Shown one piece after another: positions 1 through 64,000 of a stretch of DNA of 64,000 bases. The DNA is from an uncultured Planctomycetota bacterium (GTDB lineage Bacteria; Planctomycetota; Planctomycetia; Isosphaerales; Isosphaeraceae). Each line of letters opens with the position of its first letter. Positions within the stretch are counted from its first letter, which is position 1. The notes under the pieces were generated by a model. It saw only the letters and a program-made list of their open reading frames with translations, had not been told where the DNA came from and made no database searches. The stretch lies in NCBI GenBank assembly GCA_963845755.1, contig CAWJTV010000032.1:50159-114158 (forward strand), written 5' to 3'. The position numbers and the translations under genes are program-made.

Positions 1-1166
1 GAAGATCACGAGCGTGTCTTCGAGCAGGCCACTCTGCTTGAGGTCGCCCAGGAGCGCCGCGATCGGCTTGTCCACCTCCTCCATTTTCTTCTTGAGGATG
101 ACGGGGATATCGGCGTGGTGGTCCCAACCGCCATCCATGAGCTGGATGAAACGGACGCCGCGCTCGGCCAGTCGCCGGGCCAGGAGGCAGTTGTTGGCGA
201 AGCTCTCCTTGCCGGGCTCCGCGCCGTATTGCTCGAGCACCTCGGCGGGCTCCTTCGAGAGATCGGTCAATTCGGGCACGCTCGTCTGCATGCGAGCCGC
301 CATCTCATAGGCGTGAATGCGGGCCGTCACTTCCGGATCGCCGGTCGTTGCGGCCTCGCGCTCGTTCAGTGCCTTGACGGTATCGAGGATCCGCCGCCGC
401 GTCCTGGCGTCGATTCCTTCGGGGTTCGACACGAAGAAGACCGGCTCCTTTCCGCTGCGGAACGGGCAGCCCTGATGGCGTCCCGGCAGGTAACCGTTGT
501 GCCACATGCGCGGGTGCGGCGGAGAGCCGCCGTCGCGCGTCCCCGAGAGCATCACCACGAACTCCGGGAGGTCCTGGTTCTCGGTCCCGAGGGCGTAGGT
601 CACCCAGGAGCCCCACGACGGCCGGCCGAGCTGCATCGTTCCGGTGAACAGGATCGACATCGCGGCCTCATGCAGCACGTGGTCGGTCTGCATGGAGCGC
701 ACCAGGCAGATGTCGTCGGCGAACGCACCCATCTCCCGGAAGAGCTCGGAAATGCGGAGGCCGCTCTTGCCGTGGGGCTTGAACTGGAAACACGAACCGA
801 CCACCGGGAGTGCTCCCTGCTTTTCGGTGACTCCGGTGATGCGCTGCCCTTGCGCACCGAGTCGGGGAGCTCCTCGCCGCGGCGCTTGTTGAGCAGCGGT
901 TTCTCGTCGAAGAGGTCGAGCTGCGAGAGGCCGCCCGCCGCAAAGATCATAATGACGCGCTTTGCGGTGGCACCCCCGAGTTTGTAGGTCGGCGCGTCCT
1001 CGCCGGGTGCCCGCGAGGATCCTTCGCCAGCGCCGGCCAGGCTGCGTCGAGCCATCAGGCTCGAGAGTGCAATGGAGCCGAGGCTCAGCGCGCTCGTGCC
1101 GAGGAACGCCCGCCGCGCGAGATCAGTGCTGGCAACGATTCTGGGGCTCGGAGGAGTTTCGTTCAT
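1..1166 (-). CDS. DUF1501 domain-containing protein (Tat-type signal); frameshifted near 850 and runs off the window start
   Basis: N-terminus ARRAFLGTSALSLG and motif AKRVIMIFAAGGLSQLDLFDEKP; continues in another frame (SMQTDHVLHEAA...GRPSWGSWVTYALG); lies downstream of a PSD1 gene. Confidence 0.85.
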
Positions 1167-1230
1167 AGCTTCAACCTTGGGGTGCTGGAAACCTCGTCAC
1201 TATCCGAGAAAGGCTTCTGGCCTCTGTTGT

Positions 1231-1286
1231 GTGGGTGAAACCCATTAAGATCGGGGCCGTTTCCTGGTGGGTTTCACCGACCCTAC
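1231..1286. repeat. GTAG-type REP-like inverted repeat
   Basis: gtgggtgaaacccat (1231-1245) pairs with gtgggtttcaccgaccctac (1267-1286); intergenic. Confidence 0.65.
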
Positions 1287-1324
1287 TCGATTCTTGGACA
1301 GCTTCTTCGTTCATGGGATGGTTG

Positions 1325-4300
1325 TCAGCGGTGGATCGTGGCGTCGAGATTGATGAGCGCGCTGCCGACGCATGCCCAGGCCGCCACCTCGGCGGCATCG
1401 AGCGTGTCGTCGATTTTCGCGTCACCCACACCGAGGAGTTTTTTCGCGGCATCGGTGTCGGCCTTGAACTGCGCGCGCTGCTCGTCGAGGAGCTTCCGCA
1501 GGATCTGCGCCTCCGACTCGCTCGGGTCACGGGACGTGCAGAGGCGGAACCCGTAGGCGAGGCGCTTCGCCTCTTCCTCGGGCTTCTTCAGATTGCGGGC
1601 GCGGCGGATGGCTTCCCGGTCCTTGAGCATCCTCTGCCCGAGCATCTTCGCGCACTCGACATAGGCCGGATCGTTGAGCAGCGTGAGCGCCTGGACGGGG
1701 GTCGTTGTGGTGGCGCGCGTCACGGTGCAACTGTCTCGCTTGACCGCGTCGAAGTTGAGCATGGACGGATAGGGCGACCCGCGTTTCCAGTAGACGTAGA
1801 GCGCGCGCCGGTACTGCCTCTCGTCGCCGTGACGTCGATAGTTGGACATGAAACCCTCGACCATCTTCCAGGCGTTCTTGGGCTGCACCGGCTTGACGCT
1901 CTCGCCGCCGATCTTTTCGACGAGGAGCCCCGAGACCGCGAGCGCATTGTCCCGGACCATCTCGGCGGACAAGCGGAGCCGTGGACCGCGGGCGAGGAGG
2001 CGGTTTTCCGGGTCGCGATCGAGCTTGGCTTTCGAAGTCGTCGACGCCTGGCGATAGGTCGCCGATAACACGATTCGCCTGTGGAGCTTCTTCAGGTCCC
2101 ATTGGCTGTCGACCAGCTCGGTGGCGAGATCGTCGAGGAGTTCGGGATGCGTGGGGAGCTCGCCCCGGGTGCCGAAGTCCTCGGCCGTCCTGACGATTCC
2201 GACCCCGAAATATTGCTTCCAGATGCGGTTGACCAGGACGCGCGCGGTCAACGGATGCTGTCGGGAAACGAGCCACTGCGCGAGCCCCAGCCGGTTGCGC
2301 GGCGCCCCCTTTGCCATCGGAGGTAGCACCGCAGGGGTCGCCGGATTGACGTTCTCGCCGCGATTCTTGTACAGGCCGCGCTTGAAGATATACGCCTGGC
2401 GCGGCTTCGCGAGCTCCTCCATGACGAGCGTCTGGGGGAGTCGCCGTTTGACGAGCTTCTCCTCGTCCTTGAGCTGGGAAAGTTCCTCGGCGATGATGCG
2501 CCCGACGGGGTCGATGTGAGACCGATAGAATTCGCGCAGCACTTTCTTCCGCCGCTCCGACGGCGAAAGCTTGTTCTCCTCCTCGGAGGACTTGAGCGGG
2601 GCGGATTTCTCACCGACAAGGCTGACCTTCATCGGCGCACCCGGCTTCGCGGAACTCTTAGTGTCGTCGCCCGCGCTCGAGGCGGCTGGCGCGGCCGCCC
2701 CGGTCGGGGCGGTTTTGCTCGCCGTCTTGGATGGCGACGCGGCGGGAGTAGAAGCGGAGGCAATGGCGCCGGGGCGTGCTCCCGCGACGGGTTTCAGGGC
2801 CTCGAGGCGAAGGGCCGTCGCGACCTCATGAGTCAGGACGTCGTCGCCCTCCGGCGTGATCTCGAACGTAAACGAGTCGCCGCCAGCGGGCCCGCCGCCC
2901 ATCGCACCGCCGGCCGGGAAGCCGCGACGGCCGTTGGGGCTCGCACCGTCGCCGTACACGGCCTTCACGACGATCTCGTTTTCACCCTGGCGGAGGCCGA
3001 TCCGGAACTTTTTCTCCGGATGGTTCTGGCCGCGCCCATCGTTTCAGCAAGGTCATCGTCGTTGATTTCGGGGACGACTGGCGCCTCCTTATCGTCTTCG
3101 GCCTTCTCGTCCTTCTTCGCGTCCGGGCCGTTCCCCGCGCCGGGGTCTTGGCGTCAGCTCCCTTGGGGGGAGCCGCGGGCGGCGGCGGAAGCGCGGTCTG
3201 TGCCAGCTCTCCGTTGACCCACATCCGGAAGCCCGCCGGTCCGCCAAGTTGCACGATCGCGGTGCGGGGGCGCGTTGAGACGATCTTGCGTGTGAGGTAG
3301 TAAGCGGAGTTGGCTCCCTGAAGGCGTGCCGCGGTGCCATCGCGCCACTTACGCTGCTCGGTCCAGGTGATCTTCTCGGGCTTTGGCTTGACCGCGCCGG
3401 CCTTGGCGGCTTCGGGCTTCGCTTCCGGCTTGACGTCCTTGGTCGCTTCGGTCCCGGGCTTTTCCGCAGCCCCGACGGCGTTCCCCTTGATCTCCTTGCC
3501 CCCATCGGGGCCTGGCTTGCCCGTCGGCTCGGGTTTCGGAGCCTCGCCCACGCCCGCACCGGCCGGCTTCTTCCCAGTCTCGCCGGCATCCTTCTTGGTC
3601 GCGGGTTTTCCATCGCCTGGAGATGCTGCGGGAGCGTCACCGATTTTGCCGCCGCCGGTCTGCCGCGAGGCGGCTTTGGCGGGCGCCGGGTCCTCTTTCT
3701 TGGCAGGGGTTTTGTCTCCGGCCGGCTTCGCGGGCGTGGCGGCGGGCGCTGGCTTCTCGGCGCCGTCCTTGCTCGCGGGCGGGAGCACGACCTTGGTGTA
3801 ACTCTTCTTCAGGTCAAGCGGCTCATCTTTGATGTCCTTCTCGGGCTCGAATGCCCTCGTGTAGGCTTTCGCGACGTCCTCTGCGGGAAATGGCCCGATC
3901 GAGCTCCAGAGCTTGGACAGTGCGGGCAGCATCAGCTCGCGGATGCGATCGTCCTGGGTGTAACTGATGCGGAAGCGGCCGATCAGGCTCTTGAACTTGG
4001 CGGCCGACGTCTGGTGCAGCGAGAAGCGAAGCACCGACGCCTCGTTCGTGTCGAGCGGTTCGAGTGGGAGGAAGATCGCTTCGTGGGGCTTCTTGCGTTC
4101 GTCGTCGACGATGCTCCAGCCGCCATACCCTCGACCCCCGAACGCCCCGCCGCCGCCCACGGGCTCGATGACGATCGCCGATTCAATCGACCCCGGCACC
4201 ATGTCGTACGGGTCGGGGTCTTCCCTGAGCTTCTGGTTGATGTCGGCCTCGGCACGCGCGACGTAGACGAGCGGCGGTTCCTGGCTCTCGGAGATCGTCG

Positions 4301-5873
4301 TGTTGCGAATCTCGATCGTCGACAAGATGAAGCGGCCGTCGGAGGCGCGCCCCAACCCTTTTTCCGGGGTGCTGTCATCGGGCAAGACCTCGAGCCGCAG
4401 GGCCGTGATGCGCTTCTTCCCGGGGAGCAGCATGATGTCGTAGGTGTCCTTGACCGGCGCCGGGCCGGTCGACAGGATCGAGCCGTCGTCGAGGGGCTTC
4501 AACTGCGACCCGCCTCGCGAGAGCATCCCCGAGAGCGGCGCCGTCGTCCACTCGATCGGTTTGCCGAGCCTGGCGAGCGTCTTGCGCTCCCATTCCTTCT
4601 GGGCCGCGTCCGTCGGAGAGTCATCGTGCTCGAGTCGCTGCTTCAGCGCGTCGATGCGCGCCTTCAGATCGGCGAGCCTCGGCTCTTGATCGGGGTTCGG
4701 GACGGGAATCGACGGCCGCGGGTTCAGGTACTCGGAGTCGCGCTCCTTGATGTTGTTGAAGAACGCATAGAAGGAGTAGTAATCCCGCTGGCTGATCGGG
4801 TCGTACTTGTGGTCGTGGCACTGGGCGCACGCGAGCGTGACTCCCATGAAGACCGTGGCCGTCGTGTTCACGCGGTCCACCACGTAGGCGGAGCGGTATT
4901 CATCCTCTTCCTCGCCCGCCTCGCTGTTGGTGGGGTGATTGCGGTTGAAACCGGTAGCGACCTTCTGCGCGAGCGTCGCGTGGGGAAGGAGATCGCCCGC
5001 GAGCTGCTCGATCGTGAACCGATCGAACGGCATGTTCGCGTTGAAGGCGTTGATGACCCACTCGCGCCATTTCCAGATTTCGCGGGGCATGTCGATCTGG
5101 TAGCCGCTCGTGTCCGCGTACCGGGCGAGGTCGAGCCACTCTTGCGCCTGGCGCTCACCATAGCGTTTCGACTTCAAGAGACGATCCACCTGCGTCTCGA
5201 ACGCGTCGGGACGCTTGTCGGTCAGGAACGCGTCGATCTCCGCGGGTGTCGGCGGAAGCCCGGTGAGGTCGAAGCTCGCGCGGCGAAGCCACGCTTCGCG
5301 GGTCGCTTCCGCTTCCGGCTTCAGATGTTCGCGATCCAGCCGCGCCAGCACGAAGGCGTCGAGCGGATCGCGCACCCACGCCTTGTCGGAGACCTTGGGG
5401 AGCGCCGGCTTCTTCGGCGGGAGGAATGACCAGTGATCTTCCCAAGGGGCGCCCTGCTCGATCCACGTCTTCAAGGTCGCGATCTGCTTCTTCGTGAGCG
5501 GCTCCGTCGTTCCTTCGGGCGGCATCCGCTCGTCGTCGTCATCGGCGGTAATCCTCTCCCAGGCGAGCGAGCCTTGCAGGTCTCCCGGAGCGATCGCGTG
5601 CCTGCCCGCGCGCCCGGCGAAGGCCATGTCCTTCAGATCGAGGCGAAGCTTTCCCTTGCGCGTCGCCTCGTCGGGCCCGTGGCACTGGAAGCAATGCTGC
5701 GCCAGGATCGGGCGGACCTCTTTCAGGAAGCCGACCGTGCGATGCTCGGCGCCTGCGGCCTTGTCATTGGCGAAAGCGTCGCCCAATCGCCCCGAGCCGG
5801 GAGCCAAGGCCAGGACTGTGAGCATCAACGCGCCCGCGACCAGGGGCCACCGACGCCGGAAGAAGATCCACAT
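1325..5873 (-). CDS. Planctomycete cytochrome C / DUF1549 / DUF1553 (PSD1) protein, split by frameshifts near 2970-3130
   Basis: [18 protein letters not shown] and CAQCHDHKYDP in ORF 2982..5873; HPLTARVLVNRIW, HPELLDDLA and QALTLLND in ORF 1325..2968. Confidence 0.9.
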
Positions 5874-6154
5874 TGTGAAACCTCAATGGGCCAATCCTGC
5901 TTGGCTGTGCCGAGCGACCTCGGACGAATCCGCGTTCGCTTCGCCCGCAGTCCCCGGTATGGACTTGCCGTGGCGCGATCGTTCGAGGGAGCCGAGGACC
6001 GCGGTCGATCATCGGCGTACCCGGTTCCGACGTCGCGAACCGTCTGTCGCGGGGGGGGCGTGACGACGGCCTACAGGGTGCACGTTTCCTCTTTTAGAGC
6101 TGCCAAGACAACTCGACCTCTCACGTCTCTCGACTTCGTTCCCTCAAAGATTTC

Positions 6155-6251
6155 AACCACGAAATGCACGAAATCCACGAAAACTAGAGGGGCGAGACGA
6201 ATTGGAAAACCAAATTCTGATCCTCTTTCCTCTTTCGTGTATTTCGTGGTT
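6155..6251. repeat. CACGAA-type palindromic repeat (REP-like)
   Basis: aaccacgaaatgcacgaaa (6155-6173) and tttcgtgtatttcgtggtt (6233-6251) form an 18/19 inverted repeat. Confidence 0.7.
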
Positions 6252-6554
6252 AATCTAGGGACGCTCATGGGCGATCCGAGCGACGGTATGGCTCGGAATA
6301 TTCCGGCGTACTCGTACACGCGCCGAACCGGGGGAAAACCAGGTCTTCCCGCGATAGCCGACAATTGTAAAATATCGATCGCGCGATTGGCAAGTGTGCT
6401 GGAACGCGCGCCTTACCGTGTCTCGACCCGTGAACGCCGACTTTCCGGTCGATCGTCTCTCGAAGTCGGCGCTGAATTCCTCGACCTCTGCCGCTTTGCG
6501 GGGCAGGAGTCGGTGCCTCCAGCTCCGTTGTCCATCCCGGGTTTTTCGGAATGG

Positions 6555-7163
6555 CTAGGAATCCTGTTCCGGCCCGGAGGAATCGCGGCCCGCGATCTCG
6601 ACGCGGAGCCAGGCCCGGGAATACGCCCAGTAGCGGTCGGCCGTGGAGGTCGACAGGCCGAGGACTTCGGCGGCCTCGGCGAGGGTCAAGCCGGCGAAGA
6701 CGCGGAGTTGTACCAGTTCCGCCTTGACCCGGTCCTTCTCGGCCAGCCGCCCAAGGGCCTCGTCGAGGGCCAGCAGGTCGTCGTCGGTCTCGGGCGTGGC
6801 CGGCTCGGCGTCGTCGAGGTTCACCCGGGTATGGTTGCCCCCGCGCTTGAGCCGGCCGCGACGGCGGGCGTTCTCGACCAGGATCCGTCGCATGGCCTCG
6901 GCCGCCGCGGCGAAGAAGTGACCGCGACCGTCCCAGGGCCGATCCGGATTGCCGCCGACCAGTCGCAGGTACGCCTCATGGACGAGGGCCGTGGCCTGGA
7001 GGGTCTGCCCGGGGGCCTCCCGCGCCAGCCGTTGCGCGGCCAGCCGCCGCAGCTCGTCGTAGACCAGCGGCAGCAGCTCCCGAGCCGGTCGCGGATCGCC
7101 TGACAGGCGATCTTCCGCAATGCGAGCATCCTCACCATGATCGTCTTCAATGGCTGCCGTCAT
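6555..7163 (-). CDS. ECF RNA polymerase sigma factor (planctomycete TIGR02999-like)
   Basis: LLPLVYDELRRLAA...TLQATALVHEAYLRL...FFAAAAEAMRRILVENAR...W..SRAWL. Confidence 0.9.
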   Translation of the reverse strand: MTAAIEDDHGEDARIAEDRLSGDPRPARELLPLVYDELRRLAAQRLAREAPGQTLQATALVHEAYLRLVGGNPDRPWDGRGHFFAAAAEAMRRILVENARRRGRLKRGGNHTRVNLDDAEPATPETDDDLLALDEALGRLAEKDRVKAELVQLRVFAGLTLAEAAEVLGLSTSTADRYWAYSRAWLRVEIAGRDSSGPEQDS

Positions 7164-7246
7164 GGGCGATCCCCATGGTTGTAGTCGGAACCCGGCCGAT
7201 CCGGCGTCACGACCGTTCGGCCGCACCGCAGCACACGCAATTCGGC

Positions 7247-8371
7247 TCAGCCCGCCACTTTACGCATCACCCCTTCGAGCGGGCCGTGCCGAAATCGGCG
7301 CTTCCACAGCCATGATAAGAATACGGCCGCCGCGAAGAAAGTGATCCCGCAGGCTTGGGCCACGGGCAGTGGTTGGCTGGTCAACAATCCCGCAGCGTTG
7401 ACCGATCCCAGGCCGAAGATGATGTGAAAGAAGTACCATGTGAGCGCCATCTGACCCATGGCGACCAGCGGACCGAGCCACGGGGCGGATGGCCATGCGT
7501 CGGCCACGCGGACGCACAGCGCGATGATGGCGACCGCCGACCCGCCGCTCGACAGCAAGAACAGCGGCAGTGGCGGCATGGACTCGGTGCCGAACAGCGC
7601 CTTGATCGTCTCATCATCCATTCCGTAAGGATGTGCGCGGAAGTAACCGACGCACCACCAGGAGATCAACTCGGCCAGGACGGCCGTGCCCACCGCGATC
7701 AGGACGAACCGCGTGTTCGTCGCGCGGTCCCGCAGGTCGCGCCGGCCCAGCCACACTCCGAAGATCAGCAAGCCGGTCCAGGGGAAGACGCTCCGGAACC
7801 CGTCGTAGAAGAGGTTGCGGACCACGCCTTGGGCAGTCCACAGGCGATGGTATGTCATGGTGGACCAATCCCAGTTCTTCTCGTAATCCACTACCAGCAG
7901 CAGGAGCATGAAACCGACGACGAATCCCAGCGCGACGGCCAGCAGCTTCCGGTCCGTCGCCGCGATCAACCCGGAGGCCACGATCAGCGACACGCCATAG
8001 ATTCGCAGGATATCTCCCTGCCAGATCAGCAGGTTCAGGTAGCCGATGGCGAAGAGAAAGTACCCGCGACGAATGAGGTTCTCCCTCGCCGGGCTGATCG
8101 CGCGGGGATCGCGCGCGCCCACCGCCCGGCGCGACATCAGGGTCACGCCGATTCCCGCGAGGATGACGAACGTCGCGGCCGGCCGGCCGTCGAGCCGGCG
8201 CATGATCCCCGCCGCCCAGGCTGGATGCTTCGGATCGGTCAACATCACCAGGCCGAAATGGACGACGATCATGCCCAGCATCGCGAACGACCGGGCCAGA
8301 TCATAGCCCAGGATCCGCTCATCCGCCTTTCTTGCCGGCTTGCGTCCTCGTTCGACGGCGACAGACGTCAT
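7247..8371 (-). CDS. DUF418 family membrane protein
   Basis: RILGYDLARSFAMLGM N-terminus, many TM segments, GQMALTWY and GPLE C-terminal motifs. Confidence 0.8.
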   Translation of the reverse strand: MTSVAVERGRKPARKADERILGYDLARSFAMLGMIVVHFGLVMLTDPKHPAWAAGIMRRLDGRPAATFVILAGIGVTLMSRRAVGARDPRAISPARENLIRRGYFLFAIGYLNLLIWQGDILRIYGVSLIVASGLIAATDRKLLAVALGFVVGFMLLLLVVDYEKNWDWSTMTYHRLWTAQGVVRNLFYDGFRSVFPWTGLLIFGVWLGRRDLRDRATNTRFVLIAVGTAVLAELISWWCVGYFRAHPYGMDDETIKALFGTESMPPLPLFLLSSGGSAVAIIALCVRVADAWPSAPWLGPLVAMGQMALTWYFFHIIFGLGSVNAAGLLTSQPLPVAQACGITFFAAAVFLSWLWKRRFRHGPLEGVMRKVAG

Positions 8372-8592
8372 GAAAGTCACCCGCCTCTTGATGATAGGGA
8401 ATACGATATACCCGAGGGATTGCTCGCCGATAAGTTACCGGATTCTGCATTTAAACGGCAGGAGGGACCAGCGCGGCAGTCTGGATCCTCCCAAGGGCCG
8501 CCCCCGATGCCTGACTTGAGCTTCACCCTCGCGGTCCTTACAATCCATGGTGAAAGCCCAAGTTACCTCCACTCATCGGAAGAATCGACGCA

Positions 8593-9150
8593 ATGGGAAC
8601 ACCCATGGCCTTCCGCTTCAGGTCGCTCAAAACCACTCAAGCCGCGGCGATGCTTCTCGCCTTGGACGGCAACTCGATGGATCGTATGCGACTGCTCAAG
8701 CTCATGTATATCGCCGATCGGGAGTTGCTCGCCGAATCGGGCCGCACGCTCACGGGCGATCGGGCCGTGGCCATGAGGAACGGCCCCGTTCTGAGCCGCA
8801 TTTACGACCTCATCAAAGGAATCGAGGTCTCACCGGAAGACTGGGGGCGATACCTTCGATCGGAAGGGTACAAGGTCGTGCTCCTGGGAGATCCCGGCCG
8901 TGGAGAGCTGACGAAGAGGGAGATCGAAAAACTGCACGACGTGACCGAACGGTATCGCTCGGTCACGACGCCGGCTCTCTCGGCTCATACTCACAGGTTT
9001 CCCGAATGGACCAAGAATTATCAGGCCGGCACATCGTCGCCGATTCCCTGGCGGGATGCCTTGGCAGCGACCGGTCACGCGGACAAAGCAGAAACCATCG
9101 AGAAGCGGCTCGAGGAACAAAACCTGATCGATTTGATCTTCGGAGCTTGA
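8593..9150 (+). CDS. Panacea/SocA (DUF4065) antitoxin-family protein
   Basis: LLKLMYIADRE...TGD..VAM.NGPVLSRIYDLIKG and H.FPEW motifs. Confidence 0.85.
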   Translation: MGTPMAFRFRSLKTTQAAAMLLALDGNSMDRMRLLKLMYIADRELLAESGRTLTGDRAVAMRNGPVLSRIYDLIKGIEVSPEDWGRYLRSEGYKVVLLGDPGRGELTKREIEKLHDVTERYRSVTTPALSAHTHRFPEWTKNYQAGTSSPIPWRDALAATGHADKAETIEKRLEEQNLIDLIFGA

Positions 9151-9154
9151 ATCC

Positions 9155-9529
9155 ATGAAGGCGGGGGACACCTTCCGGTTGCAAGGCGTAGCCGACCGCC
9201 ACACGTGGGTGATCATTTCCGACCCGGAGATTGATGATCGGTGCGTGCTCCTCGTCAGTTTCACCGGCTATTATCCGAGCATGGACCCCGCTTGCATCGT
9301 CGAGATTGAGGAGTTCTCGATCCTCGACAAAAGGACCTCGCATCTATTATGAGGACATCAAAGAAGCGTCCGTGGCGGCCCTCGACGCACTCCAAATGCC
9401 GGGAAGATCCAAAAGCGAACGCCAGTGTCCCCGGAGTTGCTGTCAAGAATCCGCGATGGAGTTTCCCTGACTCGTGACATTCAGGCCAAGCACATCGATT
9501 TTCTGATCAATCAGGGCGTGATTGAATGA
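9155..9529 (+). CDS. Putative toxin partner of the Panacea protein (PemK/MazF-like hypothetical), frameshifted
   Basis: Starts 4 nt after the Panacea stop; MKAGDTF...HTWVIISD...VLLVSFT; continues in other frames (IYYEDIKEAS...PELLSRIRDG...FLINQGVIE*). Confidence 0.55.
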
Positions 9530-9637
9530 GGTTCGGCGGGGGTCTCTTGCACGGGGTTTTATCGTGTGGCCGATGCGTTCGGAAGAATTGCGTCGTCGCA
9601 GCCCCCTCGGCAAATCGCGATGCGATTCGGATCGGAC

Positions 9638-9826
9638 TCAAGCCCCGTCCGACCTGGCCGTTGCTCGGGCTTCGAAACCTGCGAGATTCTTCCTTGAGCT
9701 GATTCACGGGCTTCTTGAGCGAGCCGAGTCAATTCCCGCGTCCGCGGATTCGCGACCGGCTCAGCGTCACCCACATCTGAAGCTTTCTACGCGTGTTCTC
9801 GAGTTGTCGCAAACTTGAATGCTCAT
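9638..9826 (-). pseudogene. Small helical protein coupled to the DUF6932 gene, with multiple indels
   Basis: ATG overlaps the upstream TGA (ATGA); fragments LRQLENTRRKLQ...RTRELTRL...NQLKEE..RFEAR. Confidence 0.4.
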
Positions 9827-10223
9827 AGGAGGACCTCAATGAGACCCTTACGTGTGCCGTAACGATCGGTAGCGAAAAAGTGGTCCACAAGCATCGTGAA
9901 GTCGGTGGGTTCCACCAGTTGCAGATCGAGAAAGGGGAGTCCGTCGGTGATTTCACTGAGTGCGACGTCGTTGTGCGGACATTCCGGCAGCAATCAAAAG
10001 AACACAATCGATGTCGTTTGGCTCGAAGACTTCCGTGACGAAGCTACCGTCGATGACCAACCGTTGGACGCCCGCGTGCTCGCCAGGTCCAGCCAACCAC
10101 CGGAGCGACTCCATTTGCACCTGCGCAGCTCCGACTCGACGCCCACCGCGATTCGATCTCATCCAGCGTGGCCGGGTGAATGCCCGGTGGTAAGTATCCA
10201 TGGTCCTCAAACGGTGGGATCAT
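9823..10223 (-). pseudogene. DUF6932-like nucleotidyltransferase-fold protein, multiply frameshifted
   Basis: MIPPFEDHGYLPPGIHPATLDEI then RLVIDGSFVTEVFEPNDIDCVLL (GS..D-x-D), ending KGLIEVLL*. Confidence 0.65.
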
Positions 10224-10296
10224 GTCGATTCGTCGTGTGATGGTTTGGTATCAATCCTGCTCTGGACAGTTTAACAGGCCCTAGCCTCGCCCGCCA

Positions 10297-10345
10297 TTCG
10301 ATTCGAATCGAAGGTGTTGCAATCCTTCGACCAATCGACTAGACT
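10297..10345 (+). promoter_or_regulatory. Sigma70-like promoter with upstream palindrome for the blaI-like operon
   Basis: TTGCAA (10317-10322), 17-bp spacer, TAGACT (10340-10345); perfect palindrome TTCGATTCGAATCGAA at 10297-10312. Confidence 0.6.
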
Positions 10346-10390
10346 TCTCGTCGTTCGAGTCAAACCTTCATCCGAAGCGGCTGGTGGAGT

Positions 10391-10807
10391 ATGGAAAAGA
10401 GGGACGAGTCGGCCGAGTCGTTGACGCCGGCCGAATGGAAGGTGATGAAGATCGTCTGGCGGCGGAAGGCGTGCGCGGCGCGGGATGTCTACGAGGAGGC
10501 CGGGCGGTCGCTCGGCTGGGCCCCGACGACGGCGAAATCGGTGCTCCGCCGCCTGGTCGAGAAGGGACATCTGACGACGACGCAGGTGGGCAACAGCTTC
10601 CTGTATCAGCCCGCGGCCTCGGCCGTGAAGTCGCTGCTCGCGGCGGCCGATGCGCTGCTGGACAACGTGCTGGAGGGCACCACGGGGCTGGTCCTGTCCC
10701 ATCTGGTCGAGAAGAGCCGGCTCTCGGACGACGAGCTGGCGAAGCTCCGCGCCCTGCTGGAGGCCCGGACCTCGGAGGCGAAGAAGAAAGGGAGGACCTC
10801 GCGATGA
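10391..10807 (+). CDS. BlaI/MecI/CopY family transcriptional regulator
   Basis: LTPAEWKVMKIVW...WAPTTAKSVLRRLVEKGHL...LSDDELAKLRALL; overlaps the start of the M56 gene. Confidence 0.92.
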   Translation: MEKRDESAESLTPAEWKVMKIVWRRKACAARDVYEEAGRSLGWAPTTAKSVLRRLVEKGHLTTTQVGNSFLYQPAASAVKSLLAAADALLDNVLEGTTGLVLSHLVEKSRLSDDELAKLRALLEARTSEAKKKGRTSR

Positions 10808-13800
10808 AGGGAGCCGCGATCGAGGCGCTCAACACCTGGGGCCCGGCCTGGGCCGGCGCGATGCAACGCAGTCTCGTGGAGGCCACGATCGTGCTGGCGA
10901 TCGTCGGGGTTGTCTGGTGGCTGTTGCGCCGGCGGATGTCGAGCGCGCTGGCGCACGGGCTGTTCCTGCTGGTGCTGATCAAGGCCGCGGTGCCGCTCGT
11001 CTTGCCGGTGACGCCGACCGTGGTGCTCCCCTTGCCGGCTCCGCGGGTCATCGCGGTCAGACCTGACCGAACCGACGCCACGACCCGGCGTCGCCCGCGA
11101 CCCGGCGCCCCGGTCCGACCCCGTGCCGTCCTCGTCCCCGGTCCCGGCGCATCCGGCGCGGTCAATCGCGGTCCAATCGCCGGCGCCCCGCCGGCCCCCG
11201 CACCCAATCCGGCCGACCCTGCGCGACTTTCCGTCTCGGCGTGGCTGATGCTGGCCTGGGTAGCGATCGTCGCGGTCCTGCTGACGCGATTCCTCGGGAT
11301 CCACATCCGGATGGCCCGACGACTCCGCGACGCCCGGCTCGTCGATCCGGTCGACCCGGCGCAACTGGCCGGTCTCGTCGGTCTGAGGCGTCCGGTCCCG
11401 ATCGTGGAGACGCGCCTGGGTCTCCGCGCCGGCGGTCTGGGGATTGTGGCAACACCGCCTGCTGGTCCCCCCGGGCATGATCGAGACACTCCCAGGCGAA
11501 CAGCTCACCTGGGCACTCCTGCACGAGCTGGTGCACGTCCGCCGCGGGGATACGTGGGTCCTGCTGGTCCAGCGGCTTACGCAGATCGTCTTCTTCTTCC
11601 ACCCGGCCGTCTGGGTGGCCAACCGCGCGGCCGAGATCTTCCGCGAGTTCGCCTGCGACGATGCCTCGCTCGCCTTGACGGGCATCGCGCGGGCAGGATT
11701 GCGGCGCGGGGTTCCTCGCCATCGCCGAACGGGCCAGCCGCACCCGGTCGAGCCCCGCCCTGGCGCCCCTGGGCCTGTTCGGCTCATACACCCTGATCCG
11801 CAAGCGGCTCGAACGCATCCTCGACGACCATCGGACGATCTCCCCGCGCCTCTCGTGGACCGCAACCGTGCTGCTGATCCTGGCGGCCGTGGCCGTGATT
11901 CCTCGAGTCCGCGCTCAGGTTCCGAAACCGGCGGTCGACCCGGGAGGGCGAGGCTCTGTCCGAGCCCCCGAACCCAGGACCCGCCCGCTCGCCTTGACGG
12001 TCGTCGATCAGAGCACGGGTCGTCCACTTCCTGGTGTCCAGCTCGAGATCACGCTCAACGGCCGCCGTGAGCAAGGGGACGACCGACACGACCGGTCGGT
12101 ACGTCATCGACCGGCCCGAGGCCGAACCGCGTTCGGTGCTGATCACGGTCCGCACGAAGGGCTTCGTACCCACCCAGGTCACCTGGAACTATCGTCGCGG
12201 CATCCCGATCACGCCGCCTGCGACCTACACCCTGCGCCTGGAGCCGGGCACCACGATCGGCGGCCTGGTGCGCGACCCGGAGGGCCGGCCGATCGCCGGC
12301 GCGACGGTCTATGTGCTCATGCCCACTCAACCCTCACAACGACCGGAGCCGGAACCGCGTCCCGACATCTGGGATTATCCGAATCGGACAGATGCCCAGG
12401 GCCGCTGGCATTGCGACATCGTCCCCGCCGTGCTGGCGGACGTCTGGATTCGCCTGGAGCACCCCGATTACGCCAGCGACACCGGCTACGGCAGCACGCC
12501 CAAGCCGACCATGGACCAGCTCCGCCACGGCACCGGGGTGATGGTGATGAAGAAGGGGGTAGCCGTCTCGGGCGTCGTCCGCGACTCGGATGGGCGATCG
12601 CTGCCCGGCGCCAGCGTGGCTCAGGGCTCGGATCGCTGGGGAAGCCGTTACCCCGACACCACGACTGATGCCGACGGCCGATTCCGATTCGCCCAGGTCG
12701 CACCCGGCGACCTCGTGCTGACGGTCCAGGCCAAGGGCCATGCGCCCGATCTGAAGACGATCCAGGTTGTCCCGGATCTGCCCGCCATCGAATTCCGCCT
12801 CGGGCCGCCGCGATCATTGCGCGGACGAGTCCTCGACGGAGACGGTCAGCCGCTGGCCGAAACGCTCGTCGTGGCCGATACCTGGCGTGGGCATCGGTCG
12901 CTATCGCTTCGCACGCAAACCGGCGCCGACGGCCGCTTCCAGGTCGACGACCTGCCCGACGAGCCCGTGGAATTCCAGTTCGCCAAGGCGGGCTTCATGA
13001 ACCTGCCCAATCAGCGGTTGGCTCCTTCGGACAAGGAGGTTCTCATCACGTTGACGCTCCCTTTGCAAATCTCGGGCTCGGTCACCGACGCTTCGAGCGG
13101 CCAGGCGATCGACCGGTTCACCGTCTACGAGGGCCACGACCCGGCTTCCCCGTTGACGGCCCAGGATCGCAGCGCCCGCGCCATTTCCGGAATGGGCAGT
13201 ACGCCGTGAACTTCACCTGGCCCTATCCGCAGGTCCGCACGCTGCACATCGAGGCCGCGGGTTACCTGCCGGCCGCGTCGCGCGGGTTCCGGTTCAACGA
13301 GAAGACCCAGGTCTATGACTTCAAACTGAAGCGGGGGACCGTTCCGACGCGCAAGGCGATCTCCGGCGTGGTCCGGCTGCCCGACGGCTCGCCCGCCGCG
13401 GGCGCGGAGGTTGCCCTGGCGATGAAAACGGCCGCCCCTTACATCCAGGGTGGACGGTTCGCCGATCCCAAGAGATACCCGACGGTGATCGCTGGAGCCG
13501 ATGGCACGTTCCGTTTCCCGCCGCAGACGGAGCCGGCCTTCGTGCTGGCGATCGACGATCGGGGCATCGCCGAAGCAACCGAGGCGCAACTCGCCGAATC
13601 GCCCGCACACGCGATGACGCTGGTCCCTTGGGGCCGTGTTGAAGGGACCCTCCAAATCGGCGCGAAACTCGGGGGCATCGAGCGCGTTGCCTTATCGCCC
13701 AGCCACAAGGATGCTGTGGAAGACATCACGGTCTTTTTTGATTATCAGGCCGAGACCGACACCCGGGGCCGATTCGTTTTCGAGCGGGTCGTCCCGGGCC

Positions 13801-14327
13801 CGGTGTTTGTCAATCGCATGATTGAACTAACACCACGGAGGTTTGCACACGGCTCATCGGTGCGCGGATTAGCCAGGCCGGGGGAAACCTTGCTACTGGA
13901 TCTGGGGGGGACGGGACGGCCGATTATCGGCCGCGCGGTCAAACCGCCCCGCAACGAGATCCCGATCGATTGGTCGAACGGTCATTTCTTCCTCCGGATC
14001 CAGCCGCCACCGATCACCAAGCCCCCGAACATGACGAAGGAGCAGCGCGCGGCCTGGTACAAGACGTGGAGCACGACCGAGGAGGGGAAAGCCTATCTGG
14101 CCTATCAGGCTGATCCGAAAAGCTACGGCTTCAAGGTCGAGCGCGATGGCTCGTTCCGCATCGACGATGTCACCCCCGGCACGTATGACCTGACCATCCA
14201 GCTCTTCGACGGCCAGCGGCGCACGATCGCCACGGCCGAGCGGACCGTGGTCGTCCCGGCGATCCGCGGCGGCCGGAGCGACGAGCCGCTCGACCTCGGC
14301 GCGATCGAGCTGAAGGCGAGCCCATGA
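10804..14327 (+). CDS. BlaR1-like M56 metallopeptidase with C-terminal carboxypeptidase-regulatory-like repeats (several frameshifts)
   Basis: TM segments, HELVH zinc motif, FFHPAVW, REFACD; repeated G.V.D.DG.P..GA.V / TDADGRF units in ORFs 12034..13209 and 13206..14327. Confidence 0.85.
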
Positions 14328-15778
14328 TCACTGGCCCAGCGACGCGGTCCGTTCCTGCACCGAGTCGCCGTGGCCATCTTCGGCCCAATGTTCCGCCGGG
14401 ATTCCGTCCACATCGACGGACCGCAACACCACCCGCTCACCCTCCTCCAGGCCGTCGATGACCTCCACGAGGTCCTCCGTCATGTGGCCGGTCGTGATCG
14501 CGCGCCGTTCCAGGCCACGGGGACCGACGACGTAGCAGATCCGCTGGCGGTCCACGACGGCCATGGCCCCGTTGGGGATGACCAGCGCGTCCGGGACCCG
14601 GCCCGTGTCGAACTCCACCATCGCCGACATGTACGGCAGGGCGCTGGAAGGCGTCTTGTCCAGCCGCACGACCGCGACGAAGTGCTTGACATCGTCGTCC
14701 CACACCTTCCAGTTCTGGGTCGGGAAATAGGCGATCGAGACGACCCGGGCGGGGAACACGCGGCGACCCATCGACGCGATGCAAACATCGGCCTTCATCC
14801 CGACGCGGACCTGGGTGCCCACCGTCTCATGGAGCGAGACCTCGACCTCGGCCTGGGTGAGGTCGGGTAACATGAAGATTTCCTCACCTTGATAGACCTC
14901 GCTGCCCGGCTGGAGCGGGGCGCCCACCATCGGTTGTTGTTCGCATGGACGACGACGCCGGCTTGCGGGGCCCGGATGATACAATTCGCGATCTGCTTCC
15001 GGAGATGGGCGAGACGGTCCTCTTCGGCCTTGAGCCGTTTGGCTTCAAGATGATCGTTGTTTGCCGCGATCTCGATCTCAACTTGCAGGGCTCGGACCTC
15101 CTTCGGCACCTGGTACCGCCGGAAGCCGTCGTATTCCCGCTCCATATTGCCGAGGATGTGCTCGGCCTGCGCGAACGCCTGCTTATCGGTGAGGAGTTGG
15201 CCTCGGGACAGATAACCCTTGGCCACCATGCCTTCGGTCCAGGCCATTCGGTCGGTCTGGTGTTGCAGGTCGGCTCGTCCCATGGCGATCCGGCCCTCGA
15301 ACTCCTTGGTGAACTGGTCGACTTTCCCTTCCTGGTACTCGCGCAGGGTGAGCTGGGCGGTCTCGAGGATCAACCGGGCCTGATCCTTCAACGCCCGCTC
15401 CTGGTTCACCAGGATCTCCTGGTAACGGGCCAGTTCCTCATACGCCGAGGAATCCAGCCGGCAGAGCTCGTCCCCCTTCTTCACGAGCGTGCCGTTGGGG
15501 ACGATGCTCAGGATGATCGTTCCGTTGGTGTCATCGAGGTCCTCGACCTGACAGGCGACCGTCGCCTGCTTGACTGCCCGCAGGTCTCCGCCGGCCACGA
15601 GCTTGGTGCCCAGGTCAACCCGACGAACCATGACCCACTCGACATCGTCGATCGGAGAAGGCCGCTCCCCCCACCACGCGTGCCCGGTCGCCGACCAGGC
15701 CCCCGCGATCAGCGCCAAGGCCAACGAGGACCCGAGCCAGGCCGATCTCCGCGACACCTTATTGTTCCGGATCGCCAT
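14328..15778 (-). CDS. RND efflux periplasmic adaptor (HlyD-like), frameshift near 14920
   Basis: N-terminal TM, VKKGDELCRLD, coiled coil, IRAPQAGVVVH, C-terminal ALVIPNGA...VEVIDGLEEGERV. Confidence 0.85.
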
Positions 15779-15985
15779 GCGCCGTCCCGTCTGATCTCGA
15801 AACCGGACCCGTCGAAACACGAGGACTCTGATTTTCAATGACAATTGTAAGACGTTCTCTTGCGGTTGTCAAGCGGTCTGTCGCGGTCATCGCTGGGATG
15901 CGATCTGCCGCTCTCGGCAGAGGCGGGGGCTTGAAGTATTCTCTTGATAGCAGACTCGGCGTGACGATCCAGGAAAGGTATTGGC

Positions 15986-16255
15986 ATGACCAAAGTGCAA
16001 GTTTCGCTGCCGGAGCCGTTGAAGCAATTCATCGATCGGCTGGTGGCCGACGGGACGTTCAAGGACCCGAGCGAATACTTTCAAACGCTGGTCGATCACG
16101 ACCGCAAGGCTCGCGAGAAGGCGCGCGTCGCGGCGCTGCTGATCGCGGGCCTGGACTCCGGACCATCGACCCCGATGACGCCCGAGGACTGGGACGACGT
16201 TGCATGCGGCCCGCGACACACCGGAGGTCCTGGAAGCCGAAGACTGAAGCCATAA
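15986..16255 (+). CDS. ParD-like ribbon-helix-helix antitoxin (no toxin downstream)
   Basis: MTKVQVSLPEPLKQFIDRLVADGTFKDPSEYFQTLV...LLIAGLDSGP..MT.EDW. Confidence 0.75.
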   Translation: MTKVQVSLPEPLKQFIDRLVADGTFKDPSEYFQTLVDHDRKAREKARVAALLIAGLDSGPSTPMTPEDWDDVACGPRHTGGPGSRRLKP

Positions 16256-16286
16256 CTGACCGCCTCGACCACCACTCGCATCAACC

Positions 16287-17705
16287 TCAGCGTGGCGGTG
16301 TTCCGCGAGCCGTGCTGGACTTCCCGGCCGCGGTCTCTTCCGCGACGGCCACCGGGCGATGGCGGGGGATCTCCGCCTGGAAGTCGCCGAGGCTAACCCA
16401 GTGCGTTCGGCGGTTCAGGTCAACGTCGGCGATCGCCACGGTGCCCCACTCCCGGGCCAGGGCGATCGTTTCGCCGGTGTGGTCGAAAACCGCCGACATC
16501 ATCCAGTTCCGGGAGATGTCCTCGTAGGTGCTACTGGCGAGGTAGACGTGGTTCTCGCAAGCCCGGGCGCGGGCCAGCAGCGGGTTGCAGCCCCACACGG
16601 GCCAGGCGATGACCTCGGCGCCGCGGTTTGTCAGCTCACGGGCCACTTCCGGGAAGAAGCCGTCGTAGCAGACCATCAGGCCCACCGTGCCGAAGCGGGT
16701 GGGGAAGACGGGATAATCCGAGCCCGGCGTCACGCCCCCGTCGACCTCGCCGCGCGGCAGGCAGACCTTGCGATACTTGCCGATCAGCTTGCCGTCGGGG
16801 CCGATCAGCACCGCGACGTTGTAGACCAGGTGGCCGTCCCGCTCGAGCAGACCCGGCACCAGGTACAGGTTGTGCTGACGCGCCAGTCGACCGAAATACT
16901 CGGTGGACGGACCGGGGATCGATTCGGCCACGTCCTGGTACGATTTACCGAGGCCGACGTAGGTGAGCGTCTCGCCGAGCACGACCAGGTCGGCCTTCTG
17001 CCGCGCCGCCTCGGCGATGAGCGGCTCGTACATCCGGCAGTTGTCGGCCGGGGTCCGGCCGCCGCTGGGCTTGAAATGGACGGTGGCCAACCGCACCATG
17101 CGCGGCGGAAGTGGACTGGTCTCGGTCAACGAGACGCCACTCCAGCGCACCGCGCTGTCCGGCGCCCACCGCAGATGCAGCTCCACAGTCGCCCGCGACG
17201 CCCGCGCGGGGGCCTGATACGTGTCCGACACCTCGGTCCAGCCCTGACGGTCGGTCCTCCGCGTCGTGGGGAACTCGGTCTCGGCCATCGCCGTCGCGCC
17301 GCGGAGATAGTTCATCTCCGGTTGTTGATCCAGGGGAACCGACCGGCCCTGCCCATCTTTCCAGTGGATCTCGGCCACGATGCTCCGCCGCGGCACGGCC
17401 ACGCCCTCGGCCTGGTAATCGGCCCGGAACTGATAGGACTTGCCTCCGGTGATGGGGAAGTCCTTCCGCCAGAAACCATCGAGCCCATCGCGATGATCGG
17501 CCTTGATGAGGAGGCACCCCCGACCATCGACCCCGCCGTGCGGCTGATGCGCGAACTCGGGCCGGATCTCGTCGCGAGTGGCGTCGGTTAACCAGCCATC
17601 AGGGGCCTGGCCAAACACCCGTCTGCTCCCGCCGGTCAGGTACGCCCCGGTCAGGGCCATGATCCAGAAAAACACCGTGAGTTCGCGCCGTCGGTTCATG
17701 TTCAT
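16287..17705 (-). CDS. Exported carbon-nitrogen hydrolase (nitrilase superfamily) with N-terminal beta-sandwich domain
   Basis: Signal-like N-terminus; catalytic E-K-C triad in LVVLGET, KYRKVCL and [10 protein letters not shown]. Confidence 0.85.
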
Positions 17706-17954
17706 CCCCCTGTCGGCATCACCCGGTTGGTCAAGAGATCCGATCGCACCAGGATACTCGTACCGGAGTTGTCCGGGAACCCCCGGCCCGCGGATCGACG
17801 GGCCGTATCGCTCCAGCCGATCACGTCCTCTCGGCAGGGCCGCGGCTTTGTGCTATGTTCCATCATCAGGCCGAATCGTGGATTTCGGAGCCGGCCGTTG
17901 TGGGGGAGTCTTGCCGCCCACGAGTCGACGTGCCGACCATTGAGGATCGCCACG

Positions 17955-18743
17955 GTGCCATCACCCTTTCCCGGCATGAACCCGTACCTCGAGCGGGATG
18001 CGATCTGGCAGGATTTCCACCTGGCATTCCTGCCGGAGATCCGCGAGCGTCTGGTCGCGCAGGTCCGGCCGAACTACATCGTCATGATCGACGAGCATGT
18101 CCATGTCCACGAGCTGCCCGACGCACCGCGGCAGTTGGTCGGCCGCGGCGATATCTCGGTTGCGGAGCGCGGGTGGCCCCGTGCGGGAGGTGAAGAAGGC
18201 GGCGATGTGGCGGTCGAAGTCCTCGAACTGGAAGCCCCTAGCGAGGTCCTCCTCGTCGCCGAGGAAATCCAACACGTGCCGTTCCTGGAAGTCCGGGATC
18301 GCCAGAGCCGCAAGCTGATCACGGTCATCGAGCTGCTCAGCCCGTCCAACAAGCGCGGCGGACGGGATCGTGAGCAGTACGTGGCCAAGCGCGGCCACGT
18401 TCTCGCCGGCGAAGCCCACTTCGTGGAGATCGATCTGCTTCGAGGCGGCCGGCCGATGCCCCTGGAAAACCGTCCCGACTGCGACTACTCCGTCCTGGTC
18501 AGCCGGGCTGAGATCCGCCTCAGGGCCGGCTTCTGGCCGATCGGGCTTCGCGAGCGACTGCCGGTCATCCCGATCCCGCTGCGCCAACCGGGGGAACGAG
18601 CCCGGATCGACCTCCAGGAGATCCTCGATCACGTCTACGACGTGTCCGGCTACGCGGATTTCCTCTACGAGGGTCAGCCCGAGCCGCGACTCGCGCCTAA
18701 AGATGCCGCCTGGGCGCAGCCGTTCGTGCCGGCGAATTCGTGA
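17955..18743 (+). CDS. DUF4058 family protein
   Basis: (V)PSPFPGMNPYLE...W.DFH...VIELLSPSNK...VEIDLLRGG. Confidence 0.9.
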   Translation: MPSPFPGMNPYLERDAIWQDFHLAFLPEIRERLVAQVRPNYIVMIDEHVHVHELPDAPRQLVGRGDISVAERGWPRAGGEEGGDVAVEVLELEAPSEVLLVAEEIQHVPFLEVRDRQSRKLITVIELLSPSNKRGGRDREQYVAKRGHVLAGEAHFVEIDLLRGGRPMPLENRPDCDYSVLVSRAEIRLRAGFWPIGLRERLPVIPIPLRQPGERARIDLQEILDHVYDVSGYADFLYEGQPEPRLAPKDAAWAQPFVPANS

Positions 18744-18798
18744 ACAGAACGCCGATGTCTCACCGCCTCGATGATGGCACCCGAGATTCCTTCAACAA

Positions 18799-20497
18799 CT
18801 AACTGCCTGGCTTGATCGGCAGCTTGATCTCGCCCACGTGCTTGACCTGCCCGGCCGTGACTTCGACCGTCATACCGCTTCCCAATCCCGGCGTGGCATA
18901 TCCTGCTCTTTCCTGCCAGATGACGAGCTTCTGGGGCCCAGGCGGCACTCCTTCGATTTCGAAGGAGCCATCAGCGGCCGTCGTGGTGAAGAACGGGTGA
19001 TCGAAGACCATCACATAGCTCTTCATCCAGGGATGTATGTCGCAGGCCATCTTGATCGGGTGCCGTTCGGCGGCCAGCTTCAGCGCAAGCTTGCCCTGCG
19101 GTGTGAGCGTCCGATTCGTACTTTCGTTGGTGAATGCCGAGACCCGAACATTGTGGTTGATCGCATCGCTCGACTTGATGACCAGGGTTTGGTCTTGATG
19201 CATTGGCAAGACATAAGGCTGGAATTCACAGTTCAACTGGTCGAGCTCGGTCGTCGGATGCTGGGCGATCAGGTTCTTGACTGCCTGGGGGTTGTTCCCC
19301 TTCGGTCGAAGAAGATAGGCGATTCCATACGAAACGCCTTTCGTCTTGGGATCGACGACCAGCTCGCGAGACAGGATGGCGCTGTTCTTTGCGCAGACAT
19401 TCGGATCCTTCGACGCTTTTCCTGCGGCTTCGAGTACGAGGGGCGGTGGCAAGTCGTCGCCGCCCCAGACGAGCCGGCCCTTGATCGTTCCGAAGGGGTT
19501 CTCATCGGCCGGCCGGTGATCGGCTGGTGGATGGGGAAGGGTGTTGGAGGTGACCGCGGGGATTCGTCCGATATCCTGATCGCTTGCTGGGTTTCGCGTG
19601 CCGATCCAGAGGCCGCCCTCAACCGCGACTCCGGCAGCCGCGAAAACCAGCAGGACCGCGGCGGCGACCTTCAGCTTGACCGCGACCGCCGCGCGCAAGA
19701 CCGCGTTCACCAGAGAAAGAGCTGATGCCGAGACCGCCCCGGCCTGCGACGCACTGCCCATCGCGAGCCGCGTCGCGGCCCGGACGGTCGCCGCGGTGAG
19801 CGGATCGGGGACGGCCGCCCGGGCTGCCTCGGTGGCCAGCAGCGCGACCATCGAGCCGGCCGTCGGAGCCAGGCCGCGGCGGACCAATCGGTCCTTCAAC
19901 AGATCGCGACCCCGCGAGAGCCGCCCGCTGACCGTGCCGACCGGCCAGCGCAGCCGGTCCGCCGCCTCGGCGTGAGTCAGGCCCTCGAGATGACAGAGGA
20001 CGACCGGAGCCCGGTACTTCTCGGGCAGCCGGCTCACTTCCTCGTCGAGCGCCGCCAGCAATCCCGATCCGATCGGCCGATGTCTCCGGGGCGATGGGTT
20101 CGACGGCGAGCGGGACAGAACGAGCTCGAGACCCCTCGGAGCGTGCCCGGGCCTTGGCCGCGACTCGCCGGGCCACACCATAGAGCCAACGGCCCAGCGA
20201 GTCACCCACCCGGACCGATCCCGCCCGGCGCACCAGCACGAGGAACGTGGCCTGAAAGGCGTCCTCGACGTCGTTCGGGTCGGCCAGGGCCCGCCGGCAG
20301 ACGCCCAGGACCATCGGCCCATGCCGCGCCACCAGGGCCGCGAACGCCGCCTCGGCGGCGAGCGCCGCGTCCTCCGCCGCGGCGCTCTGAGCCGTGAATC
20401 GCTCCAAGAGCTCCGCGTCAGACAACCCCGCGACCACCCCCACGCCAAACAGCGTGCGGACCTGATGCGGGAGACTGGACGATCGCGCGTTCGCCAT
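18799..20497 (-). CDS. ECF sigma-70 factor with TM segment and C-terminal extracytoplasmic beta domain; frameshift near 20060
   Basis: SDAELLERF...LVARHGPMVLGVCRR...EDAFQATFLVL; LPEKYRAPVVLCHLEG...GTVSGRLSRGR; C-terminal CDIHPWMKSY...GSFEIEGVP. Confidence 0.85.
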
Positions 20498-20666
20498 GAC
20501 GGATCTCCGGGAAGAGCCCAATGATACTCTATCCCTACCATCCCGGCTGGCGGCGATCTCATACAAGTTTCTGCCGACTCGGGGCGGAATGTGCCCGAAG
20601 TCATGGCGCCGGCAAGAGAAAAGGCCGTGACCTCCCAGCGAACGGAAGGCGTCACATCGCCCGGCA

Positions 20667-22532
20667 TCATCGCCAGTCCGGCATATCGGTCGTTCCCCCC
20701 TCGGGGATGTGGATCTCCGAGCCGTGGCCGCCGTCGAGATCCATCACGACGACCTGGACCGGCTTCGGATTGATCCGCGCACTCGAATTCGTCGGGGCCA
20801 GAATGATCGCGATCCCCTTCCCATCGGGAGACCAGCAAGCCGAGGGAATCGTCTTGAAGTCGAGCGGTAGGACCAGCCGTCCATTCTTGCCGTCGATATC
20901 GACAACCCAGATGCCGGATTGCTTCCCGCGGACCCCGTCGGTATAGAGCACGCGGCGCCCGTCGGGCGAGAACCGGGCGTAAAACGGATTCCCCTCCTCA
21001 GTGATCCGGCGCTGGTCCGTCCCGTCGGGTCGCATGACGTAGAGCTGCCAGCCGATCTTGGCGCCGCGATGCGAGGTGGTCAAGAGCCATCGGCCGTCGG
21101 AGGACCAATCCTGGACGCCGTCTTCGGGAGGGACCGGCAATTCCTCCCGGCCCGTGCCGTCGATGTTGAACCGCAGAGTCTTGTGGATCCAGCGAGGCTC
21201 CTCGCGATGGCCGAGACTGATAATGACCTGCTTCCCATCCGGCGACCAGACCGGGGGCGAGCCTGAGCTTGGGCCGCCCAGCCCGACGATCCTCCTGGGC
21301 TCGGCGTTCGGATCCAGCCCGCGGACCCAGAGTGCAGCTTTCGGTTCAAACGCCACCACCTTCCTCCCGGTGATCCCGGACAACGAGTGGTTCAGTGCGT
21401 CCCCGAGTGCGTCTTCTCGTTCAAACGCCACCGATTGGCCGTCCGGAGAGACCCGCGGCCTCATCGAACAACCGGCGAAGACGTCCGCCCTCGCCCCGGT
21501 GTTCGGGTCGAGGGCCATCAGCCAGCGAATGCTACCGCCAGTGCCGCGCGGATCCACACGGTCTACCGTGATGTAGATCTTGCCAGACCGCTCTCGTTTC
21601 GCGACCGGCGCGACCTGACCTTTCACCGGCGTGGCGGGAGTCGTTTGTCTCTCTCCCGGCATGCCCGCCGTGGCCCGCCACATCAGGCTACCAGCACTCG
21701 CGGCCGCGACCGCGATCATCGAGAGCGCCAGAACGATGAGTTTGAGTTTGTGCAGGAACATGACTTTCAAGACCTCCCTGGCCAGGACCGTGACGTGGGC
21801 CGAGTCCGCCCCGGCCCAGATCGTCGCGAGATTCGCGGTTGCTTTCATCAAGGCCGCCGGCACCGGTAGGTCGGGCGTGAGCGCAGCCCCGAGCACCAAC
21901 GCGGACGAGGGGGCCAAGCCCCGTCGGATCAGCCGGGTCCGCAGCCGCTGGCGTCCCCGTGCCTGCCGGCTCTTGACCGTGCCGACCGGCAAGCCCAGAT
22001 GTCGCGCGGCCTGCTCGTGAGTGCAACCCTCCAGGTCGCAAAGGACCAGCGGGGCCCGGTAATGCTCCGGCAACCGGTTGATCTCTTCGTGGACCACCGC
22101 CTCCAGGTCCCCCCAATCCTCGTCCTGATAGACGGCCAGCCTCCCCGCGGCCAGCCTGGCGTGGCGACGCTCGTGCCGACGCCGACGGATCGCCGCCGCG
22201 CGTGCACACGAGGCGACCCGGTAGGCGACGGAGTGAATCCAGGGACCGATCGAATCGCGCACCCAGAGCGATTGGGCTCTTCGTGCCAGGACAAGGAACG
22301 TGGCCTGGAAGGCGTCCTGCGCCTCGTGCTCGTCTCGCAGGACCGACCGGCACAGACGCATCACAACCGGCCCGTGCCGCTCGACGAGCGCGGCGAAGGC
22401 GTGCTCGGACGCCTCTCCGCGACGGGTCGCGAACCGTTCAAGCAACTGCCCGTCCGTCGCCGCGCCGGTCACGCCCTCGTTGAAGAGCGTGGAAAGCTGA
22501 CGCATAGAGGTGCCGTCGCGTAGGATCTTCAC
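20667..22532 (-). CDS. ECF sigma-70 factor fused to a TolB/PD40-type beta-propeller
   Basis: TDGQLLERF...DAFQATFLVL...GTVKSRQARGR, TM segment, repeated WSPDG/FSPDG. Confidence 0.88.
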   Translation of the reverse strand: MKILRDGTSMRQLSTLFNEGVTGAATDGQLLERFATRRGEASEHAFAALVERHGPVVMRLCRSVLRDEHEAQDAFQATFLVLARRAQSLWVRDSIGPWIHSVAYRVASCARAAAIRRRRHERRHARLAAGRLAVYQDEDWGDLEAVVHEEINRLPEHYRAPLVLCDLEGCTHEQAARHLGLPVGTVKSRQARGRQRLRTRLIRRGLAPSSALVLGAALTPDLPVPAALMKATANLATIWAGADSAHVTVLAREVLKVMFLHKLKLIVLALSMIAVAAASAGSLMWRATAGMPGERQTTPATPVKGQVAPVAKRERSGKIYITVDRVDPRGTGGSIRWLMALDPNTGARADVFAGCSMRPRVSPDGQSVAFEREDALGDALNHSLSGITGRKVVAFEPKAALWVRGLDPNAEPRRIVGLGGPSSGSPPVWSPDGKQVIISLGHREEPRWIHKTLRFNIDGTGREELPVPPEDGVQDWSSDGRWLLTTSHRGAKIGWQLYVMRPDGTDQRRITEEGNPFYARFSPDGRRVLYTDGVRGKQSGIWVVDIDGKNGRLVLPLDFKTIPSACWSPDGKGIAIILAPTNSSARINPKPVQVVVMDLDGGHGSEIHIPEGGTTDMPDWR

Positions 22533-23112
22533 GAGCCGTGCCTCCGGATATAGCCTTTCCGCCTCGTCTTCTGGTGTAAATGTAACGGGGAACGGCCGTG
22601 GTTCCACGATTCTGGCGTTTTTCGGCTATCGGTCGGCTTCCATGACCCATCCGCACACTGGCTCTCCAGCCAGTTCTGATCCGTGTGCCCGGATGATGTC
22701 CTGGTCTACGAACGGAGAGGCGGCAAAGGCGAGACGTTGATCACCACGACCCGAAAGGACTTTCCGGTGATCGGGAATCCATCTGTTCCAGAAGCATCGA
22801 CTCAAGGGAGCAGCTTGATATGACTTCGGCGTAAGTGCTGACGCGCAGTCTTGCCCGACCTCGAGCCGCAGAGGATCAGCTTGTGGCCGTCGCGGTGCTG
22901 TGCTTCGAGTCGTTCGACGCGCACGGAAAGGCTCGGACGGCCGGGCGTTCAGGCTCGATTCGAGGCGCATCTTCCCCATGCCGACTCGCGAGTGCCAGAA
23001 GACGGCTCTCGACGTTACGCCTTTCGATGAAAACGGTATGATAACAAGAGGACTCGCGGTTTGCCGATCGCGGCCTCCCACTCCTATCGCATCGCTTCGA
23101 GGAGCGGAAACC

Positions 23113-23562
23113 ATGGCCAAGAAAGCGAAGAAGCCGCCCGAAGTTTGGTTGGGCTTCAAATATCATTCGCCGAATATTCCCATGTCGGCGATTCGTCGCT
23201 ATGCGCGCCAGATCGCCGAGACGTTCCAGCCGGACAAGATCATTCTGTTCGGCTCGTATGCTTATGGCCAGCCGCATGAATGGAGTGATGTGGACATCCT
23301 CGTGGTGATGCCTGCGTACAATCAGATCAGCAAGGCTCTTCGGATCATCAATACACTTGAGGCGCCCTTCGCGTTGGAACTGATTGTGCGAACTCCCAAG
23401 CGACTCCGACGTGATTGGGAGGATGGGGACTGGTTCCTGCGTGAGATTCTGGCTAAGGGAAAAGTCCTTTATGAAAAGGCTGACGGCGAAGTGGGTACGA
23501 AAGGCGGAGGACGACCTGATCGGCGCAAGAAGACTGGAGCAGGACAAGCCCCCACTTCATGA
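23113..23562 (+). CDS. Minimal nucleotidyltransferase (MNT) antitoxin
   Basis: KIILFGSYAYGQPHEWSDVDILVV. Confidence 0.85.
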   Translation: MAKKAKKPPEVWLGFKYHSPNIPMSAIRRYARQIAETFQPDKIILFGSYAYGQPHEWSDVDILVVMPAYNQISKALRIINTLEAPFALELIVRTPKRLRRDWEDGDWFLREILAKGKVLYEKADGEVGTKGGGRPDRRKKTGAGQAPTS

Positions 23563-23854
23563 TCTGGCGTGCTTCCACTGCCAGCGGTCGGCGGAGAAGT
23601 ACCTCAAGGCACTTCTCCAGGAATGGGGCCTGACACCACCACGGACCCATGATTTGGTGGCTCTGCTCGATCTGATTCTGCCACGCGATGCAACCCTGCG
23701 CCGCCTTCGTCGGTCGCTGAAGACACTTACTCAGTAGGCTGTCGATATTCGTTATCCTGAAGAAAGGGTTTTCAGAAGAGAAGCACACTCCGCCCTCCGC
23801 CATTCGGAGAAGGTCCGGCAGCAGATCCGCGCTCGGCTCGGATTGGCACCCTGA
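23471..23854 (+). pseudogene. HEPN domain protein interrupted by an in-frame TAG at 23735-23737
   Basis: W..KAEDDL..A...CFHCQRSAEKYLKA...THDL; the frame resumes after TAG as AVDIRYP...RARLGLAP*. Confidence 0.8.
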
Positions 23855-23881
23855 CTGAACCTCAGAATGGGTGGGGTTGAC

Positions 23882-24379
23882 TCATCGCCGTCTCTGATAG
23901 ATCCGGTACCGGGCACCGGGATTGTGCACATCGCTCGGCCAGGACTCCTCGTGAACGATCTCCCAATCCGAAGAGTCCAGCATCTTGATGGGGAAGAACG
24001 TGTCTCCGTCGAACTCGCCTTCCACGATGGTGAGATAGATCTTCTTGCACTGGGGCATGAGTGCCTCGAAGACCTCGCTTCCTCCGATGACGAAGGCTTC
24101 TTCCGCGCCTTGCGATTCGGCCAGGGCGAGCGCCTCGTCCGGGGTGCGGGCAATCAGGCAGCCGCTTGCACGATAATCGGGCTGCCGGGTCAGGACGATG
24201 TTGGTTCGTCCCGGTAATGTCCGGCCCAGGGACTCATGGGTCTTTCGGCCCATGATGATCGGCTTGCCCCAGGTGACGGCGCGGAATCGCTTCAGGTCCG
24301 CGGGGAGCACCCAGGGGAGTTTCCCCTCGCGACCGATGACGCCATCCTTGCCGACGGCCGCAATCACCGAGACGATCAC
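23882..24379 (-). CDS. folA: Dihydrofolate reductase
   Basis: VIG.EGKLPW.LPADLKRF...IIMGRKT.ES...LPGRTNIVLT...IGGSEV...DGDTFFP. Confidence 0.95.
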   Translation of the reverse strand: MIVSVIAAVGKDGVIGREGKLPWVLPADLKRFRAVTWGKPIIMGRKTHESLGRTLPGRTNIVLTRQPDYRASGCLIARTPDEALALAESQGAEEAFVIGGSEVFEALMPQCKKIYLTIVEGEFDGDTFFPIKMLDSSDWEIVHEESWPSDVHNPGARYRIYQRRR

Positions 24380-24569
24380 GACGCAGCCCCCCGGAGCGGC
24401 TCACGAATGCGTTGTATAGAGTACAATATTAGTGTAAACATTAATATATCTTATTTCTAATATTGGCTATGATGGATTGAGGGTTCGGTTGTCACACCTG
24501 TTCTTCCAACTGTTATCAGGTGCACGGCCCTCGACCGCCCCGATGCGCGCACCTCGATCGTGGGGCGCC

Positions 24570-25404
24570 CTAGACAGCCACTTCGCCGCGCAACGGCGGG
24601 TGCGATTGGTACCCGATCAACTGGATCTGCTCTCGCTCGATCGTAGCCAGGTCCTCGATGCGGGGGTCGAGCTCGAGCCTCGGCAGGTCCAGAGGTTCCC
24701 GCCCGAGCTGCTCGTCAACCTGCTCGAGATGGTTCGAGTAGATATGCGCATCGCCGAATGTGTGGACGAACTCCCCGACGCCGAGATGGGTCACGTGTGC
24801 CACCAGGTGAGTCAACAGCGCGTAGCTCGCGATGTTGAACGGCACGCCCAGGAAGAGATCGGCCGAGCGCTGGTAGAGCTGGCAAGACAGTTTTCCCGCC
24901 GTCACGCTGAACTGGAAGAGCGTATGGCAGGGCGGAAAGCGCCATCTCGGCGATCTCGGCCGGATTCCAGGCGGAGACGATCAGGCGACGCCCGACGGAT
25001 GCGGTCGGGTCGTCGACGAGAGTCCGGATCCCGTGGAGCACGTACGCGATCTGATCGATGATTCGCCCATCCGGCGCGGCCCAGGAACGCCACTGCTTGC
25101 CGTAAACCGGCCCGAGTTCCCCGTCCGGGTCCGCCCACTCGTCCCAGATGGTAACGCCGTGCTCCTTGAGGTAGCGGATGTTGGTCGATCCGCGGAGGAA
25201 CCAGATCAGCTCGTGGACGATCGCGTTGAAGCCCACGCGCTTGGTCGTGACGAGGGGGAACCCCTCATTCAAATCGAAGCGGATTTGCCGTCCGAAGACG
25301 CTGAGCGCGTCGATCTTCTTCCCGGTCGAGCGGAGGACCGCCCTCGTCGGCTTCCGGTCCCCGTGGTCGCGAACGTCTCGCAGCAGTTCCAGGTACGGCC
25401 TCAT
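24570..25404 (-). CDS. thyA: Thymidylate synthase, with a +1 frameshift at the active site (probable sequencing error)
   Basis: [43 protein letters not shown]; removing one base at 24936-24938 restores [12 protein letters not shown]. Confidence 0.95.
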
Positions 25405-25499
25405 CCCATCCCCCTGGACGGCTGCGCCGGCGATTCGCCCGATCCCGCAGGGACTCGAACACCTTCGAGGCTGGTTCCACTCTACCATACGTTTGGCCC

Positions 25500-26472
25500 T
25501 CACTGTGACCACTCGGTCGGCGTCCGGTCCCAGCGATGGGCCTTGAGCTGTTCCATCAAGGAGGGAGCGAGAGGCTGGCCATCGCTGGCGGCGATGTTGG
25601 CCTCGACGTTCCGGACCTTCCGCATGCCCGGAATAATCGTGGAGACCGTCGGATCCGCCAGGATCCACCGCAGGGCCAGCTCGGGCATCGACATTCCGGG
25701 CGGCACGAGCGGCCGGAGCGCTTCCGCCCGGTCGACGCTCGGCACCAGGTTCTCCGGGACGAAATAGCTATCTGCGCCAGTCTCCCTCGGGCCAGCGAGT
25801 CTCCTTGGTCAACGTGCCGGTCAGGGTCCCTTCGTCGAAGGGTACGCGCGCGATCACGCCGAGGTTCAGCTCGCGACAGAGCGGGAACAGTTCGTCCTGG
25901 GGCGCCTGGTCGAAGATGTTGTAGATGACCTGGACCGCGTCGATCAGGCCGGTCCGCAGGGTGTCGAGGCCGTTGGCCGGCTCCCAGCGATTCACGCTGA
26001 TTCCCACGGCGCGGACCAGTGCCTGCCGCTTCAGGTCGTCCATCGCGCGCTGCCAGCGCTCATCATGAGCCCAGGCGTCTTCCCAGACGTGGAACTGGAG
26101 GAGATCGATCCGCGTCAATTCCAGGTTCCGCAGGCTCTTCTCGGCATATTCCCGGATATAGTCGGGGGGGAAGCAGTCGTCGAGGTGGAACCCGCGTCGC
26201 GAAGGCCAGGTCCGGTTCCTGGGCGGCACCTTGGTCGCGACGAAGAGCTGCTTCTCCGGATGGTTGCGAACCAGGCTGCCAAGAAGTCGTTCGCTGCGCC
26301 CATCGCCATAGGCCCACGCCGTGTCGAAGAAGTTGCAGCCGAGCTGGACGGCCCGATCGAGCGCGGCCGAGATCTCCGCGTCGTCCGAACCGCTCCAGCC
26401 CCCCATACCCCACATCCCATAGCCGATCTCGCTGACCGACCAACCGGTCCGGCCGAATGTACGATACCGCAT
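25500..26472 (-). CDS. Aldo/keto reductase, frameshift near 25770
   Basis: [29 protein letters not shown]...IDLLQFH, QVIYNIF, ALRWIL...IIPG. Confidence 0.9.
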
Positions 26473-26485
26473 GATCCGTTGTCCT

Positions 26486-29400
26486 TTATTTCGACTTCGG
26501 TTCGATCAAGGTCTCGGCCTCGTGGTGAAGAGACTCCCAGCTCACCCACTCTCCCGAGAAGTCGGAACCGCCGGCATCGCGCTGCCGCGCCCGATACCGG
26601 CCGGCTCGTGCTTTCGAGCGAGCGAGTTCCTGACGTGCCTCCGAAGCGTGGCCGAGTCGGAATTGAGTCATCGCCCGGAGTGGCTCATACCACAACGGTG
26701 CCTCATGCTCGTGCGGCCGCAGTCGCTCCAGCGTCGCGAATGCGGATTCCCATTTCGCGGCCCGATATTGAGCCAGGGCCATCGCGGCCGGGTCGGCAGC
26801 GATCTGGAGCGATTCGGCCGGCAGGGCTCGATCCATCAGCTCCAGGAGTCGGTCCGCCTGCGACGGAGGCGCCTGGACGAGTCCGACGACTGCGGAGGTG
26901 GACCGCGCCAGCCCCCAGTAGGGTTCCTGTTCCAAAGATTCGAGCATCCGCGAGCACAGGCTTCGATAGCGTTGGAGATCGTTCCGCAGCAGGAGGAGAC
27001 GCGCGAAGGAGAGCCAGGCGCCGCCTTCATCCGGTTCGCCACTGGCCAGCCATCGCGCGTAATCCCGGTCGGCTAGATCATACTGCCCGAGCCGAAGGTA
27101 AAGCGATGCGCGGCGTTTGAGCGAGCCGAAGTCCGGAGGTTCCCCCTCGCGAACCCGGGCCATGTGGAACGCCACGGCCGTCTTTTGACCGTGAGAGAGG
27201 GCCTGCTCGGCCATGGCCAGATGCCAGCCGAAGACCCGAGATTCGGCGGCATCCCGGCGCGCGTCCGTTGACATCGGTTGTTCCGACCCATTCCAGACGC
27301 TGATGCTCCCGTCCCAGTTCGTGCTGGCGAGCCGACTCCCATCGGGGCTCCAGGCGATCAACGGGTTGAACCCGCCGTCGAGCGTGCGATGCGGAGCGCC
27401 TCGGAGGAGGAGCACCTCGCGGCCTTCGGCGACGTCCCGGATCTCGACGCCCGTCCGGCTCACTCCCGCCAGGATCCGCCCATCGGGGCTGAACGCGAGG
27501 CGGTATAGCAGATCGTCCCACTCGTTCGTCCGATGACTCGCCCCGGTCCGGGTGTCCCAGATCCAGACCTCGCCGACCTTGTCGGCGGCGCGCGTCTCCT
27601 GGGATTCGCTCGCCGCCAGGCGCCGCCCATCCTCGCTGAAGGCGAGGCCGTAGACGACCCCCGAATTGGATAGGGGCAGCCGTGACACTTCGCGTCCACC
27701 TGGGACTTCGCAGACCCGGACGAAGACGCGTGGCGTTCCCAGCGGCTCGTTGGTCTTGGGATCGATGGCGGCATCCTCGTAATCGTCGAACGCGACGCGT
27801 TGTCCTGGCGCGTCCAGGGCCACGTGTCCGTGGGTGTAGGGCGTCGCCGCGAGGCTCGCGGGTATCGAGGCCAGGGCTTGCCCCGTGCCGGCATCCCAGA
27901 CGACCACCTCGCGCCGATCCCGGGATCGTTCTCCCCCGGTTGCGGCGATCCGGCTGCCGTCGTGGTTGACGGCCAGGGCCGTGGCGTCCACGGAGAGCCC
28001 CTTGAACGTGAGGAGGTGGCGGCCGCTTTCCGCGTCCCAGAGCTGGATCATCCGCCGATCGTCGGCGATGGTGGCCAGTCGTCGGCCATCGCCCGAGAAT
28101 TCCGCCAGCACTGCGGGGGTCAGCCACTTCTGGGTGACCTCCACGTGCCTCCCGACCGCGGTCCGGCCGCTCGCGGTCTCGCGATGCTTGAGACGTCCTT
28201 CGGCTCCGACCAGTTTGAGGGAGCGGCCATCCGCGTCCAACTTCATGGCGGCGAGGTATTCCTCGGGGAGCGAGAGATGGTCCTGGTCGCGGGTGAGATC
28301 CCAGAGCTTGAGTTCGGCGGAGAGCTGGCCGCCCGAGAGGAGCGACCAGCCTGCTGGATGATAGGCAACGCACCCGACCAGGGCGCGGTGTCCGCGCAAG
28401 ATGGCTCGTTCCGCGCCGGTTTGCACATCCCAGAGCCGGATGGTCGAGTCGACGCCGGCCGTCGCGATCTCGCGGCCGTCCGGGCTGAAGGCGACGCCCG
28501 GTACGCTCCCGTCGTGGCCGCTGAGCGGGAAGAGGGCGACGCCCGTATTCGTATCCCAGGCGCGGGGTGGATTGGTCGCGACGACCACGAGCCGCCCGTC
28601 CGGGCTGAACGCCAGCGCGGGCCCCTCGTCGCCGAACATCCGTCGGGAGCGATCTTCGGGTTCACTCGGGCCGTGCGGCAATCGTCGGACCTCGTGGCCG
28701 GATTCCCGATCGCGCAACTCGACGGCGTCCGGGCCGCTGATGGCCACCATCACGCCTCCCGGGTGGAATGTCACCCGTCCGCTGCATGAGGGGAAGTCGC
28801 GGATCCGGGCGCCGGTCGACGGATCCCAGAAGACCACGCGATCCTTCGCGCAGGAAGCCAGCGTCTTCCCATCCGGGCTGAATGTGAAGGTCCCGCTACG
28901 TTCCCAGGAGTGGAGCGCGTTTCCGGTCGTCGTGTCCCAAAGCTGGGCCCCATCGGGACCGCTCGTGACCAGGAGCCGGCCGTCGGGGCTGAAGGCGAGT
29001 CGGATGGTCGGTCCGGATCCGGCAAAGGACCCAAGCCGTCGTCGCGTGGCCGTGTCCCAGACCTCGACGGGATTCGGTTCGCCGGCCGGTGTCGAACCGA
29101 AAGGATTGAAGCCGGCAAGAGCAAACCGTTTCCCGTCGGGTGAAAAGGCGACCGTATTGATATAAGTCGCGGAGGGGAGATCGAAGGAAAAGAGCTCGGA
29201 GTGGTCGAGGTTATTCAGGTAATGCCATTCCCAGCCGCGGCGCGACGGCTCGCAACGATCCAGGAGCCGGCGGGCATTGGAGGCGTTGTTGAGACGCCAC
29301 TCCAGTCGTGCCTGAGAAAAACGGCTATCGTACAGGTTCTGGAGTGCCTGGGCCCGCTCCCGGGCCTCGTCGCGGGCTTTTCCCTCGGCCCGCCGCCACT

Positions 29401-30827
29401 GGCTGGCGACGCCGAGGAAGCCCGCGACCACGGCGAGCACCAGTCCCGACGCCAGGGCGGCCTTCACCGGCTCGCGCCGGCACCAGCGCCAGAGCCACTC
29501 CGCGCGGCTGATCCGCCGCGCCAGGATCGGCCGATTCTCGAGGAACCGGCGGAAGTCGTCGGCCAGCTCCAGGGCCGAGGCGTACCGCTTGCGCGGGTCC
29601 TTCTCCAGGCATTTCAGACAGATGGTCTCGATCTCGCGGGGCAAGTGCCGCTGGAGTCGGCCGGGCGGGAGCACCTCCTGGCCGGCAAGCTGTCCCAGCG
29701 TGGACAGCGGCGTGGCCCCTTTGAACGGCGGACGCCCGGTGAGCATCTCGTAGAGGATCGCCCCGAGGGAGTAGATGTCGGTGGCGGCCGTGACGTCGCC
29801 GGGCGTGCCGCGGGCCTGCTCCGGCGCCATGTAGCTGGGCGTTCCCATGATGTCGCCGGTCCGCGTAATGCCGGCCTCGCGCTCCATCAACTTCGCCAGG
29901 CCGAAGTCGGTCACCTTGGGGATGCCGTCCTCGGTCAGGACGACGTTCGCCGGCTTCAGGTCGCGGTGGATGATGCCATGTTGGTGCGCGTAGTGGAGGG
30001 CGCGGGCCAGGTACTCGATGATCCGCGCGGCCTCGCTCGGCGCCTGGGGCGTACCCCCGAGCTTCTGTTGCAGGCTGCCGCCGGGGGCGTATTCCAGGAC
30101 CAGGTAACCCTGCCCTTCGGACTCGCCGACCTCATAGACCTGGATGATGTGGGGATGGAGGAACCGCGCGGCGGCCTCGGCCTCGTCGCGGAAGCGGGCC
30201 GCGATCTCGGGATCGGCGTAGACCCGGGCCCGGATCACCTTCAGCGCCACCAGGCGATTCAGGCCGACCTGGCGCCGCCAGGTACACCACGCTCATCCCG
30301 CCCTTGCCGAGGATGCCCAGGATCTCGTAGCCGGGCACCACCGGCACGACGGGCCCGTCGTCGGAATCGGCCCCGATGCCCGAGCGCTCACCGCTGGGCT
30401 TCATCTCGGTCCGGGGCGATGCCTCGCTGAGGGCGCGATGGAGGCCCAGTTGCCGCCGCAGCCGCTCCGCGAAGCCGGGGAATCGCCAGAAGAACTCCTC
30501 GAGCTTCGGCGACTCACCGAGCGACTCGCGGATCAGATACTCGCCATAGATCAGCTCGAAGGCGGCCTCCCCATGGCCGTGGAGTGTCGGGTGGAGCGAC
30601 AGATACGCCTCAGCCGGGATCCGCTCGCCGGATCGCCAGCGATGAACCTGGTCCGAGCACAGCAACTCGATCAGCTCCGTCTCGTCGATCGGACCGGAAT
30701 GAGCCAGTTGTTCCCGCGGGTCGGGGTGGTCGCGGCGGCTTCCGTCGGATCCGGAGCCTGTCCGCTCCGCCTCCTCCCTTTCCTCGATCTCGACCGTGGG
30801 GCTGATGCCATCGATGGGTTCGTTCAT
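26486..30827 (-). CDS. Ser/Thr protein kinase with WD40 repeats and helical C-terminus, frameshift near 30270
   Basis: [30 protein letters not shown]; many AFSPDG...WD repeats. Confidence 0.92.
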
Positions 30828-30930
30828 CAGGGAATCTTCGGTCGTGGGTTGGGTGTCGTGGCGTTGGGCGGGCGCATTCTTGGTGGTGAGAGTCCGGAGA
30901 GGCCCCGCGCGACGCGTGGCCTCTGTGAGA

Positions 30931-31537
30931 TCAATCGAAGGCAGGACCCAGGCCCAGGTCTTCCTCGACGCGAGCGACCGCCCGGGCCAGTTGCTTGCGG
31001 CGGGCGTCGGCTGTGCCGCCCAGCTCGGTGGCGACCGCGGCCCAGTCGTGTCCCTTCGCCCGCAGGTCGGCGATCATCCGCTCCTCGTCGCTGAGCCGCT
31101 CGCGGAACTTCTGGAGCAGCTCACGGCCCGAGGCGAGGCGGCTGGGCGTCTGCTCCGTGGCGGCCGCGGTCCCGGTCATTTCCAGGTCGAGATCACCGAC
31201 CCGTCGCACGTCGCGCCGCTGCCGCTGATGGTGACGCGCCTGCTCGGCCACTTTCTTGCGCCATGCCCACGAGCAGGCGGATCAACTGCGGCGGCTCGTC
31301 CAGGTCGAAATCGCCGACGGCCGCCCGGGCGAAGAAACTGGCCAGCACCGATTGGCAGATGTCCATCGAATCGAAGACCCGGCGCAGGGCGGGGTTGCGC
31401 AATCGGAGCCATCCCCGGACTTCCAGGCGGATCTCGGCCTCGTAGCGACGGACCAATTCCTCGGCCGCCCGCTCGTCCCCTTGACGAATTCGGCGGATGA
31501 ATTCCGAATACTCATCCTTCAGCGTCGATTCATTCAT
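30931..31537 (-). CDS. ECF-type sigma factor upstream of the kinase, frameshift near 31255
   Basis: GDERAAEELVRRYE...DSMDICQSVLASFF; C-terminal TPSRL...W..VA.ELGGT.DA.RKQL.RA. Confidence 0.8.
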
Positions 31538-33549
31538 AACAGTCCCCATTCCTCACACGGATTATAAACCGGTAGAGCTCGCGAAAACAGGGGCTCACTT
31601 TGTTCGACGGGCGGCGGGTGGCACGTCACAAGGGAAGACCGGAGCCCGAACGGGTGGACCTGCTCACATTCCGGCCCCTTCTCCCTGGCTCGTCGCCACT
31701 TGCCTTGTTCTTTGACACTCTCGGTGAAGACCACCGTCGTCAGACCGTGGTTTCGAACGGCCGCTGGCTCCAGTTCCCCCGGCCTGATTACGACTGTCAC
31801 TGTGTCTTGCGGATCCGGCCTCGAATCGTGCCGTGGGTTGGGTTCGTTTTGGGTGTTTCCGTGCCCCCGGGCCACGGCACCGGCTCCGGCGAGGACAGCA
31901 AGCACCAGCGCCAGGGCCACGATCGCGATGGGGAGCGCCGCCGGTTGGAAAGGAGCGATGTCCGCAGCGAGCGGCGCCGCGGGATCGTGGGGCGGACTCT
32001 CGCAGTCGACCGGCGCGTCTGTGAGGATGGGGTCCGTCGATCCCTTCGTGCTTCCGCCTGAAGGCTGAGACTCTGTTCCCGAAGGGTCAGGTTCGGGCGA
32101 GCGGGGGGCGTCAGCCCCCTGTCCGGTGGGCGACGGCCCTCGAAGACAGGGGGCTGACGCCCCCCGCTCGCCCTTCCGGAACAGACTCTGACATCCAGCA
32201 GGCTGGTCGAAATCCGCGGTGGGAGTTCCGGCTTCAGCCGGTCCGTCAAACCGTTCTTGAGAGACCGCCTGAAGGCTGACATCCAGCCCGGAACCGACGG
32301 GATCCCCGGTGGGAGTTCCGGCTTCAGCCGGTTTGATGATTCCGGGGCGCAATTCGTCGCCATGCTCCCTGGGCTCGCGTTGAGGACTCCTGAAGTCAAC
32401 ATTTGGGTCGCTGGGTTCGTTTTGCGAATCCTCGCGATCGGCCGTCGGCGTCACGGGATCGGGATCCGTCGGCGTCTCCGTGGACTCGGCCGGCTCCGCG
32501 GTGGAGGGTTTTCCGCAATCCGTCGCCACGCCGGATCGGCGGACTTTGAGGATGGTCTCGACACTCCGGAACAAGCTCCGGCCGCATGAGAACTGGTAGC
32601 GGCGCAGGCGCTCCCCTTCCGCACTGTCGTCGAAGGACAGCCGGGCCGCCGGATCGTCGGCCTCGGCGCGGCGGCGATGCCCCTCGGCGATCGCCACCAG
32701 CCGCGCGATTTCCCGTTCGGCGATCTCCCGGAACGCGGCCATCGTCTCGGCTTCCCCCGCCGGCAACCGCCCGTCCAACTGCCGCAGCAACCAACGATCC
32801 CAGCGGTCGCGCGGCGTCAACTCGAGGTCGTCCGGGAGCGTGATGTGTGCACACCACTGGAAAGGATCCACGACGTCGTGGCATGACGTCGAGTCGAGCG
32901 GCCGTTTTCCCAGCAGGCGGACGGCATTGACCTGCTGGCCGTGCTCCCAGAGGTGGCCCGCCTCGAGGAGGGCGCGGAGCTCATTCCAGCGGTCGAGCAG
33001 CCATCGGCAGCCGGCGGCGGTGGATTCGAGCCGGAAGACGATGGCCTGAGGATGATCGAGGAGGTCCAGGTGGCCGGGGCCCTTGGCGGTCGCCGGGGCG
33101 GTGCCCAGGACGTTGAGGACGTTGTCCTGGAGGCCGGCTTCGGCGTCCTTGCCGCGGCCGTTGAAGAGCCACAAGCCCAGGGCGACGGCCTCTTCGTGCT
33201 CCCGCCGGGCCTCGGCGATGGGGACGGACTCGATCAGGTGGGACAGCCGCGCCAGCTCGGCCCGCCGGGCCCGCTCCAGCATCCAGGAGGAGTGGACGGC
33301 CTCTTCCAGGAGGATCTGCTCGACTTCGTTCTGGGGCTGGAGCTGGTCGGTCAAGGTTTCGAAGCGGATTCGCAGCTTCTGAGGGTCCTCGCCGGGGAGG
33401 ACGAGGGTCTGGGCGGTCATGCCGTGTTTGACGGCGTTGAACTTCGACCGGGCCTTTCCTTCCGGCGACCGCGGCCCGGTGCTCTTCTGAGCGTTGCGGC
33501 GGTTGATCTCGGCCCGGCTGGGCCTGGTCGCAGTGGCCGTCGTGGTCAT
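31534..33549 (-). CDS. Hypothetical protein (NAQKSTGPRSPEGK family) whose C-terminal part contains in-frame REP/MITE sequence
   Basis: 671-aa open frame; N-terminal NRRNAQKSTGPRSPEGKARSKFNAVKHG; QNEP motifs. Confidence 0.65.
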   Translation of the reverse strand: MTTTATATRPSRAEINRRNAQKSTGPRSPEGKARSKFNAVKHGMTAQTLVLPGEDPQKLRIRFETLTDQLQPQNEVEQILLEEAVHSSWMLERARRAELARLSHLIESVPIAEARREHEEAVALGLWLFNGRGKDAEAGLQDNVLNVLGTAPATAKGPGHLDLLDHPQAIVFRLESTAAGCRWLLDRWNELRALLEAGHLWEHGQQVNAVRLLGKRPLDSTSCHDVVDPFQWCAHITLPDDLELTPRDRWDRWLLRQLDGRLPAGEAETMAAFREIAEREIARLVAIAEGHRRRAEADDPAARLSFDDSAEGERLRRYQFSCGRSLFRSVETILKVRRSGVATDCGKPSTAEPAESTETPTDPDPVTPTADREDSQNEPSDPNVDFRSPQREPREHGDELRPGIIKPAEAGTPTGDPVGSGLDVSLQAVSQERFDGPAEAGTPTADFDQPAGCQSLFRKGERGASAPCLRGPSPTGQGADAPRSPEPDPSGTESQPSGGSTKGSTDPILTDAPVDCESPPHDPAAPLAADIAPFQPAALPIAIVALALVLAVLAGAGAVARGHGNTQNEPNPRHDSRPDPQDTVTVVIRPGELEPAAVRNHGLTTVVFTESVKEQGKWRRAREKGPECEQVHPFGLRSSLVTCHPPPVEQSEPLFSRALPVYNPCEEWGLL
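32054..32331. repeat. BIME-like cluster of four REP-like units in alternating orientation
   Basis: ccgcctgaaggctgacatccagc at 32054 (interrupted) and 32265; ggtgggagttccggcttcagccgg at 32218 and 32308. Confidence 0.8.
32069..32188. mobile_element. 120-bp MITE with TIRs and a 3-bp TGA target duplication
   Basis: Ends gactctgttcc...ggaacagactc; TGA on both sides; an empty-site copy exists at 32265-32287; internal hairpin gggcgagcggggggcgtcagccccctgtc...gacagggggctgacgccccccgctcgccc. Confidence 0.8.
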
Positions 33550-34200
33550 GATGTTCGGTCCCGGGTGCGGATGTCGCGATCGTGTTGGACTCGCTACGAA
33601 TCTCCGTGGCTCGATACGAAGTCACTTCTGCGTCGTACACCCAAATGATCCGCACATGCGCGGTTTTAGTTGCATAAATTTTCTTGCATATGACGGTTTT
33701 TCGGGAAAGGACGCGGGGATTGGGTGTGTAACCCTTGGGGAATTCGGCGGTTGCGTCGATGGCACTTTCGGCATTTGGAATCGTCCCAGGAGGCAGGGTT
33801 GACAACCGCTCGGGCTTTCATGCTTCGGGCCGGTTCCACCAGCCCACGCAAGCGAAGATTCCGCAAATCCTTGCGGCGGAATGGAAAACCCTCGCTAGCG
33901 CGCAGCGTGTGGGTGGAGAGTCGATCCCGGCTGTCCCCGCGGTGACACTTGGGACAGTCCTCGCATTTTCGGCGCTTCGAGCATTCGGCTAAGGAAGATT
34001 CGCCTCAAGGTCTAGCGAGCGAGTGAGTGCTGCTTTCTCGCCGGAATTCGATCGCTGGCGACTCGAACTGGCAAGTGCGGCCGGCTTCTCCGAGTGAACC
34101 TTTGATCCCCGATCCCGTTTCTGTTAAGGTACAAATCCGTTAGACCACGCAGGCGAAAGGAAGCCGCTCGGACCAACTGCGATCCCTCGGGGCCTCGGCG

Positions 34201-35360
34201 ATGATCTCCCCCGCCCTCATCAAACCGACGCACAAGGCGATCGTGGCCTACTACGAGAAGCTCCAGGGCTACGACTCCCACAACGTCACCCACGAGATGG
34301 CCCTGCGCTCGGCGTTCCAGCAGCTCCTGGAGGAGACCGGCAAGTCCCACAAATGGACGTTGATCCCCGAGCAGACGGTGAAAGTCGGCGGCAAGTCCGT
34401 CCGGCCCGACGGCACATTCCGCGACGAGTGGCACTTGCCCGTCGGTTACTGGGAGGCCAAGGACACCGCCGACGACCTCAACGCCGAGATCCGGGCCAAG
34501 ATCGCCAAGGGCTATCCCGCTGGTCAACACGATCTTCGAGGACACCCGCGAGGCGGTCCTGTTCCAGAACGGCAAGGAGGCGTTCCGCATCCCGCTGACC
34601 GAGCCGGCCAAGCTCGCCGATCTGCTCAATGCGTTCTACGCCCATTCCAAGCCCGACATCGAGAGCTTCAAGCAGGCCGTCGCGCATTTCCAGGAGCGGA
34701 TCCCCGACCTCGCCCGGGCGCTCAACGAGCGGATCGTCGAGGCCCACAAGTCGAATGCGAAGTTCAAGGCCGCCTTCGCCGACTTCTTCGAATTGTGTCG
34801 TCAGTCGCTCAACCCGAACCTCCGGCGCGAGGCGGTCGACGAGATGCTGGTCCAGCACCTGCTGACCGAACGGCTGTTTCGCACGGTGTTCGACAACCCC
34901 GATTTCACCAGGCGGAACGTCGATCGCCGCCGAGATCGAGCGCGTGATCGAGGCCCTGGCCAGCCAGAGCTTCAGCCGTGCCGAGTTCCTCCGCAAGCTC
35001 GACCATTTCTACAAGGCCATCGAGGACGCCGCCCGCGGCCTCGACGATTGGAGCGATAAGCAGCACTTCCTCAACACGGTCTACGAGCGGTTCTTCCAGG
35101 GCTATTCGGTCAAGGTCGCCGACACCCACGGCATCGTATACACGCCGCAGGAGATCGTCGACTTCATGTGCGCCAGCGTCGAGGAGGTCCTCAAGTCGGA
35201 GTTCGGCATCGGCCTCGGCGACTCCGGCGTCCACATCCTCGACCCCTGCACCGGCACGGGTAACTTCATCGTCAGGCTGATCCGCCGCTTCCCCAAGAAA
35301 GACCTGCCCCGCATGTACCGCGAGCAGCTCTTCGCCAACGAGGTCATGCTCCTGCCCTAA
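34201..35360 (+). pseudogene. 5' part of a type ISP/IIG-like restriction-modification (N-6 DNA methylase) gene, truncated
   Basis: RPDG...YWEAKD nuclease-like motif; HFLNTVYERFFQGYSVKVADTHGIVYTPQEIVDFM and ILDPCTGTGNF; stops at LFANEVMLLP*, with no NPPY region following. Confidence 0.85.
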
Positions 35361-35374
35361 CAGCGAGGCCAACA

Positions 35375-37697
35375 ATGTCTGGGAGCGTTTCTTCCACCAA
35401 ACAACGACGTGCTGTCATTCTCACTGCCATTCGCGCAGAATACCAAGCGGTGCGCGCGTATCTTACTGACCCCAGGGAAGTTACACATCCCCAAGGGACT
35501 GTGTACGAGCAGGGCGATTTCATCGATTCTATGGGCCACACTTGGCATGTCGGGATTGTCGAGATCGGCGCGGGTAACCCTGGAGCTGCCCTCGAAACTG
35601 AGCGAGCCATCGCCTTTTTCAACCCTGATGCCGCACTATTTGTAGGAGTTGCAGGGGGGTTGAAGGAAGTCCGATTGTGCGATGTTGTCGCTGCGACTAA
35701 GATTTATGGATATGAATCCGGAAAATCTAATGACGAATTCCAGCCAAGACCAAATGTGGGTGAGACGTCCTACTCGATGGAGCAACGTGCACGGGCTGAG
35801 GCTAGAAAGGATAACTGGCTGAAGCGACTCAGAACACCGTTACTCGAAGCGCCGCGCGTCTATGTAGCCCCAATAGCGGCCGGCGAAAAGGTCGTTGCTT
35901 CAGAGAGATCTGTTGTGTATGGGTTTCTGCCTCCAGTTACAGTGACGCAATCGCGGTCGAGATGGAGGGACGCGGTTTCCTCCAAGCGGCCCGGGCAAAT
36001 CAAAGCGTTCAATGTTTGGTGGTCCGCGGAATATCAGACCTCATCTCGCAGAAAAGCGAAACGGACAAAGAAGGATACCAAGATCTCGCAGCAGAGACAG
36101 CGAGCCGCCTTTGCCTTCGAAGTCCTAGCCAACTTGGAGGGAGAGAAGACCAGTGAGTCTCCGCCGATTCCGTTTCCCTCAAGCCCCTCTCACAACCTAC
36201 CTTCTCTGAGCGAGAGATTTGTAACCCGCGAAGAGCAACTCCGCGACATCCGCGACGCGTTGACTCGCGATCGCAGACTTGGTGTCGTCCGGGAGTTTGT
36301 CATCTACGGGCATAACGGAGCGGGAAAGACATCATTGGCCATCGATTATGGCTGGACCTACCTTCTCGAATACGGGGGCATTTTCTTCGTCGATTGCTCG
36401 GCCGATCCTTTTTACGAAGGAATCGCCAACCTGTTACCTCGTGTACTGCCCGACGTTGCTTATGATTATTTCGGTGCACCTGAATATAAGCAAAGTGTGG
36501 CCATTCGAGTTAGAAGCCATCTGGAGGCCAGCAGCATTCCTTCGCTGCTCATACTCGACGACGTCCGTAATGCTGATGAGTGGGACCGGATTCGGCGCTC
36601 AGGCTTCCTACCGGGCGAGTCATGTCATCGGTTGATCACTACCACCGATCCCGAGCTTCCCGCCGAAGATGCATTCAGACTCGGAGGTTTATCAGTCGCG
36701 GAGGGAATTGATCTGTTGGCCGCACATCGAGGCGATATCCGATCAGAAGAGAACAGAAAGCACGCCGAATTCATTCTGGATTGGCTCGGAGGAGTCCCCT
36801 TCTTCTTAACGATCGTCGGGGTCTACATGCGACGCAAGCCGAAACTGACATGGTCGGATTTTGCCCGAAGCCTTCAAGACTCGGGGCTTGGTGCCATCCG
36901 TCGCGCGGAGGACGCGGCTCGATTTCGTACCGATCTTTACATCCGCCGAGTCAACCAAGTGCTGGATAACTTACTCGACTCGCTTTCAGATGCTGAACGC
37001 AGGGCATTGGAATATTCTTCATTACTATTTAATTCTTATATAATAAAAACAGCTATAATTTTACTATTGAATTTCGATCCCACACTCACTCTGCAGGTCA
37101 TGCCCGGCTATGAGAAGGAGCCCGCCCGCCATCGTCAACGAACTCGAGGAGGCTCAACTACTCGTGCCTCGCTTCGATGCCGGCACTCAAGCCCTAGCGG
37201 TGCACGAGATCCTGAAAAAGAAGTTAGTAGAACGCATAGATAATGTAAATGGGTTAAGAAAACAGTATTTTCAGAATATATATAACACAGCAGTTAAAAT
37301 ATTTCTTTTGCCGGCCAAAGACATCTTTCCAGAACGTCGATCCGCAGATGGCCCGAGTCAGCCTTCTCTGTTCTTTCACGTTATGTACGCAATATTCGAG
37401 GGGTTAGAAAGGTGTGGACATGTGCAGAATGCATCGGCCTATTATAATTATTGGTTGGATATGCGAGATACAATGAACACAGCAAGGATGCTAGCCGAGA
37501 AGCTAGGAGGGAGAGTGGATCTGCAATACGACGTTTTGACAGTTAAGCATATGAGGATTTCACCGATAGTTGTTGTTGAATTGAACAATCTGACCGAGGC
37601 AACTGCTTTGGCCAAGGAGAATCAGGGGGAGGTTAAACTAATTGTTAATCAATCGAATCAAGTGGTTGCGATTATCGTTGTCATCAAGATCAGGTAA
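35375..37697 (+). CDS. Purine nucleoside phosphorylase/MTA-SAH nucleosidase domain fused to an NB-ARC-like STAND NTPase (frameshifts near 35930, 36100 and 37120)
   Basis: AVILTA..AEY, GAGN, FVGVAGG, AAGEKVV, MEGRG, VVRGISD; Walker A GHNGAGKT, Walker B LLILDD; visibly more AT-rich than the flanks. Confidence 0.8.
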
Positions 37698-37718
37698 GGC
37701 GCTGGTTCCGTCTTTTCG

Positions 37719-37876
37719 CCGGCCCCGGCGGCGACCGCACTTCCGACCCCAACCGGCCCGACGACCCCGAATCCATCGTCCGCCTCGTCGGCCAGGTCGT
37801 GCGGGTGAGCATCGAGACGGTCAGGATCGTCGAGGGGTTGCCACCGGCTTTCGGCTGGCCGAACGAGCCCGCGTAA
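37719..37876 (+). repeat. Direct repeat R1: 3' end of a type ISP-like R-M gene
   Basis: Encodes GPGGDRTSDPNRPDDPESIVRLVGQVVRVSIETVRIVEGLPPAFGWPNEPA*; 134/143 identical to R2. Confidence 0.9.
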
Positions 37877-37899
37877 TGTGTCCCTCAGTTTCCCCTTTG

Positions 37900-38529
37900 C
37901 TAGTAGGTCTCAGGAAGCTCGCCGCGCCGGTGGCGTTCGTAGTGGCTATTGTTGATGCTCTCCCGGCGGGAGTTCGGCTGGCGTCGGTTCAACTTGGGCA
38001 GGTCCGACGGATACGCGAGCTCGTTCCTCAGATTTGCGGCCATGTCCGGGACATGGCGCCACTTCCAAAACGTCTTGATCTTGAAGATCTTCTCCCGGCG
38101 AACCTCGTTCAGCTTGTCTCGGTCCAGGCGCAAGAACCGGATCATCCTCCACCCGTCAACCGATAAACCCTCGATGGTCCCGTTCTCCTTCACGCGGAAG
38201 TGGGCCCCGTAAGCCACCTTGCACGGGTCGAGGATCGGCCACCTGTTCTGCTTGAACGAGTTGCAATCACCGCAGGAATACACCATGTTCTCGTAATCGA
38301 GGGCGAGGTGCGTCGCACGGCTCCGGGGATTCAGGTGTTCGACGTGATAGGCGTTCTGGCCCGAGGGGTACCAGACCTCTCGGGTGAGACAGAAGACGCA
38401 GCGGAACACGAACTCGTCGCGGAGCCAAGGCTTGTAAGCCTTGTACCTCCGGTAGTCAAATGGCCCGTGGATGCGGACGTGGCACACTCCGGGGTATGTG
38501 AAGGGCGCGGGCTCCGCGTCAGTCATCAT
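37900..38529 (-). CDS. HNH endonuclease
   Basis: LRDEF.FRCVFC...HVEH..PRS...LDYENMVYSCGDCNSFK. Confidence 0.85.
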   Translation of the reverse strand: MMTDAEPAPFTYPGVCHVRIHGPFDYRRYKAYKPWLRDEFVFRCVFCLTREVWYPSGQNAYHVEHLNPRSRATHLALDYENMVYSCGDCNSFKQNRWPILDPCKVAYGAHFRVKENGTIEGLSVDGWRMIRFLRLDRDKLNEVRREKIFKIKTFWKWRHVPDMAANLRNELAYPSDLPKLNRRQPNSRRESINNSHYERHRRGELPETY

Positions 38530-41201
38530 CAACCTCGTTGCTCGGCCTCTAACTCTAATTGCCTCACACGTTCGTCGAGCCAAGTCAGATCCTCTAGTGG
38601 GAGGGGGGCGAACCGGTCCAGATAGCTGTCCGCTGCGTCCTGGAACTGCTTCAACTCCCGCTGCTCTTCCTGGGTTAACCCCTCGTTGAGCTCCTTGTCG
38701 ATGAGGAAGGCCCGCCTATCGTTGTACCAGTTCCCAGGCTTCGACGGGATACCGGACCCTGGTAGGGGTGACTGCCGCCAAGCGGGATTCCAGGGCGCTG
38801 ATCTTGAAATCGACGGCGACCGGCCGTTCCGCGTGGCGCAGGTAACTGAGCACCTTCAACTGCAGTGACTCCGGCAGGCGGTATCCCTTGAGAATGATGG
38901 CATCGATCTCGAGGAGGGCGTCTCGCACCTCGCCGGGGCCGAACAGGCTCGGCCCATGCGGCTCCGCAAGGTCTGTCAGGTACTTCCGCACCAGCATTGT
39001 GACGGCTTCCTGTTCGCCATCGCTGTTCTGTGGGACCGGGATTAGGTCGAGCACGTTCTTGTTGTTGTGCATGCCGGTCGCGTGGCAGGCGACGAAGGCT
39101 CCCGCGAGAGGGTTATTCAGTACGGCTGCAAGGTATTCAATTGATGTTTCTTCATCTCTGGGCCACACTCCGTGGAAATTCTGGGTGCAGTATGACTCCT
39201 CATAATCAAGAAATGCGACGTGCCTCCAGCCTCGCACGGCTCTCCGGACCGCATTTACTATGACCTTCTTGCGACTCCACGGATGTTCACTACCCCTCCG
39301 CAATCCATCTTTTTTTACGTTCAGATATGTAGCCCGAGTCGGTTCGTAGGCCAGCAACTCTGTCTCGTCCGCGCTCCAGAATCCTCGCCGAAACCCCATG
39401 CGGGGCGTCTCTGAACGCCGCTCGGTCTCCGCGACAGAATTATGCCATTCGATCCCACGGTGTATCTTTGCGATACTTTTGAACTTCGAAACTACTCTCT
39501 AAGTATCTCCAAACCTCGATAAGGGCTGGTATGGCCAAGCTGGTGACCGCTTGCTCAACCGTCTTCGTAGCCTGATCCTGCCTCGTAAACGTATAGCCGG
39601 CGAGAAAAGGCTCGCGGTCCGTCTTCTCTAAAGATTTGAACGTAATTGTAATAAGATTATCCCCCCTCGGTGGTTCATATGCAATAAGGAGAGCACTACG
39701 ATGCCTAGAAATAAAAAAAACATTCTCCTCAGGCAACTCGACGATTTCAACGCTTCCGAATCGATCAGCTATTCTCCGACGAACCTCTCGGAATTCGTCG
39801 CCGCTCAGGATCGTATAAGGTAGGACAAAGCCAAGCATCCCGTCAGAGTGCAGAGCATCGAGCACTCGGTGGAGCAACTCGATCGGCTTGCGATCTGCCC
39901 TCACCCGCGCGTACCGGACTTTCTCCGATTGCGAGAATCTCTCGTAGGGCGGGTTGCAGACGATGACCCTCGCGTTCTCCAGCGAGCTTCGGAAGTCGGA
40001 CGAATGAAAGACGTCACCGAGCCTCAGCCGCCACCCGTTCGAGTTGGGAAAGTCGGCGAGCATCAGGCAGAGCCAGCTCACCTCCAAGGCGAACGAGTCC
40101 ATCTCATATCCCTCGAGCATCTCCACGAAGTATCGGTGACGCTCCTCAGCCGCCATGGGCGTTCGAAGGGCACCACGCAACCTCTGAAGTGCTGCGACGA
40201 GGAAGATCCCGTGGCCCGAGCAGGCTCCAGGATGAACCTCTCCCGCTCGTCGAGCTTCTCGATAGGCAGGCTTCGCACGATGTAGCGGGCGATGCTGGAG
40301 GGGGTTCCGTGGATGCCAAGCTTCTTCCGCAGCGGTTTCGTCACGAGCGTGTGCTCGTATATGTACGCGAGGACCTCGACCGAGAGGTTCTGGAAATTCA
40401 GCCTCCTCCATAGAATCGGGAACACGGCCTCCCAGACGGCCCGGTCGTCCAAGACGGGTTCGCTCTGGCCATAGTACGACTCGACTTTGCTCAAGACCTC
40501 GGCGGGGTCGGAGGAGCCGGAAATCTCGGCGAACTCCCCGAATCCGCGGTCGTGAAGCACCTTGGCGGCGAGGAAGCGGAAGGCCAACCGGAACGTCCCC
40601 TGCACTCGGCGAGCGAGAGCGACTCCCACTCCTTCCCGTAAACCCGAAGGGCCTCCGCGAGCACTTCGTTGAGCATCCGGTCCAGTTTCTCCCGGATCTG
40701 TCCTTCGAGCGCGGGGATTAGCCCTAGGTCGAAGAAGTCGAGCTGACGTTCACCGCCCAGGTCCAGGCCGATGTTCTTGCCACGGAGGATGGATTCCGCC
40801 GACCACGCACCTGAATACCGGACGAAGGCATCGCGGAGGTTCCCGGGGAGAATGATCTGGCGCTCGTCGTCGGGGGTCATCTCCTTGCCAACTCGCCAGG
40901 CGGAGATGGCGTCCTCGCGCACCTCGAAGGCGACGGAGGCACCCAGGGCGCGGAAGTCAGAGATCAGGCCCGCCCCGGCCTTGCCGTTCGGGACGACGAC
41001 GGCGATGCAGGCGGTCTGATAGGTGGGGGGCAACTGGCCGAAGGCGGCGACGGGCACCGTCCTGCGCGGGTCGCCGGGCTGGAACCAGTCAGTGAACTCG
41101 TAATCCCGGATTACGAGGCTGCCGTCATAGCCGAGGGGGGGCAATTCGGAAACGACCGAATCGAAGAGTCTCTTGTGTTTGTCGCTCTTGAACGCGGCCA
41201 T
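38529..41201 (-). CDS. N6-adenine DNA methyltransferase (Eco57I/type IIG-like) with TaqI-C-like TRD and helical tail; several frameshifts
   Basis: YIYEHTLV...GIHGTPSSIA, ILEPA(C)GHGIFL (motif I), IVCNPPY (motif IV), G.LGFVLP, YLAAVLN; pieces 40491..41201, 40078..40629, 39440..40411, 38716..39399 plus tail. Confidence 0.8.
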
Positions 41202-41313
41202 CCCATCCCCTCGCGCCTAGCCGATGCCTGATCCGCCCTCCTTCGCTCGACTTGGGTGCTCACGTCCTCCTGCCACAGCGACGCGCACCGCTCCGCTGGA
41301 TGCTGAACAAGCT

Positions 41314-41760
41314 TTAACTAATAGTACGGCTGGGAGCCCTGCAACGCCAGTCACTGATCGTTGGCGCCGTGACATGCACGCCGACTCCCAGCCGCGCCAG
41401 GCTACTCTTTCCCTCGACTCGCGCCGCGATGCGTGAACGAAGGGGCAGATAGATGCGCTGTTCGGTAAATCCCAGGACAAAGGACCTCGGCGGCAGGTCG
41501 TGCCCCTGCGGGCCGATCAGCACAGATTCGGTGTAGTTGTCGCTATAAATCAATTCCTTGATATCAAATCCGCTGGCGTGAGGTCGTATTGACGCGGGTT
41601 GACCGGTCGGCGAGCTTCTGAGGGGCTTCCATTTCCTGATGCTGCTGTCCAGCGTCAAATCGATGGCGGTCAACGTCCAGTGTTGGGGGTCGGGCCTGGG
41701 CCTGATGACGATCTGGCCGTGCTCGATCGCAGCCAGGATTTCTCGATCGCTGAGTATCAT
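41314..41760 (-). pseudogene. dcd: dCTP deaminase (Dcd/dUTPase fold), C-terminally truncated after TAPTI
   Basis: MILSDREI...AIDLTL...FVLGFT.Q...ARVEGKSSLARLGVGVHVTAPTI, then unrelated sequence. Confidence 0.75.
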
Positions 41761-42054
41761 ACCGCCACCGGTTCGATCTCATGCCAGAGCTCGCCGAACC
41801 TTACCCAGGCCCGGTTCGTGCCCTGACCCGGACTCGACGGGAAACTCGATGAGCGCGAGCCGCTTTCTCCGATCGATCTTGACGATCCCGACGGGAAGGT
41901 AATCCTCAGACCCACGACGGCGGATCATATTCTTGGGCACGTTGATCTGGTGCAATCGTCCTTCGGCATCCCTCAACTCCGCGATCCGGTCCAGGGGAGG
42001 CACGACTTCTTGGACTTCGCAACGAACTTCCGGATAATACGTGACCTCATCCAT
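41757..42054 (-). CDS. Small hypothetical protein, first gene of the dcd-MTase-HNH operon
   Basis: ORF 41779..42054; a 1-bp shift near 41825 gives RAWVRFGELWHEIEPVAV* overlapping the dcd ATG. Confidence 0.55.
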
Positions 42055-42250
42055 CTCCTACCACTCCCTCAAAGGTGGCCTGGAATTGAGCCGACAGTGT
42101 GAATGTCAGTATAGTATCACCCGGGGAGCCGCGGTCAACGAATTATTGCTCGACCACTCTGTCGCGCCGACTGGATGGTTTTCTCACTCGGCGACGTCGC
42201 AACATGACCAGCAATCGTAATCGTCGTCATGATCCGCCGGTTCGCGGAAG

Positions 42251-42463
42251 TTGTGGGTCATCGATCAATACCAGGTCAAGCCCATTACCGGCCTCGGAGG
42301 CGATCGCACTTCCGACCCCTACCGGCCCGACGACCCCGAATCCATCGTCCGCCTCGTCGGCCAGGTCGTGCGGGTGAGCATCGAGACGGTCAAGATCGTC
42401 GAGGGTCTACCACCGGCTTTCGGATGGCCGGAAGAGGCCCAGACCGAGAACGGAACGGTCTGA
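42251..42463 (+). repeat. Direct repeat R2: longer 3' end of a type ISP-like R-M gene
   Basis: WVIDQYQVK...SDPYRPDDPESIVRLVGQVVRVSIETVKIVEGLP, resembling the C-terminus of type ISP specificity domains; core 42288-42430. Confidence 0.9.
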
Positions 42464-42631
42464 GATCAGCAACCGTCTTCCCGTTTTCGCCAGAGCCAGA
42501 AGCGACACAAAGAAACTCGGTACGAGGCGCGTATCCGCCGGTGATTCTCATCGGAGATGGACCCATTCCTCCCGGGTAAGATAGAATCCAGACGTTGAGA
42601 TCGCGTCGTTGACCGAGCTGGAGTCCTCGAC

Positions 42632-42925
42632 ATGAACCGAACGGCCATCCTCGACCGTCTGAAGGCGGAAATCCCCACCCTGCGCCAGACATACGGGATC
42701 CGCTCCTTGGCCGTGTTCGGCTCGATGGCTCGGGGCGACGATCGGGAAGGCAGTGATGTGGACATCCTCGTCACGTTCGACGGCAAGCCGGACTTCGACC
42801 GTTTCATGGGCCTGAAGCTCGACCTCGAGGACATGCTCGGCCGCCCGGTCGATCTGGGTACCCCCGATACACTCCGGCCCGAGATGCGGGCGGAAGTCGA
42901 GAGGGACCTCATCCATGTCTCGTGA
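42632..42925 (+). CDS. MNT nucleotidyltransferase antitoxin (MntA-like)
   Basis: LAVFGSMARGDDREGSDVDILVTF...LEDMLGRPVDL. Confidence 0.9.
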   Translation: MNRTAILDRLKAEIPTLRQTYGIRSLAVFGSMARGDDREGSDVDILVTFDGKPDFDRFMGLKLDLEDMLGRPVDLGTPDTLRPEMRAEVERDLIHVS

Positions 42926-43252
42926 CTGGCAAGCCTATCTGGACGACATGAGAATAGCCTGCGAGAAGGTGATACGGTTCACCGCCGGCATGGATCGCCA
43001 AGCGTTCTTCGCCGATGACCGGACGTACCATGCCGCGATCCATTGCCTCCTCATCGTCGGCGAGGCCGCCAAACGCATCCCGGACGACGTGCGCTGCGCA
43101 TCCCTCAGGTGGAATGGCGTAAGATCGCCGGAATGCGCGATTGGCTGGCTCATGCCTACTTTTCGATCAACAACGACATTCTCTGGGACGTGATCGAATC
43201 GAAAGTTCCTGAGCTGTCGCGCGCACTCGAGGCGTTTCAGCAGCAGGGGTAG
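42915..43252 (+). CDS. HepT/DUF86 ribonuclease toxin, frameshift near 43095
   Basis: YL.DM...IVGEAAKRIP; W..IAGMRDWLAHAY (R-x4-H-x-Y). Confidence 0.85.
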
Positions 43253-43255
43253 ACC

Positions 43256-43607
43256 ATGGCCGTCAGACGCGGGACGACGCGACACGAGAAACGCGCTGTG
43301 AAGCCGAGCGTCCTCCGCGACATCGTGCGCCGCGTCGTCGAGGTGGCCCAGCCCGAGAAGATCATTCTGTTCGGCTCGGCTGCGGCGGGGAGATGGGACC
43401 CGACAGCGATGTCGATCTGCTGGTCATCAAAGGAGGCCGATTTCAACGGGGACGGCTCGTCGAAAAGATTTACAGCAACATGCACGGGGCGAGAGAGGCC
43501 GTCAACATCATCGTCGTCACCCGGAAGAGGTGGAACGCTATCGCGACACGCCGTGTCTGGTCATCTATCCGGCGTTGCGCGAGGGAAAGGTGATCTATGG
43601 GGCGTAA
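43256..43607 (+). CDS. Second MNT nucleotidyltransferase-domain protein (frameshifted)
   Basis: PEKIILFGSAA..G..DSDVDLLVI...ALREGKVIYGA*. Confidence 0.75.
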
Positions 43608-43780
43608 ACTGGAGGTGAGCGGGACCGAGGTCTCAGGCGAATTGGGACGCCGCCATCGGGAGAAAGTCGCGCAAGCGCTGCTCAATCCGTTCGGATGGGA
43701 CGCGTACGTCGTGGTCTGTGCCTTCTCATCCCGAGGTCACCGGATTCGCTTCTCGTTTCACCGAGCGGAGGAATCGACCG

Positions 43781-44161
43781 ATGGCTAAGCGCCCCTCAAA
43801 GCCCTACGGAGAACGGATCAAGGGATTGATGGCCGAGAAGTCGCGGCTGCTTTCCCAGGCCCAGGCCTTCGAGGATATGGGCCTGGAGGAGACGGCCCGA
43901 CCCGTGTGGTCTTGCGCCGCGTCGTATGAAGAGCGGATCGCGCCGCTGCTCGATGTGATCGGCCGCGACGCCGAAGCGGCCCTGCACCGCGTCAGCGCCG
44001 CCGCCTGCTACGAGAAGTCCGGTGACTGGAGCCGTGCGACCAATCTCTACCGTGCGGCGCTGGCCGGTCCGATGCCGGACGCGGCCAGGGCGGATGTGCA
44101 GCGAAAGCTATCGGCCTGCCTCGAGCAACTTCATCAGGCCGCGGTCGGCTCGGTCGTCTGA
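43781..44161 (+). CDS. Hypothetical helical (TPR-like) protein
   Basis: ATG preceded by GGAGG; SAAACYEKSGDWSRATNLYRAAL. Confidence 0.6.
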   Translation: MAKRPSKPYGERIKGLMAEKSRLLSQAQAFEDMGLEETARPVWSCAASYEERIAPLLDVIGRDAEAALHRVSAAACYEKSGDWSRATNLYRAALAGPMPDAARADVQRKLSACLEQLHQAAVGSVV

Positions 44162-44169
44162 GGTCATCC

Positions 44170-44248
44170 GCCCCGGCGGCGACCGCACTTCCGACCCCAA
44201 CCGGCCCGACGACCCCGAGTCCATCGTCCGCCTCGTCGGCCAGGTCGT
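44170..44248 (+). repeat. Direct repeat R3: truncated copy of the R-M 3' end
   Basis: 78/79 identical to R1 (one synonymous GAA/GAG change). Confidence 0.9.
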
Positions 44249-44319
44249 TAGCTTCCGAACTCCTCCTCCTGCCGCACGAGGCGGCAGGGGTCGGTGTCTC
44301 CAGTTACCTTTGCCACCGT

Positions 44320-44362
44320 AAAAAAATAACCCGACTGAGGCCTTTCGGCGGGTCAGCCGGGT
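44320..44362 (-). terminator. Intrinsic terminator-like hairpin downstream of hicB
   Basis: Minus strand acccggctga...tcagtcgggt followed by TATTTTTTT. Confidence 0.55.
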
Positions 44363-44461
44363 AAGAAGTATTGAAACTATCGTGCATTCCTCGAGAAAAA
44401 TGAACCTCGATTCGTCCAACGATGGCCGCGGCGGGCTGGAGCCCCTGCGCTGCCCGCTTGG

Positions 44462-44677
44462 TCAGGCGTCGACCTCGACGTATTCCACACGACTCGACGG
44501 CTCGGGGATGGGTAAACCGTCTTCTGCCATCCCCTCCAGGTGCAGCGCGATGGCCTCGCGGATCAGACGCTCGACTTCTTGCTCCGACTCGCCCGTGGCC
44601 ACGCACCCCGGCAGGTCCGGCACGTAGGCCGCAAGGTTCGTCCCCGCATCCTCGATGACGATCGCGTACCGCTTCAT
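44462..44677 (-). CDS. hicB: HicB family antitoxin
   Basis: YAIVIE...AYVPDLPGCVATGES..E....REAIALHLE...IPEP. Confidence 0.92.
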   Translation of the reverse strand: MKRYAIVIEDAGTNLAAYVPDLPGCVATGESEQEVERLIREAIALHLEGMAEDGLPIPEPSSRVEYVEVDA

Positions 44678-44690
44678 CGTCCCTCCGCCC

Positions 44691-45136
44691 TCAATCGTCC
44701 CAGCCAGCCTGCTTGAAAATGCTACTCAGTGTCGGTTCCAAAAGCCCCAGAGGGGCGACCGGACGTAGCCAGGGGCGTGAGCCCCTGGACGATCGACCGC
44801 GACCCCCTCGACCGTCGTTCGAGCCCCGGAGGGGCGACAGACGTCCTCAGGGCCACAGGGTGTCTGTCGCCCCTCCGGGGCTCCCGGATCGGAGGAACTC
44901 CCCTCGTCCAGGGGCTCACGCCCCTGGCTACGTGCTTCCGCCCCCATCCGGGGGCTCAGGAAGGGACTTATGGAACAGACTCTCAACGTGCCGGGCGGGA
45001 TGGTATGGCTCGGCTTCCCCGAAACGGTGACGCGACCGGGCTTCGTCGGATGTTTGAACTGAGAGTGATCGCCCTTCGACTTGACCCTGGCCCAGCCGTC
45101 GGCTCGGAGCCGACGGAGTATTTCGCTGACCTTCAT
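44691..45136 (-). pseudogene. hicA: HicA toxin interrupted by a MITE
   Basis: L.ADGW...KGDH.QFKHPTKPGRVTV...IPPGTL[insert]SSIFKQAGWDD*. Confidence 0.9.
44729..44982. mobile_element. 254-bp MITE (same TIR family as 32069-32188) carrying a large REP-like hairpin
   Basis: Ends gtgtcggttcca...tggaacagactc; TCA/TGA duplicated at 44726-44728 and 44983-44985; removal restores the hicA frame. Confidence 0.88.
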
Positions 45137-45442
45137 GCCGTGAGGCTATCGGATCGCGAATCAGTCGGTCAAGGAGGGACACGGCGACACATCTGACAAC
45201 GGGACGGGTCGACAATGACTTCCGTCCGGCTTCGCCCCACGATTTCGGAGACTCCTCGTTGAACGCCACCACGATTTGCCCCGAAGGGGCAGCCACAAAC
45301 CAGCCCGGGGCAACGCCCCGGGGACCGAAGAACCCTCCCCGGAACAGCCCTGAAAGGGCGGCCCAAGAACGGTCGCCTGGCCCGCCTTGTGTCGCCCCTT
45401 CAGGGCTGGGATTGGGGGTGGGCGACCGAGTCCCGGGGCGTT

Positions 45443-46430
45443 CAACTTATTCCATTTGGAACGTAAGTCCTTGTCGATTCACGATCCGCACAGCATTGAT
45501 CAGCAGTTTGGCCCAGACCCAACGCCACACCCGCCACGACCGGCGCACCCAGGCCGGCAGCGGACCCAGGCCGCCACCGAAGGAGGTCGCCTGGCCGAAG
45601 GATCGCTCGATCGCGCTGCGCATCGCGTAGAGGCTCTTCCCGAAATCTCCCTGCAACAGCTCGATGCAGCGGAGGCGGTACGGGCTTTGGCGGCGGTGTC
45701 CCAGTCCGGCCTTGGGGTCCTCGCCGGGGCTACCAACTGGTAGCCCGCGGCGCCCGCCGCGTCGAAGACCGGGTTGGCGTCGTACTCGCCATCGCCCAGC
45801 ACGTAGCCACCGCCGCCGCAGTCGGCCAATTCCGGCAGCAACTGCTCGGCGGCCTTGGTCTCGGCGACATTCAGCGGTGTGATCGAACACACCTCGGGCA
45901 TCGGACGGTTGCTCCAGACGGCGTGCAATTTGTAGCCCTTGGCGATCTTGCCGGCGCCGTGGCCATTGCGGGCATCCGGATCGTGACTGGCACCACCAAC
46001 CGGCAAGGGCTTACCGTCGAGGATCTGTACCAACCGCGGGGGGACTACATCGCGGAGCCGCGTCGCCAAAGTCCGCATGAGGACGCCCACGGCCAAGCTC
46101 CGGAGTCGTCGGCTCAGAGTCGAGGGCGCGGGCAAACGACCCGGCTGGAGCGTCGTGGTCTTCCAGTGCCGAGGATCACAAGCCCAGCAGGCCGGTCGAT
46201 CGTGAAGGGCGGCCCACAGGTGGACCAGGACCAAGATGTGGGGCTGGTAGGAGACGTTGACCTGGCGGATCGAGCCACCCACCGCCATGACGAGGTGATA
46301 CAGTTGCGGCCAGAGTTCCAGTTCCATAGTTGCCCTCCTCTGAGGATTGTCTCTACTTCCATACATAGATACGATCCTGGGAGGGAAATTGTTCTGACAT
46401 AAAGACTTGCGACCTAAATGGAATAAGTTG
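45443..46430 (-). mobile_element. 988-bp insertion sequence with 15-bp perfect TIRs and a GTT target duplication
   Basis: caacttattccattt at 45443 and aaatggaataagttg ending at 46430; GTT at 45440-45442 and 46431-46433. Confidence 0.9.
45447..46327 (-). CDS. DDE transposase (IS4/IS5/IS982-like), frameshift near 45720
   Basis: PSTLSRR, LDGKPL, GYKLH, LGDGEYD, Y..R..IERSF; the stop lies inside the TIR. Confidence 0.85.
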
Positions 46431-46704
46431 GTTGCCCCGGGCTGGTATGTTTGGCCCCTTCAGGGCCACGACGATCCGCCCAAGGCAGGCATCAGTTCGG
46501 TGGTGTTCGGCGAGAAGTCTCCGATCTCAAGCCAGCGGTCCGACGCGGTCGTACACGGGGGAGAGACCCGGCACGGCCCGCGTACGTTGTCGGAGAAGAG
46601 GGGTCGGTTGTACCATGGGGAGGGTCATGAGGTCGGAATCCATGCCCTTCGTGCAGAACAGACGTCAAGGATAGAGCCCGAGTCGCGGCACCTCAGTCAA
46701 TAAT

Positions 46705-48381
46705 ATGCGCAAAATTTCATTCTTATTGAGAGATCCTGCTCGTCTGGTCCTCTCATCGGGATCATTGCTGGTGATCTTTGTGGCCGTGGTCTGGACAGGG
46801 CTGTTCTCCCGACTCCACCCAACACCGACGGCGGATTCGCTATCGGCCCAGCCGCCGAAAACGCCCCGAACGGAGTCGAGCCGCGAGGAGATCGAGCGAA
46901 CCTGCGCCGGGTGTCACGCGTATCCGCCGCCGGAGACCTTCGCCAAATCCCAGTGGTCGCGCGAGGTGGATCGCGGATTCCGGTTTCTCAGGGAGTCCGG
47001 AGCTTCGGGCGAGACCCCCTCGTTTTCGAGCGTGGTTGCTTATTATCGGAATCGTGCGCCCGAGACGCTCCCAGTCCTCGAACAAACGCGCCCGGCCGGC
47101 CCGTGCCCGGTGCGTCTCCATCGAACCGGCTACCGGGCGGGCGCCGGGCCGCGACCGCCCGCGATCGCCAACGTCCAGTTCGTGCACCTGTCGGACGCGC
47201 GGAAGCTCGACGTGGTCGCGTGCGACATGGTCAATGGAAACGTCTTCCTGCTGAAGCCCTACGAGCCGATGGCGAAGGTCCAGGTCGTCTCGGACGCGAT
47301 CCCCAACCCGGCGCATGTCGAGGTGACGGACCTGGATGGTGATGGGATCAAGGACATGCTCGTCGCGAACCTGGGCAGCCCGGTTCCGACGGAGAAGCGC
47401 GTGGGGAGCGTCGTCTGGCTGAAGGGGCGTCCCGACCACTCGTTCACCCCCTTCACCCTGGCCGCCGGGCTCGGGCGCGTCGCCGATGTCCAGGCTGCCG
47501 ATTTCGACGGCGACGGGGATCGGGACCTGATCGTCGCCGAGTTCGGGTGGTTGAAGACCGGCGGAATCCAGCTCCTGGAGAACCGCACGACGGATGTTGA
47601 GAAACCCGTGTTCGTTCCCTCGACGATCGACCCGCGCCATGGCGGAATCCACGTCCCGGTGGTCGATCTCAATGGGGACGGCCGGCCGGACTTCATCGCA
47701 GTCATCAGCCAGGAACATGAGAAGGTCGTCGCGTTTCTCAACCAGGGCCACGCCCGGTTCCTTCCGCACGATATCTACGCGGCGCCGCATCCCGCCTTCG
47801 GTTCCAGCGGCATCCAACTCGTGGACCTCGATGGCGACGGCGACCAGGACGTGCTCATGAGCAACGGCGACTCGCTCGACTTGCCCATGATGCGGCCGTA
47901 TCACGGTGTCCTGTGGCTGGAGAATCGGGGCTCCTACCCGTTTCCATCTCATCCGCTGACCTCGTTCTACGGGGCCCAGCGCACCGTCGCGGCGGACATC
48001 GACGGAGACGGTGATCTCGATATCGTCGCCGTCAGTTTCCTGCCGGGGTCGTTCTTCGAGAGTCCTCGCCGGGTGATGGAGCTGGACGCGGTGATCCTCC
48101 TGGAGCAGGAGTCACCGGGCCGATTCGTCCGCCACTCCCTCGAGACCATCAGTTGCGATCACCCCACCTGCGACCTGGGCGACTTCGATGGCGACGGTAG
48201 GGTGGATCTGGTCACGGCCAACGCGTTCATCCCGGACGATCAGACGTCGATCGCGGATGATTCCCCGGTCAACGGGATCGTCGTGTGGAGAAACCTCGGC
48301 CCGCTCCCGCAGGGAAAGCCTCCCACTTCCGGAATGATCCCGTCTTCCGAGAGATTGCGCCGCGTTGCCGATCGACCGTGA
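46705..48381 (+). CDS. FG-GAP/VCBS repeat protein with an N-terminal c-type heme motif
   Basis: TM anchor, CAGCH, six DxDGDG-type repeats. Confidence 0.85.
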   Translation: MRKISFLLRDPARLVLSSGSLLVIFVAVVWTGLFSRLHPTPTADSLSAQPPKTPRTESSREEIERTCAGCHAYPPPETFAKSQWSREVDRGFRFLRESGASGETPSFSSVVAYYRNRAPETLPVLEQTRPAGPCPVRLHRTGYRAGAGPRPPAIANVQFVHLSDARKLDVVACDMVNGNVFLLKPYEPMAKVQVVSDAIPNPAHVEVTDLDGDGIKDMLVANLGSPVPTEKRVGSVVWLKGRPDHSFTPFTLAAGLGRVADVQAADFDGDGDRDLIVAEFGWLKTGGIQLLENRTTDVEKPVFVPSTIDPRHGGIHVPVVDLNGDGRPDFIAVISQEHEKVVAFLNQGHARFLPHDIYAAPHPAFGSSGIQLVDLDGDGDQDVLMSNGDSLDLPMMRPYHGVLWLENRGSYPFPSHPLTSFYGAQRTVAADIDGDGDLDIVAVSFLPGSFFESPRRVMELDAVILLEQESPGRFVRHSLETISCDHPTCDLGDFDGDGRVDLVTANAFIPDDQTSIADDSPVNGIVVWRNLGPLPQGKPPTSGMIPSSERLRRVADRP

Positions 48382-48443
48382 GCGTTCCGAGACGGCTCGT
48401 GCCAGCACTGCCAGTGGTTCGACGTTGGAAGCGAATGAACCTT

Positions 48444-48725
48444 GAGCGCCTCACGGTCGGATTGCGCATCCGGACAGCCGATCATAGGCGGCCCAAAGGG
48501 CCGCAAGAGCCCAGCCCCGGGTGAAACCCGGGGTCCCAGGCACAAGCCCCTGTCCCAGCGGCCTGTAGGGCCGCAGGAGATCTTTCCGGGCACCCCTTCA
48601 GGGTGCACGAGGAGGGCGCACGGTGCCCGAGTCCCGGGGTTTCACCCCGGGCTGGGCTCCTGGCGGCCTTTCAGGCCGCGGGAGGTCGAACCGAATCCCG
48701 TGCGCAACCCATCTGTTACGCGCTC
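48444..48725. repeat. REP-like multi-hairpin element enclosed by degenerate terminal inverted repeats
   Basis: Arms gagcccagccccgggtgaaacccgggg and cccggggtttcaccccgggctgggctc; outer ends gagcgcctcacggtcggattgcgca and tgcgcaacccatctgttacgcgctc. Confidence 0.65.
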
Positions 48726-48743
48726 TAACAGCGATCGTGACCG

Positions 48744-50200
48744 TCAAGCCAGGAGGTCCTTCACGACCCTGCCATGCACGTCGGTGAGCCGGTAATCGCG
48801 GCCGGCATGGTGGAACGTGAGTTTCTCGTGGTCGAAACCGAGCAGGTGGAGGATGGTCGCCTGAAGGTCGTGGACGTGGACGGGGTTCTCGGCGATGTGG
48901 AAGCCGAGGTCGTCGGTGGCTCCATAGGTCAGGCCGGGCTTGATGCCGCCCCCGGCCATCCAGATGGTAAAGGCTTGGGGATGGTGGTCGCGACCGAGGC
49001 TGCGGCCGAGTGCCCGGTTGGATTCCACCATGGGCGTCCGTCCGAACTCACCGCCCCAGATCACCAGGGTATCGTCGAGCAGTCCGCGGCGCTTGAGGTC
49101 CTTGACCAGGGCGGCGGCGGCGCGGTCGGTGGCACCGCAGTTGGTCTTGAGGTTCCCCGAGACGTCGGAATGAGCGTCCCAACCTTCGTGGTAGATGTTC
49201 ACAAACCGCACGCCCCGCTCGATCATCCGCCGCGCCAGCAGGCAAGCCCGGGCGAACGAGGGTTTGTCCGGATCGACGCCATAGAGGTCCAGCGTCTCCT
49301 TGCCTTCGTTCCGGAGGTCCATGAGCTCTGGCGCGGAGGTCTGGAGCCGGAACGCCATCTCGTAGGCGGCGATGCGCGTGGCAATCTCCGGATCGCCTAC
49401 AACCTGGAGGCGACGGCGGTTCAGCGACCCGATCAGGTCGAGGGAATCGCGTTGGAGTCGCGCATCCACGCCCGGTGGGCTGGAGACGTCGAGGATGGGG
49501 TCCCCCTGGTTCCGCAAGCGAGTCCCGGTATAGAGGGTGGGCAGGAAGCCGCTGGACCAGTTCGCCGCACCGCCGCTGATCCCGCTGCCGGTGGACATCA
49601 CGATGAACGCGGGCAGGTCCTGGGCCTCCGACCCCAGTCCATAGAGCACCCACGACCCGAGGCTGGGCCGACCCGGTTGGGCAAACCCCGTGTTGAAGAA
49701 GATCTGCGCGGGGGCGTGGTTGAACTGATCCGTCCGGACCGACTTGACGATGCAAATGTCATCCACGACCTCCGCCAGGTGCGGCAGCATCGTCGAGAGC
49801 TGGGCCCCGCATTGCCCATGCTTGGCGAACTGGAAGCGGGGACCGAGCACCGCCGCGTCGGAACGGATGAAGGCATAGCGTTGCCCGCCGATCACCGATG
49901 GGGGCAGGGGCCTTCCTTCGAGCTTGGCCAGGTCGGGCTTGAAGTCGAACAGGTCGAGCTGGCTCGGCGCACCGGCCATGAAGAGATGGATCACGCGCTT
50001 GGCCCTGGGGGCGAAGTGCGGTCGCTTGGGCGCCATCGGGCCCGACGATGGCTCCGGCGAGCCCGGAGCCGGGCCAGGCTCCTGGAGCGATCGCCTCACC
50101 CAGCAGCGCGCCGAGCGCCATCTTGCCGACGCCCGACGCCGCATTCCTCGAAGAAATGGCGGCGAGTCACGGTCACCGCCTGCAAGTTCTCGCGATTCAC
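48744..50200 (-). CDS. DUF1501 domain-containing protein (frameshifts in the N-terminus)
   Basis: [41 protein letters not shown]. Confidence 0.92.
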
Positions 50201-50204
50201 AGGT

Positions 50205-53200
50205 TCACCCTTTCGTCACGGCCTCGTCAGCGTTCAACAATCCTCGTGCCAGGATGGTCCAGGCGGCGCGCTCGACCGGATCGCCATCCCCCGGGCCGGC
50301 GATCCTGGCGGCATCCAGCTCCTTGCGCTCGAGCCGGCTCTCCTGGGCGTGATAGAACTGGACGAGCATCGAAAGCTCGACAGGATCCGGCGGCCGTGTC
50401 AGGCAGCGTCGGAACAGGAGGCGGGCTCGGTCCTCGACGGATCCGCCGCGGGCGGCCATCATCCGCCCGAGGGCTTGTGCGGCCTCTTCGAACACCGGGT
50501 CGTTGAGCAGCGTCAGTGCCTGGAGCGGCGAGTTGGAGACCTCGCGGCGCGCGACGCAGACCTCGCCGCTCGGCCCATCGAAGGTCGTGAACATCGCGTA
50601 GGGAGCGGTGCGTTTGCTGAAGGTGTAAAGCCCTCTGCGGTAGGCGTCGCCCCCGGGGCTGACGTTCCACGCCAGGCCGCCATAGGCTCCCTCGGTCGAG
50701 ACGCCCGGCGGCTGCGATGGAAAGACGCTCGGCCCACCGATCTTCTCCGAGAGCAGGCCGCTGACCCGCAACGCGGAATCCCGGAGCATCTCCGCCTCCA
50801 GCCGAACTCGCGGGCCGCGAGCGAGCAGCCGATTCTCCGGGTCTTTCGCCAGCAACTCGGGCGTGACCCGAGACGATTGCCGATAAGTCGCACTGGTGAC
50901 AATCAGTCGATGCATCGCCTTGATCGACCAGCCCGATTCCACCAGCCGGATCGCCAGCCAATCGAGTAGCTCGGGATGGGTGGGAGGCTCACCCTGATAC
51001 CCGAAATCTTCCACGGTCCGCACGAGACCCTTACCGAAGAATGCGGCCCACTGCCGGTTCACGGTCACGCGGCCGGTCAGCGGGTTCTCGGACGAGACCA
51101 GCCAGCTTGCCAGCTCCAATCGGGTCCCGCGTGACCCCGCGGGCAGAGCGGGCAGGAAAGACGGAACACCCGGCTCGACTGCGCTCGGTAGGCTGGAGGA
51201 ACTCGCCGCGATTGTGGATGAACGTCGGCCGCGGGTTGTCCGCCGCGTCGCTCGCTCATGACCAGCGTCGAGGGATAATGGGGCAGTGCCTGCCGCAGTT
51301 GCTTGATGGCCGCATGCTCCTTGGCCAGCTCGGGCGCGACTGCGAGGTAGTACCGGCGAAGCGACTCGATTTGCCCAGGCGTCCGTCGATCCGGGGCCAG
51401 CAGGAGGAGACGCTCGATCTCCACCGGAGTCTCCTGGGCCACGACCGGCCGCGGGTCCGTGGTCGCCCAGAGCCGGAACCGGCCCAGGCCCGCGGCGTGA
51501 TACCGCTCGAAGAGCAGCTCCACGACCAGCTCATCCGCCTTGCCCAGAGGTGCACCGAGACGAAAGACCGCGGAATGCGCCTGCCCCTGCCCGCCGTTAA
51601 TCGACCAGCCCGACTGGGGATCACCGTCGATCGCCGCCTTTGCGGTCTGGGCGTTCGGGCCGCTCGCCGTGGCCCCCGTCAATCCGACGGGCTTGCCATC
51701 GGCCAGGACGCGGACCTCACTGAGGAAGAAATCCCCAGGCGCTCCCTCGTAATACACGCGACCCGGCCCGTGGTTCGGAAGTCGCTCGTCCGGCAGTACC
51801 TCGAGGCGGATCGCACGAATCCCCGCCATGCCATCGCGAAACGTGACTTTGTAGAGATCGCGCTTGCTCTGGTCTCCGCTGGCGAAGACCGAGCCGTCGC
51901 CCTCGATGCTCAGATGTGGCAGATTGGCGACGGCCTTGACAGGCGTGAGCGGAGACCAGCGAACGACCTCCTTGCCCTCACGAGCGAGCCAATCGCGGAA
52001 TCGGGCCTCGAGATTCGCCTGCCGGCGTTCCGATTCCGAGCCCACATGGCCGTCCCCGATGGGAAATCGATCCGGAAGCCCGGCGATCCGCGCCGCGATC
52101 TGCGCCTCGATCGCGCGACGCCGTGGCACGATCGCCGGAGACGGCACTTCGATCTGGGGCTCCTCGGCGTTGTTCAGCAACGCCATGAATTGGTAATACT
52201 CGCGATGGGGGATGGGGTCGAACTTGTGCGTATGGCACTGGCGCAGCCCATCGTCAGTCCCAGCCAGACTGTTGCCGTGGTGGCCACGCGGTCGACCATG
52301 GCGTAGAAGCGGTATTCCAGCGGATCGATCCCTCCTTCTTCATTCAGCATCGTATTCCGGTGCAAACCAGTCGCGATCCGCTGGTCGAGTGTCGCCCCCG
52401 GAAGTAGGTCGCCGGCAAGCTGGTCGATGGTGAATTGGCGGAATGATAGGTCGGCGTTCAAGGCGCGGATCGCCCAGTCGCGATACGGCCAGATCGAGCG
52501 CGGTCGATCCTTTTCGTAGCCGTTGGTATCCGCGTACCGGGCCAGGTCGAGCCAGCGCCGTGCCCAACGTTCGCCGTAATGCGGTGAGGCGAGCAGCCGG
52601 TCCACCAGCTTTTCGTAAGCATCCGGGGAATGGTCCTGGACGAACGCATCGACCTCGTTGGGTGTTGGGAGGCAGTCCGATCAGATCGAGGGAGACGCGG
52701 CGGATCAGCGCGATCGGATCGGCCTCCGATGAGGGTCGAAGACCTTCGCGTTCCAGCCGGGATAGCACCAAGGTATCGATCGCGTTGCGCGGCCAGCCTG
52801 TCTCCTTGACGACAGGCATCGCTGGCCGCGACGGCCGCTGGAACGCCCAGTGCACCTCATATTTCGCTCCCTCGGCGACCCATCGTTTGAGGATCTGCTT
52901 ATCGGGTTCTGAGAGCGGGAGCTTGGCTTGCGGCGGCGGCATCCGTTCGCCGTCTTCCTCGGAGAAGATCCGGCTCACCAGCTCGCTCTCGTCGGGCCGG
53001 CCAGGGACGATGGGGCTCATTCCCGAGCCCGCCTCCTTCAGGGCGTCGTCGCGCCGGTCCAGCCGGAGTTTCGCCTTGCGCGCCTTGTCATCCGGCCCAT
53101 GGCACTTGAAACAATGCCGGGCGAGGATCGGTCGGACGTCTCGATTGAAGCTAACCGGATGCTCGGCCGGAGTTCCGGCGCCGGTCGTCTCTTGTCCGAT

Positions 53201-53260
53201 GGCGAGCCGGGCCATGGCCCAGCCGAGCACCAGGATCGACGTGAGGGTACGTCTTAGCAA
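50205..53260 (-). CDS. Planctomycete cytochrome C / PSD1 protein (several frameshifts)
   Basis: [39 protein letters not shown]. Confidence 0.9.
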
Positions 53261-53455
53261 AGGGTACCGCCTCCGAGTGTTGCCGATTGCGGGAGGGAGG
53301 AGCCGCGAAGACTCCGATCGCGGCGGGTTGGCCTCGATGATCGGGGCGTGGACACGCCCCGATCATTCCAGACTATCATCGATCGTCGCTGAAAGCGAGC
53401 GCTGCTCGCACGATCAGGACGGGTCATAGATCGCCAGGCCGGTGAGGACCGGCGG

Positions 53456-53927
53456 TCATTCCAGATTGAAATCGATCTCCTTCTTGTCCTGCGGTGACCG
53501 TCGCTTCCAGGCCCGAAGTGTCCACGTTGTTGTACTTCTTCGGGACGAGGTCCTTGGGCGGAGTCCAGCCGGGAGTCGATCCGGGGATCTTGGTGGGATC
53601 GGCGGTGTTGGCGATGATGAACACCTTGTGATGGCCGGGGAGTGCACCATCCGCCTGGGCGAACGTGCTGAGTTTGTAAGTGCCGTCGCTCTGAATCTCG
53701 CCGACGGCGGGACTGGCCCTGGTCTGGCTGGAACGTGACCGTCCCCTTGGGCACTGGCTGCTCCCTTGTAGGTCACCTTGCCACCGATCGGAAACGTCTG
53801 CGGGCGTTCGATCGACTCGGAACAGCCCGAGATGGCTCCGAAGAGGAGCCCGGCCGTCGCTGCCCCGGTCCACGTGCCGCGAACGACGAATGGAATCTTC
53901 CGTGCTGAAAAGCCTGTGGGTCAGCAT
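53456..53927 (-). CDS. Small secreted/lipoprotein typical of DUF1559 neighbourhoods (frameshifted)
   Basis: SGCS, GKVTYKG, G.YKLSTF...DGALPG.HKV.I, VPKKYNN..TSGL.ATV. Confidence 0.7.
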
Positions 53928-53975
53928 CGAAGAAATCTCCCTTGCAGTGTTGCAGTATGACCTGTCGGGACCGGC

Positions 53976-54922
53976 TCAGTACGAATCGCTGCTGATGACT
54001 TCTCCCATCGCACGCGTACTGATGGCTCGGTAGATGAACTGGTTTACGACAGCTTGAGGAACCGAACGGAGCCGTCCGCGAAGCCGGCATTCATGCCGCC
54101 GGGGTGCTGGCTCCGAAAGCCGTAGCAGTATCCCGGATTGGTCTTGTCCAGAGTTGACCATCTGATTCATGGGGATGGAGGTTGTGGCCACCGAGGAGTT
54201 GCTCTCGGACCAGGCGTTCCACCAGCACATGTTGGGCATGGCCTCGCCCGTCAACATCGTGTTGCTCAGGCCGTCGGTGACAGACTGAGGGGTGACAAGC
54301 ATCTGGGCCCGCCAGAACATGCCCGTGGCCGTTGGCGAAATTCCCGTTGCAATCGCCATACCCGTTATTCGAGCCGGGGAACGGCCCCGTGGTGTTATCA
54401 CCGAGGTTGCCCTTGTAGCACGTCGCGCGCGATCCACCACGTTGCGAGACCCGCGGACTCGGTCCCGGCATAGCTGTTCCAGTCCGATTGACCTTGCTGG
54501 AGCATGAGACCCGGGTAGCTCGGGCAGAAGACGGCATTGAGTTGCATTGCGATCACGGTCGTGTTGTTCCACGAGTATTCCGCCCGGTCGCCTGTAAAAT
54601 TGTAGGCGTTGAACATGGGCGTTTGATCCATCTGGGGCAGGATCTCCACGATCCAGCCCGTCCGATAATCCGAGTTCAGGAACCACTGACAGGTGCCGGT
54701 GTAGTTGTAACCGGCGATCTGCGATGGGAAGCTTTGGTTGACGTCAACGTAGTTGTGACACGCGAGCCCCAACTGCTTCATATTGTTGGTGCACTGGGCA
54801 CGTCGGGCCGCCTCGCGGGCGGCTTGCACGGCCGGCAGCAGCAGGGCGATGAGCACGGCGATGATCGCAATCACCACCAGCAACTCGATCAACGTGAAGC
54901 CACGGACTGGCGAACGGCGCAT
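53976..54922 (-). CDS. DUF1559 prepilin-type protein (N-methylation motif, H-X9-DG C-terminus), frameshifted
   Basis: [62 protein letters not shown]. Confidence 0.92.
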
Positions 54923-55264
54923 GGAAACCTCCTACTTGGATCAAGGCGTGAAAGAACCGAACAACGGGTCAACTCGGCGCAAACCGCGAAACGGGAGCCG
55001 CGTAGCGGGGAACACGCGACCATCTCGACGAGATTCTGATTTGGACCCGAATAGCGTAAGAATGCGCGTGCCGGACGTGCATTGCAAACAAAAAACGCGG
55101 GGTATGGCGATAATTCCCCGATCATGCGATCGACACGCCTGCTGAGACCTTTATGATGGCCGGCAAGTCGCCAAAATCGTAATGGATATATTTGTGAATT
55201 CGATCGACTTGTGAGAGGACCTATCCGATGCGTGGACAACTCATAAGTTCAACTATCGAAAATC

Positions 55265-55284
55265 TATCACTTTGTTTTGTGATA
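55265..55284. promoter_or_regulatory. Candidate operator palindrome upstream of the DUF1559 cluster
   Basis: TATCAC-N8-GTGATA inside an AT-rich tract. Confidence 0.4.
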
Positions 55285-55595
55285 AGTAATAAATTGATCG
55301 ATATTTTTATCATGGGAGCAGCTCGGGGATTCGCGGGGCTTCCGAGTATTCGGGTGCGAAGGTCCCCGTTATTCCGGGCTCGAAGCGATGGTACAGGTGG
55401 GAGGCCGTACTCGCGGCGCCGGCGGCCGCAATCGCACTCGCAGTACGATCGATGGTTCGACGCCCGCATGTCAGGCCGATGATCGAAATCTCGACTGTCG
55501 GCGAGCGGCTCTTCTTGCAGGGTCTCAATTTCCATCGGCGATCGCGTCCGCTCGATCCTACCGGCCGGATTGGGTGGTTTCCGGCGCTCGGGGAC

Positions 55596-57893
55596 TCACG
55601 GCAAGGTGGAATAGAAGACGATGTTTCCGGCGATCTTCAGGGCACTTTCGTAGGTGTAGCCTTTGCACTCGATCCCGGTGTGCCGCTCGAGGGCGCAGCC
55701 GATGTCGAATCGCGAGTAGATGATCGCCCAGTGGCCGTTGATCTTGACCCCTTCGAGCTGCGGGAAGTCCCTGGCGCCGCCGGCCCCCTTGGTGTACTGC
55801 GACTTGGACAGGTCGAAGCCGACTTTCGTCGAGTAGAGTTCGTCGTCCCGAGGGATCGGCTCCAACCGGCCGTGGGGCACCAGTTCGACCACGAACTTCC
55901 GGAACGTGGCGTCGAACGCCGGGCTGCCGCAGGCCGCGTCGGCGAAGAGCGTGCCACCACCCGGTTCGAGGTGCTTTTGCAGGGCCTCCACGTCTTCCTT
56001 GGCGAACGAGATCGCGCCGCGGCCGTGGATGTAGATCAGCGGGTAGTAGATGAGGTTCGGATCGCTCGGGATCAGGTCCTTCTGGGTCAAGACCACGTCG
56101 AGACTGAAGGGGGGCTTGTGCAGGGCGTCCATCAGGTTGGGTATGGCCTGGGGTGCGATGTTCCAATCGCCGGCGTGCTTGAGCTTCGCGATCCGCAGCG
56201 CGCCTCGCTTGGGCGCATCCTTCTTGCGGTTGTGCAGCTCCCGGACGACCAGTTTGTCGGCGGGCATCTCGCGGCCGGTGGCGTAGTCGATGATGTTCTG
56301 GCCGACCTTGATCGCCCGGATGACGGCGGTATTGGTGGGGCTGTGCTCGGACAGGTTCCAGTAGCACGACAGGTCCTGCGGCGAGTAGATGACCACGGTC
56401 CGGCAGCCGTGCTCGATGCCCCAGAGCGGGTAGACCTCGGGCGAGAGCAGGTGCCTGGCCCGCCAGACCGGATGATCGGGCGACAGCGGGCGGAGCTCGT
56501 AGCCCTCCTCGGGGAACATCTCCTTCATCAATCGCCGGAATCCCTGGTCGAATTCGCTCTTGCCGCAGCAGGCATCGGCCAGGATGAACCCGCCCTGATT
56601 CACGTACTCGCGGATACTCTGCTGGGCCGCGGCGCCGAACTCGGGGACGTGGTGGCCATTGAAGAAGAGGATCGGGGCCTGGAGCAGGTCCTGGACCGTC
56701 GCGGTGCCGGGGTCAACCACCTGCCAGGTCAGGAGACTCTTCCAGTCGCGGGAGATGATGCCGACGATGTTGCGCACATCGTCCGGGTCGTTGTTCCAGT
56801 CGTTGACCGGCGGGTGATAGAGCTTGTTGATCAGGACCGGCGCCCGCCCCTTGGCCAGGAACAGCAGCGCGAAACTCGTCGCGACCAGCTCGTTCTCCTG
56901 GTTGGCCCCGCGCCAGAATCCCGACAGCGGGTTCTGGTCGTGGATCAGCTCCTCGGCGCCCTCGCGGTACCAGTCGTGCTTGCCGAAGAAGCGGACGCCG
57001 GAGAGCCGGCCGGCCCGCTCCAGCGCGTAGAGATAATAGTACTTCCAGACCTGGCCGTGACCGAAGTTCTGGCCCACCTGGAAGTGGCTCGCCAGCCAAT
57101 CGAGGCCATGGAGCAGGTTGGTGTTGAAACCGCCCTTGCCGCAGTCCCGGATCGACTCGCCTTCCAGGTACTCGAGTCCTTCGTACTTCTTCGAGCCGGT
57201 GATGATCAGGCTGGAGACCCCGGCACAGGTCATGCTCCCGGTCGACGGGTTGTGACGGGGCGTGTACGCCCAGCCGCCATCCCGATTCTGGAATCGCTCG
57301 AAATACTGGCGGGAGAGCAGCCAGACCTTGGGGTTGACCGCAATGCCCACCTCGCTGGCGGCATTGAGGCCCAGCAGGGCATACTGAGTATTGGAGTTGT
57401 CGCCGGCCTGGAACTTGGTCTCGGAATAGGTCCAGGTCCCGGGCCAGACCATCCGATCGCCGGGCCCGATCTGCGCCTGCTCCAGCCACTCGACGTTGGC
57501 CACGATCCGCAGGCGATCGCGCTCCGGATCACCCGCCGCGAACGCCATGGTCTGCAAGGAGATGGCGTAGGTGTTGCGAAGCTGATTCGGCCCGAAATTG
57601 CGGAGGTAGTCGAGCGCCGCGCGGATCGTCGGCGAGTCGCGCGGTTCGCCCGCCGTCAAGAGGGCCAGGGTCACCAGGCTGGTCGTCCCCGAGTTGGCCT
57701 TTTCCTCGATCTCGGGCCAGGAGCCGTCGCGACGCTGCTGCTTCTTGAGGAACCCCACACCCTCGCGGATCGCGCGCTCGACCTGCTCGCTCGTGACGGC
57801 TCCTCGGGCTGTGCCCTGGCCGAGGGCCGGCCCGAAGAACAGCGCGAGCACGACCAGACCGATCCAGCAGCGAGGCATCGTAGTGCGGGACAT
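55596..57893 (-). CDS. DUF4159 domain protein with N-terminal prenyltransferase/squalene-cyclase-like repeats
   Basis: GDNSNTQYALLGL, QNRDGGWAY, YYLYALERAG; two GG..L.ADA.CG domains. Confidence 0.85.
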   Translation of the reverse strand: MSRTTMPRCWIGLVVLALFFGPALGQGTARGAVTSEQVERAIREGVGFLKKQQRRDGSWPEIEEKANSGTTSLVTLALLTAGEPRDSPTIRAALDYLRNFGPNQLRNTYAISLQTMAFAAGDPERDRLRIVANVEWLEQAQIGPGDRMVWPGTWTYSETKFQAGDNSNTQYALLGLNAASEVGIAVNPKVWLLSRQYFERFQNRDGGWAYTPRHNPSTGSMTCAGVSSLIITGSKKYEGLEYLEGESIRDCGKGGFNTNLLHGLDWLASHFQVGQNFGHGQVWKYYYLYALERAGRLSGVRFFGKHDWYREGAEELIHDQNPLSGFWRGANQENELVATSFALLFLAKGRAPVLINKLYHPPVNDWNNDPDDVRNIVGIISRDWKSLLTWQVVDPGTATVQDLLQAPILFFNGHHVPEFGAAAQQSIREYVNQGGFILADACCGKSEFDQGFRRLMKEMFPEEGYELRPLSPDHPVWRARHLLSPEVYPLWGIEHGCRTVVIYSPQDLSCYWNLSEHSPTNTAVIRAIKVGQNIIDYATGREMPADKLVVRELHNRKKDAPKRGALRIAKLKHAGDWNIAPQAIPNLMDALHKPPFSLDVVLTQKDLIPSDPNLIYYPLIYIHGRGAISFAKEDVEALQKHLEPGGGTLFADAACGSPAFDATFRKFVVELVPHGRLEPIPRDDELYSTKVGFDLSKSQYTKGAGGARDFPQLEGVKINGHWAIIYSRFDIGCALERHTGIECKGYTYESALKIAGNIVFYSTLP

Positions 57894-58032
57894 GGGCGAG
57901 TCCTCAAATCCGGATGGACCGGCGGATGGAGCGACCGCGCGTATCCGCTCACCCTTGATTCTGACGTGAAACGAGGGGTTTCGGCAAGCCGGCGCAGTCG
58001 GGCGATGAGCTGGAGACGCTCTCGTCCCCTTA

Positions 58033-58100
58033 CAGGCGGTTTCAAAACGGGGACTGGTTCCGAGTTTTCGAGGTGCCTGTCCCCTCCTTGAAACAGCCTC
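58033..58100. repeat. Short MITE-like palindrome
   Basis: caggcggtttcaa...ttgaaacagcctc enclosing ggggactgg...cctgtcccc; abuts the TAG of the adjacent gene. Confidence 0.6.
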
Positions 58101-59492
58101 CTATTCAAGCCTCATCGCATCGAGCAAAAGTTCGTGAATCTGCCCCATCGGGATCGATCCCTCCGCGGCCGGCGCCAGGCCGTCGCCAATCAGGATCGGC
58201 TGGTCCTGGGGATGTGCGGCGGGGACGCCATGGCTGCCCCGCACCAGCGCTGGATCGAGCGGGATCACGTCGAATCGGGTCCGAAAACCGAGCTTTTTCT
58301 GGATAAGCCGCGCGATCGCTCGCCCCTTGGGCCAGAAGAGCCGAGGGTCGAAGAACAGCTCGCAGGGGTCATAGCCGGGCTTGCGATGGATGTCGACGGT
58401 CCGGGCGAAATCGGGAGCCATGCGATCGTCCAGCCAGTAGGGATAGGCGAACCAGGAGTCGTCTCGAGCCAGAACGACCAGGTCGCCGGCGCGCGGATGA
58501 TCGAGGCCGAATTCGGCCCGCTCGGCCGCTTCCCGGATCTGCGCCACGCCGGGAATCGTCGCGATGAGGTCGCGCGCCCGGGCGCGGTCCTCGGCCCGGG
58601 CGGCATAGACGTGGGCGACCTGGTGATCGCAGACGGCGAACGCCCGGCTGCCGAAGGTGTCGAGGGTCTCGCCGAAGGGCCCCGGCCGCACCGCCAGCAA
58701 GTTCGCCTCACGCAGTACGCGGTTCAGGAGGATCGGCCGGGAGACGTCGCAATGTCCGTATTCGCTGACGACCCAGACGCGCGCCCCGGCCGACCGGGCC
58801 GCGTCCAGCAGGGGGACGCACGCGTCATCCAGCTCGCCGACCAACTGGGGCAGATCGCAACCGGAAGGGCCAAACCGCTGGGGATCGTAGTCGAGGTGGG
58901 GCAGGTAGACCAAGGTCAGTTCGGGCCGCACCGAGGCGACGACCTCGGCCGCCGCGCGCGCGATCCATTCGGTGCACGGCCGACCGGCGCCCGGTCCCCA
59001 GAACGTGTGGAACGGGAACCGGCCCAGGGTCGCCTCGAGGCGGTCGCATAGGTCCTCCGGCGTCCCGGTGATGCCGAAGACCTTGTTACCGTCGCAACCA
59101 TAATGGGGCTTGGGCGTCACGCTGATCGCGACGTCGGCCCCCTGATTGAACCACCAGAACAGCTTGGCCGCGCGGAACGGACGGCCGCGCTCGATCGCCC
59201 GCCTCCGGGCTGTGACGTAGATCGGCTCGGCCTGCAACAAGGCGTTCGACTGTTGCCAGAACCGGATCTCCCCCGTGTCGCGGAACAGCCAGCCGTTGCC
59301 GACGATGCCATGCTCCTGGGGAGGTCGGCCGGTCAGGATGGTGGCCTGGGCCGTGCAGGTCACCGCCGGCACGACTTCCCCGAGCGACCGGACCCATCCC
59401 GCGGTCGCCATTTGCTTCAGCCGCGGCGCATGTTCCAGCAGTTTTCGGGTCAAGCCGACGGCATTGATCAGGATCAGCGGTTGCAGTTCCAT
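58101..59492 (-). CDS. Alkaline phosphatase / nucleotide pyrophosphatase family protein (EboF-like)
   Basis: LINAVGL, PAVTCTAQAT, YLPHLDY..QRFGP, SEYG, DIHRKPGYDP, GSHG. Confidence 0.88.
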   Translation of the reverse strand: MELQPLILINAVGLTRKLLEHAPRLKQMATAGWVRSLGEVVPAVTCTAQATILTGRPPQEHGIVGNGWLFRDTGEIRFWQQSNALLQAEPIYVTARRRAIERGRPFRAAKLFWWFNQGADVAISVTPKPHYGCDGNKVFGITGTPEDLCDRLEATLGRFPFHTFWGPGAGRPCTEWIARAAAEVVASVRPELTLVYLPHLDYDPQRFGPSGCDLPQLVGELDDACVPLLDAARSAGARVWVVSEYGHCDVSRPILLNRVLREANLLAVRPGPFGETLDTFGSRAFAVCDHQVAHVYAARAEDRARARDLIATIPGVAQIREAAERAEFGLDHPRAGDLVVLARDDSWFAYPYWLDDRMAPDFARTVDIHRKPGYDPCELFFDPRLFWPKGRAIARLIQKKLGFRTRFDVIPLDPALVRGSHGVPAAHPQDQPILIGDGLAPAAEGSIPMGQIHELLLDAMRLE

Positions 59493-59576
59493 CGGCTGTG
59501 ACGTTTGATGGAGGTTAGATCGGTTCAGTTGAGATGGGTCGCGAGGCCCAACGAGAATGCGACGAGGACGCCAACC

Positions 59577-60092
59577 TTGAGCCAGGAATCGACCGAGCCC
59601 TTGCCGCCGTATACGTACGTCCCGGGTGGCCCGTGGCCCCATCCGATCCGATCGCCCGAGGGGCATTCGTACGGGCATCGCGACGGCCCGGTCGCCCCGG
59701 GGAGCACCGACTGGTCGGCGCGGTTCCGTCGCGGGATCGAGCTGTTCGACGCCGGCTATTATTGGGAAGCGCATGAGGTCTGGGAAGGGCTCTGGCACGC
59801 GGAGGGCCGCCGAGGGGCCGCGGCCGACCTGCTCAAGGGACTGATCAAGCTGGCCGCTGCGGGGGTGAAGGTCCGCGAGCGCCAGGAGCATGGCGTACGT
59901 ACCCACGCCCGTCGGGCCGCCGAGTGCTTCGTCGCGGCGAGAGAGCAGGGGGGAGCGCCGCAAACCGGCCTGGACCTCGATCTCTGGATCGAGCGCGCCC
60001 GCGCCCTCGCCGAGGACCCTCCGGCCGATCCGGGACCGCGCGACGCGGCCGTGACATGCGTCTTCGGATTTCAGATCAGTAGGACTGACTGA
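59577..60092 (+). CDS. DUF309 domain-containing protein
   Basis: GIELFDAGYYWEAHEVWEGLW...KGLIKLAAA. Confidence 0.88.
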   Translation: MSQESTEPLPPYTYVPGGPWPHPIRSPEGHSYGHRDGPVAPGSTDWSARFRRGIELFDAGYYWEAHEVWEGLWHAEGRRGAAADLLKGLIKLAAAGVKVRERQEHGVRTHARRAAECFVAAREQGGAPQTGLDLDLWIERARALAEDPPADPGPRDAAVTCVFGFQISRTD

Positions 60093-60582
60093 CACTGGGC
60101 TCCCCGATCGGCGGTTTCGGCGCGTCTGGCTCGAATCGGATCCAGGGCATCCAGGCGGCCCGGGCCCATTTTCGCCGCATCCGATCGTGGTAGGCCACCC
60201 GCTCCCGGCAGACGACCAGTGTTTCCTCAAGGAGCGGATCAATCGGGTACTTCCGGGCGTCGTCGGGGTTATAGCCGAGGTACCATTGGTAGTAATACGG
60301 TCGCGTCGTGTCATAGCCATACGTCTCCAGGTTCTTTCGCAAGAGCCCCTTGATCGGGGTCCGGGTCACGGAAACGGGCGCCGCGACCCCCTTGCTATCA
60401 ACGATGCGACGAGACCATTGCTTGGACTCCCGGGCGTGCTCCAGGGCCCGCCGTTCGGCCTCCTGATGGCGGGGCCATATCCTGGCGAGCCAGAGCCAGC
60501 CTCCCAAAGCCAGTCCGCAGATTGCGACGACGATCATCAGCATGCGGATTGTCAGGCGCGGTCGCACGGCGAAAAGGGTCAA
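60076..60582 (-). CDS. Membrane-anchored hypothetical protein (planctomycete R.TIR.LM family)
   Basis: RLTIRMLMIVVAI TM segment; C-terminal YH..M..KW.RAA..PW....PD.P.P. Confidence 0.6.
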   Translation of the reverse strand: MTLFAVRPRLTIRMLMIVVAICGLALGGWLWLARIWPRHQEAERRALEHARESKQWSRRIVDSKGVAAPVSVTRTPIKGLLRKNLETYGYDTTRPYYYQWYLGYNPDDARKYPIDPLLEETLVVCRERVAYHDRMRRKWARAAWMPWIRFEPDAPKPPIGEPSVSQSY

Positions 60583-60785
60583 GCGATTCCTCCTTTCTCG
60601 GCGCGATGTCTCACGTGGGTGACCCCCAGGGAGAACCCAAACCCGGTTTCGGCCCAGGTTCGGCTCCTCGCCGCGCTTGTCAGCCGGGATTGGCTTGGAT
60701 TAGACTGGTCCGACCGTCTCGCCCCCGTCGGGGTGCGCCGGCCGGAGTGGTTCGTTTCGTCGGAAGTCAGACCAAGGTCAACTCG

Positions 60786-61175
60786 ATGGCAAAGCAAGCG
60801 GCTGATAAAGCGAAAGACAAATCGAAAGAGAAACCGAAGACCAAGCAGGCCCAGCCGGGTGACGACAAGCCCAAGAAGGCCAAGGCGAAACCCGCCGCCG
60901 CCCCGGATGCAGCCGCCGCGGAGAAGGCCCCGCCCCCGGAGAAGCCGAAGCCCGCACCGCGACCCCCGGCCGATCCTCGCCTGAAGGTGCTCAAGAAGTT
61001 CCACGGCAAGTTCCTTCCGCGGGGGCCGCTCCGCGACCGCCTCAAGGTCCTCATGCAGCGCTGGGACTCGGGCGAGGACCACGGCGGCGTGACCGTCGAC
61101 GAGCTGAAATCGTTGCATAACGACTGGAAATCCGCCCGCGCCAAGCCGGCCCGTGCCGCCAAGATCTCGGAGTAA
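60786..61175 (+). CDS. Lys/Pro/Ala-rich hypothetical protein
   Basis: ATG start, host-like codon usage, basic low-complexity N-terminus, compact C-terminal region. Confidence 0.65.
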   Translation: MAKQAADKAKDKSKEKPKTKQAQPGDDKPKKAKAKPAAAPDAAAAEKAPPPEKPKPAPRPPADPRLKVLKKFHGKFLPRGPLRDRLKVLMQRWDSGEDHGGVTVDELKSLHNDWKSARAKPARAAKISE

Positions 61176-62365
61176 GCTCGCCAGCCTCGGTCGCGAATCG
61201 GGTGCGGGAACCGTGGCCCGTGGGTCGGGTTCCTTGGCCGACAGATTCTTCGCTCGTGCGGTGGACGTCGCCATGCCCCGACAGGGTCAGGAACTCTGAC
61301 CCAGGCAAGGAAGGCCGGCAGGATTTCCCTTGCGCGCGACGGCGTGGTGGCCGCACCAGCCGGTGCGCCCGCGTGAGTGACGGCGGCAGGGACCGGCGCG
61401 GGAACGTTGCCCACCGGTCTCCCGCGTGTGCGCAGGGTGGGCCTCCGCGCCGTGGGCGGTCTGGAGTGGGTTTCCACCCATCGATCGCCTCCGACAAAAT
61501 CCATGCAATCCAGAATTCATAGCCCTCACCTCAAATGATCCTCGGCATGCCCGCGATGCTGCGCAGGCGCACGTCCCCAGGGGGACCGTCGTCCCGAGAG
61601 GACCCCGTCGCGCGCGATTTTCCTGATAACGATGAATCTGCGAATTGAAGCGGTGTGTACGCTCCAGCCGGTCGGGCTAGCATTGCCGGTTTTGCGAATG
61701 CTGCCGATCAGGTAGTCTGTGCGGGGGTTTGGGTTCGTCTTGCGAGTTATCGGTCTGCGCCACGGGGGCCACTGGCTTCGTTTTGCAGCTCTTGGGACGC
61801 TCCGCGTGGGCGGCTGGCTTCGTTTTGCGGATTCGGGATGGGCCAACTCGTGGGTTTCTGGATTCGGTAGGCAGATCTCGAATGCATCAAGCCCGGATCG
61901 ATGTTCCCATCCAGTCAAGCTGTCATTCGCGATTGCATCGTCATGGTGGAGTGAGTTCAACGTGACTGCGCGGTCATTATTCCCAACTCAGGGTACCGAT
62001 CGCAGCGAAACGCTCGGGAAGTCGAGCTCTTGAGGATCAGGACGAAGGTGTCATATAGATTAGGATGCCGCAACTTTGAAAAAACGAGAACGCATTTCGG
62101 CCGAAATTGGTAGGATGCTTGACTTAAGTCTTTACATGACAGGGAAATAAATTTTTTGAAGATTTCTGGGTACCGGTGGATTGCGCCGGAAGCGCGGTCG
62201 GTCGAGGGTCGCACCGTCTTGCGAGGAGATAGGCCGGGCCGTCGAGCTGTCTCTCAAGGTCTGCGCTTACCCCATTTTTCCCCGGATGCAGAGCCGGAGG
62301 TAAGACGCGCGTTCCGTGTTCGGGCTGAAACCGATGACCGTGACAGGATTTCCAGGAGAATCCCT

Positions 62366-63879
62366 GTGATCCGCTTCCGTACTCCGCTCACGCTGCTGGC
62401 CGCCGCAGGGCTGATCGTGGCCACGGCATCCGCGCCGGGCCAGACGCCGGTGTCCAAGGCCTACCTTCTCAACGTCGGCAAGAAGCAAACCTTCACCGAG
62501 ATCGGCTCCGACGATAAGACCAAGCCGGAATCTGTCGAGGATTTCAAGGAACTCGCCGGCAAGGCCCTGAAAGTCGCGTACTTCAAGGGCGATTCCGTCG
62601 GCGACCGTGTTGCCAGGGTGAGGAACTGGAAGCCCTTCGCCACCTTGCGCCTGAGCGTCTTCAACCCGGGAAAGGACACCGTCACGCTCGGACTGAACAT
62701 CCTCCACGCCGGCAGCACGAACTACGCCACGCGCATCGAAGTGCCGGTCGTCCTCAAGCCCGGCAAGAATGAGGTCGCCATCGTCATCGACGAGCTGAAG
62801 AACACGAGCGGCTCCGCCCCGGACCTGACCGATATCCGCAGGTGGTATTTCGCCGATGCCGAGGGCAAGGGGCCGACAGTGTACTTCGGCGACATGGTGC
62901 TGGAAGGCACGGTCGCGCGGCGCAGGTCCACGGCGACCCGGCCCGGCTACGGCGCATCCGTGCCGCCGTAATGCCCAGGATCGACAAGCCGATCCTGTTC
63001 GGCACGCCGGAGGCCGACGCCATCGTGTCCGCCCTGGAAGTGTTTCCGCCCGACAATCCCTGGAACCTGGTCATCGAGGACTGGCCGTTGCATCCCAACT
63101 CGAAGAAGATCATCGAATCGATCGGCGCGAACAAGAAGCTTCGCTACAACACCGACATGGGCTACGTCCTGGTGCCGCCCGACCAGAAGAAAGTCGGCGT
63201 CAGGCTCGGCTCGGCCGCCGCCGAGTCGGACAAGGGCCCCTACCCGGTGCCCGACAACACGCCGATCGAAGGCTACCCAATCCATTACAAGGGTCTGACC
63301 CTGGACCAGGTGCAACGCAAGGATGAGGGGGACATCGACCGGCACGCCCTGGTCGTCGATCCGACCAACCGGATGCTCTACGAGTTCTACCAGATGCGCA
63401 AGACCGACAGGGGGTGGATCGCGTCGGGTGCCGCGATCTTCGACCTGAAGTCGAACAGGCTACGGCCGGACGGTTGGACCTCGGCCGACGCCGCCGGCCT
63501 GCCGATCTTCCCCGCGACGGTGCGCTACGATGAGATCCAGCGCGGCATGGTCGAGCATGCCATGCGCATGGGGGTGGGCAAGACGCGCCGGGCTTACGTC
63601 GACCCGGCGACGCATTATGCCAGCAGGGACTCCGATCTCGACCTGCCGCGCATGGGCGAGCGCCTCCGGCTGAAGAAGGATTTCGACATCAGCGGGTTCT
63701 CGCCGGCGGCGCAGGCGATCCTGAAGGGCCTGAAGACGTACGGCGTATTCGTCGCGGACAACGGCCTCGATTGGACCCTCTCGGTCGCGCCCGATTCGCG
63801 AATCCCGCTCTTGCACGAAGAGTTCAGCAGGATCAAGGGCTCGGCATTCGAGGTGGTGGAACGCGTTCCCGGTCAATGA
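62366..63879 (+). CDS. Secreted hypothetical protein (N-terminal carbohydrate-binding-like domain), frameshift near 62915
   Basis: AGGAGA RBS and signal peptide; C-terminal FPPDNPWN, DRH..VVD, WTSADAAGLP, YG..VADNG. Confidence 0.7.
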
Positions 63880-64000
63880 ATGCAGCCCTCAGAGCTTCTG
63901 CCGGATGAATCGTGTTCCAAAATCGGTGTCTCATGGGGATCGGGCGTAATCGGCGGTGCGCCAGCTCGCCTTGGACTGCGCCCGCCGCACCATCGCCGTG

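What the first reader, a model, noticed from the sequence alone, without database searches (positions are those of the whole stretch)
34201..45136. Defence-cassette array delimited by repeated 3' ends of a type ISP-like R-M gene
Seen: the R-M gene stops at ...NEVMLLP* (35360) and its middle is absent. Sequence coding for its apparent C-terminus recurs in the same orientation at 37719-37876, 42251-42463 and 44170-44248. The blocks around these repeats are nucleosidase-STAND | R1 | HNH-MTase-dcd-orf | R2 | MNT-HepT, MNT, TPR-like | R3 | hicAB. R1 and R3 begin within about 3 nt of the same point, and no integrase or attC is visible. Knowledge: WVIDQY..K...DPN..DDP..IVRL.GQV..VS.ETV.IV..LP resembles the type ISP C-terminus. 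Inference: the R-M 3' end acts as a recombination or capture handle that builds an integron-like, shufflable array of defence cargo.
Basis: partly seen in the sequence, partly recalled or inferred. Interest (0 to 1): 0.85.

Follow-up and report, generated by a model that had tools for sequence, protein, structure and literature searches.

The report
Leftover restriction-gene ends between defence genes
Three leftover tail ends of one broken restriction-enzyme gene sit between blocks of anti-virus and toxin-antitoxin genes; they look like scars of repeated gene swapping by ordinary recombination, a pattern that recurs at this gene in many bacteria, and not like a dedicated gene-capturing machine.

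Summary
A DrdV-like type IIL restriction-modification (R-M) gene, ISP-like but without helicase, stops after about 385 of 1,030-1,050 codons. Three same-strand copies of its 3' end (R1, R2, R3) separate defence and toxin-antitoxin cargo.

It is not an integron. An attC scan found 0 sites in the window but 4 at the genome's real integron on another contig. The repeats do not fold, and the contig has no tyrosine recombinase.

The pattern recurs in other phyla and in metagenome contigs; L089 has the same layout. Stump starts spread over 600 nt, so there is no fixed att site. Neighbouring copies differ mostly at silent sites (pN/pS 0.25-0.51 in 10 of 12 pairs), so they are ends of different working alleles. 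Of 14 other stump-cargo-stump alleles, 12 carry R-M, TA or Abi genes.

Best reading (0.6): sequential displacement by homology-anchored recombination, as proposed for Rhs/T6SS arrays. Ongoing shuffling is not shown, and the 3' bias beside intact genes is weak (4 of 61 versus 2 of 58). The scan found this before in another genome (e1-6827270).

The parts
34201..35360 (+). 5' stump of a DrdV-like type IIL R-M gene (nuclease, coupler, start of MTase), about 385 of 1,030-1,050 codons; two 1-nt frameshifts near 34510 and 34920
   Evidence: Pfam ISP_coupler and N6_Mtase; PADLOC PDLC03621/03597; nhmmer model positions 6-1145 of 3049; frameshifts
35357..35374 (+). Left junction: R-M sequence ends about 16 nt before the cargo A start codon
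35375..37697 (+). Cargo A: PNP_UDP_1 nucleosidase + NB-ARC/STAND ORF (35375-37243) and a 195-aa ORF of no known family (37110-37697); probably one frameshifted gene (inferred); 43-56% GC against about 60-70% in the flanks
37719..37876 (+). R1: displaced 3' end of the R-M gene with its own stop codon; starts 21 nt after the cargo A stop
37900..38529 (-). Cargo B: HNH endonuclease (PtuB-like, below the curated cut-off)
   Evidence: 84% nt identical copy in G497 and 83% in G457
38530..41201 (-). Cargo B: N6 methyltransferase (Eco57I/N6_Mtase) plus TaqI_C-like specificity part, frameshifted in this assembly
41314..41760 (-). Cargo B: dCTP deaminase-like (DCD)
41779..42054 (-). Cargo B: 91-aa ORF of no known family
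42253..42463 (+). R2: longest displaced 3' end (about 70 codons), with a tail different from R1
   Evidence: PDLC03597 positions 1582-1636 of 1646; model 2893-3046
42632..43252 (+). Cargo C: MNT antitoxin (42632-42925) and HepT-like toxin (42915-43252, frameshifted)
43256..43609 (+). Cargo C: second MNT-like gene (frameshifted; no Pfam hit, family read from the sequence)
   Evidence: 84-87% nt identity in G478, G001, G475
43609..44161 (+). Cargo C: small ORF and TPR-like ORF
   Evidence: 75-78% nt identity in G001, G495, G035
44170..44248 (+). R3: 79-nt displaced 3'-end piece, cut on both sides; starts 8 nt after the TPR-like stop
44462..45136 (-). hicB (44462-44677) and hicA (ends in a multicopy palindromic repeat at about 44741-44960)
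45432..46441 (-). Multicopy IS (DDE_Tnp_1, 41-nt inverted ends) at the right edge; not part of the repeat system

Best explanation
The locus is a defence hotspot built on a DrdV-like R-M gene whose conserved 5' half and last ~600 nt flank a variable target-recognition domain (TRD). Incoming DNA from relatives carries another allele of the gene plus its downstream defence or TA genes. It anchors by RecA-type recombination in a conserved block and resolves at the other side by a non-homologous join inside the resident gene's 3' block (homology-facilitated illegitimate recombination). Each event pushes the old gene end and its cargo downstream, so R1-R3 are ends of successive alleles. A further deletion or replacement removed the gene's middle and left the 5' stump directly before cargo A. 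Shown: gene family, repeats, allele-like divergence, recurrence, variable breakpoints, absence of attC and of a linked integrase. Inferred: the recombination route, the order of events, and any later use of the stumps as homology arms.
For: Thirty full-length proteins from the 80 loci carry both the window's N-terminal part (56-79% identity) and the repeat peptide. Mean nt identity is 0.40-0.49 over the TRD and 0.59-0.73 over the last 600 nt. 64 of 67 5'-truncated 3' ends start at model position 2379 or later, spread up to 2976; 20 of 21 5' stumps end by position 1366. pN/pS is 0.36 for R2/R1, 0.25 for R2/R3 and 0.34-0.51 in 8 of 10 pairs from other loci. L089 repeats the layout with other cargo. 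12 of 14 scanned stump-cargo-stump alleles outside the window have R-M, TA or Abi Pfam hits (8 of 10, 4 of 4). Window cargo occurs in other order or orientation beside a 3' end in G478, G472 and G457, and without any stump in 9 of 9 other cargo loci. The genome has recA, comEC and dprA. The same model was proposed for V. cholerae T6SS and Rhs arrays (PMC5361080, passages).
Against: No event was observed and no empty or intermediate allele from the same species is at hand. The 3' bias beside intact genes is weak: 4 of 61 have an extra 3' piece downstream, 2 of 58 an extra 5' piece upstream. Loci were picked with a C-terminal query, which favours kept 3' ends. Two pairs look like plain duplications (pN/pS 1.60 and 0.80). 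R1 and R3 start within a few nt, and 7 stumps start at model 2909-2911 (6 in the list plus L192; partly kin), which hints at preferred breakpoints. Stumps start within -3..+12 nt of a same-strand stop in 11 of 39 cases (1.4 expected), tighter than random joining predicts, though only 2 of 19 (0.7 expected) in the metagenome set. The model needs a separate step for the 5' stump. PMC5361080 notes that this kind of recombination is rare.
Confidence: 0.6

Rival explanations
1. [quoted passage not shown] The stumps would then be reusable, RecA-dependent handles.
For: The L051 first pair is 97% identical over 272 nt and runs past the stop codon, with pN/pS 1.6. Identical stump junctions recur at separate places in one genome (L197/L198). 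Repeats of 79-400 nt fit the class described in PMC2853133 (passages and Discussion).
Against: R1 and R2 have different tails and silent-site bias. No circle or deletion allele was seen. Window cargo homologues lack stumps in 9 of 9 loci. An integrating foreign-allele circle would also give allele-like differences, so this rival is not cleanly separated from the best reading.
Confidence: 0.2
2. Decay alone: tandem whole copies of the gene, or random deletions in a defence island, eroded to their ends with no role for homology.
For: A single internal deletion leaves both ends. Deletion joins without cargo are common (7, 2). Some genomes hold several full copies (G540 has 8).
Against: No locus held has two full-length copies within its fetched stretch. 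The G540 copies are dispersed. Stump starts are skewed to the last 670 nt (64 of 67). In 61 genomes of one family the C-terminal 131 aa gave 33 matches and the N-terminal 131 aa gave 14; the C-terminus is more conserved and the seed genome gave 12 and 4 of these.
Confidence: 0.12
3. A dedicated site-specific, integron-like system uses a core inside the R-M 3' end, with the recombinase supplied in trans.
For: R1 and R3 share a start. The genome has an integron integrase (TIGR02249, 485 bits, contig C3). TAAC at the left junction and GTTAG at R3's right junction resemble attC cores (seen in the sequence; motif recalled).
Against: The attC scan found 0 sites in 64 kb against 4 distinct canonical sites near the C3 integrase (a simple home-made scan that missed at least one site visible by eye). 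Fold z-scores are 0.02 to +1.63. None of 43 tyrosine-recombinase matches lies on C32. Starts spread over 600 nt. Serine recombinases were not searched.
Confidence: 0.05
4. Assembly artefact.
For: The assembly is indel-rich. The one run found covers about 6% of the words and bridges no repeat.
Against: The copies differ by 8% with silent-site bias and have distinct tails. The same layout occurs in other assemblies and in metagenome contigs.
Confidence: 0.03

Closest known systems
Sequential displacement leaving orphan 3' ends (V. cholerae T6SS effector-immunity arrays, PMC5361080, passages read; Rhs C-terminal displacement seen only as cited there)
   Same: Integrase-free accretion at a gene with a conserved anchor; old 3' ends and their downstream genes are pushed back; attributed to homology-facilitated illegitimate recombination.
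   Different: Here the anchor is an R-M gene, the orphan piece is the conserved end and not the variable toxin tip, the cargo is unrelated defence or TA genes, and the lead gene is itself broken.
R-M insertion with long target duplication and allelic substitution of R-M types (PMC2853133, passages and Discussion read)
   Same: R-M-containing cargo lies between long direct repeats with no mobility gene; one R-M type replaces another; type IIG genes have variable TRD alleles.
   Different: The repeats here are coding ends of another R-M gene, come from different alleles, and are stacked three deep.
DrdV type IIL R-M enzyme (bioRxiv 10.1101/2021.01.06.425610, passages read; best PDB hit 7LO5, 1,029 aa, whose identity as DrdV is recalled and fits the length)
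   Same: An intact relative (L066) matches over residues 21-1022 at E 5e-211; domain order nuclease, connector, MTase, TRD; no helicase.
   Different: The window copy is a 5' stump plus three 3' stumps and cannot encode the enzyme.
Integrons and CALINs (defining features recalled)
   Same: Tandem cargo separated by repeated sequences; ORF ends often abut the repeat; TA and defence cargo.
   Different: No attC, no hairpin, no linked IntI, no fixed crossover point, cargo on both strands.

Membership tests
Type ISP R-M | ISP coupler, N6 MTase and Type_ISP_C domains | tested here: met
   Window stump: coupler and N6_Mtase. Intact relatives L066 and L051: all three.
Type ISP R-M | SF2 helicase-like ATPase between nuclease and coupler | tested here: not met
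   The coupler starts at about residue 160 of a 1,040-aa protein; no helicase Pfam hit; LlaGI and LlaBIII align only from residue 187.
DrdV-like type IIL R-M | Single chain of about 1,030 aa: nuclease, connector, MTase, TRD | tested here: met
   Met for intact relatives; the window holds only fragments.
DrdV-like type IIL R-M | One-strand methylation and downstream cleavage | not testable with these tools
   Needs biochemistry.
Integron / CALIN | attC sites with R and L boxes | tested here: not met
   0 in the window, 4 distinct canonical sites near the C3 integrase with the same scan.
Integron / CALIN | Repeat forms a stable single-strand hairpin | tested here: not met
   6 of 6 folds were no better than shuffles.
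Integron / CALIN | Linked IntI | tested here: not met
   IntI is on C3; no tyrosine-recombinase match on C32. A CALIN would not need one.
Site-specific integrative element (att scars) | Fixed crossover core or tRNA target | tested here: not met
   Starts spread over model 2379-2976; no tRNA in the window. Local clusters of starts exist.
Insertion with long target duplication | Repeats >30 bp, insert <20 kb, no mobility gene | tested here: met
   79-152 nt repeats; inserts of about 4.4 and 1.7 kb; no recombinase between them.
Insertion with long target duplication | Empty site with one copy in a close relative | tested here: inconclusive
   G495 and G497 lack the whole 31.5-55.6 kb interval, R-M gene included; no conspecific genome was available.
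Sequential displacement (HFIR) | Orphan ends derive from different functional alleles, with variable junctions | tested here: met
Sequential displacement (HFIR) | Microhomology at the illegitimate junction; RecA dependence | tested here: inconclusive
   Cargo homologues diverge right at the ORF ends, so donor flanks are unknown; recA, comEC and dprA are present.

The most novel reading that the evidence does not exclude
DrdV-like genes act as a cross-phylum socket. Once a defence module sits between a 5' and a 3' stump, the conserved blocks serve as homology arms that swap it for an intact R-M gene, or for another module. The stacked 3' repeats let blocks excise, amplify and reinsert by RecA alone: an integrase-free functional analogue of an integron, in which cargo is trimmed to whole ORFs. 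Stumps would then be a marker for finding new defence genes.
Probability: 0.25. Interest if true: 0.7.

Novelty: new variant of a known kind. Interest (0 to 1): 0.42.

Why it matters
Many defence hotspots have no integrase, and how they turn over is open. This gene family leaves readable scars: allele-specific ends with variable breakpoints, so the route can be tested by comparing strains. The stumps also point to candidate defence genes. Several cargo ORFs beside them have no Pfam or NCBIfam hit (for example in L067, L076, L090, L056), while most annotated cargo is R-M, TA or Abi. No background rate of defence genes was computed for these loci.

Tried and rejected
- attC scan and folding: negative.
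- TAAC/GTTAG junction motifs as IntI crossovers: rejected, because the native R-M sequence does not supply the required bases and other junctions share no motif.
- tRNA-targeted island: no tRNA in the window.
- Promoter and terminator scan: 6 and 7 sites against 3.4 and 9.8 in shuffles, uninformative.
- Reads: one low-share DNA run, contigs only, no RNA holder listed, no joint between repeats and no bridging piece; no evidence either way.
- Phylum sample: 2 of 300 other genomes matched the 61-aa query, each single-copy.
- Plasmids: 226 records with 233 places, all under 60% identity and mostly annotated type ISP or helicase, so repeated ends are rare there.
- Viral contigs: 2 loci, no array.
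- Frameshifts as a sign of decay: rejected because of the assembly's indel rate.
- Atlas search of the 91-aa ORF: only unnamed clusters, low recognition score.
- Literature: searches listed no paper describing stacked 3' ends of DrdV-like or type ISP genes. Only listings were seen for most hits, most subscription journals are not in the library, and no supplements were opened.
Full report
Observation. The window is part of contig C32 of a 14.3-Mb, 49-contig assembly. The gene at 34201 reads as an R-M protein through two 1-nt frameshifts and stops at NEVMLLP* (35360). Six intact or longer relatives continue with YY there, so this is a junction with foreign DNA about 16 nt before the next start codon. 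R1 and R2 are 92.1% identical over 152 nt; R3 is 98.7% identical to R1 over 79 nt. No other 3'-end copy exists in the assembly. Near-identical repeats elsewhere in the assembly differ by 1.8 gaps per kb pairwise, and rpoB is split in two frames. The roughly ten frameshifts in the locus are therefore probably sequencing errors.

The gene family. A genome scan with a 66-aa C-terminus kept the best 80 of 558 loci. Thirty of them gave full-length proteins that hold both the window's N-terminal part and the repeat peptide. [quoted passage not shown] Pfam shows ISP_coupler, N6_Mtase and Type_ISP_C and no helicase. The DrdV preprint (passages) describes a 1,029-aa type IIL enzyme whose MTase and TRD resemble type ISP. 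That 7LO5 is DrdV is recalled; the code is not in that text. The gene is ISP-like but type IIL.

Not an integron. The genome has an integron integrase on C3. None of 43 tyrosine-recombinase matches is on C32. A simple attC scan returned 7 rows near the C3 integrase (4 distinct canonical sites, one seen on both strands, and 2 weaker rows) and none in the 64-kb window. The repeats fold no better than shuffles in 6 of 6 tests. There is no tRNA in the window. Serine recombinases were not searched.

Recurrence. A 3,049-position DNA model from 31 full genes finds extra 3' pieces beside another 3' end in 7 of the 80 loci: L049, L051, L067, L076, L089, L092 and L096. L089 (Gemmataceae by its record title) has the window's layout: 5' remnant, an R-M system, 3' piece, AAA_21 + DUF4276, 3' piece, TacA/GNAT pair, truncated 3' piece. 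In 80 metagenome and 2 viral loci the 83 3' ends were classed as 26 full, 35 at contig edges, 13 orphan, 4 cargo-in-the-middle, 2 after another 3' end, 2 deletion joins and 1 insertion. In the window's own family 30 of 120 other genomes matched the full protein, mostly as fragments. One of these, G457, has two 3' pieces around a DCD gene. Cargo is defence-rich where annotated: 13 of 31 loci scanned and 9 of 18 metagenome loci have R-M, TA or Abi hits. For alleles in which cargo replaces the middle the count is 12 of 14. No background rate was run.

Breakpoints. 64 of 67 truncated 3' ends start in the last 670 nt, spread from model 2379 to 2976, and 20 of 21 5' stumps end by 1366 (seven loci were skipped as short, duplicate or further loci of one genome). 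These are the conserved blocks on each side of the variable TRD. There is no shared core, but R1 and R3 start within a few nt and several stumps start at 2909-2911, partly through kinship. Stumps start right after a same-strand stop in 11 of 39 cases against 1.4 expected (includes the window and one homologous pair; L027 left out). The effect is weak in the metagenome set (2 of 19 against 0.7).

Origin of the copies. R2 against R1 has 6 silent and 6 replacement differences (pN/pS 0.36), and R2 against R3 gives 0.25. Eight of 10 pairs elsewhere give 0.34-0.51 and two give 0.80 and 1.60 (short sequences, small counts). Most divergence thus arose under selection, in working alleles, and not by drift after a local duplication. 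No held locus has two full genes in tandem.

Cargo mobility. In G478 a 3' piece is followed on the same strand by homologues of the MTase end, the HNH and the second MNT. In the window these genes are inverted and separated. G472 has MNT beside a 3' end. Nine other loci with window cargo homologues have no R-M piece at all, so cargo and stump are not a fixed cassette. G495 and G497 join the flanks directly and lack window 31.5-55.6 kb, so the array lies in an accessory interval.

Polarity control. In 61 genomes of the family of G537, the C-terminal 131 aa gave 33 matches in 15 genomes and the N-terminal 131 aa gave 14 in 9. The seed genome gave 12 and 4 of these, and the C-terminus is more conserved. 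Beside intact genes the bias is weak: 4 of 61 against 2 of 58. The 3' end is therefore not uniquely a handle; both conserved ends are left behind.

Mechanism. The best fit is sequential displacement by homology-anchored recombination, the model proposed for T6SS and Rhs arrays (PMC5361080, passages), with recA, comEC and dprA present. Single-crossover insertion with long target duplication (PMC2853133) is the main rival and may act as well. The route is inferred, not shown. A 2025 review (PMC12707154, passages) describes defence islands with cluster replacement, but nothing like these stacked ends appeared in the passages seen. Reads were inadequate to test shuffling.

Earlier scan notes. e1-6827270 reports the same phenomenon in another genome and agrees with this reading, which I had reached before seeing it. 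e1-2961813 and e1-4549072 gave the lead to the displacement literature, which I then read. e1-2158308 reports a 5' stump of a DrdV-like gene. These are unchecked notes and are not counted as support.

Verdict. Real, recurrent and useful as a marker, but a variant of known integrase-free turnover and not a new capture machine. Interest 0.42.

Noticed in passing
G000:C3 about 153900-162186 (outside the window): A complete integron: IntI over the curated cut-off, at least four attC sites, and a recombinase-like and a reverse-transcriptase-like ORF (read by eye) inserted in the array.
   Followed up: partly
window 41314-42054; L154:8013-9040; L185; L191: A small unknown ORF paired with a DCD gene sits antisense just before an R-M 3' piece both here and in G457 (DCD 34% identical; the small ORFs only weakly alike). 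Possible uncharacterised defence or TA-like pair.
   Followed up: partly
window 37900-41201; L183:8049-13468; L186; L147: The MTase + TaqI_C-like + HNH module recurs in several genomes of the family, in two of them directly followed by the second MNT-like gene. Candidate R-M-like system.
   Followed up: partly
window 35375-37697: Low-GC nucleosidase-STAND fusion with a C-terminal part of no known family; candidate NLR-like defence gene. No tblastn homologue in the own genome or in the loci held.
   Followed up: partly
window R2; L024, L025, L147, L154: A tail variant with a 2-aa insertion occurs in five genomes of this family, always as a fragment among the loci held.
   Followed up: partly
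window 44741-44960: A palindromic repeat of about 220 nt with many copies in the genome overlaps the 3' end of hicA.
   Followed up: partly
L051:13161-13385 and 14046-14270; L096:5684-5906: A dispersed repeat of about 225 nt precedes 3' stumps in Caldilineaceae loci and also occurs alone in both orientations.
   Followed up: partly
G540 (genome of L060): Eight dispersed full-length-size DrdV-like genes in one genome.
   Followed up: no
L045, L071, L072, L087, L104, L107, L109, L141: Insertions of roughly 0.2-1.4 kb interrupt the gene, several near residues 880-925; some look like palindromic repeats.
   Followed up: no
window 31538-55587: This 24-kb interval is absent at the matching site in G495 and G497, which instead carry a hicB-like gene a few kb further on.
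   Followed up: partly
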